DNA of 63,909 nt, the filler included, from Hyphochytrium catenoides (lineage: Eukaryota; Protista; Hyphochytriomycota), in NCBI GenBank assembly GCA_900088475.1. It is 5 parts of 5 records of this genome, joined end to end, with 100 filler letters (N's around TTAATTAATTAA, not from the genome) between each part and the next. Parts side by side here need not be neighbours in the genome. Positions count along the whole stretch, not along the records: positions 48,998 to 57,841 come from FLMG01000367.1; 4 more parts are not named here. The stretch is one strand, 5' to 3'. Below, in pieces: positions 1-63,909 of this stretch. The notes beneath the pieces are model-generated. The model did no database searches. It saw only the letters and a program-made list of their open reading frames with translations, and had not been told where the DNA came from. Every line of letters starts with the position of its first letter. The stretch's first letter is position 1. The translations under genes were made by a program, and so were the position numbers.

Positions 1-859
1 CATTCTTCCTTAGGAACGCACCAAGCAAGTGATCAAGTCCAAGACTCCGAACACAGTGAGTATTCAAACACTGAACAGCACTCTGAGGACTCGGATGACC
101 AATCCTCGGAAGTATCGGAGGCATCGACCCTGCAACCGCAGCAGACGCAGATACAAGCTTGGAAGTCGACGAGTATGAGGACTGTGGTGAAACAGCTGAT
201 CTCAGCTCTGTATCCCAATTCATCCTTGGCACACAGGTACTCCCAGCAGGACTCGCTCTGGATGCGACCGGGAAGTCTCAGTCTGTTGGACGTTCAGGAA
301 CCAGCGACCTTAGAGGACACGTTGGCCTTCTCTGTTTCGGACCGTACAGGAGCCAGATCAATGATCTCATCGTAAAGGGACATTTTTATGATAGATAAGG
401 GTGTTGACCAGCTCTGTATGCAATGAAATTGATGAATGTGCGCTGGTTCTCAAGATCGAACGCCCGAAATCAAGAACATCATCGAAGCTTCGCATTCTTC
501 TTCTTCCTTGAGATTCTGATCCGTTTCAGGACAAAACTCCAACCCGCTTCGCAGCTTTTACTAAGGAAATCTATAGGATGAGAAATCAAAAGTACGGACT
601 TCAGGGTTTTAAGATGTAGCGATCTGTTGAGTTCGCAAGTCTTCATCCTATTTGTAAACAAGACAAGCCCTATACCCATGTGTAGCCTAGAGAATAGCAC
701 GTGAATAGGTATCGGTGCATCGATGGTGAAAATTCTAGACTTACACTTAAGTATTCCACAAAAGGGAGGCTCCAGGAGCTCTAGTTTTATAATATAAGAG
801 GTGGCAGCCAGGTTGATGGCAAAGTAGGCGCGATTCGGTGCATCACTTCCTAGTCTTTA

Positions 860-952
860 TTAGTCTCCATTTTGTTTATATACCAGGATTTTTCCTCCCT
901 CTGGGTCATCCCCTATACACTTCCTGGTTCCAGCGTCAATCACAGTTCAATA
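860..952 (-). repeat. Degenerate partial copy of LTR-A (U3 part, no clear tRNA cassette)
   Basis: tttgtttatataccagg...ccagcgtcaatcacagttcaata aligns by eye with the tttgtttatataccaggg...cagcgtcgatcacagttcaaca end of the LTR-A copies at 56336-56594 and 57431-57692. Confidence 0.55.
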
Positions 953-1444
953 GATCCTGGTATGAAAAGGGGTTGCTGCAAACGCACTTGCATCCTCTCA
1001 ACACGCCCCAATAAAGAACAACGACAATGGAATGTCTGCCCCCATTGCAATTGTGCGGAAGACACAAACCAGAAGCGTGCTAGGAACTAGCTAAGAATGC
1101 GCATCTTCAGCCATCACGGTCCCTCAAGCACACCTGTAAAGAGAAAAACCTCACAGCAGCCAGATCAATCGCACTATTTGCGGCATTTATCGTTCTTTGG
1201 ACCCTGCTGAAAAGACGAAACTAGTAAACTCTCTCGGAGGAGCGTCCACTTCTACTCGACAGCGCATAAACCCGATAGGGGTACAAACATGTGATCAGGG
1301 TTAGAGCACATACAGACCCATTCATTGAGGCAATTGTACACCATCTTCATCAACAAATCCCCTTTGTTGTTATCTGTTCAGCTAGATTAAGCTCAGAGAG
1401 ACGTCAACATCTACCGCTGCTGAAATTCATCTATATACAGTAGA

Positions 1445-1790
1445 CTGGTCAGAATAGCTCTACTGTAGCTTGTGGAACTCCAGTTCGCTTATACAGTAGC
1501 TTGTGGAACTCCAGTTCGCTTATATCTGAAGCGCCGTAACCCTAAGCACCTCACCTAATGAAATTTTCCAGTCGCCCATAGAACGCCAGTGGGTATTGAT
1601 CCATTTATAAAAAAAACCCCAACTGGGTCCCACCATCAAGAGCTAATGCCGCTATGCCAGGTATTCCTAACAAGCCCCTTATGACGCCTAAGGTATTCCG
1701 GAATCCCGACGATAAGCCATAATAATAAAGAGGAACAATTCGTTTGCTTCATAACTTGGCTCCTACAGTGATTTGGAGATGAAATTGTCA
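1445..1790. repeat. Two decayed LTR-B fragments in opposite orientation
   Basis: 1445-1590 resembles the LTR-B 3' part (gtcagaatagctcta...ttgtgg..ccagtt.gcttata...ctaatga) and has an internal ~29-bp duplication. ~1605-1790 is reverse-complementary to LTR-B (caactgggtcccac...aaggtattccgg...taagccata...ttcgtttgcttcata). Confidence 0.5.
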
Positions 1791-2223
1791 AATTTATTTG
1801 GGATTCGGAGAGAAGCTCATTATAATTTGCATAAAGACTTATGAAGCCAGAATGGGTAGGTCTTCTAAGCCAGTGTGGGTAGTCTCCTAAGGCCAGAGTG
1901 GGTAATCTTTAGTGCAGCTTGTGGGACCATATAGACTTTGGTATCCTGAATATGACTGCCTCCCATTTTCAAAATAGGGAGTAACTGTCCTTTCGAAGGC
2001 ATACATACAGTACATGTAAGCCATAATAGCTCAGCTCCTCTCCTTCCTTCATATTCTCAGCTTCACCTTGGAGTCTGTTCTGTGAGTGTACGGTAGCTCT
2101 GGTACACTTTAGCCCTATCAATAGCTTTAGGCTTCGCCTAGGGCTCGCCCGACGTTACTAGTGCGTAAACCAGCCTTCGGCTGCATTATTAGCGGAAGAT
2201 GCTTGGACGACACACTGATTTGG

Positions 2224-2479
2224 TGTTGAACTGTGATCGACACTGAAACCAAATAGTGTACAGCGGACGACGCAGAGGGGAAAATCCCTGGTATATAAAC
2301 AAAAACAGAGATTAGTTAAGTGTACGTTTGGTGTATGGTGCATACTGGTTAGGGTGTCGACATCAAAGGCAGAGGTCCTGGGTTCAAATCCCGGAGCGTA
2401 CAAAAACTTTTCTCCGGTATATCCAGACACCCCCCAATATTAATTCAAAGTGCTCACCATCCAAGGATAAAATCTAACA
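2224..2479 (+). mobile_element. Solo LTR (LTR-A) containing a tRNA-like cassette, nested in the Helitron 3' region
   Basis: TGTTGAAC...CTAACA termini and a perfect 5-bp TSD TTTGG (2219-2223 and 2480-2484). The two short Helitron copies show the empty site (gtacaactaaatcagtg). TATATAAA at 2292. Confidence 0.9.
2322..2402 (+). ncRNA. tRNA-derived Pol III cassette inside LTR-A (not a decoding tRNA)
   Basis: Acceptor stem GTACGTT/AGCGTAC, discriminator A, T-arm CTGGG-TTCAAAT-CCCGG (B box), A-box-like TGGTGTATGG and downstream TTTT. The D region is enlarged and the anticodon stem is poorly paired. Confidence 0.75.
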
Positions 2480-3481
2480 TTTGGTTGTACGAAGTAACAC
2501 CAGGAGCTCTTCATCTCTTCCTACATGTAGAAGCATCAGTATTTCCTAGATAATAGGCACACTCTACTCCTCGTTCACACACGCTTCCAACAGCAGAGTA
2601 GTGAGTGAGTGAGTGAGTGAGTGAGTGAGTGAATGGCGAAAGTTTCTCAACTCTTCAATTGCTGCAGGAGTTGCGTGACATGTCACCTCCACCCTCAGCT
2701 CCTACAGCTAAAGATACTGGAAAGTAGGTGATGCGTCTCAGGTAAAGTAAGGTTACATCACAAATTCGCCTGGAGGCACGCGATGTGTCTCGGTTTGTGG
2801 TGATACGTCTCGCGTTACAAATTCGAGTTATGTTCATAAAGACCCTTTCCCTTCCGCTCTGACCCCTTTATATCTCCAAAGTACACAAACAAAGACCCAA
2901 ACCCAAAGAAAAAACCCAAACAGTGATTAGTAAAAATCCAAATAGTGAAATTTTGATCACAAACACACAGATTCTTAGGACCCGTCGCTGCGCGACGGGA
3001 TGGATGGCGCTGAGCGTAAGCGAGCAGTTACATTGCGCTTTTGCTTCTGGTGTAAGTTGCTGCGTAGAATTCTATTGCTTCTTGCTGAAACAGTGCTCTT
3101 TTGAAATGTTCTTGGTACTGTGTTTTGCTTTGCTGCTTCTGTTACAGCTGTACCTATTGGAATGTTTCTGTTCTGTGATTGTTCTTTGCTTAGCATTGGC
3201 CTGTTTTCTATGGTGTTCTTGAAATCTAGGTTTGTCGTAATTGTGTAGGGCTCTAGTTTTTACTTAAGCTTTTACTACGGCTTTTGATTATTAGCCGCAA
3301 TGTTGTGTTGGTGTTAGTTGGGTGTGGGGAGGTGGGAAGCTTCTCAGCTTCTTGTTTTTGTCGTTTTGTTCTATGAATTTTCTTTGTTTTTTCCTTTGAA
3401 CTTCTTGAGGTGCGTGAGCGCTGCGTGGGATTTGGATGTGTCATTTGTAAAGATTCCGCGGTGCTGATCAAGACTCTGTTG

Positions 3482-4406
3482 ATGATGGAGGAAGAGAAGA
3501 TCTGTAGAAGTGTGGAGGATTTCAGGGGGCATTCATTGATCGAGGCGTTTGAGGGGAAAGTTGACAGTGTGAGCAGGGTATTTGGTGTGGATGTACTTGG
3601 GGTATCTGGTGATTGTTCTGCTAGTGATGAGGAGAAGAAGGCGGGAATGATTTTGCATATCAGGGATGCGGATGGTTGCGGCGTGTCCTGTTTGCTGCGG
3701 GGTCATCTCGCGGTCGAGGAGCAGAAGCTAGTTGTCGCTGGTCAGGTTTGATGAAAGAAGGAAGAATTAGAATGGTGTAGATGACTAAGAATCTTTTTGT
3801 TAGCGCGTGTTGCTTCGCATGTTTCTGAAGAGCTTCAAGGAGCGAAGCGAAGGGGTAACGGAGTTATGGTTGCGGAGTTGCGAGGTCTCTACGTTAGAAG
3901 TGGTTGAAGAGCAGAGGACTATCAGTCCGGGGCAGGTGGAGGAGATGACGGTTGGAGACGTTGTTAATGTGCATGTATACAAGGTGGCCTCGTTAAGGGA
4001 GAAAGGTCTTCAAGCTGCGGAAGGATCGACAGGAAAGGTATGAATGGATCATCATGCTGACTGGGTGAATAGACTAAGTTGGCGATGATAGTTTTGGAGG
4101 CTTTTGTTGTCAGATGAAGATGGACGAAATTGTTTCCTGACCATCTGGGAGGATAGCAGGGAAAGTATGGAGATGTTATTTGATTGGTGCGATAGAAGTC
4201 CTTCACTAGCTCAGGAGCGGTGTTTGGTGGTTAGGAATGTAAAGGTGAGGCTGGTGGGTGCAGTCCTGTGTCTGTCGTCTATCTCTCACCGGTCTGTGGT
4301 GGAGGAGATTCATCGGTCCAGGAAACGTGGTGCTTCTGAAGGCGGGATTGATATGCCTACGGAAGCTAAGAGGCGCCGACAGGAGAGCGTTTGCGAGAGA
4401 AAGTAA
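3482..4406 (+). CDS. Helitron-encoded OB-fold ssDNA-binding (RPA70-like) protein, 3 exons, ~270 aa
   Basis: Exons 3482-3745, 3804-4037 and 4092-4406 splice in frame via GT-AG introns. Repeated OB-like motifs LHIRDADGCGVSCLL and GK-FWRLLLSDEDGRNCFLTIWED...LVVRNVKV; basic C-terminal NLS-like KRRRQ. The start codon is uncertain. Confidence 0.6.
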
Positions 4407-4457
4407 TAGCATTGTTTCTATTTTGGCTAATCTATTTCTATAGATAATGTACAAAGA

Positions 4458-7400
4458 CTATTGAAGAGCAGGTTGTAGACTGCGGAGTCTCTGCTCTTCG
4501 GCGATGAAAGGCGGAGGTATGAAGAAGTGGGAAGAATCTTCGCTTGTCAGTGGCTCCGACATTTGAAAGGCGTTTTTGCTCCCCACTCTAGAGGTTACCA
4601 CGTTCAGTGTTTGGTGTGGGGTTCTGCTGTAGTTTTCTCCCCTTCGTAGATCTCCTGCCAGCACAGCGACGTACGTGCCTCCCTGTAACTTTTCAGGTGT
4701 GAGAGCGAAGGCTGGGCTGATAACATGCTGGAAGACAGTTATCCGGAAGGCGCTATGGCGGTCTTTCAATCTCACTTCTATCTTCTGTTTTGCCGGAGGT
4801 AAGAGAAGATAGCCTGTCGGAAGTCCAGGGTACTGGGGTTGCTCTGCCCTTGATTCACAGAGCTTGATCAGAATGTAGTCTGGCACGTTTCTTAGTTGCC
4901 GCACCGTATAGCCTGGTGCTAGCTCTCGCTGGTGGTGGGAGGGCTCAGCATGACTAGGGAATATGGCGACAACATGTCCTTTGTCTCCGTTGCCCACACC
5001 TAGTGTATCTCGGAAAATGTTTGATACTATTTGGATGGGCATTCCTTTTCGCTTTGTTAGTGTGAGAATTATTGCGTATCGACAGCGTAGATTTTACCTG
5101 AGTAAGTCTCAAGGGACATACAGACTCTTCCAGTAACGTAGTCAGGAAGATGGCGGAGGGAGGAAATGGAATAGTTTCCTCTTGATATTAGATCCGCGTC
5201 CCACTGATAAACAGTAGGCCTCCTGGCTGGCGGCAGTTGTTGAATGACAAACCGTGTTAACTGGAAGTTAACGGCGCAACGAACCTAGGAGCGAAAAGCA
5301 TCAGGGGCTGTTTGCAAGGAAATATGCAAAATGATACCTTATTAAGGGCGATAGCGATGGGGATGAATTTTGGCGTGCTATCGTGCGGTAACTCGATTCG
5401 TCTCTCGTTGAGATATCTCAGATTTTCCGGAGAGAGAGGCACTGGCTTTTCCAATTCCAGCAAGAACTGAGCCCACTCAGGGTCACGGCGACACCGCATG
5501 TTTTCTTCGAGGAAGACGGAGACACTGACGCTCATGTACGCGGAATGTCCTTGTACTTCGGCGCTGGTGGCAGCTATCCTTGGACGGGTAAACAAAGGCT
5601 GTGAACGGACGCATGGTAGCTGCTTAAAGTCACCAGCGAAGAGTACATGATGTCCGGCAAAGAGTTTGTCAGTCACACATGCAAAGGTTCTAGTGGCTTC
5701 CTCAAAATTTCCCAAGAGTTGAGCTGGCACTATCGATATCTCATCGATAATGTGAAGCACAATTGCCGCTTGCTGTTGCTTTTGGGAGACTGTGGGAGCG
5801 CATTGGAGCATGTGGTGGCTGAATGGGTGAAGATTCCTGGCCGAGTGCATTGTCGTGCCACCGATGTTGAGCGCAGCGGTGGTTAGATATGCAGTTGGTT
5901 CTACGGCCTGGGGTCTTCGCCACCTTTCTGCTAGAGCCTTCAATGCATGAATGACCGTCGACTTGCCTCTGCCGGGCCCTCCTCCAAGAAAGATAATCGC
6001 TTGGTTGTCCAGAGGCGGGTGCTGCTGCTGAGCGAGTGCTTGGTCTGCTTCCTCCTTATGTCCTAGGTCGCACAGAAAGCGGTATATAAGAAGTCTGCCT
6101 ACCAACACTATCGCTCGATGCTGCATTTCGTTCGCACGGAAAGCCTGGGAGATCTCGGAGATCGATGCATAGAGAGGGAGATTGTGCGGGTCTTCAGCTG
6201 GCGTGTCCGGTGGCCTTTGCCATGCTGCTGGTTGTAGATACCGGACTACATTCAGACGTGTAGGACGTATGACGGGCTGCTGGCTTTCGCATTGTTGACT
6301 TCTCACTTGTAACCATTCTAGATATCGATCTCTTCTTGGTGGTTGAAAGGTTGAAGCAACGTGTGTTAGCGGCGTATAAAAATGCGCCATTCTCTCAAAA
6401 GTGTCTTGACGTCCCGGAAAATGAGTGGCAAGCAAATTGCTCGAGAATACGTCGTAGGCCTCGAGGGGTATGTCAGTTTGCGGATAGTCGCCGCCGCTAT
6501 CTTCAGCGTTTTCTTGAGGAGGATGTTGGTCATCATCAATTTCTTCGTCCTCGCCTGGTAGAAGAGACGTTGTTGGCGGAGGGATGACTCCAGATAAAAG
6601 TGGATGTTCTCTATTCGTCTCATCCTCTAGGTTGATGGTTGTTTCACGAGCCAGGCGGCGGCTAGCGTGAAAGTCGGTTTGCAAGGCGACGAAGTTCATG
6701 GCTGATGGGGTTCGCTCCCATTCGGTCCATGCCTCTGACCACGTTGATCCTGCGCTGCGAAGAGATTGCGTGCCTTGTGTAACCGGTCGGTGGGGCTTGA
6801 AGAGGAAGAGTATGATAGAAAAAAAGAATTCTTTGTCTTCAGCAGGGCAGTTTGGAGCTTCTATATCTGGTAATTCCTTGCCAACGATGTGCAAGACCTT
6901 ACGAGAGGTGTTAGGCGCGATATGTTTTCTATCTCGGTGCGGATGGCCTTCCAGCAATTGCATCGTCGTGTTTCTCGTAGCATTCTTTGCCAAGTGGTAG
7001 TTCTCGACAAAGTCGATAAAGGATATGTTTTTTAATGGTCCTGCCTCAGGGCGGTGCCAATAGTTGAGGACGTGGGATTGTATTTCTATACTGTCGTTGG
7101 GAGCATCGTTCTCTTCTGAAAGCGAGGTTGCAGATACTTCTAGAACGTCCTCTGCTTGCTGTCTTTGATCTGCGTCGTCAAACAGGTGTCTGAGGTGGAA
7201 AAGAATGCTGTGGGTAGATATTGTCACGAACTCTACAGAGAAAAGGAAAAAGCTGGAGTTGGAGAGGTACCACGCAGCCATCGGCGCGTGGATCTCTTGT
7301 TTGTTAGTCATGCCGTACAGCATACTCGATATCATCTTTGCTCCTCTTTGCTCTGGTGAGACAGCTGGGTCATTAACAGCAATACTGCTTCTATCATAGC

Positions 7401-9902
7401 ATGCTAGGCCAAACGCCACCAGGTTGTCTGCGACTATTTTTTGCTTGGTAACGTATTTGACGCAATACGCTACCCGATCCGCTGAGGTACCGTCTAAGAG
7501 AAGCTGGATATCGTGGTTGGACTTAAAAGCTTTGATAATAACAGGAGAGAAGGGTTGGATGTATTCACATCCGATAGGGCGTGGCAGTAAGAAGCCATTT
7601 CTGTCTAGCGCTGGTTCCTGTAGATATGCTTTTCTTGGGAAAGAGAATCGGCAGACATTTCCGGACGGCGTCCTTCTCGATTTCTATAGATCAAATCGTT
7701 AACGTTAGTAATACTGTTTTACTTTCCTATCTCTCTATTCCTACCTTGAAGCAGCTCGACATGTGCCTCCAGCTGTGCGTCAGCACGGTGAGGATAGTGA
7801 AAGTGAAAAGCAATATCTCGATTGCTATAGTACTTCCTAGGGAAGCCTCAAGTTCACCCGGCTGGCTTAGTCGGAAATCCAGGTCTTCAATGTTCAGCTC
7901 TTCGTCATCGTTAAGTCGTGTCAATCTCCGTTCAATCACTTCTGTGCTGGTGAATTCTGTGTGGCAGCTTTCACATTTAGATGTGAAGTGAGGCCCTGAC
8001 CGTGGTGGGGCTCGGCGGTAGGCTTCACCAGGAATTGGTTGTCGCGGCGCTAGCCGACCTTGGCAATTTGGCTCAGGGCACATGGTTACTCCTTCATTGT
8101 CAACGGGAAGATTGACTTCGGTTTTTACTAGGGAGCTGTGGTATCGTACTAGGGATTGCTTGTACTCTGCATTCTCACTGAGCATTCGCTGATTCTCCTG
8201 TGCCGTAGTTGGAAAGCCAGCTATCGCTAACACCATATGAGCGTGAAGAAAACCGCTCTCGTGAGGTTGAACAGCCACGAAGTACCATGTAGGATAGCCA
8301 AATAAGCCTGGCTGTCTTCTGGCTTTTCTCTGGTGAGTGTTCCAGCCGATGACTTCTTCAAGGAATACTTGCAGCACTCTCTTGAAATAGTCTGCGGCTG
8401 CAGTGCCATCAGCATTTGCCATCCTTTTTCTTTCGGATCGGTTAGGCGCTATTGTTCTGACTATGCTTCTCCAGTTGGGCATAGCCGACGCCTGGTGAAG
8501 GGGTCCATGAGAGCAACCTCGTACGATCCCGTTATGTCCGGAGAGAACGTAACAAATAAATGTGCAGAGCCGAATCTCTTTAGAAGACTGAATGCCTGGT
8601 CCCTAGCTCTTGAACGTTCATCGTTAGAGCCGGGAAAATAGGCTGCACCTAGTCTGATTCCTCTTCTCAGACTCAAATATGGGTTAACATTTTCTGGTCG
8701 AGCAGGAGCTGGTCTTCCCCGGCGCAAGCACTCCAAATACCGTTGTTCATAGAGAAGCCCAGCCTGCATTATCTCTCTATCAATGCTTCCAGCGCTTAGA
8801 GCGAGCCGGGTGCAGGGCAATTTGTACTTCAGCTGGCTATAAGCGTCCTGTCGACCAATCCAATCGAAGAGCACAAGCGAAAAAGAATGGTGTCTTGCGA
8901 AATGTCTACTTGATAGCTTTAAAACATGAGACACCCAAGCCTTTAGCGATATGGCAGTTCTTCGTCGCTCATCGGGCCCTCCTCCCACGGTAGTAGAGTT
9001 GGAAAGGTATCTGCGACTACTCTGGCATTACTATTGACGAAGAGATTCGACCTGCGGAAAACGTACGTTTCCTCCATTGTGGAGCAAGTGGTGTGTGACG
9101 TGATGAGAAATGTGCTTGTTTGCTCTCCTTCCGTATTATCGCTGTAACCACTTTGCTCCATTTCATTTACGACTGTCGCAGGTACAGGAGTGTTACTGTC
9201 CTCTGTCCTATCAACTATGATACCTACGCATGTGCCCATGTCAGAATAGCTTTTTAAAGCAGCATCCATAGCGCTTTTTACCTTCTGGTCTACAAGCTCT
9301 CTGAGCGTCTCCGAGTACTACAGCGCTGTAGCGAGGGTTGTTGACAGGACCGTCTTCTCTTTCTTGGCCTTTGAAGAACTGCAAGGCCGCCGTAACAGCA
9401 GGCATTCTTGCTAGGTAGGGTTCCTTTGCCGCAACTTTCTGCTCCGTTGTCATTGCACCGGCGAGGATGACGCGGATGCTTCCCACTGCACTTCTTGGTA
9501 GCATTGTCGCCATTGGTCCTGATGTGTTGGCTACTACGTAACAGTGAGACTTGAGCATCTGTCCTTGCCCTAATGAGAAAAAACGAACTCGCGTTAGAAT
9601 GATCAATAGGCATTGAAATAGTTTCCCTTACCGAAGCGAACAGTCGATATGAAGACAGCTGGTGAGACTATAGAAACCAATTCTTCCTCCGTCCGCGTCA
9701 GTGCTGCGAGCTCCGCAGGCCACTCTCCTATGGCTAGGCCGTTAGCAATGGCGAATTTGGGAGGGTCTTTGCTTCTTGAGAGGTGAGCGAAGCAAGTCCT
9801 GCAAATCATAGCCTCTGCCTGAGCACTTCCGTCCTCTAAAAGCTTTCTAGAGAAGCCTGCCACACTCAAATTATTATCGCATTGTTGACAACAGACAGAC
9901 AC
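4458..9902 (-). pseudogene. Helitron RepHel transposase (DUF6570-like N-terminus, HUH/Y2 Rep, PIF1 SF1B helicase), intron-containing and frameshifted
   Basis: Motifs PKFAIANGLAIGEWPAELAALTRTEE; FVTFSP; GLFG...GFLHAHMVL (HUH); HSWRHMSSCFK; CRFSFP; SNHDIQ...YCVKYVTK (Y2); GGPGRGKS; IIDEIS; FAGDFKQLPCV; FALTPEKLQG; SRV. GT-AG introns near 9570-9630, 7685-7745, 5285-5337 and 5045-5097. Apparent frameshifts near 8985, 8480 and possibly 9270. Confidence 0.9.
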
Positions 9903-10003
9903 ACAGACAACACGAAAAAGTCCATTTGTGCTGAAGCCCCTGTGGGTTGAAATTGAGGCTCACCCTTCGGGCTCGCAATGAGGTTTGACCAGATGGTCCA
10001 GCT

Positions 10004-10270
10004 TGTTGAAGTATGGACTATCTGAGTCTTAATCTATAGGACTAAGATGTACCAGGCCAACTTCCAAACTACGGTTTCAAACTCCAAGTAGAAGCAGAGA
10101 TACGAAGGAAAAGTGAACTCTAATGTTAACTATGGCTTATTACTAGGAGAGAACAAGTACTCTCTATTATTGGGGATACATCTCAGCAGTATTCAGTCTC
10201 ATAAATCCAATAGGGTCCCCCAATCTAGAAACCACCCTTTTCTGGCGTAGTATAAGCCCACAACAACAGC
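10004..10270 (+). repeat. Diverged LTR-B-related LTR remnant
   Basis: Starts TGTTGAAG; shares ttcaaactcca.gtagaagc.gagata.gaag...ctatggctta with the LTR-B copies. Confidence 0.45.
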
Positions 10271-11047
10271 AGGAAATGCCTGGGCTTGGACTTCCCTTAG
10301 CTGTTGGGATCAATGGTCCAAACATTGAGTGAAGCGTCGAAGCTGAACATTCCTGTGTCTCCCATTCATTGCAATGGCACCGTCATCAAGGAACCCGATC
10401 ATCACCGTCATCAGAGACACCAACAACAAGGCTCATCTAGGGTCATCATCATCATCAAACATTAAAGTTCGCGACCACAGGCCGGAGCCCATTTTGCGGA
10501 GGTCGCAGTCATCCTTCCGAGAAATGCTGGGAACTCGAGTAGAACGCTCATCACAGACCGCCTTTCTGGAGATCACGCTCTAAGAGGAAACTGCCAAAAG
10601 CTTTGAAGAAATTTATTGAATTATCTTCATTAAAGAAGAAGACTTCTTATCGTGAAGCAGTGAAGGCAATACTGAGAAGAACTGAAGAACACAACCAGCT
10701 CATCACTAAGGAAACATCTCAACAACCAAATAAACTATCTCTTTCCGAAGAGGACTCACGGACAGGAGTCAACCAAGATCAGGGTCCCAAGGATCCAAAT
10801 GAAGGAAAACTAATCATTACTCAGCCTTCGAATCAAGAAAAGCTTGACGCTGATAACAATAATATTCTCCACAGTTCCCACCTAGCGCTGATCCGACAAT
10901 GTAGAATTTTCTAGATATCTCGACGCGTTTAGAGGCTAAGGAAAAAACATGCCAACCTCGCTGTTCATCGTACATCGAGAAGTGTGTGCAATGGAAACCC
11001 AAGAATTAAGTAATCTCTTTCTAGCGGGTCTACAGCATGCGGGGAGG

Positions 11048-11440
11048 TGTTGAACCTTAAGCTTCGACCCTTTCACAATAGGGAATCCGAACAACTGCGG
11101 AGAGGTGTTGGAGTCTGAGGGCACAGCTGTGTGGACTACAAGCTGACAAGCTCAACTACCCAAGTTTCAGCTTCAAACTTCCAGTAGAAGCCGGGATATG
11201 AAGCAAACGAAATGTCCCTGTTTATATCTATGGCTTAGGGTCAGTTCCCCGTAATACCTTCAAGACCGACTGTTATAGACAGGAATTTCTCTATGACTGA
11301 ATATCTTATGGTTTATTAAGAATAGTTGACATAGTCAGAATAGCTCTAGATTGTGGGACCCCAGTTGGGCTTTATAAGTAGAGCACGCTCATCTAATGAC
11401 ATTGTCCAATCAACCCATATATATTTTATATTATCTAACA
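11048..11440 (+). mobile_element. LTR-B (long variant), 3' LTR preceded by a polypurine tract
   Basis: PPT GCGGGGAGG (11039-11047) then TGTTGAAC; a second PPT-like GCGGAGAGG precedes TGTTGGAG at 11106; ends CTAACA at 11440. Homologous to the solo LTRs at 55507 and 55919. Confidence 0.75.
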
Positions 11441-11968
11441 GTGCCGACATCTGCTATCTATATCACCTGTTACTTAAACTCCGTCCCTCAGTACTTCCCT
11501 CCCGCCACTCTATGTGGAGATCAATAATACCCCCTTTCAGCCGACAACTGATAGAGCTCTTTTACGTGCTCAGGGAATAAAGAGCAGAAGAGAACTTCGT
11601 CGTGAATCTTGATGTTGTTAGTGAAAGGAGTTGACTATGGTGAAACAATGACTCGATACAGGTTATGATGTTGCGCCTAATAATACCAAGACGTTTGTTG
11701 TTGTGATATAGAAATAGAGTGAGTCAATGATGGGTTTTAGCTCAGTCTTCGCTTCGACTGGCTAGGCCTTAACTCCGACAAAGCTTCGCAGAGGAGCATT
11801 TCTAAGGCGATTGTAAGAGCTTTTCTCTTAGGTCAGACTTTTTTCACCGATGCCAGTTTAGCAAAAGCGAATCGATCTCAGGGAGGAGCACAGAGCGAAA
11901 GAGGGAGAGAAGAACGGACGAGAGTAGCCTGAGAACAAATCGCTCAGAGAGTACAGTGGAAAAATAAA

Positions 11969-12047
11969 GGATATTCCAGGACTTGAACCCGGATCTCATG
12001 GATGGTCAATCAAGCGGTCTATCATTCAAACATTGCACCAAGTATCC
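11969..12047 (-). ncRNA. Second, distinct tRNA-derived sequence (pseudo-tRNA, SINE head or TE cassette)
   Basis: Minus strand GGATACT-TGGTGCAATG...CCGGG-TTCAAGT-CCTGG-AATATCC followed by TTTATTTTT. Acceptor and T-arm pair; the anticodon arm is not convincing. Confidence 0.55.
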
Positions 12048-15000
12048 ATACAAGGCTGTAGTGGCAACAACTCACAGTCCTAAAACAGCTTCCATAGTAG
12101 TAATAGCTGCGCTGATAGCCAACTGTTGGCCGAGGAGACTCGGACTATCCACCCTCGTCGGATAGTTCCTCTAAAGGCCGCGGCGCCCCAGCCCGCGCCT
12201 TCTCCTATCCACCTCCTGTCCAAGGGCCTGCTCGAAGAGATTAAGGGAGAGTTTGTGGTTCAGGGGAGTATATGGTATTACTACAGACAGAGTACATAAA
12301 TAACAGTGGTTTACATGTTATGGAGTATCGCTCTTTCTTCAGACCCTTACTATCACGGGCGTACTTTCCTGATTTAATGGCGGCAGCAGGAGACATGCAT
12401 GCACCTCGTAGTAGTTATCCTCTAGTTCGTCTAAATCTCTCTGGTCTGGCTCTGCGTGAAGTAGAGGATGGAGACAGCAAATATATGGTCCCCTTCTTCT
12501 CGGAATGGGCCCTCGCATCCTGTTTTTTCTACTGCCGCCGGTCACAGGATAGAGGACCGTCGTTCTATTCTTTTTCCCTCTCCTTCTTCTTCCTCTGCGC
12601 ATTCTTCTTTTCAAAGCCATCAGCAGACCTGCATGCCGTTTCTTCTCTCACGCTCTATTTTTTCCCTGCTCTCCTTCAATTTTTCACACCACCATCATCC
12701 TGCTGTCACTATCCACTCCCCTCCCTTGCTCTCTTCTTCTCCTGCTCGTCTCTAACCCGCATCTGCTCCTCCTCGCCTCCCTCCATCTGCAGCTAGGGAG
12801 GAGTGAGATCTTCATTTGCGGATTGACCCTAGGTGAGGAATGGAATGGTCTTCTATCGTCAACAACAGTTGTTGAAGCTTCTTCGGTCTCCTCATCGACT
12901 CACCACTCCTTCATGCTACTTCAACCAGAAAGGAAGCAAATTCTTATTCTCCTTGACGACGGCACCGGAGAGTTTTGTGTTCACCTTCCCGTTCTTCTCC
13001 GTAGAGGGGCGCCTGATGATTCTTCCCCTTGCTTTAAGGTGCTCACTGTCCTAACGCAGTTTGTAGCACCTCCTATCGTCCGCTCATTGTGTTTCTTATT
13101 CTTCCCTTCCGTTCCCTCATTAAGGATCCAGCACGTAGGTCATCAGATGTATGGTGCAGTGTCTCACAAGGCTCTCTTCCATGTCTTCGTTTCTCAGTCA
13201 TCAATGTTTTGATCCTGATGAGGCGGAGATAAGGAAAGAGCAGCGATAGTAGTACGGGGTCTAATAATGCTTACATATGAGGGAAGAGGACTCTGTGAAG
13301 AAGATTGAGGAAGGACGACATCGTTTGGTATTCGTAACGAGAGAGGGAAGGGAGTTGTGAAGCTGGTAAGAGCGGTGATGGAAGGGAAGTCCTCATTAAT
13401 GAAGAACGATAAGGACGAGAAGACCGAAGATGTCAAGAGCAGCAGCCCCAGAGGTTCTATTAATTGAGTCATCACGAGATGGATAGTTTAGCAAGCTGTA
13501 GGTTCTTACCAAGCTATCAAGGTAGAGAGTGTTATCATCATCACCAGTGAAAGGTGCAAGGAAGAAGCGGACCCGAGAGAGGGAAGGACAGCTGCTGGAT
13601 GAGTGAGGACAAGAGCGAGAGCAAGAAGACCAACAGCAGATGAACTTTGTGACATGCTCTAGTATCATTGAGAGTTGGGTGGGAGTCTCACCATCCCTTC
13701 CTCTTTTTGCACAGCTGGCTAGGCCAAGGTTCAGACACCAAGCTGGGGAGCAAGGCTTCGTCGGCAGTGGGCTCAAAGTGATCCCTTGTTTAGCAGAGCA
13801 GTTTAGTGACGGAATCATCCGGGGAGAATAACCAGCGGAGACATTCTACGAAAGCAACTCTGCTATGAAGATGCAGGAATGGTGACATAGGGCATGAAGA
13901 AAGAAGGGCATGGTTAGGGCATAAAAGAAAGAAGATGGAGAACGAAGCGGAATGAGGAGAAAGAGAAGCCTTCTTCCGATCTTCCTGAGAGCCTATTTGG
14001 ACTAAGAGAGTCATCAACAATACGCATTCGATAACTCCACTCAGCAAGGCTTGGTGCTGTTCCTACCAGCCACGATCTTGCTCCGTTGAACCGTTCATCG
14101 TGGTGCATGAAGAGGAACAACAAGAAGCAGCAGTATTTCTTCTTGCGTGACGAGGAAGTAGTGTTGGTGGTGGCGGTTGCCTTCTGGCAAGAGAGGAGGG
14201 GAATCATCACCAGCAGTAGTGTTGCGTGAGGAGATGATGCATCATCTCTGCAGCCACCTAAATACTCTTGTTTGTGGCTCCCCTCTCCTGCTGCCCATTA
14301 TTCTGTCTCTCGTGCTTCATCCTCCTCCTCGTTGCTGTCCACTATTACATCGCTTTTGCCTACCATTGGCCTGCTGCTCTTTTAAGGTTATTTTTGGTGT
14401 TGGTGCTGGTGGTGCGCGGTACTGGTGGTCCTTCTTCTTCTCTTCTCTTGATGAATGATGATCACTATGATAAGTAAGAGACAAAGAAGACTCCTCCTCC
14501 TCCTCCGACGGAGTATGAATGGTGATGCTGTTATATGTATATTTCCTCTGACGGCTGCTAATCACCTGATTGCGCACTGGATACGGATCGACCGGTGTAT
14601 GGGACGTGACCTCTACTCTTTGAGAGGACTCTCAGGGCGGGTAGTCCCGACTAGAGTCGGCAACGAATGGCTCTGAGGAAGAATGAAGCTCTCTTCCTTT
14701 TCCCTTTCTTCCCTCTTTCTCTTTGCATGTCATCAGAATAGCCAGTTGACATTACTTCTTCTATTGCATGTTACTCTTTTATCTTTGCATTTCTCAGGTA
14801 GACTGACTGTCTCGCAACAAGGGAGGAGACTCCCTCTTACCCTCTATAATCTCTCAGTTAAAGAAACTTCTTTCTGAAGTAGAAGACCCTTTGCTACTTG
14901 CCTGTGCTCTCGCGAAGTCTTCCTCTGCGTGCTGCTTGTCTGAACTGCAGCTGGCCAGCCAAGGTACAGACAGAGCACCTTCTTTCTCCCACTCTCCTCT

Positions 15001-16246
15001 CTAGAGCTGCAGCAGCAGTCTCTCATGCATCATATTACAGATGCCCACCACAACGAAGAAGAAGAGGAAGAAGACGGGCAGGAGTGAAGCGGCTGGGGGA
15101 GGAGGAGAAGGAGGCAGCAGAAGGTGACTTACTTTCATGGACTGGCGCGTTCTTCCTTCTTCGCCATCTTCTTCCCTCGCGCTCCGTCTTCCTCCTCCTC
15201 CTCCTCCTCTCATCATCCATCATCCAGTCCCGCCCTCCTCCTGCTCTTACAACAAGGAATACTCTACATAATAATAACTCCCTAGAAAGAGTTATCCTGC
15301 AGAATCTTGGAGTTGATATTATTAGCGTTAGCGGCTATCTCTAGGATCATTCCTCCTCCTGAGGATTCTCTCTCTGAGGGAGTAACGCCTCCCTCCCTAG
15401 CTGTGCTACCTGTACAGTAATTCCTAACAACAGAATCTTCTTGGTTTCCTTCCTCCTCGCTCCTGACTTGCTGCTGCTCGGGCGGCTGGTGGGGCTGTCG
15501 CTGGGCGCCTTGCTCCTCCGCTTGGACCTCCTGCTGCTTCTACAACACTGTACATCTGCTGCCGCACAGCTTTGATCAGCGTCTTCTTGCGCTGCTTCGT
15601 CCCTCTCTTCTTCTTCCGCCACCTACTATACGGAAGAAAAAAGATATCAGCTAGTGCGCAGGAGCTGCGGCTATCCTCGTCTTCCTTTTCCCCCACCTTT
15701 TGTCCACTACAGGCTAAAGTAGGTTTTCTTCTGCGCTGCTACCAGTGACGCGTCTGCCTAGTAGTCGTGGTGGGCGGCGGCTATTTCTTCGCTATCAGCA
15801 GCTACATCCTCCTCCTCGCTTCTCTTCCCTCACCCCCGCCCATCGAGAGAAGAGAGAGAGAGAGAAGAGGAGGCAGTGGACCATGTGGCCGTCTTGCTCA
15901 CGAATGCGATGGCAAACCCATCTCTTGGCTGATTGGCCTGTGGTAGGAGGCGGAAAGAGCAGAAGAAGGCCACAGAGCATCTCGCAGCGAGGGTTCAACG
16001 TCCTCCTTGCCTCAGTGCAGCGGCCGCCCTCACAAAGTCAGTCAGAACATACAGCTCGCTAACTCTAGTGAGACTACTAACCTCAGTTTAGCTTGGCAGC
16101 GAGGATGACATCTCCTATCCCATAAATTTCTTTTGACGCTAGCCTCACCCGCGATTTTCTCCCTTCATTCGTTTTGCCGCTTCCCTTTTCCAGTCCAAGG
16201 CCCTCGAAGAGCAACGAGGAACACCGACAGAAGGCAAAAGCCATGG

Positions 16247-18724
16247 ATGTCTCCTGATCCTGCTGTTACTCCTTCTTCACATCGAAGATCGCTGTGCTCT
16301 AGACGATCCAAGGCCCCGCTAGGACAAGCAGAGGAGGATGAGCCTTTGCAGGCGCTAGCGACAAAATTCATAGAGCATTTCCCGAGAACTTTGCGTGGAC
16401 CGAAAGGAAGAAAGATAGGCCGCGAGGCCGAGTATCCAGTCGTTTGGGCTGACGGCTCATCTGCGGGTAGGCAGACAATAGCTTCTTATCCAATCATGAG
16501 ACTGACTTGTTCTTCCTTTTACTTCTCCTCGTCCCTAGACGTACGCCTGCTCATGTCCACGGTGGCGCGGATGTACCCTTCAGAATTTACCTCCAGGCAT
16601 GAAGGAGGCTTTGACAGGCTTCTCTCAGCCTCAGACTCTACCCAGCTGGTTGGGCTCTCACGCCGCGATGGTGTGGAGGTCCTTCTTGAGGTAACTTGAA
16701 GAACGAGAACAGCTAAACCAGGAGCTCTTCCTTTCCTCTAAAATTCTTGCCCTCTGCTGGTATCACTTTTTCCTACCAATGACGGTCCTATTCTCACTCG
16801 TCTCCGATCCCACTTCTGTCACTCTGCTCGTCTCTGTCTTAGTGTCTATCTTTCTCTGTTTGTCTGCCTATCGCACTCTCTTCATTATATCTGCCTCTTC
16901 CTCATGCCATCTCTCGCTTCAATGATCAACATTCCTCTAGGTAGGTTGGGGCACTGTGGAGGTGGTCTCGGGCCCGTTTGATAGCCTCCATGAGATGGTG
17001 GAGGTCCATGAGAGTGCCATAGAGCGTCTAGTGGCCGGCGCAGAGGAGCTTGGAATGTTGCTTCTAGGATATGGCACACAGCCTCGGAGCCAGCCTTCCA
17101 CCAGCCTCATGTCGGGCAGGAACCGCTACCGGCTCCTGCATGAGGTGATAGGGGACCCATGGCTGGCCTTTACAGTGACGGCTAGCGACCAGGTTCACGT
17201 TGATGTCAGGAGAGACGAAGTCTTTGAGGTAACCAACCTGTGCAATCTTCTTGCGCCCGCGATCATAGCTCTCTGCGCAAACTCTGCAATTATCGGGGGT
17301 AAGCCATCGGGCTACTGTTGCGGACGGGAAGGCCTTATGGGGAAGGTCCAGCAAGACCTCTCTAGGCACGGGATGCCTTCAGGTGAGAGAGAGGAGGGGC
17401 GTCAAGGAGAAAGAGCTGCGGGGCTAGGGACTTAGTACTACACTCTCTCTAGGGCCTTTCAAGGATGAGAAGGACTTTATGCGCACTTTATCAGACTATC
17501 CGTTCCTCGTCATGCCTCATCGACGTGATGGCCACTACGTGAAGGTGCGGCCGGAGCAGAGCTTCAGAGAATATGTGCAGACACATGGAGCTGATTGGTA
17601 TCTCTCCTAAACACATGCATCGCAGTGAAGCTTCCTACTCAGCTACTTTTGATTTGAATGAATGCGCGTCGGTTGAATTCACTCTAACTTCCCTTCCGTA
17701 GGCTTGCTTTCCTAGCCCATGAGCACTACGTCTTTCACTCAGCTCGCCCACGGTCTAAACAGGTCACTGAAGAACTATGCATGGTGTCGTCGGTGGTCAC
17801 TTAAGCTTATTACTCATTCCTTAGGGCACAGTGGAGCTGAGGGCAGCCTGCCAGCAACCGTGGAGGAGCCACATGGCCGCTGCGGCTCTGCAGTGCGGGT
17901 TGGTAGAGGCCCATAGACAGGTGACGGAGGTAGTCCGGCGTCACATTGGCCACGAGCACGCGGTATGTGGCCACAGGGCCTCTTCGAGTGTTTAAATGTT
18001 GAGTGCTAACAGCAGGGAACAGGCCGGTACATGGAGACTGATGAGGAAGTGGAAGAATCATTTGGTGCGGCACGGCCTAGGCAAGCCGTTTGCACCTCCG
18101 ACCGCACATTGCGCAGGTCCAGTGCAGTTGGCTGAAGAGATTGTAGCGAGGTAAGGCTAGTAGCCTTGGCTCCTTTCTTTAGGAGGATGACCATATAACG
18201 GTTAGTGCAACACCTCACCTCCTACCGCTCTCTTCACCTAGTGCGTCCCACGAAGATTTTCAGCAGCTCCTTGCTTTGGTTTCGACTCTCGGCCTTAGAT
18301 TGGAGAATCCCGGAGAACTGGAGCATTTGGTTAAGATTTGCACTCTGGCTGGCAAGGTAAATGAGCCCGATAGGAACTCAAAGCAGACGTTTTGAGCTGT
18401 GACTAACCGCAGGTTTATTCTTCCTTATCGCAGGGAGAGAGCTTTTTACTGAAGGAACTGATAGCCTCACTCTATCCGCAGCTGGAGCTTGAGAGTCAGG
18501 ACCCATCGGCATTTGACCCCGCGAAGTTCCTATATGATGTTCTGCAGGCATGCGGCGAGGGCCTGCGGTCAAGAGGTCAGGGGGAGGAAGTCCATCTCCG
18601 AGATATAGAAGCAAGGCTCCAAATCAGGAAGAATCCTGCTGAAGAGTCACTGGTAGTGGCTGAGAGTGGTGGCATGGAGGCGCTTATAGCCCACACTGCA
18701 ATCAACAGCGCTTACTACAGATGA
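16247..18724 (+). CDS. Glutamate-cysteine ligase family 2 (GCS2, GshA/EgtA-like), multi-exon
   Basis: Motifs IGREAEYPVV, TVEVVSGP, LLGYGTQP, RNRY, TASDQVHVD, PAIIALCANS, HEHYVFHSARPR, GTVELRAACQQP, KNPAEESL. Short GT-AG introns; exon boundaries are approximate. Confidence 0.8.
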
Positions 18725-21523
18725 AGGTCTACTTCTTGCTACTCAATCATCGTTGAGTTCTACTTTTGCTACTTCCTTGCAGAGCGGAGTACGTCACCGT
18801 GATAACCGCTATCTTTCTTCTGCTTCAAGCATCACAGGCATACGGGATAACAAATGAGTTAATATCCTTTCCTCTTCTGTGTGGGTATTACCCTCCTCTT
18901 CGACGTCAGAAGGCGATGCAACAGATGTCAGTCCTGCGGGCCCCTCCATCGATCTTATTTACAGGTACAGGTTGAAGAATCAACAATCAAACCAATGCAT
19001 CCGCATTTTCCGCACCGTGACTACGGATGCTAGTGATCATTGTTTGCAGTTACTCATTAGCCTTACCATCAGTTCCATTACCTTCTTCCTCGTTTGGGGT
19101 TGGTGTGATACAATGGTGAGCAGCAGCAGTGGTGGTGGTGACACATGGTATGAAGATAAAAGTATTGTTGCGCAGGTACTCCGATCGTGTCCGACCGCAG
19201 GCGATTGCTCTTTTTTTCTTTGGCTTCTTGAGACTAGTATGGAATCTGCATTAATTATAATATCAATCACTCTGCTACTCCCCACGACAGCCGAAGATTG
19301 CTTCCTTTTCGACTATTTTGGTTCCTCTTTCTACTCCCTCTTCCCACTCCTCACCTTCTGACAGCTCCCAATCGCTAGATTAGCTCTTGGCCTCCCTCCA
19401 AAGCGGCTTCTGACCATTCAACGACGACCGTCTACTGCACCTTATTATTATCACACCTCCCGGGTGATGCTCGCCAAGGTCAACAACAAAGAATATATGG
19501 TTCCAGTTGGCGATAATGATGATGGTACGAGGAGGAGCGTAGTGGAAGAGACCGTAGTAGAGAGAGAGAACAGTGCCTCTTCTTTCTTCTTCTTCTTTTG
19601 CTTCTTCTTTTCTTCTTCGACTTCTTCTTTCTTCGTCCTTCTTTAACTTTATTATCTATCTTTACTTCTTCTCTTCCGAACCCTAGAAAGCCGATAAAGC
19701 CTGGGTCCAGTTGGCAGCCTTAGAACTTTGAAAGTAGACAGGTGAGTGACTGTAAAGGTAGAATCCCCTGGCCAGATGGTCTACGGGGGACTTGCCTTCC
19801 ACGGCGGTGGTGTTGTTACTTATCCCTTGCGAGGCCACTGCTCTTCTTGATGATGTTTGTTGAAACACGGTGGCGGCCAGGATGAGCTTCTTCTTGCTAA
19901 CTGAGGAGCTGGAGGCAAACCGGCGGTGAGAGGAGGAGGAGGAGGAAGAAGGTGATCCACTATCATCATCAGCATGCTCGAGGACTCTGCCTTCCTTCCT
20001 CATAGAGTGAAGAAGAAAGAGAGGAGAGAGCGAGAGAAGGGAAAGAAAGAGAGAGATGATTGAAGAGCAAGAAGAAACGCAGAGAGCAAGAGAGGAAGAA
20101 AGGGAGAGAGATTGAAAAGAGAGTTTCATCTTAGTAGAGAAAGAGGGAACGAAGAAAGAGAGAGGGAGAAAGAGAGAGAGGGAGAAAGGGGGAAAGAAAG
20201 AGAGAGATTGAGGACCTAGGACATCATAGAGACAGAGAGTAATATATGTATGACATTTTTCAAATAATAATGACAAAGATCTTCACAGGCTGGAGCGATG
20301 ACGGAGACTTCATCATTCTTCATCATCATTTCCGGGGCCAGAGGAGTCTGCCATTCTTCAGTGTACGAGTTGTACTTCTCCTGTCTGTTCAGGCTACAAC
20401 GTTGTAATCGAAAATGCATACTACACAGAGAGAAAGGAACAGCGACCCGACTACGCTGTACTACTATGAACGTACAGAACAGTAAGGTGGAGGATTCCAC
20501 GGTCGCTGTGAGCTCTTCGAACAGTGGTAGAGTTATCGTTGACGGCTTTCTTTCGTTGTGGGTTTGTTGAAACTGGGGAAGGAATAAACGCTCATTGGAA
20601 TGATTGAATATTTGCTGAAGAATGGATCCAGAAACTAGGCATACTATGTAGTTCTACTGTTGGTCCATAAAGTTCCATAGGTGAAATGTTTCTGTAAGGG
20701 AAACATTCACAGCCAGTATATAAAGGGGCTTATTTATTATCAGGAGCTAACACTCGGCCCACCCAGCCTGTGCCCATTATCCTCCGTTCGCTGTACAGCA
20801 ATCAGGATCAAACCATCACCCACCCGCGATATTCTTTGATGAAGAAGCTGCAAGACAGATTACAAGATGCACGAGACAGAGCAAGGGAGAGACACGGATG
20901 TGTATGCTGCCAACCCCGCTAGAAAGGAATAGAGCTTTTGTGAACAATGAGCCAGAGGGCTGAGATACTTAACCTCGTTACAGACTGATTTAGACGAGGC
21001 TGGGCCTGCTGACCCTGAAGAAAGGAAGGCGACGAAATGCAGTCTTCCTTATTCGATGCTAAACCTTAGCCGCCGGGACGGTCGAAGACATTACTAGCCG
21101 AACCAGATAATAATCCGCTTTCAGCTGAGATCAACAGCATACCTACCACCGAGACCCTGATATTCTTCGCTACGATGGCCAGCAGCAAATGATGTGGAAG
21201 CTCCTTCGATTGCCTGAAGATATTCCCCTGGTCTCCCTGTTTGGTGCGTTTTGGGCACTGCCTGTGGGCAACGTTCAGCAACAGACAGAACGGGATTAAC
21301 ATAAGCTCTTAAGCCTTACTAACCCTATCATCTCTGAGTGACAGAGTAGAGATGATCAGAAAGACGAGTTTTTTGTATGCCGACTGTGGGAGGTGGGGTT
21401 AGGGAATGTAGGAGCGTCTGGGAGGTAAGTAATTATAAGCCTTGTCTTTCTTTCTCTCTCTTTGCCATGTACATGTACCTTGCCCTGCTTTCTGTGTGTG
21501 TTCCACACTCTTTGTAACTCAAC

Positions 21524-21576
<53 letters not shown>

Positions 21577-21888
21577 TGGGTCTCTACCTCTCTTTCTCTC
21601 TTGGTCCTCTGCTTTTCCTCTTCCTCTGTCTCACTTGCCCTCTCCTCTCTTTCTCTCTTTCTCTCTCGTCTCGTGTTCAAAACCCTCCCTTTCTTAGGTC
21701 CCAGGCTAACTTGGTACAAACAGTCTTCTACAGCGGCTCCGCTGTCATAATGCGGTCAGCAGCTTCACGGATTAAGCTTCCGTCGATCTTCATGCAGATT
21801 TCTCCAGTCGGTCTCAGAGACACAAAGCTCGGTCGTCTCGAGACTCTGCCCATCCATTTGGCGAGGCTCCAGCAGCGACACCTGTGCG

Positions 21889-23202
21889 ATGTCTACCTTG
21901 GTAGACTACGAACAGTCTATTTATATGATGGAGCACACCACCGTCGAGCAGCGGCTTTATAGCTCGCCCACTTCAGCGTCCAATCTTCAAGCGCCGCGGC
22001 CAGACTACTTTCAATCCTTTAGCAGCGTAGACGGGCGACGGACGTCTTTCGATGGCATTGTGATGGACAAGGCACGATCGCTATCATCAGATGAGGATTC
22101 AGAAGGTAGTCCTAACAGCCAGCATCCAGCTTTGAAGACATCTCTCTATAAGACTGAGCTCTGTAAGCGCTGGTACGAATTTGGCACCTGCCGGTATGGG
22201 AGCAAGTGCCAATTCGCCCACGGCGACCACGAGCTTCGCCGCGTGCGACGACACCCGAAATATAAGACAGTAAAGTGTAGGTCTTACTGGAGCACTGGAC
22301 ATTGCCCTTACGGTCAGCGCTGCCGCTTCTTGCATGCAGAAGACCCCACACTGAACGGAGGTCTACTCTCTCCTCTTTCACCTCCCGGAGCGCTTGCCAG
22401 TCCAGGAGGAAATGGTCGGATTCGGACGAATTCTTTGCCGGCTCACTTGACGGGCGCTGCAGGTGGACTTGCTCCTCTTGGCCTGGCGCTGCCCAATGCC
22501 ACGGGTACAGCACTTTTTGGCTCTCGGGCTCTATTTGCTGAGGACGGACAGTCCGCGGGCACCGGGCAGCTGCATCATCTTCACGAAGGACCAGCAGCTA
22601 CTCGAAGACCGAGAGAGTTGTCCGAAGATTCATACTTTGTGACAGCTCCATTCCGGAGCGAGGGAGTGGATCTGAGATTGCACCCTGAGCTCGCCGATGT
22701 AGGCAAGCTTTATTCAACCTGGGCCTCCCCCATCTCTGAAGAGAGTCCCCTGGGCTCGTCTGCTGACCCTCATTCTGAAGCTCATCCGGGAAAGACGGCA
22801 GCCATGGATCATACGTCTCCACGCGGTCAGGAAGGGAATGGAAGAGAGTTTCGAAGTCGCGCAAAGAGCGCGAACTTTATAGGTTCAATGCACTCGTTTG
22901 AGGATGCGGGATGGAGACCTTTCGATGGCAACATCTGGAATGTCGAGCCCGCAGGTGCAGAGGGACGGAAGAGATCACCCTCGGCCGCTCTCGGTTCAGG
23001 CCGTTGGAGTACCTCGGGAGGACTAGACCTTAGCACTCTAGTGGCTGCCTTGGACGAACAAGATGCTTCGGACCCGATACCGGCGGAGAAGGAGGCTTTT
23101 GTTGCCGAGGTGGCTGAGGCTGTGCTCCTCGAGGACCAGGAAGGAAAAGAAGAAGAAGCCAGTGCAACTTCGCGTGCAGCTTTCGAGGGCGACGCGGAAT
23201 GA
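21889..23202 (+). CDS. Tristetraprolin/ZFP36/Cth1-like tandem CCCH zinc-finger ARE-binding protein
   Basis: Single 437-aa ORF containing YKTELC-x8-C-x5-C-x3-H, an 18-aa linker, and YKTVKC-x8-C-x5-C-x3-H. Confidence 0.93.
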
Positions 23203-24648
23203 AAAAAGGAGGAGGACTCTTTCCGCGCTGTCATGGTTAGCCTCCCTCTATTCCACGGCTTCGGGCGGCTGTGCAACGCTTATTTATCAACACCAAGCTC
23301 CATAGTTCGCGTGGGATCGCTTCGACACTTGTGGCGCGGGCTGTTTTATAACTATTTAGTGCAGCTCTGAAGACTCGTTATGCTTATTATTGAATAATCA
23401 AACTAACTTATTCTCACTTTGCCGCTTGGTTAGAAGTGGATCAGGCTGCCCACGGTGCCTAGAACTTGCTCGAGCCCTAGATAGCTAGCAGAAATTCCCC
23501 TGTGTGCTCTGTAGGATCCCGTCTCACAGCCGTATAGCGTGCTGAGATAGAAGACTCCATGGCACTTACCTATACGCGGGGGAGGATGGAATCTCTAGGA
23601 TAAGAAGTTGACGAGTTAGGGAGGATATAAAGACGGAGAAGACAAAGTCTTTACTGACTCTTTCCTTCGCTCGTGTCATTCTCTCCCTTACAGTCATCTT
23701 ACCGTCACCAGCCCCCAACTGCCGCCCCTACCAGGAAAGCTAAGACCTACCATTTATCAAAGTTAGTACTCTTCGTGACAATGGGTATAGTAAAGATGCT
23801 GTGCAGCCCTAGTCGCCATATGGTAGCCACGTGACAGAATTTATTCAACAATCTTGCTCCTCTGGGTTGAAGCTTGAGCGGCTTGTTCTTGAAGTCGGAG
23901 AGTGACTCACGGCAGGCATGCACCGTAGGAAAGGGGCCCCATGTACCTCCCGCCAGTTACTTAGCCTAGGGTCCCCTTCCTCCTCCGAGTCCCAGCCCAG
24001 TACAGGTCGATTGTCACCGCCGCCACCTCTCTTACTAGTGCAGGAGACTGCTTGGCGCTCTCTCTCCGGTCTGGCCCTCCTCTCCACGTGAGGCTATCTA
24101 TTTCCATTATCACAGCGTGGTCATGTCCATCGGCAATGGAAGCTAACCCTAAGCGTCATGGTCCTGGTTACTAGCTAAAGACAAGTGACAGCATTAGCCG
24201 CAGAAAGCAGCTATTGGCGGCGTTTCTCGCCTGGAAGATCTTCTTGGTCCATACTCTTGGTTTTTCTAATTAATGGACCTGCCTTGGTCCTGGGCACACG
24301 CGAGGCCTTCATCGGCGCTCTAGCATAGGCCCCAAACTCTTCTATAAGGAAGCCCGACAACATCACGATGCCCGCGGGGGAACTTCAGAGACTGCTGGAA
24401 GCTCTGGCGGAGCTTTGAGTTGAGCTCCACCATCCGCAGGCTGTCAAATATCTGCATTTGACCGTGAAATATTGTGAAATATCTTCGATGGGCCGTATAA
24501 TTGACAGACAAGGAGATGATCTTTACCTCAACCGTCAATTTGCGGTCACAGCCGCTGATGTGCTGGCGATCTCTCTCTCTCTCTTTTTCTCTGTCCCTCT
24601 CTCTGTTCGGCTGTTCCTCTCTCTGTTTCTACTCTTTCTCCCTCTTCC

Positions 24649-24685
<37 letters not shown>

Positions 24686-25053
24686 GTCCTTCTTCCTCTC
24701 TCTCTCTCTTTTTCTCTGTTCACTCTCTGACCCTCTCTTACTTTCTCCCTCTTTCTCTGTCTCTCTCTCTTTCTCCCTCTTTCTCTTTCTCTCTCTCGCT
24801 CTCTCTCTACGCTCTCTTGCTCTCTGGCCTTCCACATTATCTGCAGATGGAGCATGAAGCTTGAAGCTCCAGATATTCTTTGGGCACACGCGCTATTGTT
24901 TCCTCCCTCCCCGCTCCTACGGCTCACAGCGCGTCTTCGGATTCTCTGTGTCGAGACCAGAGCCGAAGCTGACCTGGACATCTGGCGCGCAGACATTGCG
25001 ACAGAGCTTGCACGCCGCGCTCACACCGTCACCCAGTGCTCTAGAAGTCAGAG

Positions 25054-26801
<1,748 letters not shown>

Positions 26802-26961
26802 TCAAAGCAAAGGGAAGAGGAAGGTGCTGCACTAGAGCAGTCTGGGAGATGGGAGAGAGAGAGAGAAAGAAAGAGAGAACGGGGGACGCATGACACAGAG
26901 AGAGAGAAGAGAGAGAGATGAGAGAGAGAGGTGATAGGGGCAGACTATATTATTGATACTA

Positions 26962-27569
26962 TTAACTAGAGTCTGAACTGATACGCGACAAAGCCGAAGA
27001 GTCTCTCCTGCTCGTGTCCCGTCTAGATGACGGGCTTTGAGGTTTCTTGGGGATGTCTTGAGGTCGAATGAATGCTTTCTGGTCTCTGATCACTAGTGGC
27101 AGCGCGGTCAGGCGCTGGAGCCGTTGAGAGTAAGCAGGGTGAAGATAGAGAGTAAGAGAGAAAGGCACGAGAGAGAAAGTGTGAAAATACAGGTGTGAGA
27201 GCGAAGAAAGAGAGAAGGAACAAGGGGGAGATGGAGAAAGAAAGAGGAGAGAGTACGTTAGTTCGCCTAGGCTAGGACAATAACTAAGAGATAGAGCGCA
27301 CTTTGTTAGCGCGTTTAACGACATCTCTCTCTCCCGCTGTCAAGAGTGACTCTTTCTTCTTATCTTCTCTCTCTCTCTCTGTGTGTGTGTTCTCCCCCCA
27401 TCCTCTTCCTCTCCCCCTTTTGCCTACCTTTCCCTTGCAGGGGCCGCGCAGGCACACGCCGGACTTGGGGTCATACTTCGCGCCATGGACCTTGCACTGC
27501 AGATATTTGCCCTCAAAGTCCCAGAAGTCTGCGTCATCCATGTCAAGAGGAAGAGATATGTGCGCGCAT
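26962..27569 (-). CDS. Rieske [2Fe-2S] ferredoxin-domain protein, 5'-partial (runs into assembly gap)
   Basis: Exon CAHISLPLDMDDADFWDFEGKYLQCKVHGAKYDPKSGVCLRGPCKGK has the CxH...CxxH ligands. Last exon RLTALPLVIRDQKAFI...*. Confidence 0.8.
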
Positions 27570-27681
27570 CTACAACCGCCAAACAGGTTGAGAGAGAGGA
27601 GAGACCGCAGAGAGATAAAGGAAAGAGAGAGGCAGGGAAAGAGAGAGAAGAGACAAGAGTGTAGAGGTACGACAGTTAGGG

Positions 27682-27780
27682 NNNNNNNNNNNNNNNNNNN
27701 NNNNNNNNNNNNNNNNNNNNNNNNNTTAATTAATTAANNNNNNNNNNNNNNNNNNNNNNNNNNNNNNNNNNNNNNNNNNN
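27682..27780. other. Artificial contig linker (N run with TTAATTAATTAA); the same linker occurs at ~36817-36915, ~48898-48997 and ~57842-57941
   Basis: An identical all-frame stop 12-mer is centred in the N runs four times. Confidence 0.95.
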
Positions 27781-28127
27781 NAACCTTGAAATAGACGGCG
27801 CTAGAGACACATCACTAAACGTAGTTGGCGACTAAATTCCTAGAATAGCCTAACGAATGTGAGGGAAGGCCCACGGAAGATTTTTCTTTTTGAGTTCCAG
27901 TCCAACGTTTCGTTAATGGCCGTTTCATTAGGGCATAGGATCAGGAGGCAACAGCCCAATAGGCTATAGAGTCAGACTATAGGCGGCGAATGTTTAGCAT
28001 CTGGAGCCGGTTCAGTGTCAAGCCAATGGTTGGTCGACAGAGTGTGGAGTGCACTTCGTTTCAGATCTTTGTCCAGATCTTTTGGATGTGATGAGGGACC
28101 AACAGGGAGAGAGAGAGAGAGAGAGAC

Positions 28128-28170
<43 letters not shown>

Positions 28171-28310
28171 GAAGGAAAGAATAGTAAAGGAGAGGGAGAG
28201 GGAGAGAGAGAGCAGCCACAACGTCAGCGATAACCACAAGACAAGAGTGGAAGCACAGACGCGGCCACTCAACAGTCGCTCCACTGTGACAGATTGGGGA
28301 GAGAGAGAGC

Positions 28311-28347
<37 letters not shown>

Positions 28348-28589
28348 GAGACTCTTACCTTGTCAACGGGCCTTTCCTTGTGCTGCTATACGAGTACTGC
28401 TCAAGTCTCTTTGATGCGGGGCTGTGCTATAAATAGCAGGCTTCACAGGTCTGCATTCATGGCAGGTTGAGTTCCACCAGTGCGCTTGTGGGGCCTGTGC
28501 CACAGGAGAGAGAGATATCTGCACGGAATGAGGCCGTCAGCACTGAACTTATCTGCCTGTCTCGAGACAAGAGACATGAACCACGTCAG

Positions 28590-28960
28590 ATGAAGGATGC
28601 AACGAGAAGAGAAGGGAAAGAGGCGAGGAGAGAGAGACAGTAAAAGGAGGCAAGGAGAAGAGAAGCGAAAGAGGCAGGAGAGAGAGAGACAGTGAAAGGA
28701 TGCAACGAGAAGAGGAGCGAAAGAGGCCAGGAGAGAGAGAGACAGTGAAAGGATGCAACGAGAAGAGGAGCGAAAGAGGCCAGGAGAGAGAGACAGTAAA
28801 AGGAGGCAACGAGAAGAGAAGCTAATAGGCCAGGAGAGAGAGAGACAGTGAAAGGATGCAAGGAGAAGAGAAGCGAAAGAGGCAGGAGAGAGAGACGGTA
28901 AAAGGAGGCAACGAGAAGAGAAGCGAAAGAGGCAGGAGAGAGAGAGACAGTAAAAGGAGA
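28590..28960. repeat. Minisatellite, ~50-bp unit, ~7 copies
   Basis: Repeating gagagagacagt(g/a)aaagga(t/g)gcaa(c/g)gagaagagaagcgaaagaggc(c)ag. Confidence 0.85.
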
Positions 28961-29714
28961 GAGGTGTCGAAGGCCAGCAAATGACGTGAAGTCAGAGAGC
29001 TTGAGGCTGACACGTCAACACTCTGGTCTCTTGTCTTGAGCGGAAGGAGCTCTGTATCATTCTATACTGTTCCACTTTGACATGAAGCAATGTGCAACAG
29101 CAGCAGGGCGCGCGCTTAACCGCCCGCGCAACCGCTTCTTCATTTGCTCCATCCCAGTCATTATTGGGCTGACAGTAGCTTGCGTACAAGGACAATGATG
29201 AGCTTGAGTTCGTCGAGGTGATAATTAAATGAATTGAAGAAGGAAGCACGTCAAACAATCGGTTCTCTCTGCTGCCGATCCCTCTGTAAACTCAGCGTAG
29301 GCGCTAATAACACGCTCTGAACGGCCAATGTCTCAGTAGTGAAGAAGAATCAGGAGAACAATAATAGTCAACTAGATGTCATTTGTTGATCTGTACTGTT
29401 AGGCCGTAGAGGCTGTGCGTAGAGGATGTCACGCCAACCTTTGTAGGTGTGACTTATAGACTAGGACAGTACCGAATGAACTCTCTTCTCTGTCTCATGC
29501 TCTCCTTAGCTTATGCCGCGACAGTATTTCCTTCTCCACTGATGTGTAAGGGCTAAAGGAGCTAGGTCATAAGCGTTCTGGCAGCTTCGTCTTCTCTATC
29601 GTGTCATAGCTTTATCATCGAGTGCTTGCCTATTACTGGCCTTTGCAGAGATAAATATTGGTGCGCTTTTGGGCTCCATAATGATGGCAATTCCTCCTTC
29701 GTCTACGTTCAACC

Positions 29715-32700
29715 TTAGGCACGCGCTTGCAGCCTTCTCAGATCTCTTTCGACCACTTCGTTCGCTGTCGTTCCTCTTGCTTCCTCTCTTTCTCCCCTCT
29801 CTCCCTCTCGGTCCCCTTCCACCTCCCACCCTCTCCCTCGCCCTCTCTATCTTTTTCTCCTTTCGTTGCGCAGCCTGCCGTCGCTCAAGCTCAGTGTGGC
29901 ACCTGGCTGATCGGGAGGATCATCGCCCGCTTTGACTTCTCTCTGGCATATCTCTAAATACCATCGTGGCATCGTTCGACGCCCAAAATAGATGTACACC
30001 AAAGCGCCGCAGTCCGCCGAATTATGGATGAGGCGGGCGGAGGACTGCAGAATTGTTGTGCACAAGCGACGAGGACCCAGAGTAAGCAGACTGAAGAAGA
30101 CGGGGTAGGATGCTTGAGAACTCTGTCGGTCGGTGTCGCCAGCTTCCATCTCACCATGCCCTGCGCAACTTCGCCTGCTCCAGGGCCAGTCGCCTCCTTC
30201 TCTTTTTCTCCTCCTCTTCTACGTTTCCCGAACCGTCTCCTTCCGGGTTCCCTTCTTTCCCTGGCAGAGTGATGCCGTCAAGTAGCGTCTCACGGAAGGC
30301 AGTGGACCGGGCCGTTGGGAGAACTTTGTCTCCCTCCTCTGCTGTTCTGTTTAGTCGAGCAGTGTCCTGCGCTGGCTGAGAAGAGGCAAGAGAAACAGAA
30401 GACGTCGATGAAGGCAAGACTATCCTCTCACGGGCTGAGGATACTGAGACTTCTATTGTCTTCGGAGCGGAAGATGAGGTCTTGAGAACATTAGATGGAG
30501 AGGAGAGCTCTGTCTCCTTTTGCTGACTAGTTCTCTCTCCTTCCTTAGAGGACGCGGAGGAGAGAGGTGGGACCTGCATTACTTTTAGAGGAAGAAGCTG
30601 AGAGACAGTCGTGTCTGGTTGGCTGGGCTTTTCTATAGCGTTTGCTCTGTCTTCTTCTACAGGTTCTCTGTGTGCATCTGTCAGTTCTGCGGCTTCCTTC
30701 TCCCTTTGTGGCCTTAGCCTTCCTTGGACGATAGTCGTGATGCTCGAGTTCTTCCTAGCTCCTCCTCTATTCATGCTCACTAGCGCGTTCTCAAGCTCTT
30801 GTCTCTGGATCTCAGTCCTCGATGGTGAAGAAAGAGACAGGGAAAGGGAACCTTTTCTGCTTTGACTTCCTCCTGGCTGCAGAACGAGGACATCGTTGTC
30901 CTCGCTCTCCTTTCGTGCTTGGTCCCGCTCTGCTTCCGGCTTCTTTGTATATTCAGCTAAGAGCTCTTCAGCGGACGGGATGTGTTTACCTCCTGCTCTC
31001 CTAATTGCCCCAGCCGTAGAAGGTCGCCGTGCAGTCTTTGCCCGAGGAGATAGAGAAGATGAGCACGAAGGAGAGAAAGAGAGTGTTTCTCCTCCCACGT
31101 GGCTATTCTCTTGTGCCAGGCGTTGTGCTTCCTCCCTCTCCCTATAGAAGTCCTGAAGGTATCTAATGCCACGAAAGACAAGAACACACAGAATGAGTTT
31201 GAGTGTGAGTGGAGAAGAAAATGTGAGAGAGATATTGGAAGAGAGAGAGATGTGGCAGGAGAGTGTGCTTTCAGGAAGGGGAAAAAGTCTAGCAGGATCA
31301 GGCAGGCAAGGTAAAAGCTGCGAAAGGCTCAGAAAACAACCTCTCCATACACGAGCCGTAGTACCGGTTCAAGCTGAAGGAGAGAGAAAGTACGGGAGAG
31401 AGAGGCTCTCTTGATATAACAGTGTAGATTTTGAAGGACTATAAGGGGTTAGAATAGGGAGAGCTGTGAGAGAGAGAACGAAAGGAGTGAGACAACTTAC
31501 GGATTGCTTCTCAAAATCTCCTCTTTGTTGACTGGCGCTGACGTTTTCTCTAGGGCGTTGTGATAACTTGCAGCGCCAGGACCTCGGGATCCTGACTGCT
31601 TGAGCAGGAGGATTCTCTTCTGTTGCCAGCGGGAAAAAGGAGATTTGTGAGTCAAAGTGTTAGAGAAGCATCAGAGAGCGACTTGTTGCTAGAGGAATGG
31701 AGAAGAGGCGAGCGAAGAGAAATCAATAGAGAACGGAGAGAAGCTAGATTTAAAGAAGAACGAATGAGAGAGATCGGAAACGGGAAGGAGTTCAGAGAAA
31801 GAAAGAGAGAGAGAGAACGAGAGGGGCGGAGCGAAAGAGAGAGATAGAGCATAGTTGTCTTCGAAAGGATAGAGAGGTTGTACCTCTAGTGATTCTATGT
31901 TAAGGTTTTTCTTCAATATCATTTGCTTTGCCTCCTTCAGGTCTTTCTGTACTTGTGCCAGCTCATCTTGGGCCTTACGTGCCTGCTTCTGACATCTTGG
32001 AACGCCGAAGAGACAAAAGAGAGAGAGCAAAAGAGAAAGAGAGAGAGAGGGATTGCGGGAGGGAGACAAAGAAGCGAGAGAGACACAAAGAAGAAGAGTC
32101 AGGCTAAGCCGAAAGAGAGAGAGAGCAAAAAAAGAGAGAGGTTTCTACATTATAAGCCACGGTAGGAGAGCCAGAAAAACTTTTGCTGAAGAGCGAAGAG
32201 AAAGTTATGTAGAAGAATGAAGAGAGTTGAGCGCCTTACTTTTCTACTTTCTCCTCTGCGCCTTGGAGTTTCTTGGTTGAGACACTGCTCTTCATTGTCT
32301 TCAGTTGCTGTTCAAGTGTCTTCAAGCTCTGGTCGAGACTTGACCTTTCTAGATTGGCCTTTAAACAGAGTGGAAGACTCATGAGAGACATAAAGACAGA
32401 GCTTCGGATTATAGTGAGAGGAAACCAGAAACAAAGAGGCAAGAAGAGCGGGACAGGAAGAGAGGGGCAGCAAGCGGCAAGCAGAGAAAGACCAAAGGAT
32501 GAAAAGAGAATGAGAGAGAGAAGTGAAGAAAGAGAGAGAAGAACAATGGAGGGAGAGAGAGTGTGATGAGGATGGAGTTAGTGGACCGGGTCCGTGTGAG
32601 AAAACCTACCTTGTCCATCATAAAGGCGTGTTTCTTTATCTGCTCCTGCTGCTGCTGATAAATTTGCTGGAACTTGTTCCTTTCTTGCTCATGGAGGGCC

Positions 32701-35609
32701 GTCAGCTTAATGATCTCTGCCTGCAGACGAGGAATCTACCAGACAGAGATCGCTTTTAGACGAATTGGTGCACAGAAATCAAGCAGACAGAATAAGAAAG
32801 AGGGAGGGGAGAGAGAGAGAGAGAGAGAGAGAGTAAGAGAGACGGAGTCAGAAAAGACAAGGCTGGAGATAACATAAGAGAGAAGGCACACATCTCCGCA
32901 CTCGCGGACGAAGCTTTTTACCTTGATAACTTCCTCTTCCTTGCTCTTCAGGAATTCATCCCGTTGTCTGATCTGCAGTTCCCACGAGAAGAAAGACAGA
33001 AAACAAGAGACTCAGGCGACGAAAGAGGATGAGAAGGAGTTGAGGGAACGATGGCTGAGATTCCCTTGAATCTCTCATGGACTCTCTCTCTCTCTCGCCT
33101 GATGTCTTCTTCCCTCTTTCAAACTCTTCTCCTCCGCGAGCGATAGAGTAAGGTGTCGTGGCTCTCACCTTGCTCTCTAGCTCGTCTCTCTCTCTCAGGC
33201 TCTCCTTCAGTTGTTTCCTTAGGTCTTCAAGGAGAGACGAGGTGTCTTCTATCATCTCCCCACTGCTCTTCGCGATAGCGTCTTTCTGTTTCCTCCCTTC
33301 CTCAAGCTCTCTCAGAGCCTCTTCTCTCTGGTTCATTAGCTGCCTCTTATCAATCTCACTCTCTCTTAGCTTCTGCTCAAGGAGAACTACGCGACTGAAG
33401 GCGAGAAGGGTTAGGTCAAAGCAGCGAGAAGAAAGGTTAGTTGTGCAATCAGATCAAGAGAGAAAGGGAGAGAAAGAAAGCGAGAGAGAGGAGAGAGAGA
33501 ACAAGAGAGAGACAAGAGAAAAGAGAAAAAGCGAAAGCGAACTTGGAAAAGGAGAGAGAAAACGAGGAAGAGAGGACAAAAAAGGTAGACAGGAGCGAGC
33601 GACGTGTCAATAAAGCAGTGAAGGGTTGAGGAACATTATTCTCAATCATTTCTGCTTCTCTCTCTCTTCCCTCTTTCGAATCTCTTCTCTCTTAGCGAGC
33701 TTCATCGCTCCTACCTTTCTTGGGCTGTCTGGGACTTTTCTATGAGATATCGAAGATCTTTTTCAAAGGACTATGTTGGGAAGCAAGAGAAAGGTGTGTG
33801 AGGTTGGATGAAGAGGGAGAAACCGCAAGGTTAGGAAAGAGTAAGGGGAAGAAGAAAATGGCACCAGTAGCAGGTTCAGAGAGCTAGATGGGCAACAGAG
33901 AAGAGTGAAAGAGAGGAAAAGCAAGCTGCGCCAGAAGAGGGAACAATATGAAGATCTAGGTCGATGGCCATAGAGTGAGAAAAAACAGCTGCTGGAGAGG
34001 GCAGGATGAGGAGGAGAAGGGGAGAGAGACCGAACAAGCAGAAGACTATGGGACAACAAGAGGCAAACTTATTTCACCTCTTTAGCCATGAAAATGACTC
34101 TAATGTTAGCCCTGAGCATTTCCAAGAGAACGAGAGGGTCGCCCCGGCACCGCTCGTGGGCCTCATGACGCTGACGTTCGAGCTGGCCCACCTGCCCATA
34201 GGCGCTGCCAGAGCTGTATCGTTCCTTATAGAGTAAGATAGGGTTGTTGACGAAAGAAGGATCACAAAGAGAAGGAAGAGAAAGAGTGATTAGTGGATGC
34301 GAGGGTGCGCAGAGAAGACTCCTAGGAATGTATATATCACAGAGAGAGAGAAAGAGAGAGAGAGAAAGGAGAGATAAAGAGAGAGAGAGAGTAAGCGAGA
34401 GAAAGAGACAGAGAGAGAAGAGAAAGTAAGAGAGAGAAAGAAAGAGAAGAGGACATACAGGAAAAGATAAAACTGAAGAAAGTCAGAGGAGATGCCATTC
34501 AGCAAGCCAAAGGAAGAGCAAGAGATAATGAGGAGGAAAGATGACGATTAAGGAACTGGGTTGTGGGAGATACCTGGACTTCGATGTGCAAATCTAAAAT
34601 GCTCGATTCTATCCTTGTCAGCCGCTTCAAGCGCTCATGCATGGCACTCATCCTATCAGATAGCTGGCAAGTGGCAGAGACGGAGAGATATAAGTTTTGA
34701 TAGTCGAAGAGATTGGGCAGAGAAGAGAGAGGAAAGAGAGAGAGAAAAAGAGTGCAGAGGCTGCAAGAGAGCGAGCGAGCAAGCTAGAGAGAAAGACGGA
34801 CCAAACAACAGGGAGAGAAAGGGACAGACAGACAGGGGCATACAGACAGAAGCACAGAAAGCATGGACGAGAAGCGGCATAGGGAGACTACACTATGACG
34901 TGAGGGAAGTCGGAGAACAGAAGGCATTGAAAGGCCACGGCAGTATAGGGAAAGGAAGGATTAAAGGCTAAGAAAGGAAGCAGGTACAATGGAAGCGAGA
35001 TGAAATGAAAGAGACAACTGATCAAGCCGCAGGAGAAGTGATCAAGCCGCAGGAGAAGTGATCAAGGGTAAGAAACCAGTACTTAGAGGTACAGGATAAA
35101 GAAGCCATCCGTGAGAGAAGGTAGTGAGAAAGAGACAAAGCGGAGAGAGTGAGAGAGAGAGAGAAAGCAAAGAAAGAGCAGAAAAGGTAGACTACAGAGA
35201 AGATCCGCAAACTTTAGTGCGTCAGGTAGATACAGAAAAAGTAGAGAGCGGGAGGAAAAAAAAGAAAGAAAGAGAGGGAGAGAGGGAAAACGAGTGAGAT
35301 TATAGAGAGGGGGGAAGACAGAGAGAGAGACAGAGAGAGAGAGACAGAGAGAGAGAGAAGGACATGGGAAGCTCCGTCCCTCCTTCCCTTCACCTGCTGG
35401 TTCTTCGCCTCCAGCTCCTTGACATAGCTACACTTCCCATCGCAGAAAGCGCCGAGTGAGGAAGGATGCTTCCTTCCGCTCCTCGGCTCAGCTACCACAC
35501 TGGGGCTGGGTCCAGCGCTCATGGTGTCCAGTGGCAGCTTCAGAGGGAGAAGCCCTAAGGCGGGGCCTTTGCTGCCGTCGACGCTCTCCAACAGAAGAGA
35601 TTCAGACAT
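29715..35609 (-). CDS. Large coiled-coil protein of unknown function, many exons, CT-microsatellite introns
   Basis: Heptad-rich exon ORFs (YVKELEAKNQQ; NQREEALRELEEGRKQK...LLEDLRKQLKESLRERDELESK; ANLERSSLDQSLKTLEQQLK; QDELAQVQKDLKEAK) bounded by GT-AG, and a 315-aa low-complexity exon at 30151-31098. Both ends are approximate. Confidence 0.6.
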
Positions 35610-36093
35610 CCTTCCTGCAGCTTCTCTCTCTTCTATGCCTCTCTCTCCCTTCTGTTTCTCTCCCAATCCACCATCGGAGCTAGTGCCAAGTCTCAGCTGT
35701 TCAGCAATCAGGGGGGAGGAGTTGCGAGAGGGAGCAATCAGTGTTTAGCTGGAGAAAGGCCTAGCGTTGTCAGAAGAATGAGGCGGCAGTAGTAAGGAGA
35801 GAACTTATATGGCGCCAGCAGATGGAGACAGACTAGGCAGAAGGTGCGTAGAAAGCTTTTGCTTTCTTGATAACGAGGTGCCTCAAGTGCCGATCGAGGC
35901 CCGAACTGTCGAGCAGCGACGGAAGAGTAAGACAGAGCAGCCAGAAGCGGCAGCTAAGAAGCGAGGACCCACATAAAGAGGCAGGCCAGCATGTGCTGCG
36001 AGATGAGGAAGAGACAAACGAGAGACAAAGGGAGAAGATAGAAAGTCTTGTGAGCACTTGTGTGGCTGCTGGGAGTGAGTGAGTGAGAGAGAG

Positions 36094-36184
<91 letters not shown>

Positions 36185-37019
36185 GGCACGTCAAGTCCCT
36201 TCACTAAAAGCAGTAAGAAGGGGAACGGAGCAGCAGCAGCCATTGCCTCCTACAATCCCTGCAGTAACGACCAATCAGTACGCTAACGGCCATCTCTACG
36301 ATCCATCTACCTAGTAAAAGTATGGCTTATCTACCCAGTCGAAAAACCAAACTATTTATTACAGCGACATCATCGTTGAAATGGTCGATGATGCCGCAGT
36401 GCATCGCGCCCTTCTTCTCTTGCCTCTGCTCTGGTCATCTCCTCAGCAGTCTCTCTCTCTTCGATCTCTAGGAACGGTGCCCATAGACCAGCCTGGAAGC
36501 TGTCACTCTTGTCCGTCACGCTCGCTCAACTTTCCTCTTCTCTGGACGGTCGTATACGACCTCGGTCCTTCGTCTCTACTTGGGCTGCCCCTCGTCTAAC
36601 GACCTAGGAACGCTCGAGCTAACAGTCACGGTGACGGAAGAGACCTTTTCCCGACCTCGCCTGCCATTCTTTCGCGCTTTGGTAGAGTCAGTAGCTCCAC
36701 AGGTAAGAAGCTTATAGAAACTCGCTTAAAGCATCGGTGAAGGACTTTCAACCATTACGCTAGAGGGATAGCGGTGCTTGACAAGGCTGACTATCTCCTC
36801 GCAGGCTGGTTATTTGNNNNNNNNNNNNNNNNNNNNNNNNNNNNNNNNNNNNNNNNNNNNTTAATTAATTAANNNNNNNNNNNNNNNNNNNNNNNNNNNN
36901 NNNNNNNNNNNNNNNNGCCAGCGGCAAACTCGATTTCACCAACTTAAAGCTATACAATGGTTTGGTTGCTTCTGACCCCAACAGCGCTCCCCAAGCAGCA
37001 GTGATGACAACCTCTGTCC

Positions 37020-38460
37020 CGTCTACTGGGGTTGGAGAACAGCTGCTTACACCCGCCATTTCTGAGAGTCAGGTTTTACAAGGGAATTCGACAGAAGTAA
37101 GATCACCGGGGACGGATGCTCCTTCTCCTTCTCCACAGGAAGGTCAGCTTCAAAGGCAACGATCTTTGCGCTTTTAAGTTGGAACATTTATAAAAAGGCA
37201 GCTTTTTCAATAGAGAGAGTTCTCTCGCAACCTAGCCTGACAAAAGAGTAGTGGCGTGCTTCTGCTTGAATAGATGGTAAAAATATATCTCTTTGCCAAG
37301 GTTATCATCACTGAGTGTTCTCAACTTCTTGCTGACTCTCCTCGTTTAACGTTTGTCTTCCATCATTGTGTGCCAGCTTCTCTGTGTAAATATTCTATTC
37401 TCACTACTGGATTTAAAATGTCCTTGAAGTCGTCCTGCCTGGTGTCTATCGTATCCGCTTCTCCATTTGTCCGCTGATCACATCAGTGTTGTTGTTATCT
37501 CTTTTATAAAGATAAAGATTGGTGTATGGGTGATGAGGCCTCCACCGGGGTTATATGAACGGCATCGCCTCAGTAAGTCCGCCCTCTAGTCACCATTTGT
37601 CCTGGCTGTGAGGAAGCCAGTAGGAGTGGATTCGATCATCACCTGCTGCTAGGCTAGGCTCTTCTTCTCTTTCTTGCCTTTTGAGGCTCCTTGCTAGTGA
37701 ATGATGGTTGTTGTAGTGGTCTAAAATACCCTGATGGACCAACCTTCGCCGTGCAATAAGTCTAAGCCGCCGGTTTGGTCGTCGCAGCACTATATGTACA
37801 CACACACTGACTGAATGTGCTTCTTCAGCATGTACGTACTCCACTCACCGATGTGCTGCTTCAGCTAACAGGACAGATTCATTTACGCCACTATTCTGGG
37901 GAAGACGGGGCTGAGTGTGGCGGAGGCCAGTTTTACTGCGACGTGGTCTGAGTGACCTCTCCTCGCCCTTGTTTACCATTGGCAGATAGTTCCGTGCCCA
38001 AAACTTGAGCAATTGACTGGCATTATTATTGGGGGCTCAGGCCGATATTTTCCATAAGATAACACCGCGAGGCACCGGCTAACAGGGAAAGTGAATGTTG
38101 AATCTGAAGGTTGTTCTCTCTCCGCAAACCTCGTACCTCTGCCAGGGACCGTCTCACCCCATCACCGTCAATGTTGGTTACCGAGATCAACCGGGCCAGC
38201 GGTAAGCTTGAATCTAAGGCTTACAGTCGCTGGTTGGTGGGTCCTGAGCCGAGCAGCACCACCCACCAACAACCACCGCAACCTCTTCCCTGTCTAAATG
38301 TGGTTGGAGAACAGCTGCTTAGACCTGCCACTTCTGAGAGTCAGACGCTGGAAGAGACTTCCGCAGAGGTACGCGCTCCGTGAACTGAAGCCACGCCGAT
38401 TCGCAGCCGGAGGAGAGGAGTCAACTTCAAATGCAACGATCCTTCTATGCGCCTTTAAAA
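37020..38460 (+). repeat. Local diverged duplication (~37020-37180 and ~38295-38460)
   Basis: ggttggagaacagctgctta.acc.gcca.ttctgagagtcag and gtca.cttcaaa.gcaacgatc.tt are shared. Confidence 0.7.
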
Positions 38461-41400
38461 GGCAATAGTTTGGAAAAGGAGTTCCCTGGCGACATGGTGG
38501 CCTCATCATCAATTCGCACTGCCTTGCTTTCCGTACGCGGTAGTAATATGTATCTCTTGCTGCCAGTCTACCTTAAAACCTCGTTGAGATTTTGAGTTCA
38601 CTCTTCTCTTACCAGTTCTACATCTTCCACTACCCTGTCATCCGAACGTGTTCACTGCTGCGGTCAAGCTTAGATGGGCTGCGGGTTCCTATCTTCTTTT
38701 CGTGGTTAGCTTTCTCTCTTTTCCAGTCACCAACAACCAAAGACTTTTATAATGGTCTTTTCATAATTGTTGGTCTTTTCATAATTGTTGGGGAGAACTT
38801 GACAGACTTTCTTTGAAGCCAGAAGAAGGATGTCCCAGCAGCCTTGCTTGAGAACAAGGTAGAGTTTCGACCCTTCTTCAGCAGCAGCTGTTCCGGAGAC
38901 CATCCCAGAAGCAAACGGCCGTCGCCGCGATTTGACCACCATCCTCTCGCCCTAGTGCTCACCGGATTTATGATGAGCTAGTCCCTGGCCATGATGCCAA
39001 TGGCTCTTTTTTCTTTTCTTGAGTGACGTCAATTTTGAAACTCGATAGTTGGGCACTTTTGATGATGTCAGTACTAGATGCCAGACTAGATATCCAGTAA
39101 TTGTAGGATCTGCTTCACCATCAGAATATGAATAGTAGCGACGAGGCGAGCATCCTGATAGCCAAAATCAATATTTCTCAATCAACGCTCAACAACAACA
39201 TGCCAGACTTCAAAGACCAACAACCGATACCAAACGTCACAGTAGGTAAAGTATGCGGAGGAGGGGATATTAATATTCCTGGCGCGTCAGAGGATGAGCT
39301 GACCTCACTCTTCACTCCCAGCTTAGTAGTTAGTGAGTTAGGCAACCGTTACTACTCATGGGCCAAGATCCTCCTCGCGCTTGACCCGCCAGGCGGCAAG
39401 GAAAGCTCCCAGACCAGTAACATCAGGAGCCACTTTATTCCCCAGCCAGAGGCTTGGTTACACATACTTGCGCTTGTCACGTCATCCAGTGACCAGCAGA
39501 ATGGATTGATGCGAAAAAGAGGATGATGGCGGTTCCTTTGCAGGCTACAGCTAGACAGGGCTCCATCATTGCCACCATCATCATTCGCGTGGTGCAAGTC
39601 ATGATGTGCCTGTTAATAATGGTTAGATTGCTATCCACGAGCTGACTACCGATTCGACCTCTTACGTCTAGAGAAATAGTCGCATCATCCATCACATTGG
39701 TGGTGTTAGTTGTTGTTGCTCATCAGTCACTCTTACAGCCATTGGGGTCTTTGGCTCGTGAAAGAGCACTGCTTACATAGATCCCTGGGCTGGTGGTGTC
39801 AGCTACATTAGGTGCTGGTGCAGCTGCTGCTGGACAACTAGTTGGCTCGTCATTCAAGAATGATTATTAACTGGCTGGCAGCAGGTGAAGAAGTCGTAAC
39901 CAGCAAGACAACTAATTAATCCTTGGGCGTAGTTTAATAAATAGTTGAGTTCACTTGCCTTGGTCAGATCGCTTTGTCGCAGAAGCGCCGTTTTTCAAGT
40001 CGGGAGGCCCCAGGCAGCAGCCAGATCCGAGACTGTTGCACGCCACACCAATCCGCCAATTGCACATCAAGGATGCAAAAGAATGTGCTGCTTCGATGAA
40101 GCCTCGAAAACTGTGCCTGGAAACGCCGAGTAGCCAGGAGGGGATTGTTACCCCTTCTTGCATAAAGTGTAAGTAGTATGTACTCTTCATCTCTACCTCT
40201 CTGCTGGAGCCGTTGTCCGTTTCCACTTCTCCCTCTTCTCCTCTCCTGCTCGTCTCTCTTCTACTCAACAATGCTTCTTTAGTTCCTCTCCTCCTCTGGA
40301 TGCTAGGAGATTGTACTCATTCTCCACTAGCCCGCAAAGGCAAGCAACTATACTCTTCTCTCCTCTCCCTTTGTATCCGCTAGTTCCGTAGTAACCTTTC
40401 TTCAAATTCTTAAGCGCTCTGCTGCCCACACTAAACGCTCTTCTTCCGGTTGTTGGACTCCACGTGACCTCTTTCTTCTAGGGTATTGCAAACAGAATGG
40501 TGACAGAATCCTTCTGTCAATTACAACCAAGAAAATTCATAAGGGCAGAGTAGAATAATAATTCAGCGGACTCTTTAGCGCTCAGTGGTCCCAGCTCCTA
40601 TAACGTCGATTATCAACCTCTCGCCATCATCTATCTAGGTTGGATGCAAGGCAACCGGCGGTGCTTGTTGCTGGTATTATCGGATTCTTGCTCCAGACTC
40701 TTTCTTCTTCGGTGGTCCCATTAGATAGGCTCCGCTAGCAAGCTCAGAGTAGATGCCAAAACACTTTTGGGCAGCCCAGTCCATGTTATTAGTCAGAGCT
40801 CCAGATTATTACAGAGTCAGAATCTTCGAACGCCGCCCTGTCATAGTCTATCCTCAGCGTCTGTCCGACGTCATAGTAGGAAGCACGGCCTCATCAGCTT
40901 CTTGGCCTTGGATCACTACACTGTCGTCTCAGCATCGAATCTAATGATCGAAGGTCACTGGAGGAATGGCCTAAACTTCCTAAGGATACGTTGTAGAGCC
41001 TCAAATATTCAATGCTACTCCGTATGTGCTTATAAAAAAAGATTGGAGGTCTGCCGATCAAAGGAAACCTCTTCAATGTGGTGCACGCTTTGTTATCTTA
41101 TGATCTTTCATTGTCTTGGGAAAGTATCACGGATCGTGAGCAAAAGCCATCAATGTCAGCCAATTTTCCAGATTTATGACAGAGAGTAAATATTCTATTC
41201 TCCAATGGTGTAAATTTGTAATCTCGTCAACACGTTGACAGCGTTCCGTTAGATCTCACTTAAAAATGGCTTATTTGACATAATTGAAGTCCCACGTCGC
41301 CTCTTTTCCCAACTTTTGGAAGGGGAGGACATGACCATGAGACCACCCGACAGCAAGAGCACTCAGGATGACTACTTGCTGCAGGGAGGCGGGGCAGATG

Positions 41401-41647
41401 TGAGCTCGGGATCAATGAGACCAAAGAAGAAGTAGCAGGCACAGTGACATTGGAAGCGTCATCTGTCAATTCTCTGCTATGGCCTTGGTAGGCCAGGTGT
41501 GGAGATTATTGTTATCGATCAACAGCCAGGGCGTAACACGAAGCAAAGTTCGCCGCCTTAAAATCTAGCGTTCGAACACTATCTGTCATCATGACCAACC
41601 CACTCCCAAGTGGTTGTTAGGCTTAAGAAGCACCAGTGTCGAGCGTG

Positions 41648-44600
41648 ATGTCATCAAGCACAATTAGAAGAAGAGGGAGGAAGGACATAGCGCTTGCCAC
41701 GGAGACTGAATATCTGGGCCTAGCAGGGGCTCATTCCGCGAAAATGACAGACACATTCCTTCTGGCTGGCACCTCCTTGGCACTCATTTTGTATCTCGCA
41801 TACATTGTCGTCTACGTGTCTGTCCCTTCTTCAATCTCTTCAGTCTTCATCATCCTCATCCTCTCTGGCTCTACTGGATATCTGCTTGGTCAGAGACGAG
41901 CTTCCAGTGTCACAGTTTCCGCCCCGTCTACCCCGCGTCAGCTGCCGAAGGGAGGAGATATACGACGACGCTCATCGGCTACGAGTCCTGCGTCGAGTCA
42001 TTTGGCTTCTCCTAAGCTATTGCGGCCCATAAGGCTGTCCCAGAGGCCGGCTGCTCTTGGCAATGAGGGACTCAAAAGCCCAACTCTGGAGCGTACCCCA
42101 CCAGCTTCGCCGACTAATTCTATCGGCAGCTCTCCTGAAAGAAGAAGTAGCGGCAGCCCCAAGTCCGTGGATGCCCGGCGGTATCCATTTACCATCACAA
42201 ACCTGGCAGGTGGATTTCCGGACAGAATCATTCCTAACTCGTCAGAGCCTGTCCACGTGGAGAATGAGTTCTTCAAAGGCAAGCTTCTCTTTCTTGTCCG
42301 TACAATACCCGAACATGAGAAATGGGGCTCCCTATTTCAGGGCAAACGGTACGTTACCTCTTGCTGACATTGAAGAGATGGAAGAGTAGCGAGCCAGCCG
42401 AATTCGCTCGAGGCTAGGTGTTCAAAGGCTACTTCTGATGCTTGACCGTGCTTCTGCCGCATACAACTCGCTCTTATGCCTGCTCTGTCTTCCCGATCTC
42501 TCCTTTTCTTTTTCCCTTTCATTCCCCTTATCTCTCCACCTGGCACTTTAGCCGTCTGTTCTGGATCCAAATGCAGTGCCAGTTCAAGCAGCAACCAAGA
42601 GGTGTCGTGTTCATGGGAGGGGAGGTCCCGCGCCGCATGTCTCTAGGTAAGTCGGTCCCAGCCCGGTTAGTCATTCATCTTCCTGAATTATTAGATAAAG
42701 CAGTTCAGCGAGGCCCCTAACCCAAAATGTGTAAAACAAGGCATGATAACCCGGAGTTTGACATCGGTTCTTCTGGGTATTGTTAAGAGCCTTGTGAACG
42801 GCTTGCACTACAGCTTTGGAGACGACCAAAACAAAGAACTCCCTCACATTGTCTTCCCTCTATGGCAAGCTGTGGACCAGGTGAGGGGAGAACAGCATGT
42901 CTTTACACTGCACGTGAAAGCTCAAAGAGTTATTTTGCTTAGATGGTCGTCACGCATAAAGGCGAGCAGCCGCCGCCTCTCGGAACATTCAGTCTGCCGG
43001 AGAGTAAGGAGCAGCAGAAGGGCAGGAAAGCCTCAACCGGATTGGGGCAGCTGAACACAGAGTGCACGTACACGTTCCAGTTCCACAGCATGTACATTGA
43101 TTTTACCCGCTGGCAAGTGGTCAATATGCCTGGTAAGGCAGAGCCAAGGATGGGGAGGGAGGCAAAGTCAAGAAAAGCAGAGGGGACAGGGGCGCAACAT
43201 TCTGCAGTTAGCCTAAGCTGAAGTCTTGATGACCTTATTGCGTACTCCCCTTGCTCCTTCAGGGCTGAAGAGTCTCGACCTGGAATCCTTCTGGAGCGAT
43301 ATGCCACTCCGCTTGGTTGCCTATGACGTCCCTGGCAATGATGCGAAGCATCATTTGGAGAGTGAAAAGCGGTACTACTTCAACTATAGTCTCAAATATA
43401 ATGGCGAAGAAAACGGAGATGAAGATGAAGAGCTTGGTGTGGACTCCCGTTTCGACGACCAGGAAGAGGAAGAGCCCTTGGATGACGATGAGAACCTCCT
43501 GTCATCCTCTCTGTCAGCTCCGAACACTATCTTAGATGATGCCACTGTTGAAGCCCACAGTAAAGCATTGGAGACGGTGACTGTGACGGTCCCCACCTGG
43601 GCGGAATATGCTAACAGCGTAACTCAGAAACGTCGCGTACTCTATACAATTGTGATCACCGAGAAGATAACGAGAATGGAGGAAGCCAGCCACTCAGGAG
43701 AGATAGGTGGGGAGCAGACGATTGAAGGAGTGACAAAGGGCACTTTGGAACAATCCCCTTCTTCTATGGACTACTACCGCGACCACGGAGATGACGGCGA
43801 GTATGACATAAGAGAAACAACAGTCGTCAGGTATTTTGGTGAGATCGCGAACGTCGTGACTCGAGATTCGCGGGTGCAGTCTGAGATCAGCAAAAGCAAA
43901 AAGAAGACGTGGTTCGAACAGCAAAGAGCAAAGATGGAGGTGAGTAGTGAGGGGCTATGGTGCTTGTGTTGATAGCCTTTGTTACGAAGGCTCGCACTGT
44001 AGTCAACTCGTGACACATGGGGTTGAGGGTTTGGTCTTGGATTCCTTTCTCTGCTTTCACTTAAAGTACACTCTTCAGGTCTGGTATTAATAAGCGGTGT
44101 AATAGGAGCTTATAACTGCCGTGCTGGAGTCCGATGACAAGATCATGCGGTCACGATTGTACACTCAACTCTTCTCATCGTCGACATTGGACAAAGAGTT
44201 CCTAGAGTCCTATGACTGGAAGAAGCAGGATAGCCAGGTTCCAAAGTTGATAGCAGACGAGGCTGATTGATACTTGACCATACGACATAACGGTATAACT
44301 CCTGCCATGTTCATAGGTAAAAGCAACAAGTGGGACCCGAACAATCTTCTATCAAAGTGAAGTAGGTCGTCTACTGTGGGACACCCATTTGCGAGGAGAA
44401 TGGGCCGTACTCTTGGACTCAGAACTATGGTTCTTTCGGTCGTTCACTAAGAAGCCAATCCTTCGACTGGCATTGGAAGAGGTAAAGTAGCTTGTATGGA
44501 CGGGTTGTGTGTAAGTGGCTCATTTACTCTTTGGCCAATGATAGGTTATTGGAGTGTCAGCTGTACCGGAGAATCGTTTGCTTCTTCCTGGCCTTCTCGC

Positions 44601-46380
44601 GTTCGAAGTGGAGACGGTGGCTCGCGTGTACTATATTATTGTCAAGAATGCCATCTGCCGGGACCAGTGGGTGGCGACACTCAGAACCAGGTCTGCGGTT
44701 TGCAAAGAAAATAAGAAAAACCAATCCTCAGCTCTTTTCCTGGACTCTGCGACGGAGCAACTGGTAGGATGCGATTCTCAGCCTGACAAGTAAACTTCGT
44801 CACTCTTCCAGATCTAAAGCCTCACGGTGCGCAGGTTGCGAGAGCCGAGCGCTGGGATGAGCGGACACGGATAATCCTTAACTGTCGGCGGAGTTACTTG
44901 GACCGGTCTCGTCGACGGACCTCAGCCTGTGACGTAGTAGCCAACATACTGGAGTGGGCAATCAGAATTCGGGCTGAAAGCGTCTCGGATACCGAGCTCG
45001 CTGCATTCCTTGACGCTACATGCGAACTGAAGGCAGTCAAACTAACAGGTCAGAGCATCTTCAACGACGTGGTGTTCGACAAACTTTGCCAACTCCATAA
45101 TTCGTGTATTCCTCTTTTTGGGTCCACACTGACTTCCCTTTGACTCTAAAGACTCGGCTTTCTCCTTACCTCCTTTCTTTCTCACATTGTTTGCTAAATG
45201 AACCCCATCTCTCCGCAGGGCTTCTCCATGACGAGCGGCTGAGCTTCTTCCTGAATCTTTTTCATGCACTTCTATCGCATGCTCTCATTGTCCTCGGGCC
45301 ACCGGTGTCTCGGCGGCGTTGGGCTCAATTTTTCAACGGGGTGTCCTACGAGGTGGCGGGGTCATGCTTCTCGCTGGCAGAAATTGAGCACTGCATTCTT
45401 CGTGCCAGTATGACCAAACCGAAGATCACCTTCGTTAAGTTTCTTCTCCCTCGGTACGATACTCTTTCAATAGTGTTTCTTGGCCTTCAGTCAGGTCACA
45501 CATTTTTGCTACTGGCAGCGCCATAATCTGTCATTTTTTCGCCATTGCAGCTTACTCCTTACCTTCTCCATCTCTTTATCCTAGTATATCTCTGAGCTTT
45601 TGCAAGCATCCTCTTTCAAGAGGTCTGCTCTCACTATGTCATTTTGTCCTAATCACCCCCTGCTTTCAAATATCAATCCAGCTACAGCGAGGACGACCCC
45701 AAGGCTCAGTACGCTTTGGATCGACCCGACTTCAGGATCAACTTTGCACTTAATTGTGCTTCGCTTTCCTGTCCAGCAGCGGTAGACCTTTTCCACCCGA
45801 AGACAGTACAGACACAGCTCAATGAAGCTTGCACACGATTTCTGGACGCATCCATAGAGGTATTAAGCTCACTTGCGATGTTTGTTTTCATTGCTTTTGT
45901 GGCTATCCCTTGATTATCACAGCTATGGCGACATTAGTGTACACAACCCATCATGAAAAGAGACGGGTTTCAAGTCCTTCCCTGATACCTGTCTTCTTTT
46001 ATTCAAGGTTGACATGGCGAAAGGGTCCGTGCGGTTACCAAAAATTTGCGAGTGGTATCGGGACGACTTTGGAGATGGTTCTTCGTTAGCATGTCTTAGG
46101 AAGATTGTCGGATTCCTATCTGAACCCTTGAGAGACGCGGTAGGAGGACAATCGCTTTTAGGAAGTGGCTGGTTATGCGTCTTCCTTACCTCTTCTTTGG
46201 TCTGCCCATTCGACAACCTGGCCCTTTCAATGAAACCTTCAGGTCTCTTTACTCATGTCTCAAGACCGTCCATTCTCGGTGAAGTATGACGCATACAACT
46301 TCGCCTGTCGGCACTCTTTGGAACTTATTCCACCTCCTACGCTCGCGTCATCAAGGCGGGGATTAAGAGGCCTTCGCTAG
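41648..46380 (+). CDS. N-terminal TM - DUF1769 - PH-like - DUF547 multidomain protein
   Basis: DUF1769 motifs (ENEFFKGKLLFLVR, FQGKRRLFWIQMQ, LHYSFG...ELPHIVFPL, YTFQFHSMYIDF, MPLRLVAY). PH-like (EEWAVL...RDQWVATL). DUF547 (ERLSFFLNLFHAL, FSLAEIEHCILR, DFRINFALNCASLSCP, LPKICEWYRDDFG). Confidence 0.8.
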
Positions 46381-46879
46381 TATGACAAGGCTGCAATGAG
46401 ATCACCAAATCGGGAGAGAGCGTTCTGTGACAGATAAACAGGTCCCTTCCAGTCGGGAAACCCTAGTGCAAGAGACATCCAAAATCTCCGAGGACTGGTG
46501 GAGCCGACGTCTTCCTGCGTTTATTTATTATGTAGTGGACGGCATGCATGCCTGGCACCTGGGTCTTGTTAAGGCGCTATACATATCGGGCTTCTTGTCT
46601 GTGGGAGCGATCTTTGTCCTATGTAAAGAAGCTACGTTATTTACAGCATTACTTCGTGGTCGGTAATCACGCAGGCAATAGTGATGATCCTCGTCTTCCG
46701 TTCCCTTTGGCCGCTTATTAATGCTTAATGGCTCCGTCCGAGGTGTATTATCAACAATGATTCTTGCCAACCTAGAGCCTAGATTTGCTAGATAGCTCTG
46801 ATTGCTAGCCACTAGAGCTTGTAAACAATCTCCCTACGTCCTTTTCCCAAAATAAATAAGATTAGGTCTTTTGGCGCTC

Positions 46880-48831
46880 TCACACCCTGAAGCTTCCATA
46901 GTGGGTGAACTTGCTTCCAGGAGTCACGGTCTCGCCCGTTTTCTCAAACAGATGCGTATGCATGAATGTCAAAAACCTCAGGGCATAGTCGGCAGGAGGC
47001 ACAGCTGTAAGATCTCTCTTGCTCTGTGGTGCGATGGCGGCGCCGAATGAGGTGAAGCAGAACAGGGTGCGGTGAGGATCTCAGGTGACGTGCTTACAGA
47101 GCTTAAGCTTTTACCTTAATACACCTCAGAAGAAGATGCTGAACCTTCCACCGAAAATCGTACCGTTGAAGAAGATCTACGAAACCTGGAAGGGAAATCT
47201 CAGTCAAAGGTGGCTCATGGACCCTAAACTTTTAGAGGCTGCATGGAACATTGCGCCTCAAGCGAGTGAAAACTCGCCGCTGCTATTGGTAGGATTTCTT
47301 GCGGGATGTAGACGTGAACCAATAGTGTGGACCTACCGAGATAGTAGATCTTATCTCCATCCTTTGAAAGAACCGCATTTCTTGGCAGTCTCGTAGGGTC
47401 TAATCTCTCCTTCATCAACGGATCCACATTCTCAATACCGACTAAGAAACTATAGTCAATGATGCCCAACTCCTGGGTATGCCAAGGAGCAAATTGACGG
47501 CGGAGATAGGGAAAGAGGTGATATGCTTGCTCGTTATATCCACTTTGTCAAGGGAAAGGCCGGCCGTCCTCACCTTCAGAAAGTTGCAATCGGCAGATAT
47601 TTGTTGCAGAAGCTTGACTCTGCTCCTAGAGTGCACCCTCAGTGCGCTCTTGTTACATAGAAATTCCTTCTCGAAGAGCAAGGATCTGCCTGAAGGATCC
47701 TGTCCGTCATCAGTAGGCCGACGATTGTCCATGATCCCCTTTAGGTCGTACCTAGGGAATATTAACTTAGGATGAAGAATGGAATGTTTTGAGCGGCATT
47801 GTACAATTTATGGTTGCCATCCGGTAACGAAGGAACCTGAAATCCTGGCTAGTCCTCTCAGCCAACAACTCAAGGAACCAATGCACGAGGACGAGGAGAA
47901 GCCCTACTTTTCAGTAATAGCAGATGACGGAAGGACATTCTCCATAGCCACGAAGAATATCTGGTTCCATCCAACCGGCAGCTGCATGGAGTGGCAGCCC
48001 AGATACCTACACAAAAGGCTCTCCGGATTATCCTACGTAGCACAACATTGGGGCATTTTCATGAGAGAAGAAAAGAGGGAGGACCCGAGAGAGAGAGACA
48101 CACACACTTGGCAAAGGCCTTTAGTGGTTCCTTGATGATAAGGTATCTAACCTGGAGATAAGCGTGGTATCTGGCAAGAATTTCCATGAGGAACTTGTGC
48201 TCCTCATACAGCATGGTCTTTACCATAAAGCGCCTAGTAGCGGTGTAATAAAAGAGCATCCCACTCTTACCCAAGGAGCTGTCGAAAGAGACATCAGGCA
48301 CTCGGGACTTGCACAAAGGGGCCCCAACTTCTAAGCGACGTCTTAACTAGGTGGCATACAATATTTCCTCTAGGACTGGACTCCTAAAACGTCCTTCTTT
48401 CAAATTCTACGAGGCTTTGCTTTTGTGAATACTCAAACGAGTGAGACCTGTATGCAATCGTCCAATAATGACACTGATTCCCATCGCAAAGTTTCCTCCT
48501 GAAACAAGGTTGCTGCTTACCCGAACTCCGTAAGCTCTTGATCTTTCGAGAAGGCGGACTCGAACTCGTGGCTGGAGATGCCACATATCTCCCGAATGTC
48601 TCGGAACACAACCGGTGCATAGTCAGTGAAGCCTAGAAAAAGTGTCGAAGGTAAGTCAAGATTCCCATCCTACCGCTGGAGTTTTTGACAGCCATGTATG
48701 AGCACTCCTCACCTAGCTTGACATAATATCGCTGCTGGCCCCACATAAAGTTAGGAGCTGTCCGTTTTCTCTCGAGATAGGCCTCCTTGGTATTGATGAG
48801 AATCTGGGTTTGCAAGAGTCCGTCGTGATTC
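46880..48831 (-). CDS. Phosphatidylinositol-phosphate kinase (PIP5K family), 5'-partial
   Basis: FTDYAPVVFRDIRE, GKSGMLFYYT...FMVKT, SLLCRYLGCHS, YDLKG, DCNFL, IIDYSFLVGI, YYLGFVDLLQRY, AVPPADYALRF. Confidence 0.88.
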
Positions 48832-48997
48832 TGTCATCTTTCCTTCCACCATCTTTGACACGCAAGGAAAACTGCTCTTACTCTGGTGGGGGAAACGNNN
48901 NNNNNNNNNNNNNNNNNNNNNNNNNNNNNNNNNNNNNNNNNTTAATTAATTAANNNNNNNNNNNNNNNNNNNNNNNNNNNNNNNNNNNNNNNNNNNN

Positions 48998-49227
48998 AAT
49001 GATCACTCAGTCCTGAGAGCCTGGTCTGGACTCGAGATCTTTTTGCTCGGCCCAGCTTCCCTCATCATCTCTCTCTCCTGTGCTGCTCCTGTTTTCTTCT
49101 GGAAATTCTTCTCACAACCCTCTTTCCCAATACACAGGTGTACCCGTAACGTCTATGTCCCTGAGAGCTAGGTGTGTATAGAGAGTGACTACTGTACTAC
49201 TGACAACGAACATTGTAGCACTCAACA
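48998..49227 (-). mobile_element. Partial copia LTR (LTR-C)
   Basis: Reverse-complement match to the LTR at 50129 (ctgagagctaggtgtgtatagagagt...cactcaaca). Confidence 0.75.
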
Positions 49228-49559
49228 GTCCTCGTCCTCTTCCACCAGGGGAACGTCCCCTATTTCGGCCCCTCCGACCACCACCCGGCAACAGACCTCT
49301 TCCTGCTCCATTGCTGGCCCCCCCGCCCACCACCAGCGGTTATGCTTGTTGCTGAGTAGCAGCAGTAGCATCGTGAACCTCAAGCGAGGTAATTATACAG
49401 GAAATGTTAGGCCTAAAACTACCGATAGGAGAATCGCAGTATCTCTGCAACCAGAGCTCCGATTAAGCTCAAACTTCGTGCCATCCTTCCTCAATAGACC
49501 GTCTACCACCTGCATATCGCATACCTGCCTTCAACTTTTCAATCATCTATGATCTAGTG

Positions 49560-49870
49560 GTCATAGGAGGGCCAATGCTCGCCAATTTGGACTCATTATA
49601 ACCAGGTGTTTTGCTGGTTCCTGGGGGAGGTCTCTATATATTACCTCATTATAATGAGTCAAATCGGCTTAGGGATATCCGGCCAACCCCCAATATCAAA
49701 ACTAAGTGCTCACCATCCAATGATTAAATCTAGCATGGTGTACGCTCCGAGCGATTTAACTCGGGCAATATATTGAGCCATTCGGTTCTGTGACACGGAT
49801 GACCATCACAGTTCCATTTGAATCTAGAGCTTACAGAGTTCTCTAGATTCCGGGGGAGTGTTAAATCACT
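49560..49870 (+). mobile_element. TRIM-like element related to LTR-A: LTR end, PBS, ~110-bp internal region, PPT and start of second LTR
   Basis: U5 ...aagtgctcaccatccaatgattaaatctagca (ends 49735) matches the LTR-A end. PBS TGGTGTACGCTCCG at 49736-49749; internal hairpin GAATCTAGAG/CTCTAGATTC; PPT GGGGGAG at 49852-49858 followed by TGTT. Confidence 0.7.
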
Positions 49871-49889
49871 CAAGTCAAGCAGCTGCTCG

Positions 49890-50060
49890 CGAATCGCTTC
49901 GTTGTCACGGACCTGGGATAATTGCAATATTTTCTAGGGGTCGAAGTTCCTAGAGACCGACCCAATCGCAAGGTATACCTTAGACAAACGAGATATATCC
50001 AAGTACTGAAGAAATTTCGTATGGAGGACTCTAACCCAACCAGCACCCCAGCTGTGGCAG
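49890..50060 (+). pseudogene. Ty1/copia reverse transcriptase fragment
   Basis: FVVTDLG-LQYFLGVEVPRDRPNRKVYLRQTRYIQVLKKFRMEDSNPTSTP. Confidence 0.8.
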
Positions 50061-50128
50061 GAGGAGCATCTTCCCATGGCGTACGAGCTCCCAGCGTTGA
50101 GTCCGACCGAAGAGCAGGAGTTATTACA

Positions 50129-53100
50129 TGTTGAGTGATACAATGCTTGTGGTCAGTAACCACTCTCTATACACACCTAGCTCTCAGAGGCATAGTCGTT
50201 ACCGGTATAAACTGTGTTATGGGTGAAGAGAGATATGAGGAAAATTCCCTGATCTCTTCTTTTGAGCAAAAAGATCTTGTTTTTAGGATGAGGATGGAAC
50301 GAGGGAAGATTGATCAGCAGAGCCCAAGAGAGAGATTCATTGAGTCAATTGACAGATAATCATCATCAAGTCCCTTTGCTATCGTTTCATCTAGACAGAG
50401 CTCCAGACGGCATCAACATCTACCTCTGCAATATTTCATCAGGTTATGTTAGGCCCACACTCCAAGTTGGTGACTGCTGCTCCTCTGCTCAACTGAGCGC
50501 TGGAGTGACGACCTTGTCCCATCAAGATGACATCAAAGGAAGGCGGAGTTCATCCACACAATATCGCTGTTCTACGCAGCAAGGACCAGTATGCTATCTG
50601 GTCAAGCCGGGTACGAAGTTACCTGGATGAGTTAGACCTCCTGGTCCACATCGAGGATGAGAGTCAGACACTGCTGGCTGATGGCAAAGATCCGCTCACC
50701 TGTAAGGATTTCACGGAGACGAGCAAGAAGAACTGGAAGAAGAATGATCGGAAGACAATTAGCAAACTAGTTCGTTCCACTTGTGTCTGATGAGCTCCTG
50801 TCGCTGCTGGAAGGGCAACCATCAGCCTACGCGGGGTGGATAAAACTGCAGGAGCAGATGGACGGAAGAGAAGGGGACAACGCTCTCAGGCGTCTACAGG
50901 AGATCACCAACTAAAGGTTTGATATTGACGGTCCTATTTCCCTGAGATCCCACCTGGTCATGCTAAAGGCAGCGAACAGATGCTTTGAAGTCATTTCGAG
51001 AGGAGGAAGGAGAACCAGGAAGATATTTACGAAACTATCCTGATCTCTTCCATCCTACAAAGCCTGCCGGCGTCCTTCGACTCCATAGTGAATCATCTGT
51101 ATGTCGTAGGGACTTCCTCTCTGGCTGCAGACGAGGTCACCAACCGGATTTGGGCCGATGAACAGAGAAGAGTGTCTAGCTCTTCTCACTCATCACCAGA
51201 GCAGCAACCTTCTTCCTCGGAGCTGAATGCACTCGCTGCAAGGGAAAGTAAAAGAGAGGAAGCATCAGAAACGCAGCGACGACAGCAACAACCTGCTCGT
51301 AGTAGCAGACAGTGCGGCATCTGTCGGAAAAAGGGGCACCATAGCGCAGACTGCTGCACGCAGGCCATCAGGCTGGAAGCCTCGCTTCCACTTTGGACAA
51401 GCTGCCGGCGTCACAACCGTCAAGAGTAGGCCATGAGCAAGTTAGTCCCTTGTTAGCTGCTCTCCTATCCTCCTCCTCCTCTTCTTCTCCCGGAGGAGCT
51501 CAAACTAATGAATTGGGATTAGCCAATCAGTATGCAAAGTCCTCTGTCAACTCTGGTGAATCCCTTACCCTAGCTTCTACCCAGCAAGCTGCAGCGAAGG
51601 CGAGAGAAGTCCAGAGCAGCCACAAATGGCTGCTAGACAGCGGATGCTCCAGTCACAGTACTGGACATCGATCACTCTTTCTTTTTTCCACTCCTATTGA
51701 CGCTCTTCCTCTCTTTACCGCTGACAACAACAGGCCAGTCTTTGCCGTGGGAAAGGGAAGCATACGCATCCCTGCTGCCAATAGAGCTACCACTCCTCTC
51801 TACCTGCCGAAATGTGCTCTATGCGCCAGGTTTTCTGAAGCATCTTCTCTCTATTGGACAATACATCCAACCTCTGGTGAAGCAGTGTTATTTACCGCAG
51901 ATGGAGCTTACACTCTCAGTCCTTCATTGGTCAAGGACATTGCAAAGTTAATCTCACAAGAACAAGTGAGACGTATTTGTTTGACCAATGGAACCGTTTA
52001 TTACTCCTCGGACACTGCCGATGGACGGGGACAAAGAAGTGACTTCTTCTCCTCCAAGACTAGCCGCAGCTACAAGCAAGCAAGAGCCTAACACCCTGTG
52101 GCACAAACGGCTTAATCATCTTAACCACCACACAGATATTCGAAGACTAGCCGTAAAGGCTTCAGGTATAGCTCTTGATAGAGCTTGTCAGCAGCCGTGC
52201 CTCTGTGAGACCTGCATTCTAGCCAAGCTTACACGTAAGCCTTTCCACGCTCAGCCTCGCAAGACAACAAGACTGCTTGAACTTCTGCATGCTGACGTTG
52301 GCATTGTCAATACTCGTAGCTACCAAGGCTATGTATACTTCCTACTCGTTGTAGATGATCACTCGCGGAGGTGCTTTGTACATAAGAAGCAAAGCAGAGG
52401 CAGAAAGTAAGCTGGAGAAGCTTATTCTCTTTATAATGGAGAACCAGACGGGTCAGTGTGTCAAGGAGATTCGCTCCGATCGCGGGGAAGAGTTCATGAG
52501 TGGCGCTGCTCACAGTGTCTGCTCTCGCCGCGGAATCTTGCACTCACCTACACCTGCTTATTCACCCTCTAGCAACGGATGCTGTGAACGTTGGATGAGA
52601 ACTGTCATGCAAGCGACGAGATGCCTTTTGCCGCTGAGCTGCCTAGTAGCCTCTTTTGGGCAGATGCATTGGCCTCAGCTGTTTACGTCGTCAACCGCTG
52701 CCCAACTGGCTCTCTCGCTGGCTCTACTCCGTACGAGAAATGGTACGGGAAGCCACCTGATGTTGGTCACCTACGCGTCTCTGGTTCACTGGCGTATGCC
52801 TTGAAGCCCTCGACGATGCTCAAGAAACTTGATGCACGGAGCTCTCGGTATATGTTTGTAGGGTACGACTCTGGCTGGTATGCATGGCTATCGGCTGTAT
52901 GACCCTGTGACGAAGAGAATCTCTGTGCGGCGTGATGTAATTATTGACGAGTCTCGCTCGGGTGCATTTTTGTTGAAGAAGGCCGGGAGGCAGGAGCTGT
53001 TCCCAACAATCGCGAGCGAAGAAGCCACTACAGTTGATTTAGCACCACTAGATGCTGAAGAAGAAGTAGTGATGAGACAAGAAGGACAAAGTGCACGCGC

Positions 53101-53429
53101 GGTCGGGACAGAAGAAGAAGTAGCAGTGAGACAAGAAGGACAAAGTGCGACAAGAAGGACAAAGTGCACGCTCGGTCGGGACAACAGGTGCAGCAGAAGG
53201 ATATGGCTCGGTCGGGACAGCAGGTGCAGCCGATGCCATTGGTTCCCCCGTGTCGGCACCCGACCGACCGCAGCGAAGCGAGAGATAGTTCTTCCTTGAA
53301 GACAAGCGACACCGAGGTTGGGGACAATGAAGACTCACCCGCAGATTCTTCTCCCTCCTCTTCTGCCGCAACGACCACCCCTCCTTCACTCGGTCCTACG
53401 GCGGATAGACTGTTGTTACAGGAAAAGAC
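50129..53429 (+). mobile_element. Decayed Ty1/copia retrotransposon: 5' LTR (50129-50441), PBS, gag-protease-integrase, 3'-truncated
   Basis: TGTTGAG...CATCA LTR then GGTTATG..GGCCC. Zinc knuckle CGICRKKGHHSADC; protease WLLDSGCSSH; LWHKRLNH, CETCILAK, LLHADV, VDDHSR, IRSDRGEEF, SNGCCER, KLDARS. Multiple frameshifts and stops. Confidence 0.92.
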
Positions 53430-54508
53430 TGATGAACTTTACAGAGCTGGGTGGCAATGCCTGAAGCTTCTGTACGAGCACAATCTAGATGAAACGATAA
53501 CAAAGGGACTGGTAGTGATATATGATAAAGATATTTCTGAATGACTGAGTCATGTGGTCTGTGTGGTCTGCTCTCAAGATCTTTGCTCGTCCCAGCTTCC
53601 TTCCTCATCTCTCTCTCCTTCCTGTGCCGCTCCGGCATTATTCTTCTCACATCTTCTGTCTCTCCGATAACACAGGTGTACCCGTAATGTCTATGTCCCT
53701 GAGAGCTAGGTGTGTATAGAGAGTGAATGTTGTACTACTGACAACAAACATTATTGCGAGCCCGAAGGGCGAGCCTCAATTTCAACTCACAGGGGCTTCA
53801 GCACAAATGGAACCTTTGGTGTCGTCTGTGTGTCTGTGTGTCTGTTTGTCTGTCTGCGAGCAAAATTTCACTATTTGCATTTTTACTAATCACTGTTTGG
53901 GCTTTTTCTTTGGGTTTGAATCATTGTTTGTGTACTTTGGAGATAGAAATGGGTTCACAGGAGGAGCGAAAGGGTTTCTATAAAAAACATAAATCGAATT
54001 TGTAGCGCAAGAGGTATCACTATAAACCGAGACACATCGCGTGCTTCTACGCGAATTTGTGTTGTAACCTCATATTCTCATATTACCTGAGACGCATCAC
54101 CTACAATCCTGTTTTTTAGCTGTAGTAGGAGCTGAGGGTGAAGGTGACATGTCACGCGACTCTTGCAGCAGTCGAGAGTTGAGAAAGTTTCGCTGAATGT
54201 TTCGCCACTCACTCACTCACTCACCCTCACTCACTACTCTGCTGTAGGAAGCGTGGGTGAAGGAGTAGAGAGATCCCTTCTTAAAAGTGTGCCTACCTCC
54301 TCTAGGAAATACTACTGATAGAACTAGAACTAGTTCTCGAGTTCTAAAACAATGTAGAATGAATGGAGAGCTCCTGGTGTTACTTGTACAACTAAATCAG
54401 TGATCCAAGCATCTTCCGCTAATAATGCTGCCGAAGGCTGGATTACGCACTAGTAGTAAAGTCGGGCGAGCCCTAGGCGAAGCCTAAAGCTATTGATAAC
54501 ACTCCTCA
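53430..54508 (-). mobile_element. Copia LTR-C (antisense 3' LTR), interrupted by a non-autonomous Helitron
   Basis: Reverse complement of the 50129-50441 LTR family; PPT-like GAGGGGAG on the minus strand just beyond 54510. Confidence 0.7.
53754..54496 (+). mobile_element. Non-autonomous Helitron/HINE-like element (743 bp)
   Basis: Same termini as 2118-9978; internal (GTCT)n and (CACT)n tracts; inserted at A|T. Confidence 0.88.
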
Positions 54509-54831
54509 GCACTCCCCTCATACTTAGCTTCTCTGGATCATCAGTGGTGGCAGTCGAGTTTCTTAGATTTTGACTTGTGGGGTACTTGGGAAATTGGAAA
54601 GTGAGATTAGTATGAAATGGGGCCCGGACCAGAGGAGGCGGCCCTATTTAAATGGTGGTCTATCGCCATACATAATACTAGCAGCTAACTGTGCTAACTT
54701 GTAATGGCGATATCTCAGCAACTAGAAAGAGTAAGAAGAGACTTGGACAGTATAATGACCGTCATTTATACTACCGGCGGATCCTACGTCCAATATAAAT
54801 TACTCACTCACTCTCTCCCCCTCAGACGAAG

Positions 54832-55060
54832 CTAGGTGGGTAGTGGCAAGAGTACTGATACTAGGAGGGAGCACTCCAAGATGAGGTGAGGACGCAGTGT
54901 GCGAAAGAGAGGAGCGGCTAAAGGCTTGGTGAGGCAATCGGCTACCATCGCTCCGGAGGGAGTATAGACCAGCTTAATTCTCCCATTGGCTACCTTCTCT
55001 TGCAGGACACAGTGATTGATATCTAAAGTCTTTGACTTTGGTCGTGAAGAGGAGGAGAGG
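54832..55060 (-). pseudogene. Ty1/copia RNase H C-terminal fragment
   Basis: SKTLDINHCVLQEKVANGRIKLVYTPSGAMVADCLTKPLAAPLFRTLR. Confidence 0.8.
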
Positions 55061-55506
55061 ACAATCGCGCTCTTGTATTTCCAACCATCGCATATAATCC
55101 AAAACATCAGTATTCTGGTCAATGCGTAGCTTGTCCTTAAAACCCTTCATTTGCATGATCTCTTCAGTCAGATCTCACCTGCGTCGTTGTTCTGCAAGAA
55201 AGGCTGGAAGCGTGGCTACATCTGTTGTTGGTAAGGTACTCCATTAAGGTACCCCAAATGTTTGAAAGTCGCAACGTCGACAACGTAGGTACCACCATAG
55301 TTGGATAACTTACCAACAAATAACAGGATGTTACCAACCTTCCAGCTTTCCTGCAGAACAACGACGCAAGTGGTGTTTGATTTTATCATTGGTGGTGACC
55401 ACTTTGAATTAATATTGGGGGTGTCTGGATATACATGAGAAAGGCTTTGTACGCCCCGAGATTCGAACCCAGGACCTGTGTATTTGATGCCGACACCCTA
55501 ACCAGT

Positions 55507-55829
55507 AGTTGGAGTCTGAGGACACAGCTATGTGGCCTACAAGCTGGCAAGCTTAGCTACCCAAGTTCAGCTCCAAACTCCCAGTAGAAGCCGAGATATG
55601 AAGCAAACGAAATGTCCCTGTTTATATCTATGGCTTATGGTCAGGACCCCGGAATACCTTCAGTACTGACTATTCCAGACCGGGATATCTCTATAAATCC
55701 CATATCCTAGACTTTATTCGGAATAGTCGGCATAGTCAGAATAACCCTAGATTATGGGACCCCAGTTGGGCTTATAGGTAGAGCACTCTCATCTAATGAC
55801 ATTGTCCAATCATCCCATATAATCCAACA
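55507..55829 (+). mobile_element. Solo LTR-B inserted in the tRNA cassette
   Basis: (A/T)GTTGGAG...CCAACA with 5-bp TSD CCAGT (55502-55506 and 55830-55834). Confidence 0.88.
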
Positions 55830-55918
55830 CCAGTATGCATCATAGACCAAACTCTGGTTTTGTTTATATACCAGGGATTTCTCCCCTCTGCGTCGTCCGC
55901 TGTACACTTTTTGGTTTC

Positions 55919-56202
55919 TGTTGGAGTCTGAGGGCACAGCTATGTGGCCTACAAGCTGNNNNNNNNNNNNNNNNNNNNNNNNNNNNNNNNNNNNNNNNNN
56001 NNNNNNNNNNNNNNNNNNNNNNNNNNNNNNNNNNNNNNNNNNNNNNNNNNNNNNNNNGATTTCTCTATGACTGAATATCTTAGGGTTTATTAGGAAAACT
56101 TGGCATAGTCAGAATAGCTCTAGATTATGGGACCCCAGTTGGGCTTATAAGTAGAACACTCTCATCTAATGACATTGTCCAATCATCCCATATAATCCAA
56201 CA
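55919..56202 (+). mobile_element. LTR-B insertion (spans an N gap; solo LTR or gapped larger element)
   Basis: TGTTGGAG...CCAACA with 5-bp TSD GTTTC (55914-55918 and 56203-56207). Confidence 0.8.
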
Positions 56203-56335
56203 GTTTCAGCGTCGATCACAGTTAAATTCTTCCGGAATCTAGAGAACGCTGTAAGCTCTAGGAGGCCGTCCGGGTAAAAATCAAATACAATACCCATTTT
56301 TCTTCCAATTGTCCCACTTTTGGCGTGGGAAACTT

Positions 56336-56594
56336 TGTTAGATTTTTATCATTGGATATTGAGCACTTTGAATCAATATTGGGGGGTGTCTGGATATACC
56401 GGAGAAAAGTTTTGTACGCTCCGGAATTTGAACCCAGGACCTCTGTCTTTGATGCCGACACCCTTACCAGTATGCACCATACACCAAACGTACTCTTGAC
56501 TAATCTCCGTTCTTGTTTATATACCAGGGATTTTCCCCTCTGCGTCGTCCGCTGTTGTACACTTTTTGGTTTCAGCGTCGATCACAGTTCAACA
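56336..56594 (-). mobile_element. LTR-A with tRNA cassette (56413-56493), probably solo
   Basis: TGTTAGA...TTCAACA; flanks AACTT/CACTT (4 of 5 match, TSD-like). Confidence 0.85.
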
Positions 56595-56697
56595 CACTTA
56601 CCCTTAATGGGTGCATAAGCGGCGAATAATTGAGTGGAAGTGGAAGTGATCATTCAGAGAAATCTCCATCACACATCATTACCAAGTCCCTTTGTTA

Positions 56698-57349
56698 TTG
56701 CGAGCCTGAAGGGCGAGCCTCAATTTCAACCCACAGGGGCTTCAGCACAAATGGACTTTTTCGTGTTTTGTGTGTCTGTGTGTGTGTGTGTGTGTTTGTG
56801 ATCAAAATTTCACTATTTGGTTATTCACTAATCACTGTTTGGGCTATTTCTTTTGGTTAGGTTCTGTATGTAATTCTAAGCGAAAGGGGCTTTAGGAGCA
56901 TAACTCGAATTTGTAACGCGAGACGTATCATAATAAACCGAGACACATCGCGTGCGTCCACGGGAATTTGTGTTGTATCCTCATACTAGTACCTGAGACG
57001 CATCACCTACTATACTGTATATTTAGCTGTAGGAGCTGAGTGTGGAGGTGACATGTCACGCGACTCCTGCAGCAGTCGAGAGTTGAGAAAGTTTCACCAT
57101 TCACTCACTCACGACTCTGTCGTAGGAAGCGTGGGTGACCGAGTAGAGAGATCCTTTAGCGAGTGTGCGTACCTAGGAAATAATGATAGAACTAGTTCTA
57201 CAGGATGTAGAAGGAATGAAGAGTTCTTGGTGTTATTATTTGTACAACTAAATCAGTGATCCAAGCATCTTCCATTGATTATGCAGTCGAAGGCTGGAAT
57301 ACGCACTATTAGCGTCGGGCGAGCCCTAGGCGAAGCCTAAAGCTATTGA
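56698..57349 (+). mobile_element. Non-autonomous Helitron/HINE-like element (652 bp) inserted in a copia LTR-C
   Basis: Same termini. The flanks rejoin to ccctttgttata gtttcatc, matching the uninterrupted LTR-C (ccctttgttatcgtttcatc, reverse complement near 53500). Confidence 0.88.
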
Positions 57350-57417
57350 TAGTTTCATCTAGATTGTGCTCATACAGAAGCTTCAGGCATTGCCACCTAG
57401 CTCTGTAAAAATCATCA

Positions 57418-57430
57418 GGTTATGGGCCCA
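57418..57430 (+). other. Copia primer-binding site complementary to the anticodon arm of initiator tRNA-Met (half-tRNA priming)
   Basis: GGTTATGGGCCCA directly follows the LTR end ATCATCA and is the complement of TGGGCCCATAACC in eukaryotic tRNAiMet. Confidence 0.8.
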
Positions 57431-57692
57431 TGTTTGATTTTATCATTGGATGGTGGTGAGCACTTTGAATTAATATTGGGGGGTGTCTAGATATACCGGA
57501 GAAAAGTTTTGTACGCTCCGGGATTCGAACCCAGGACCTCTGTCTTTGATGCCGACACCCTAGCCAGTATGCACCATCCATACACCAAACGTACTCTTGA
57601 CTAATCTCCAGTTTTGTTTATATACCAGGGACCTTCCCCTCTGCGTCGTCCGCTGTACACTTTTTGGTTTCAGCGTCGACCACAGTTCAACA
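57431..57692 (-). mobile_element. LTR-A with tRNA cassette (57510-57594)
   Basis: TGTTTGA...TTCAACA; consensus B box GGTTCGAATCC on the minus strand. Confidence 0.85.
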
Positions 57693-57841
57693 TGTTGAAT
57701 GTTCAGCTTCGACCTTTCACAATTGGGAGTTCCAGCTGCGGGGAGGTGTTGGAGTCTGAAGACACAGCTATGTGGACTACAAGCTGGCAAGCTTACTACC
57801 CAAGTTTCAGCTCCAAACTCCCAGTAGAAGCCGAGATATGA
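57693..57841 (+). mobile_element. LTR-B long variant, truncated by the contig end
   Basis: tgttgaa...cttcgacc.ttcacaat.ggga...ctgcggggagg-TGTTGGAG matches 11048-11200. Confidence 0.75.
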
Positions 57842-58195
57842 NNNNNNNNNNNNNNNNNNNNNNNNNNNNNNNNNNNNNNNNNNNNTTAATTAATTAANNN
57901 NNNNNNNNNNNNNNNNNNNNNNNNNNNNNNNNNNNNNNNNNAGAGAGAGAGAGAGAGAGAAAGGCGACGAAAGTAGCGAGAGAAGAGAAGGGATCTGGAT
58001 AAGAGTACGAAGAGAGAGTAAATGAACGGGATGGACAGGAACCAAAGAGAGAGAGAGAAGCATCTTTGGGAAGCTGAAAAAGAAATGAGTTGTGGGAGAG
58101 AGAGGATAAGAGTGAGAGACACAGAAAAGGGAGGAAAGAGAGAGAGGAGGAGAAAGGAGAGAGAGAGGAGAAGAGGGAGAGAGAGAGAGAGAGAC

Positions 58196-58242
<47 letters not shown>

Positions 58243-58249
58243 GCGCTCA

Positions 58250-59199
58250 CCTTTGGCCACAGAACACTGCTGCCAGAGGAGAAGGAGAGAGAAGGTAGGA
58301 AGAGCAGAGAGAAAAGCGTGTGGCGAGCCCTGAAGGCAGGAGATGGACAAGCCAAAGAAGGAGAGACCCAGCAGAACAAATAGAGAGAAGCACTTGGGAG
58401 CCACTCAGAGAAGAAAAAGGAGGGGAGGAGAGAGAAAGGGAGACAATCTTTCCCTCGTGCTTCTTGTGCACGAAGAGCGGGGTCCGGACCACGGCCGGGG
58501 GAGAGGAAGACACACTAGGAATAGAGCTCGGGCCTTGATCTTTCTCTTGGAATCGGGAGGAGAAGCCTGGGTTCCACAGCTGTAACAAATGAGAAAGAGA
58601 GGCACATGAGAAGAGAGAGAGAGAGGGGAAGGGACAGAGAGAGAGAGAGAGAAAGAAAGATAGAGCGAGAGAGAGCGCGCGAAAGAGAGAGAGAGAGAGG
58701 GAGAGATAAGGGATGTCGGACGAAAATTGAGGACGGGCACCCGCATTCCCAAGAATAGGACCCTGGAGAATGAAACTGGGGACAAGGGAAGCGCGGAATA
58801 AGGAGAGAGAGAGAATTCCAGGAGCAGCAAAAGAGAGAGAGAGAGAGAGAAAGAAAGGAGAAGGATGAACAGTACCAGTATCTTCCCACTCTCCACACCG
58901 ATGAAGAGATTGTTCCCGCCATTCACGGCAATAAAGCAGCTCAGTGGGGAACTTTCAACCGGAGCGAGACGGCCATGGTGGGCAAGAGTAAACCTAACGG
59001 GAGAGAAAGAGAGGGAGAAGGGGCAGGGAAAAAGAGAGAAAAAGAATGAAAGCCAGAGAAAGAGAGCGGCTTAACGTTCTAAAGGAGGCGAAGAGGCAGA
59101 TGCACTTATGCTGTATACCATGAGCTCCAGGACACGCCTGATAGCCCAGAGGTCTCTCTCGTTGTTTTTACTGTCTCCCACTTATCTTCCCTTCTTTAT

Positions 59200-59236
<37 letters not shown>

Positions 59237-60077
59237 TATCTCAGCGCTGTTAGCGTTTCTCCTGCTTACCGTTGTACTCCTGGTTCCTGTGCGAGATACC
59301 AGAGCTCCACGGCGCCTCCCTCACTGAACACCGCGAACCTTCCTTCGCAGCCGCGGCATCCCAGCAGCCTGAGACAGAGTGACGTGGGCACCCAGGTAAA
59401 GAGAAAGAAATCGTACAGAGAGAACGAAAAGAGAAGGAAAGAGGCCTGACACGTGCTTCTCCTCTTCTATCTCACCTTCGCCCTCAGGATTCTCTCTCTC
59501 TCTGTCTCTCTGTCTCTCTCTGTCTCTCTCTCTGTCTCTCTCTCTCTGTCTCTCTCTCTCTCCCTCCCTCTCTCTCTCTCTCTCTCTCTCTTCTCCCCCC
59601 ATTCCACTATTTCTTTCTTATACGCAGCGGCGCGCTATTTGTCCGGTGTGTCCCTTTCACATTCTCTCTCAGCGTGTCTCTGTCTGTCTGTCTGTCTCTC
59701 TCTCTCTGCCGTGCTGTTTACCTTCCTTGTACCGCCTGAACGTCCGCCAACGCTTCTCTCTGTCCCTTCGCGCCAAGTGAGAGGAGAAGGAGACGACCAG
59801 ACTCCAGCGCAACTAAGAGAAGGATCTCCGTGGGAGAAAGAGAGAAAGGCGCCAGATCGACAACTCTCTCTCCGCGGAGAGAGGAGGGAGAAAGAAGCGG
59901 AAGAGGAGCTATCTTCCCAGATGTACAGGGAACGAGCAGAACCTGTCCAGAAGAGAGACCGACAACCATGGACTCCCATTCTTGGATATATTCAGCCGTA
60001 GAGATCTCTCTCTCTCCTTCAATGGGAAGAGGTGAAAGGGCCTAATCGAGCGAGAGTAAAGGGAGGGAGAGAGGGGG

Positions 60078-60115
<38 letters not shown>

Positions 60116-61207
60116 AAAGGACGTTTAATAATAGAAGAGAAAAAAAACGCCAAGGGACTGGGCGAAGGAGAGCCTGACAGAGGAGAAAATCGATGGCTTG
60201 ACAACCGGAGCCAAAGGAGAGGAAAGCACTCTCTTCTATTGAGAGTGCAGGATTGTTGCAGCTTTACACTGATTCTCTCCTCTCTCGCTCGTTTATCTCT
60301 GTCGCTCTCTTCTCCTTTTCATCTCTCTCTCTTGCGGTCTCTCACTCTCTTACCTTGTGCTTCCCTCTCTCCATATCCAGAAGCTCAAGTTGCCCTTCAG
60401 TGGTAGCTGTCAGCACGAGGGAAGATGACGAGAAAGAGAGCGAGGAAGAGGAAGAAGACGGATGCACTTCTCCTCCTGATCCTCCTCCTCTTCTTTCCGT
60501 ATTTGAATAGACCTTCAAGTAAGAGATTGGAAGCTCTCCCCTCGCGTCTCCTACGGATAGAGGAGAGGAGACAAAGGAGCGGAGAGTGAGTGAGAGATGA
60601 GTGAGAGACAGACAGACAGAGAGAGACAGAGAGGCGGTCCTGTGTTAGAAAGAGAGAGGGTGACTTCATTGCTAAAAGGAAGAGAGGGACCAAGAGCGAG
60701 CTGGACCGAGGAGCCCTCAAGTGGACATCCCCAAAGATTAACGCTCTCTCTCTCTCTCTTCTCGTGGGTGTGCCTCTCTCTCTCTCTCTCTCTCTAATCT
60801 CTGTCTCTCTCTCCCTTTGGCTCTCACTTGAGTCTAAGAGGAGAGCAGAGGAGTCTCGCTCTAAGAGCTCCAGCGCCTGCAGGTGCCCGCTGGCCAATTC
60901 CACGGCGATGAGGGCTGAGCGTCCACGCGCAAGAGAGGAGAGACCCAGGAAGAATCTGAAAGAGCCGGAAAGACAATGAGAGCGAAGAGCAGTTTAAGAG
61001 ACTCGCATTTGTTGGGAGAAGAGAGAGAGTGAGAGAGAGAGACTTCCGAGTCGAAGGATGGCAAGAGAGAAAGAGAGCAAGAGAGACAAAAAGAAATAGC
61101 CCACCGCGCGGAACCAAAAAAAAGGGAAAAGGTAGGAAAAGAAAAAGGATCTGGAACCCAACTTAGCCTGGCAAAGGTGGCACGGAAGTATTTAAGAGGG
61201 AGAGCTG

Positions 61208-61253
<46 letters not shown>

Positions 61254-61257
61254 AAAA

Positions 61258-61291
<34 letters not shown>

Positions 61292-63909
61292 CAAAGAGAG
61301 AGAGAGAGAGAAATGTGAGGTCGAGAAGTCTTTCACCTTTTCCGTTTCCTGTCACCCTCACTGCCCGTGGGAGGCGGAGCTATCCGCAGACCATCTCTCG
61401 TCTCACTCTTCTCTCTCTCTCCGCCTCTGACCAGCCACTGGTACAGAGCTCCCTCTCCGTCAGCAGCAAACACTCTCAGGTACCGCGCTGCCGTGTCTGT
61501 ATATATAGTATGAGGACGAGCATAAAGAGAGGTAAGAAAAGCGAAGGGGAGAGAGAGAGAGAGAGAGACAGACAGGGAGACAGAGACACAGAAAGAGAGA
61601 AGGAATAGATGAAGAGAGAACCAAACACTGAGCTATAAGAGCACTTAAAGGACGAGTGTCAAAAATCCGCATAAGCGAGAGCGTAAAAGACAAGCGGAAG
61701 ACAGAGAGAGAGAGAGAGAGAGAGACACGCCCTCTAAAACGCAGGTTGCAGGCTCACCGTGTTCGGTACATTCCTCCATCAGCGCTGCAGTCGGGAGAGA
61801 CAAGTGCCCTGGAGAGGAGAGGGCGGCGGCTGAGGGGAGAGATAGTTTGTATGCGATCTGAGGGGAACTGAAGAGCGGCGTCTCTCCCTTCTTGCTCCTC
61901 CGAATGTCAGGGACTTCCCACACTTCCAGACTGACAGGAGAACAAGGGTTTACGGGTCCAGGGGAGGGACGTTATCTTAGTCTCATGAGAAGAGAGAGAG
62001 AAGAGAGAGAGAACAGAGGCACACATCCGAATTAGAGTGGATAAGAAAGAAAGTGAGTGAGAGAGAGCAGCCGAGGAAGAGAGAGAAAAAGAAAGAACGA
62101 GACACAAAAAGAGAAAGAACGAGGTGGTGTGGAGAGGGAGGCAAAGAAAGAGCGAGGACGCGATGGGGAGAGCGAGCAAGAAAGAAAGCGAGAGGGAGGC
62201 AGAGAGAGAGAGAGAGGAGAGAGAAAGCGCCAGAGAAAGAAAGAGCCAGAGAGAGAGAGAGGGTCCGGAGATGAAGGGAAATGGACACAAGGAAGGAAGG
62301 GCTAGATGAGCAAGACCCAAGGGAGAGAGAGATAAGCCACGCAACAAAGAGAACGACTTTTTTCCCCAGTTTCTCACCTTTGAGCACTGCCTGGGATGAG
62401 GAAGAAGAATCCTCGCTCTGAGAAAGAGCAAGAGAGTAACGGAGAGTGGGAGAGAGAGGGAGAGAGAGGAGAGAGAGAGAATGTCCAGAGGAGAGCGAGT
62501 GATAGTGTGTCGAACATATGGAGCGCGCCGCCGCGAGAGGAGGCGAGGACTCGGGCACGAGGACCATCGGCGAAGAGGAAGTCAAAAGGCGGAAGAGAAG
62601 GAGCGATCGGCCCTGGTGGCGGCTGCAGGAAAGGCACAGAGGGGAAGAATTACGTAGTGTGAGGCCAAGCCACCGAGAGAGAATGGCAATGGAGAGAGAG
62701 AGGAGGGGAAAAGAGCAGGTTGAGAGTGGGAAGGAGCGAGAGAGGAAAGAGAGAGGGAATAAAACTTAGAAGGAAGCAAAGGAGTGCCAGGGAGAGAGAG
62801 AGATAAAAGAGAACCAAGAGAGCGAAAGACAAGGCGCTGAAGAGAGAAAAGAAAGGACAGACCGCGAGAGAATGAGAGAGAAATAAGGTTGAAAGGGAGA
62901 AGATGGGTGATAAATTTTGCAGGAGAAGCTTTGAAAGAGATATAATGGGGAGCTCGCATCAGAGCAAATAAAATAACGATGACTCGGAAAGGAGGATAGT
63001 GAGAGAATAGAAGAGACAAGGAGAAAGACAGAGGCAAGAGAGGAGAGAGATACCTAGGAAAGAGGGAAGAAAAAAAAAGTAAACTAGGAAGACAACGAAC
63101 GAAAGAGAGAGAGAGCGACACAGCCAGAGATGGAAAGAGACAAGTACCGGGAGGGAGATAAAGGAAGAGAGAGATACACACAGAAAGAAAGAGAGAACGA
63201 AAGAGGAGAAGAAGGTAGGCTTCCGAACAAGGCTCTTCTTACTTCATCGCCAGGCGGGAGAGGCGGCTTCGTCTTCACTCTCAGCGGCAGGGCAAAACGA
63301 CGAGCTTGGCCTTCCTCTCTTCCTTTCCCCGTCAGACGCCGGAGAGACCAGACTTTGAGACTTCCTGAGGGTGAGGAAGGAAGAGAAGAGGGCGGGGAGC
63401 CAGAAGGGGAGAGAGAGAGAGTCTCTCCTGTGATCAGCTCCTGGTTCTCTTCATCAAAAGCCAGGGCGGAGACACTTCTGCTCTTGGAGAGAACCAGGGA
63501 CTGGTGTACAGTCACGCCCTTGGCGCTATAGCTACGATAGACAGAGTCGGGGTCCAAGTTAGAAAAGAAAGAAGAGAGAGAAGTAGGTGAGAAAGAGAGA
63601 CGTGGGTCGATGACAGAAGAAGAGAGAAGTGACGGAGGTGGACTGTTAAGGCTTCAAAGTGAGCAATGCGGACACTTATACCGCGAAGTCCACGCCATGC
63701 TCCAGAAAAGGGAGAGAGTGAAACGAGAGAGAGGAGGCGGATGAGCAAGCGACAGGAGAAGAGAAGGAGAGACTAGACTTGAAGAGAGCCGAAGGCCCAT
63801 CCGAGAGAGAGACAGGCAGCATGGTCCCTGTTTTTCTACTAATTTCAAACGCCAAGATCGTCTGTCCTACCTCACGATAACCACTGCCGGGTGCGATTCT
63901 CCAGATAAG
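58250..63909 (-). CDS. WD40/beta-propeller-like protein, partial, many exons
   Basis: Exon fragments VSALAFDEENQELITGE...SLKVWSL, RVLASSRGGALHMFD, NNLFIGVESGKIL-LWN, HEGKIVSL...LLSICSAGSLLLW, separated by GA/CT-microsatellite introns. Exon structure not resolved. Confidence 0.5.

Follow-up and report, generated by a model that had tools for sequence, protein, structure and literature searches.

A candidate Helenus-type TRIM of a stramenopile-like protist with a PBS predicted to pair with the tRNA-like cassette of its own LTR

To prime reverse transcription, LTR retroelements and retroviruses generally use a tRNA of their host. Members of the Tf1 group instead use a piece of their own 5′ end: the Tf1 transcript folds back at its first 11 nt, which RNase H then removes. 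In Mauriceville-type mitochondrial retroplasmids and viral tRNA-like 3′ ends, the tRNA-like end is the start site on the template. The 5S part of Cassandra is unrelated to its PBS in the literature as summarised. Helenus (TRIMp3) elements, which are 311–1263 bp long, have been reported only from fungi, animals and Selaginella, and independent origins have been proposed for the different host groups (Kojima 2024, Biology 13:119; PMC10886601). That study looked for a priming role of the Helenus tRNA-like sequences and did not find one: in no family was the tRNA-like sequence of the LTR complementary to the PBS, and it was concluded that these sequences have no part in priming (PMC10886601). Here we describe an LTR family that, judged by its architecture, can be assigned to the Helenus type, and for which the sequences point to something new, namely a PBS complementary to the 3′ end of the element's own LTR cassette plus CCA.

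The starting point is a solo LTR in the window, by which we mean the whole 63,909-nt stretch of DNA (Table 1). The solo LTR arose by LTR-LTR recombination from a ~635-bp non-autonomous LTR retrotransposon. Its 5′ end reads TGTTGAAC and its 3′ end ATCTAACA, and TTTGG stands on both flanks, which bears out the ~256-bp TG...CA LTR with a perfect 5-bp duplication described in an earlier note on this DNA. The same note had pointed to a retained acceptor stem and T arm, to a TATA-like box about 30 nt upstream and to a TTTT run about 5 nt downstream. All of these were found, the box and the T run at the distances given in Table 1. The acceptor stem, GTACGTT/AGCGTAC, has 7 bp (6 Watson-Crick and one G.U), the T arm reads CTGGG-TTCAAAT-CCCGG, and both stems are present in the minimum-energy fold. 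The solo LTR is nested in a ~700-bp non-coding repeat, here called Y, which contains a (GTGA)n microsatellite. Elsewhere in the window there is a fragment of a related, older LTR, whose homology ends where the cassette would start, and a Helitron remnant.

Table 1. Positions of the solo LTR, its parts and other features within the window
Feature	Position	Strand	Remarks
Solo LTR, TG...CA, 256 bp	2224..2479	+	Helenus-type TRIM family by architecture; read directly
Left TSD copy TTTGG, 5 bp	2219..2223	.	Identical to 2480-2484
Right TSD copy TTTGG, 5 bp	2480..2484	.	Read directly
TATATAAA box	2292..2299	+	30 nt 5′ of the cassette's first base (2322)
Hypervariable base, cassette -1, T in the window copy	2321..2321	+	Putative U3/R boundary or transcript start
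tRNA-derived cassette, 81 nt	2322..2402	+	Fold, ARAGORN on the majority sequence, low variability
Acceptor 5′ strand	2322..2328	+	
T arm	2378..2394	+	
Acceptor 3′ strand	2395..2401	+	
Discriminator A	2402	+	
Cassette's last 11 nt, CGGAGCGTACA	2392..2402	+	Complements the family PBS once CCA is added
TTTT run, possible Pol III terminator	2408..2411	+	6 nt past the discriminator A (2402)
U3-only fragment of a related, older LTR	851..952	-	82% identity; BLAST, query positions 3-101
Repeat Y, ~700 bp, non-coding	2116..2969	-	Surrounds the solo LTR
(GTGA)n microsatellite in repeat Y	near 2600-2633		
Helitron remnant	4458..8988	-	ORFs with Helitron_like_N and PIF1/AAA helicase domains
GCS2 glutamate-cysteine ligase exon	16956..17435	+	Host gene
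Tandem CCCH zinc-finger protein	21889..23202	+	Host gene
UBC13-type E2	25574..26398	+	Host gene

The genome searched for further copies comprises 61 Mb in 4759 contigs. The search gave at least 179 candidate genomic copies of the LTR, of which the best 40 were scored at 92–100% identity. TG...CA ends are found again in the 46 full-length LTR copies, and the 5-bp duplication is perfect in twelve solo ones, which confirms the LTR family proposed from the few copies in the window. Eight full elements were retrieved, each with two LTRs of ~255 bp around a core of 124–129 bp (174 bp in one case). In these elements the PBS, TGGTGTACGCTCCG, lies directly 3′ of the CA of the 5′ LTR, and ...CCGGGGGAG precedes the 3′ LTR. 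The full element thus consists of two LTRs and a ~125-bp core with a PBS and a PPT, in all ~635 bp; the core is non-coding and has three hairpins. The 5-bp duplication is kept in most of the eight and is perfect in at least four, and the LTR pairs within full elements diverge by 1.6–7.5%. Such LTR-core-LTR pairs with PBS and PPT identify the element as a TRIM. Genome-wide, about 40–41 cores stand against at least 179 LTR candidates, and most LTRs are therefore solo.

A tRNA-derived SINE (SINE2) was considered and rejected, as the cassette begins 98 nt inside the TG...CA repeat; the copies paired around a PBS/PPT core and the fixed 5-bp duplications also rule it out. Some copies have been rearranged or interrupted. 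For example, in one copy (L076, C3148:970-1306) LTR positions 1–180 are joined directly to the start of a second LTR, giving the order U3-cassette-U3-cassette; like the CCA junctions described below, it breaks at the 3′ end of the cassette. In another (L097, C3425:6363-6852), a ~490-bp MITE with a TTAA duplication and piggyBac-like ends sits in the LTR spacer just 5′ of the cassette, and repeat Y is likewise inserted in the TATA-cassette spacer of a copy on contig C4563. Pol III-targeted integration upstream of the cassette, which two copies might have indicated, was rejected in favour of MITE-like elements targeting TA or TTAA in an AT-rich spacer. A second tRNA-like repeat (L071/L074) was examined for LTR structure and none was found. 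Two metagenome scans yielded no cross-species relatives of the family, the one match being a chance match inside coding sequence.

The 81-nt cassette in the LTR is a tRNA derivative but not a decoder, as the earlier note had held. In the majority LTR of the family, ARAGORN calls positions 99–179, i.e. the exact span of the cassette, as tRNA-?(Pro|Pro)(aggg). In this call the anticodon has 4 bases (AGGG) and lies in an 8-nt loop, the D arm is short and the variable region is long. The extra length thus falls in the variable region of the majority sequence and not, as had been thought, in an enlarged D region. The copy in the window is too mutated to be recognised: ARAGORN found no tRNA in the piece of the window that holds it, and the Rfam tRNA model gave no match to this copy at E ≤ 10. 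A better-preserved copy scored 16.8 bits against the Rfam cut-off of 29. A functional tRNA gene was rejected on these grounds (sub-threshold Rfam score, 4-base anticodon, no ARAGORN call in that piece), and a weak Rfam match to Giardia U6 (13.5 bits, E = 4) was treated as chance. The minimum-energy fold of the window cassette retains a 7-bp acceptor stem and a 5-bp T stem, with z = -1.08. Box B, as GGTTCAAATCC or GGTTCGAATCC, occurs at 83 genomic sites, and for box A there is a loose match only (TGGTG...TGG). The T4 run downstream of the cassette is the only one in the LTR and internal majority sequences, and its first T is altered in 6 of 46 copies.

Variants were counted with a majority-rule LTR reference as the coordinate frame. 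Within the LTR, variability is lowest in the cassette, at 0.017 substitutions per site per copy, 2–7 times below the rest: the corresponding values are 0.032 for the 5′ part of U3, 0.052 for U5 and 0.128 for the 22-nt spacer from the TATA box to the cassette. Although the sequence of this spacer is the most variable in the LTR, the TATA-cassette spacing is fixed across copies. Variants common to several copies, which record change in lineages that were transposing, occur at 9 of 81 cassette sites and at 69 of 174 sites elsewhere in the LTR (Fisher p = 2e-6). The earlier claim that the cassette is maintained, and does not decay at the rate of its flanks, is supported by these counts. The further claim, that its top half (acceptor stem and T arm) is kept preferentially, is not borne out: per site and copy, 0.017 substitutions were counted in the top-half stems, compared with 0.019 in the middle. 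The counts support constraint on the cassette as a whole, not on the top half alone.

The conservation could also be that of youth, in which case the cassette would be a decaying relic of a tRNA or SINE insertion with no present role. The family is young, its copies being 92–95% alike; of the 25 changes in cassette stems, 8 keep the pair, 17 break it and none is compensatory; and the z-score of the fold is modest. The absence of compensatory changes is itself attributable to the youth of the family. However, compared with the remainder of the same LTR, the cassette has a fourfold lower frequency of variants that subfamilies have in common (p about 1e-19), a scarcity for which youth cannot account. 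In addition, both polymorphisms that are frequent in the cassette fall where change is tolerated, one at the purine in the T loop (tRNA position 57, where A and G are both canonical) and one at a site in the middle. With the match between cassette and PBS described below also taken into account, we consider a functionless relic very improbable.

The base directly before the cassette (position -1) behaves differently from its surroundings. Of 96 copies, 56 have an A there, 32 a T, 5 a C and 3 a G, with invariant neighbours, and the base is identical in both LTRs of six full elements. Since untidy strand transfers are known in other LTR elements, we infer that this hypervariable base marks the U3/R boundary, which would put the start of the transcript at the first base of the cassette. 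The start had earlier been placed there from the TATA spacing, and a single hypervariable site directly before the cassette fits that placement.

The central observation concerns the PBS. Its sequence, TGG-TGTACGCTCCG, is the exact complement, over 14 nt, of the last 11 nt of the cassette (CGGAGCGTACA) followed by CCA. The DNA 3′ of the cassette reads AAA(A)C, not CCA, so the TGG has no counterpart in the DNA past the cassette, which indicates a tail added after transcription rather than an inverted DNA copy. The PBS-cassette duplex has an energy of -33.2 kcal/mol, compared with -12.8 ± 2.8 for 1000 shuffled primers, and the chance probability of an 11-nt match in this fixed register is about 2e-7. 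The first 30 nt of the core, which include the PBS, are about twice as conserved as the rest.

One explanation for the complementarity that does not involve priming is an intramolecular RNA structure, in which the PBS pairs with the 3′ acceptor strand of the cassette and thereby regulates packaging, processing or dimerisation. The PBS resembles the 5′ acceptor strand of the cassette, so that both would compete for one 3′ strand; conservation extends as a block over the first 30 nt of the core; and the arrangement can be likened to the U5-PBS stems of retroviruses. On the other hand, the minimum-energy fold of R-U5-PBS-core leaves the PBS unpaired with the cassette 3′ strand, and a complement of non-encoded CCA that abuts the LTR precisely is what marks a primer site of the tRNA type. 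Moreover, the element would not be spared the need for a primer, and none was found. A purely structural role for the match therefore seems improbable to us.

Additional evidence comes from variation in the PBS itself. Plus-strand strong-stop copying of a tRNA primer usually stops before tRNA position 58. In the copy at C4384:460531, the PBS variant TGGTGTACGCTCCGGGATTTAAC matches the cassette over 20 nt, and its first 18 nt (CCA included) are a copy of the cassette 3′ end, after which the family sequence resumes. These 18 nt would be what plus-strand strong-stop DNA copies from a primer made of cassette and CCA. Two observations of this kind count against self-priming. In the family at large, the PBS past nt 14 (AGCGATTTAAC...) is conserved yet differs from the cassette and forms a perfect 5-bp hairpin of its own, whereas copying of 18 nt in each cycle should leave more cassette-like versions. 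Moreover, one full element has G67C in both LTRs with its PBS unchanged.

Of 82 cassettes, 78 are followed by the usual trailer and one, owing to a deletion, by U5, while the remaining three lose LTR homology exactly after the discriminator. In two of these (C1131:~2456, L089, and C2516:~1438, L092), the LTR is intact from base 1 to the discriminator A and is followed by CCA and unrelated sequence. At C2516, the CCA may instead belong to a target duplication that is imperfect. The third (L068, C3117:1-1007) has LTR positions 1–180, then ACA, then the reverse complement from the LTR end to the D region of the cassette, followed by PBS and core. Such a structure would be expected if plus-strand synthesis had read through the CCA-tailed 3′ end of a full element RNA acting as primer, and it may thus be a fossil of minus-strand DNA still linked to its primer, though DNA recombination between the cassette and an inverted PBS could equally have produced it. 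Taken together, the three CCA/ACA junctions are suggestive, not decisive.

A host tRNA gene with an acceptor or 3′ end matching the PBS was searched for across the whole assembly by several patterns: a perfect acceptor pair at tRNA spacing; an acceptor pair with G.U allowed; the 3′ end wherever it lies outside LTRs and PBSs; the altered acceptor that a related element would call for; and A[A/G]CGTACA at the proper spacing behind any T loop. No such gene was found in the 61-Mb assembly, where the only tRNA-like matches were LTR cassettes, and the few remaining pattern matches were chance sequences without tRNA features. The T-loop pattern occurs at 83 sites, all of cassette type, and all 82 sites that were retrieved lie inside LTR homology. 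Among seventeen sampled host tRNA species, the PBS match was at most 5 nt. tRNA-Gln, which has its T arm in common with the cassette, was rejected as a primer because its acceptor stem is different. We also noted that contig C4759, probably the mitochondrial genome, carries at least 10 tRNA genes in a stretch of ~32 kb, and that short contigs hold duplicates of them.

These searches bear on the possibility that a host tRNA primes the element after all. The cassette would then be only a Pol III promoter or processing module, a role that has been proposed in other Helenus families, and the PBS would match it by descent from the same primer tRNA, for example if a retro-copy of the primer or a SINE derived from it landed in an ancestral LTR, the host gene being absent from the assembly. 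With 4759 contigs the assembly is fragmented, so that a host tRNA gene with a matching 3′ end could be missing from it. The conserved extension of the PBS, with its hairpin and its departure from the cassette, would also be at home under such a history, and all other Helenus families have host-tRNA PBSs (Kojima 2024, PMC10886601). However, tRNA genes are normally multi-copy, and loss of all copies from the assembly is unlikely. That the captured tRNA should by chance be the primer species has a probability of a few percent unless selection or mechanism favours it, and the CCA junctions described above carry U3 and the cassette body, not the body of a host tRNA.

Two related loci speak to the age of the PBS. 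The first (L066, C520:620-738) is an LTR-like unit of ~115 bp, with a TATA box and the U5 end of the family but without the cassette, preceded or followed by a PPT-like tract on one side and by the PBS and core of the family on the other; it may represent the empty state that preceded acquisition of the cassette, or a precise deletion. The second (L014, C2546:892-1000) belongs to a longer related element with the LTR end ...AGAGTAACA and the PBS TGGTGTACGTTGCGACC. The 5′ part of its core has 78% identity to that of the TRIM, for which its lineage may have been the source, and a solo LTR of the main family is inserted in its LTR. A weak resemblance of the L014 LTR to the cassette (score 44, versus 30 ± 5 for shuffles) was set aside. 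Since the PBS of both loci is identical or similar to that of the family, it may predate the cassette, which would fit a host primer tRNA ancestral to it. On balance, we regard priming by a host tRNA as a possible but rather unlikely alternative.

The reading that we put forward, and on which we are evenly balanced between belief and doubt, is that a cassette RNA, processed and CCA-tailed, primes reverse transcription of the element. The LTR would act as a small tRNA-type gene, with TATA at -30, an internal B box and, beyond a 5-nt trailer, a T4 run, and transcription would begin at or beside the first base of the cassette. RNase Z and the CCA-adding enzyme recognise an acceptor stem plus T arm. 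Because the cassette retains both, these tRNA-processing enzymes would be able to cut its RNA behind the discriminator A and to tail it with CCA. The RNA would thus end in ...CGGAGCGUACA-CCA and pair with the PBS, UGGUGUACGCUCCG, directly 3′ of the 5′ LTR. Minus-strand DNA synthesis would then be primed by the cassette RNA, whether as a free molecule or as the terminal part (3′) of a full-length element RNA. Reverse transcriptase and integrase would be borrowed from an autonomous element, probably a Copia, that gives 5-bp duplications. A Copia-type partner is indicated by these duplications and by the Copia debris near the copies. Only degraded Copia pieces were seen in those neighbourhoods, and no Copia with the family's PBS was found. 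To the broader proposition, that this LTR retroelement encodes its own reverse transcription primer, with every LTR, solo copies included, acting as a tRNA-mimic gene and the PBS co-adapted to it, we would give slightly less than even credence.

The identity of the host was examined through the host genes in the window. The best named matches of the CCCH zinc-finger protein, which cover the domain region only, are oomycetes (Achlya, Saprolegnia, Plasmopara, Pythium, Phytophthora, Albugo and Aphanomyces), while the UBC13-type E2 is too conserved to narrow the host lineage further. These matches, like the earlier attribution to a protist, suggest a stramenopile-like protist and nothing narrower. 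Occurrence in a protist would extend Helenus-type elements beyond fungi, animals and plants and would support repeated independent origins. If the proposed priming is true, a repeat-encoded tRNA mimic matched to its own PBS would be a third solution to priming, the element would be free of any host tRNA, its full-length RNAs might themselves end in a CCA-tailed module, and Helenus-type tRNA-like sequences would gain a second role besides that of Pol III promoter. There is also a practical side, in that such cassettes inflate tRNA gene counts and would yield tRNA-like small RNAs; annotation pipelines should recognise them.

The full TRIM copies with PBS and PPT bring the family close to Helenus/TRIMp3, as the earlier note had suggested, and their architecture fits the description by Kojima (2024). 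In both, two short LTRs, each with a tRNA-derived sequence and a conserved box B (GGTTC), enclose a short non-coding core with a PBS and a PPT, and ~635 bp falls within the range of 311–1263 bp. The TG...CA ends, the 5-bp duplications (as in fungal and plant families), the many solo LTRs and the lack of a credible decoder are also alike. The differences are the host, here a stramenopile-like protist, and the 14-nt match between PBS and cassette (11 encoded nucleotides plus CCA), which has no equivalent in the described families. An origin independent of the described Helenus families is likely.

Other known systems share single features with this element. Cassandra is also a TRIM whose LTRs carry a copy of a small-RNA gene with an internal Pol III promoter and a T run downstream, and tandem LTR-core-LTR arrays occur. 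However, the captured gene is 5S rRNA-derived there and tRNA-like here, and Cassandra is a plant lineage; membership in Cassandra or Ajax was rejected, as Rfam scans gave no 5S match. With Tf1/Tf2 the element would share a primer supplied by its own RNA that pairs with the PBS, with no need for a host tRNA. Priming of the Tf1 type itself was rejected: complementarity to the PBS lies in the last 11 nt of the cassette (nt 71–81), not in the first ~11 nt of the transcript, and the predicted 5′ end of the transcript, GUACGUUUGG, resembles the PBS rather than complementing it. The 3′ OH would here come from tRNA 3′ processing and CCA addition, and priming could act in trans from hundreds of solo LTRs. 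Retrozymes are likewise small non-coding LTR elements in which an RNA-processing module in the LTR defines the ends of the element RNA, but there a hammerhead ribozyme cleaves itself, whereas here a tRNA mimic would depend on host enzymes and no circular RNA is implied. Finally, Mauriceville-type retroplasmids and viral tRNA-like 3′ ends also involve a CCA-bearing tRNA-like end in the start of cDNA or RNA synthesis; the present case is a nuclear LTR element with a classical PBS, to which that end would anneal as the primer. We regard Cassandra, Tf1-type self-priming, retrozymes and the tRNA-like ends of retroplasmids as functional analogues of this element, not as its relatives.

What the first reader, a model, noticed from the sequence alone, without database searches (positions are those of the whole stretch)
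49736..49766. Retroelement PBS is the exact complement of the tRNA mimic carried in the family's own LTR (candidate self-encoded primer system)
Seen: an LTR end homologous to LTR-A U5 is followed directly by TGGTGTACGCTCCG. The tRNA-like cassette in LTR-A (2322-2402, 56413-56493, 57510-57594) ends CGGAGCGTACA; adding CCA gives CGGAGCGTACACCA, the perfect 14-nt complement. The complement continues loosely across a T-arm-like hairpin (CCGAG/CTCGG). The internal hairpin/PPT block at 49823-49853 recurs next to a tRNA-bearing LTR (56232-56262), tying both to one family. Known: LTR elements normally borrow host tRNA primers; Cassandra (5S) and Helenus (tRNA-like) TRIMs carry Pol III cassettes read as promoters; Tf1 self-primes from its transcript 5' end. 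Inference: this family may encode its own primer RNA. Caveat: the PBS-bearing copy here lacks the cassette, and no PBS is visible after the cassette-bearing copies.
Basis: partly seen in the sequence, partly recalled or inferred. Interest (0 to 1): 0.92.

Follow-up and report, generated by a model that had tools for sequence, protein, structure and literature searches.

The report
tRNA-bearing miniature retrotransposon matching its own primer site
A small non-coding LTR retrotransposon of the known 'Helenus' type carries a tRNA-like gene in its repeats, and that gene's 3' end exactly matches the element's own primer-binding site. This is unreported for such elements, but a normal cell tRNA of the same kind is still the likelier primer.

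Summary
At 49736-49749 an LTR end (...CA) is followed by TGGTGTACGCTCCG. This is the exact complement of CGGAGCGTACA plus CCA, the 3' end of the tRNA-like cassette in LTR-A copies A1 and A2. The 11-mer occurs only at these sites (4 hits, 0.05 expected).

The elements are Helenus-type TRIMs (Kojima 2024): ~260-bp TG...CA LTRs with a tRNA-derived cassette and a ~120-bp internal domain with PBS and PPT.

The window copy is a truncated fragment. A 409-nt soil-metagenome contig joins a cassette-bearing LTR-A directly to this U5/PBS-type internal domain and closes on itself as one LTR-plus-internal unit.

Kojima reported no cassette-PBS complementarity in any Helenus family, so this family is an exception.

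Self-priming is not shown:
- The cassette is sub-threshold as a tRNA (23.8 bits against a cut-off of 29).
- PBS nucleotides 15-18 and the adjoining T-arm-like hairpin (CCGAG/CTCGG) do not fit the family's cassette.
- The only two-LTR copy in the window has a different sequence at the PBS site.
- The host tRNA set could not be reached.

Most likely (0.6) a cellular tRNA of the cassette's parent species primes the element. A self-encoded primer remains possible (~0.2).

The parts
49672..49735 (+). 3' end (U5 side) of a truncated 5' LTR of the LTR-A family, ending ...CTAGCA
   Evidence: 78-82% identity to the last ~65 nt of LTR-A copies A1, A2 and A3. Upstream of ~49664 there is no significant similarity to LTR-A. 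All contigs of the source organism read A at 49733, as copy A1 does.
49736..49749 (+). Primer-binding site TGGTGTACGCTCCG. It complements the 11-nt cassette 3' end plus CCA. With copy A3's T-stem variant, 15 of 16 nt (to 49751) would pair.
49747..49764 (+). Hairpin CCGAG-CGATTTAA-CTCGG overlapping the PBS. Read on the other strand it is a T-arm-like stem-loop followed by AGCGTAC-A-CCA.
   Evidence: The stem differs from the cassette's CTGGG/CCCGG while still pairing 5 of 5.
49736..49858 (+). Complete 123-nt internal domain of the TRIM, from PBS to PPT, with no ORF
   Evidence: The soil-metagenome contig lies on 49675-49862 with 12 differences and 1 gap.
49824..49858 (+). Conserved hairpin (CTAGAG...CTCTAG) and polypurine tract CCGGGGGAG
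   Evidence: 29 of 30 positions identical to 56232-56261.
49859..49866 (+). First few bases (TGTTAAAT) of the 3' LTR. The rest is missing and a copia RT fragment follows.
   Evidence: LTR-A starts TGTTGAAC. A tblastn match of copia protein P0216 residues 632-704 is reported at 49838-50053; its first ~25 nt cross two stop codons.
57431..57692 (-). LTR-A copy A2 (262 bp, TG...CA). TATA box at LTR nt 69, cassette at 57510-57594, T4 run 4 nt after the cassette.
57510..57594 (-). tRNA-like cassette of A2 (85 nt): 7-bp acceptor stem, T arm with the motif GGTTCGAATCC, irregular D and anticodon region
   Evidence: ARAGORN calls it tRNA-???. Rfam tRNA gives 23.8 bits against a cut-off of 29. Fold.
56336..56594 (-). 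LTR-A copy A1 (259 bp), with its cassette at 56413-56493
   Evidence: 90% identity to A2. No Rfam tRNA hit even at E<=10. Fold.
56227..56335 (-). Variant internal domain between A1 (5' LTR) and A3 (3' LTR). It has the same hairpin/PPT block, but AAGTTTCCCACGCC... stands where the PBS should be.
55374..56226 (-). LTR-A copy A3, split into 55374-55506, 55835-55918 and 56203-56226 by two nested solo LTR-C insertions. Its cassette 3' end reads CGGGGCGTACA and its 5' acceptor strand is lost.

Best explanation
The site is the primer-binding site of a Helenus-type TRIM, a miniature non-autonomous LTR retrotransposon whose LTRs carry a tRNA-derived Pol III-type cassette.

The canonical unit is an LTR of ~260 bp plus a ~120-nt internal domain.
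- The LTR holds a TATA box, about 30 nt later an ~85-nt tRNA-like cassette, a T4 run, and ~75 nt of U5.
- The internal domain holds the PBS, a hairpin and the PPT.

The window's 49672-49866 is a truncated copy. It keeps only the U5 end, the whole internal domain and the first bases of the 3' LTR.

The PBS is an ordinary tRNA-3'-end PBS (TGG, then the discriminator and acceptor strand). Minus-strand synthesis is most likely primed by a cellular CCA-tailed tRNA that has the same acceptor stem as the cassette. The match would then exist because the cassette descends from that tRNA species. It could have been captured from the packaged primer, or an unrelated insertion could have come from the same isoacceptor by chance.

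Shown: the anatomy, the exact complement, and the co-occurrence of cassette and PBS in one unit. Inferred: the identity of the primer.
For: - Anatomy: TG...CA LTRs, the PBS directly after ...CA, PPT CCGGGGGAG before TGTT, no ORF.
- The cassette has a 7-bp acceptor stem and a T arm, but is sub-threshold as a tRNA.
- The architecture matches Helenus (PMC10886601).
- Co-occurrence: the X4 contig (409 nt) lies on 49675-49862. Its 28 overhanging letters are identical to the cassette end plus spacer of A1/A2, and its other end lies on the cassette at ~55436. It therefore closes on itself as one LTR-plus-internal unit.
- For a cellular primer:
  - the PBS begins TGG, which is not encoded after the cassette (AAA follows);
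  - PBS nt 15-18 are AGCG, whereas the cassette form read in all 17 X1 contigs would give GGAT (55455 C>T and 55459 A>G in every contig);
  - the adjoining hairpin is a perfect 5-bp T-stem (CCGAG/CTCGG). It differs from the cassette's stem at three positions, two of them a compensating pair. That is expected if it was copied from a separate, structurally constrained tRNA.
- Established knowledge: known LTR elements with a TGG-type PBS use cellular tRNAs.
Against: - No cellular tRNA with this 3' end was seen. The piece holds none. Two metagenome pattern scans gave 0 hits and 56 non-tRNA chance hits.
- If cassette origin and primer choice were independent, the same isoacceptor would be hit only about once in 20-40 (my estimate).
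- Kojima found no such match in any described Helenus family.
- The hairpin next to the PBS could be a structure of the element's own RNA rather than a copy of a tRNA.
- Whether the PBS is intact in the metagenome contig is not printed (12 unlisted differences in 188 nt).
Confidence: 0.6

Rival explanations
1. Self-encoded primer acting in trans. Each LTR cassette is a complete small Pol III gene. Its transcript would be trimmed by RNase P and RNase Z, given CCA, packaged, and used as primer by family members carrying the matching PBS.
For: - Exact 11-nt complement at precisely the acceptor 3' end, plus TGG for CCA.
- Cassette-bearing LTR and PBS occur in one unit.
- The acceptor stem and T arm, the minihelix that RNase Z and the CCA-adding enzyme need (established knowledge), are intact in A1 and A2 although the rest has decayed.
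- A TATA box lies ~30 nt upstream and a T4 run 4 nt downstream in A1, A2 and the X4 contig. The T4 run would end a Pol III transcript before the PBS, which fits a small-RNA gene better than a promoter for the genomic RNA.
- All contigs keep the matching base at 55455.
Against: - PBS nt 15-18 and the T-arm-like extension do not fit the consensus cassette. The PBS is recopied from the primer at each cycle (established retroviral mechanism), so a cassette primer should have imposed ...CCGGGAT.
- The cassette scores 23.8 bits against Rfam's cut-off of 29, and copy A1 gets no hit.
- The only two-LTR copy in the window lacks this PBS.
- No RNA data exist: no RNA run holds the region.
- The uniformity of the copies may only reflect recent amplification.
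Confidence: 0.2
2. Self-priming in cis. The genomic RNA starts at the cassette. RNase Z (or RNase H, as in Tf1) cuts after the discriminator A. The released tRNA-like 5' piece, once CCA-tailed, folds onto the PBS ~75 nt downstream and is extended.
For: The TATA box ~30 nt before the cassette would place a transcript start at or near the cassette's first base. The complement lies ~75 nt upstream of the PBS in the same LTR. The ~75-nt stretch after the cassette could serve as R.
Against: - Unlike Tf1-type elements, the complement is not at the first bases of the LTR transcript, and the PBS carries TGG.
- It shares the mismatch at PBS nt 15-18 with the trans model.
- There are no data on transcript ends.
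Confidence: 0.05
3. Not a functional relation. The 11-nt complement would be an inverted scrap of the cassette placed next to an LTR end by rearrangement in this heavily nested region.
For: The region is a dense nest with truncations and copies lacking TSDs. The window copy is itself broken at both ends.
Against: - The same arrangement stands in an independent soil-metagenome contig.
- Homology to the cassette stops after 11-13 nt instead of running on.
- TGG sits exactly where CCA must pair, directly after ...CA, and a PPT follows 100 nt later.
Confidence: 0.05

Closest known systems
Helenus TRIMs ('TRIMp3'; Kojima 2024, Biology 13:119, PMC10886601)
   Same: A miniature non-coding LTR element with a tRNA-derived sequence, including box A/B-like motifs, in sense orientation inside each LTR. 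The PBS follows the 5' LTR directly and a PPT precedes the 3' LTR. The cassette is not a credible functional tRNA. Copia-type TGTT...AACA termini; nested relatives make 5-bp TSDs.
   Different: - Kojima states that no Helenus shows complementarity between the LTR's tRNA-like sequence and its PBS. Here 11 templated nt plus CCA match exactly.
- Short motifs of this LTR and internal domain were not found in his 87-kb family file.
- The LTR (~260 bp) is longer than the fungal and Selaginella family LTRs seen in the passages read from his supplement (~120 bp).
- The neighbouring copia is nearest to plant and green-alga copia, not to rust fungi.
- A T4 run directly after the cassette argues against read-through Pol III transcription of the whole element.
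Cassandra TRIMs (5S rRNA cassette in the LTR; Kalendar et al. 2008, as cited in PMC10886601)
   Same: A Pol III small-RNA gene copy carried in both LTRs of a TRIM. The cassette may be transcribed on its own.
   Different: Here the cassette is tRNA-like, not 5S. A 5S RNA cannot act as a PBS primer, whereas a tRNA-like RNA in principle can.
Tf1/Tf2-type self-priming LTR retrotransposons (Levin 1995; from my own knowledge)
   Same: A stretch of the element's own LTR transcript is complementary to its PBS (11 nt in both).
   Different: In Tf1 the complement is the first 11 nt of the transcript, there is no TGG/CCA, and RNase H makes the cut. Here the complement is the 3' acceptor strand of an internal tRNA-like fold, and the PBS demands an added CCA.
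tRNA-derived SINEs and the strong-stop-DNA model of their origin (Ohshima/Okada; from my own knowledge)
   Same: A decayed tRNA copy that keeps the Pol III boxes. The model links a tRNA-derived repeat to the primer tRNA of an LTR element.
   Different: The cassette lies in sense orientation inside a TG...CA LTR and upstream of U5. That is not the tRNA-antisense-U5-R order which strong-stop DNA would give. The element moves by PBS/PPT, not by LINE machinery.

Membership tests
Helenus / TRIMp3 | Short non-autonomous LTR element: two LTRs, an internal portion of ~85-620 bp, no ORF | tested here: met
   LTR-A is 259-262 bp and the internal domains are 109 and 123 nt. Only short chance ORFs (up to 65 aa) overlap the 123-nt domain; none lies within it. 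The X4 contig closes as one ~380-bp LTR-plus-internal unit.
Helenus / TRIMp3 | tRNA-derived sequence with box A/B motifs inside the LTR, in sense orientation | tested here: met
   ARAGORN calls copy A2 tRNA-???. Rfam tRNA aligns end to end at 23.8 bits. The B box GGTTCGAATCC is perfect in A2. The A-box region TGGTGTATGG is only partly consensus.
Helenus / TRIMp3 | PBS just after the 5' LTR and PPT just before the 3' LTR | tested here: met
   49736-49749 follows ...CA. CCGGGGGAG at 49850-49858 precedes TGTT.
Helenus / TRIMp3 | Target-site duplication (5 bp in fungi and plants, 4 bp in animals) | tested here: inconclusive
   No LTR-A copy in the piece has a TSD: the A3...A1 flanks are AGTGG and CACTT, and the A2 flanks are GCCCA and TGTTG. 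The nested LTR-C solo LTRs do have 5-bp TSDs, but they belong to another family.
Helenus / TRIMp3 | Cassette acts as the Pol III promoter of the element's RNA | not testable with these tools
   No RNA run holds the region. A T4 run 4 nt after the cassette argues against it.
Tf1-type self-priming retrotransposons | PBS complementary to the first ~11 nt of the LTR transcript, with no tRNA/CCA requirement | tested here: not met
   The complement is LTR nt 172-183, ~80 nt after the predicted start, and the PBS starts with TGG.
Bona fide tRNA gene | Passes a tRNA covariance model and has an assignable anticodon | tested here: not met
   No hit at E<=1 over the whole piece. A2 alone scores 23.8 bits against 29. 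A1 gets no hit. ARAGORN reports a 4-base 'anticodon'.
Cassandra | 5S rRNA-derived sequence in the LTR | tested here: not met
   No 5S hit in Rfam scans of the piece. The cassette is tRNA-like.

The most novel reading that the evidence does not exclude
This TRIM family carries its own primer gene. The LTR cassette would be a self-contained Pol III unit (upstream TATA, internal boxes, T4 terminator). Its RNA keeps only the acceptor/T-arm minihelix needed for RNase Z cutting and CCA addition, and the CCA-tailed product primes reverse transcription at the family's PBS. It would be the first LTR retroelement shown to encode a tRNA-mimic primer, and it would explain why some TRIMs keep tRNA-like cassettes.
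Probability: 0.2. Interest if true: 0.85.

Novelty: new variant of a known kind. Interest (0 to 1): 0.5.

Why it matters
LTR retroelements are thought to borrow cellular tRNAs as primers or, in the Tf1 group, to use their own 5' end.

[quoted passage not shown] The only survey answered no, because no family showed any complementarity. This family shows exact complementarity at the correct end, with the CCA accounted for.

That makes the question testable in a concrete system:
- If a cellular tRNA fits, the case documents a cassette derived from the element's own primer species, which bears on how such cassettes arise.
- If none fits, it would be a new priming strategy.

It also matters for annotation. 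Such cassettes inflate tRNA gene counts, and this family extends Helenus-type elements to a host whose neighbouring copia looks plant- or alga-like rather than rust-like.

Tried and rejected
- I tried to fetch other genomic copies through chance ORFs across LTR-A, and through the copia ORF. There were no usable hits, so the source organism's proteins are not in the collection.
- The representative search, cluster look-up and encoding-contig look-up gave only one related metagenome copia (L057). It has the iMet anticodon-loop PBS and no LTR-A.
- Metagenome pattern scans for a tRNA gene ending in this acceptor strand gave 0 hits, then 56 hits. None of the 56 is a tRNA by ARAGORN and none resembles LTR-A. 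This says nothing about the host.
- Viral-contig scans gave 8 unexamined hits to the 16-nt PBS pattern (presumably chance) and 0 hits.
- Full-text search for the PBS or acceptor strings returned only unrelated primer sequences.
- Motif look-ups in Kojima's family file found no matching family.
- I considered that the window copy's LTR is an 'empty' cassette-less ancestor. Rejected as unsupported: similarity upstream of ~49664 is no better than shuffles (score 24 against a mean of 23.7).
- By eye LTR-C seemed to hold a tRNA-like half. Rfam gave no tRNA hit, so I dropped it.
- The isotype of the cassette could not be assigned. Class-II-like length, a Pro-like loop and an intron-like insertion are all possible readings.
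- The organism's name is coded in the run table and stayed unknown.

Full report
**What is there**

The piece 48998-57841 is a dense nest of small LTR elements (self-BLAST).

One repeat, here called LTR-A, is 259-262 bp long. It starts TGTT and ends AACA on the window's minus strand. It occurs three times:
- A1 at 56336-56594.
- A2 at 57431-57692.
- A3 at 55374-56226. A3 is split by two nested solo LTRs of another family, each with a 5-bp target duplication.

Read in sense, each LTR-A has these parts:
- a TATA box at nt ~70;
- about 30 nt later, an 81-85-nt tRNA-like cassette;
- the spacer AAAC followed by TTTT;
- about 75 nt to the ...AACA end.

**Quality of the cassette as a tRNA**

- ARAGORN calls only A2, as tRNA-??? 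with a four-base 'anticodon'.
- Rfam's tRNA model finds nothing at E<=1 over the whole piece.
- Given A2 alone, it aligns end to end at 23.8 bits, below the cut-off of 29. The acceptor, D and T arms are placed, with 22 extra bases in the anticodon arm.
- A1 gets no hit at all.
- RNA folding keeps a 7-bp acceptor stem and a 5-bp T arm with a 7-nt loop in both A1 and A2. The middle is irregular.

So this is a decayed tRNA copy that has retained its acceptor/T-arm minihelix and a perfect B box.

**The observation**

At 49672-49735 on the plus strand lies a 64-nt stretch 78-82% identical to the last part of LTR-A in sense orientation, ending ...CTAGCA.

It is followed at once by TGGTGTACGCTCCG (49736-49749). 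The cassettes of A1 and A2 end CGGAGCGTACA, so with CCA added the complement is 14 of 14.

The 11-mer, allowing one mismatch, is found only at the PBS and the three cassette ends: 4 hits against 0.05 expected. A random 11-mer finds its complement anywhere in the LTR with p about 5e-5.

About 100 nt downstream, a hairpin plus CCGGGGGAG precedes TGTT. That block recurs, 29 of 30 positions identical, next to LTR-A copy A3.

**What kind of element**

Two short LTRs, a 109-123-nt non-coding internal domain, a PBS, a PPT and a tRNA-like sequence in sense inside the LTR make up the architecture of Helenus. Helenus is the tRNA-bearing counterpart of Cassandra, described by Kojima in 2024.

Short motifs of this LTR and internal domain are absent from his supplementary family file, so it is not one of the described families.

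The degenerate copia next door carries gag, protease-like, integrase and SH3-like domains. It is nearest to one metagenome copia (57% identity), then to plant and green-alga copia at 35-41%. Its PBS fits a tRNA-iMet anticodon arm reading GGGCCCAUAACC. A rust fungus is therefore unlikely.

**The caveat about the missing cassette**

The window copy is a fragment.
- Upstream of ~49664, similarity to LTR-A is no better than chance.
- Downstream, only TGTTAAAT of the 3' LTR remains before a copia RT fragment begins.

I laid Logan contigs of three runs of the source organism and one soil metagenome on 49600-55599. One soil-metagenome contig of 409 nt gave the following:
- It lies on 49675-49862 with 12 differences and one gap.
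- Its 28 overhanging letters before 49675 read CCCGGAGCGTACAAAACTTTTCTCCGGT, identical to the cassette end plus spacer of A1 and A2.
- Rows with the same depth (8.72) place its other end on the cassette of A3 at about 55436.

The contig therefore starts and ends in the same ~30 nt and represents one closed unit: cassette-bearing LTR plus this internal domain. The expected length is 262+123 and the observed length is 409 minus the k-mer overlap.

In the source organism, 27 contigs cover 49733 and all read A, as A1 does. All 17 contigs at 55455 read the base that restores GGAGCGTACA, so A3's mismatch is private.

In the listed rows, no PBS position differs from the window in all contigs; 625 further rows were not shown. 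The contig's PBS itself was not printed.

**Why this is unusual**

Kojima tested the same idea. He wrote that no complementarity exists between the LTR's tRNA-like sequence and the PBS in any Helenus family, and concluded that the cassette does not contribute to priming. This family is an exception to that statement.

**Which RNA primes?**

Nothing here shows cassette RNA. No RNA run holds the region.

Three points favour a cellular tRNA:
- The PBS starts with TGG, while the cassette is followed by AAA, so the primer must be CCA-tailed.
- PBS nt 15-18 are AGCG. The cassette form read in every contig of the source organism (T stem CCCGG, loop ending AT) would give GGAT. In retroviral-type replication the first 18 nt of the PBS are recopied from the primer (established mechanism), so a cassette primer should have imposed its own sequence.
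- The bases after the PBS form a perfect hairpin, CCGAG-8 nt-CTCGG. On the other strand this is a T arm joined to AGCGTAC-A-CCA. It differs from the cassette's CTGGG/CCCGG at three positions, two of which compensate each other. A perfect 5-bp partner at a T-loop distance has a chance of about 0.003 (my arithmetic). This looks like a copy of a different, structurally constrained tRNA with the same acceptor stem. It could also be a structure of the element's own RNA.

Points against the cellular-tRNA reading:
- No such tRNA was seen. The piece has none, and metagenome scans gave only non-tRNA chance hits.
- An independent choice of the same isoacceptor for cassette and primer would be a 1-in-20-to-40 coincidence.

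**Points that keep the self-primer idea alive**

- The acceptor/T-arm minihelix is exactly what RNase Z and the CCA-adding enzyme require, and it is the part that survived.
- The cassette has an upstream TATA box and a T4 run 4 nt downstream in A1, A2 and the metagenome contig. This looks like a complete small Pol III gene.
- That T4 run would stop Pol III before the PBS. This fits poorly with the view that the cassette merely promotes the genomic RNA.

**Verdict**

The family is a new Helenus-type TRIM whose PBS matches its own cassette.

| Reading | Estimate |
|---|---|
| A cellular tRNA of the cassette's parent species is the primer, with the cassette descended from or captured from it | 0.6 |
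| A self-encoded primer acting in trans | ~0.2 |
| Cis self-priming | ~0.05 |
| A rearrangement artefact | ~0.05 |

The remaining ~0.1 is unassigned.

A further loose end: the only two-LTR copy in the window (A1, internal domain 56227-56335, A3) has another sequence at the PBS position and no target duplication.

A tRNA scan of the source genome and tRNA-seq would settle the question.

Noticed in passing
window 55507-55829 and 55919-56202 (also 57747-57841): Solo LTRs of a second family ('LTR-C', TGTTGGAG...CCAACA, ~323 bp) are nested inside LTR-A copy A3. Each has a 5-bp target duplication: CCAGT at 55502-06 and 55830-34, GTTTC at 55914-18 and 56203-07. The second holds the assembly gap 55959-56057. 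A third LTR-C start at 57747 is preceded by the PPT-like GCGGGGAGG.
   Followed up: partly
window 50442-50457 and 57418-57430; L057:1518: The degenerate copia (gag start 50527) has a PBS of the 'tRNA-iMet anticodon-loop' type. It reads GGTTATGGGCCCA at 57418-57430, with a 3-nt insertion in the copy at 50442-50457. A related metagenome copia has the same PBS. LTR-A copy A2 abuts this PBS directly, without a target duplication.
   Followed up: partly
window 49863-50053: A fragment of a copia reverse transcriptase directly abuts the truncated TRIM. A tblastn match to P0216 residues 632-704 (E 2.6e-9) is reported at 49838-50053 and includes a stop codon. No upstream part of that RT is present in the piece.
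   Followed up: partly
window 53751-54498 and 56695-57351: A ~650-750-bp repeat (76% identity) sits inside what looks like the copia LTR. The LTR's last ~70 nt also occur inverted at 53429-53498.
   Followed up: no
window 55176-55372: A ~200-bp imperfect palindrome (70% self-complementary) lies immediately beside the end of LTR-A copy A3.
   Followed up: no
window 49805-49814 vs LTR-A nt 5-14: A 10-nt stretch of the TRIM's internal domain (ATCACAGTTC) is the exact complement of the LTR's 5' terminus (GAACTGTGAT). It could be a long-range pairing or an inverted LTR scrap.
   Followed up: no
window 56227-56335: A variant internal domain between two cassette-bearing LTRs keeps the hairpin/PPT block. 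It has AAGTTTCCCACGCCAAAAGTGGGA (itself a hairpin) where the PBS should be, and I could not match it to any tRNA region.
   Followed up: partly
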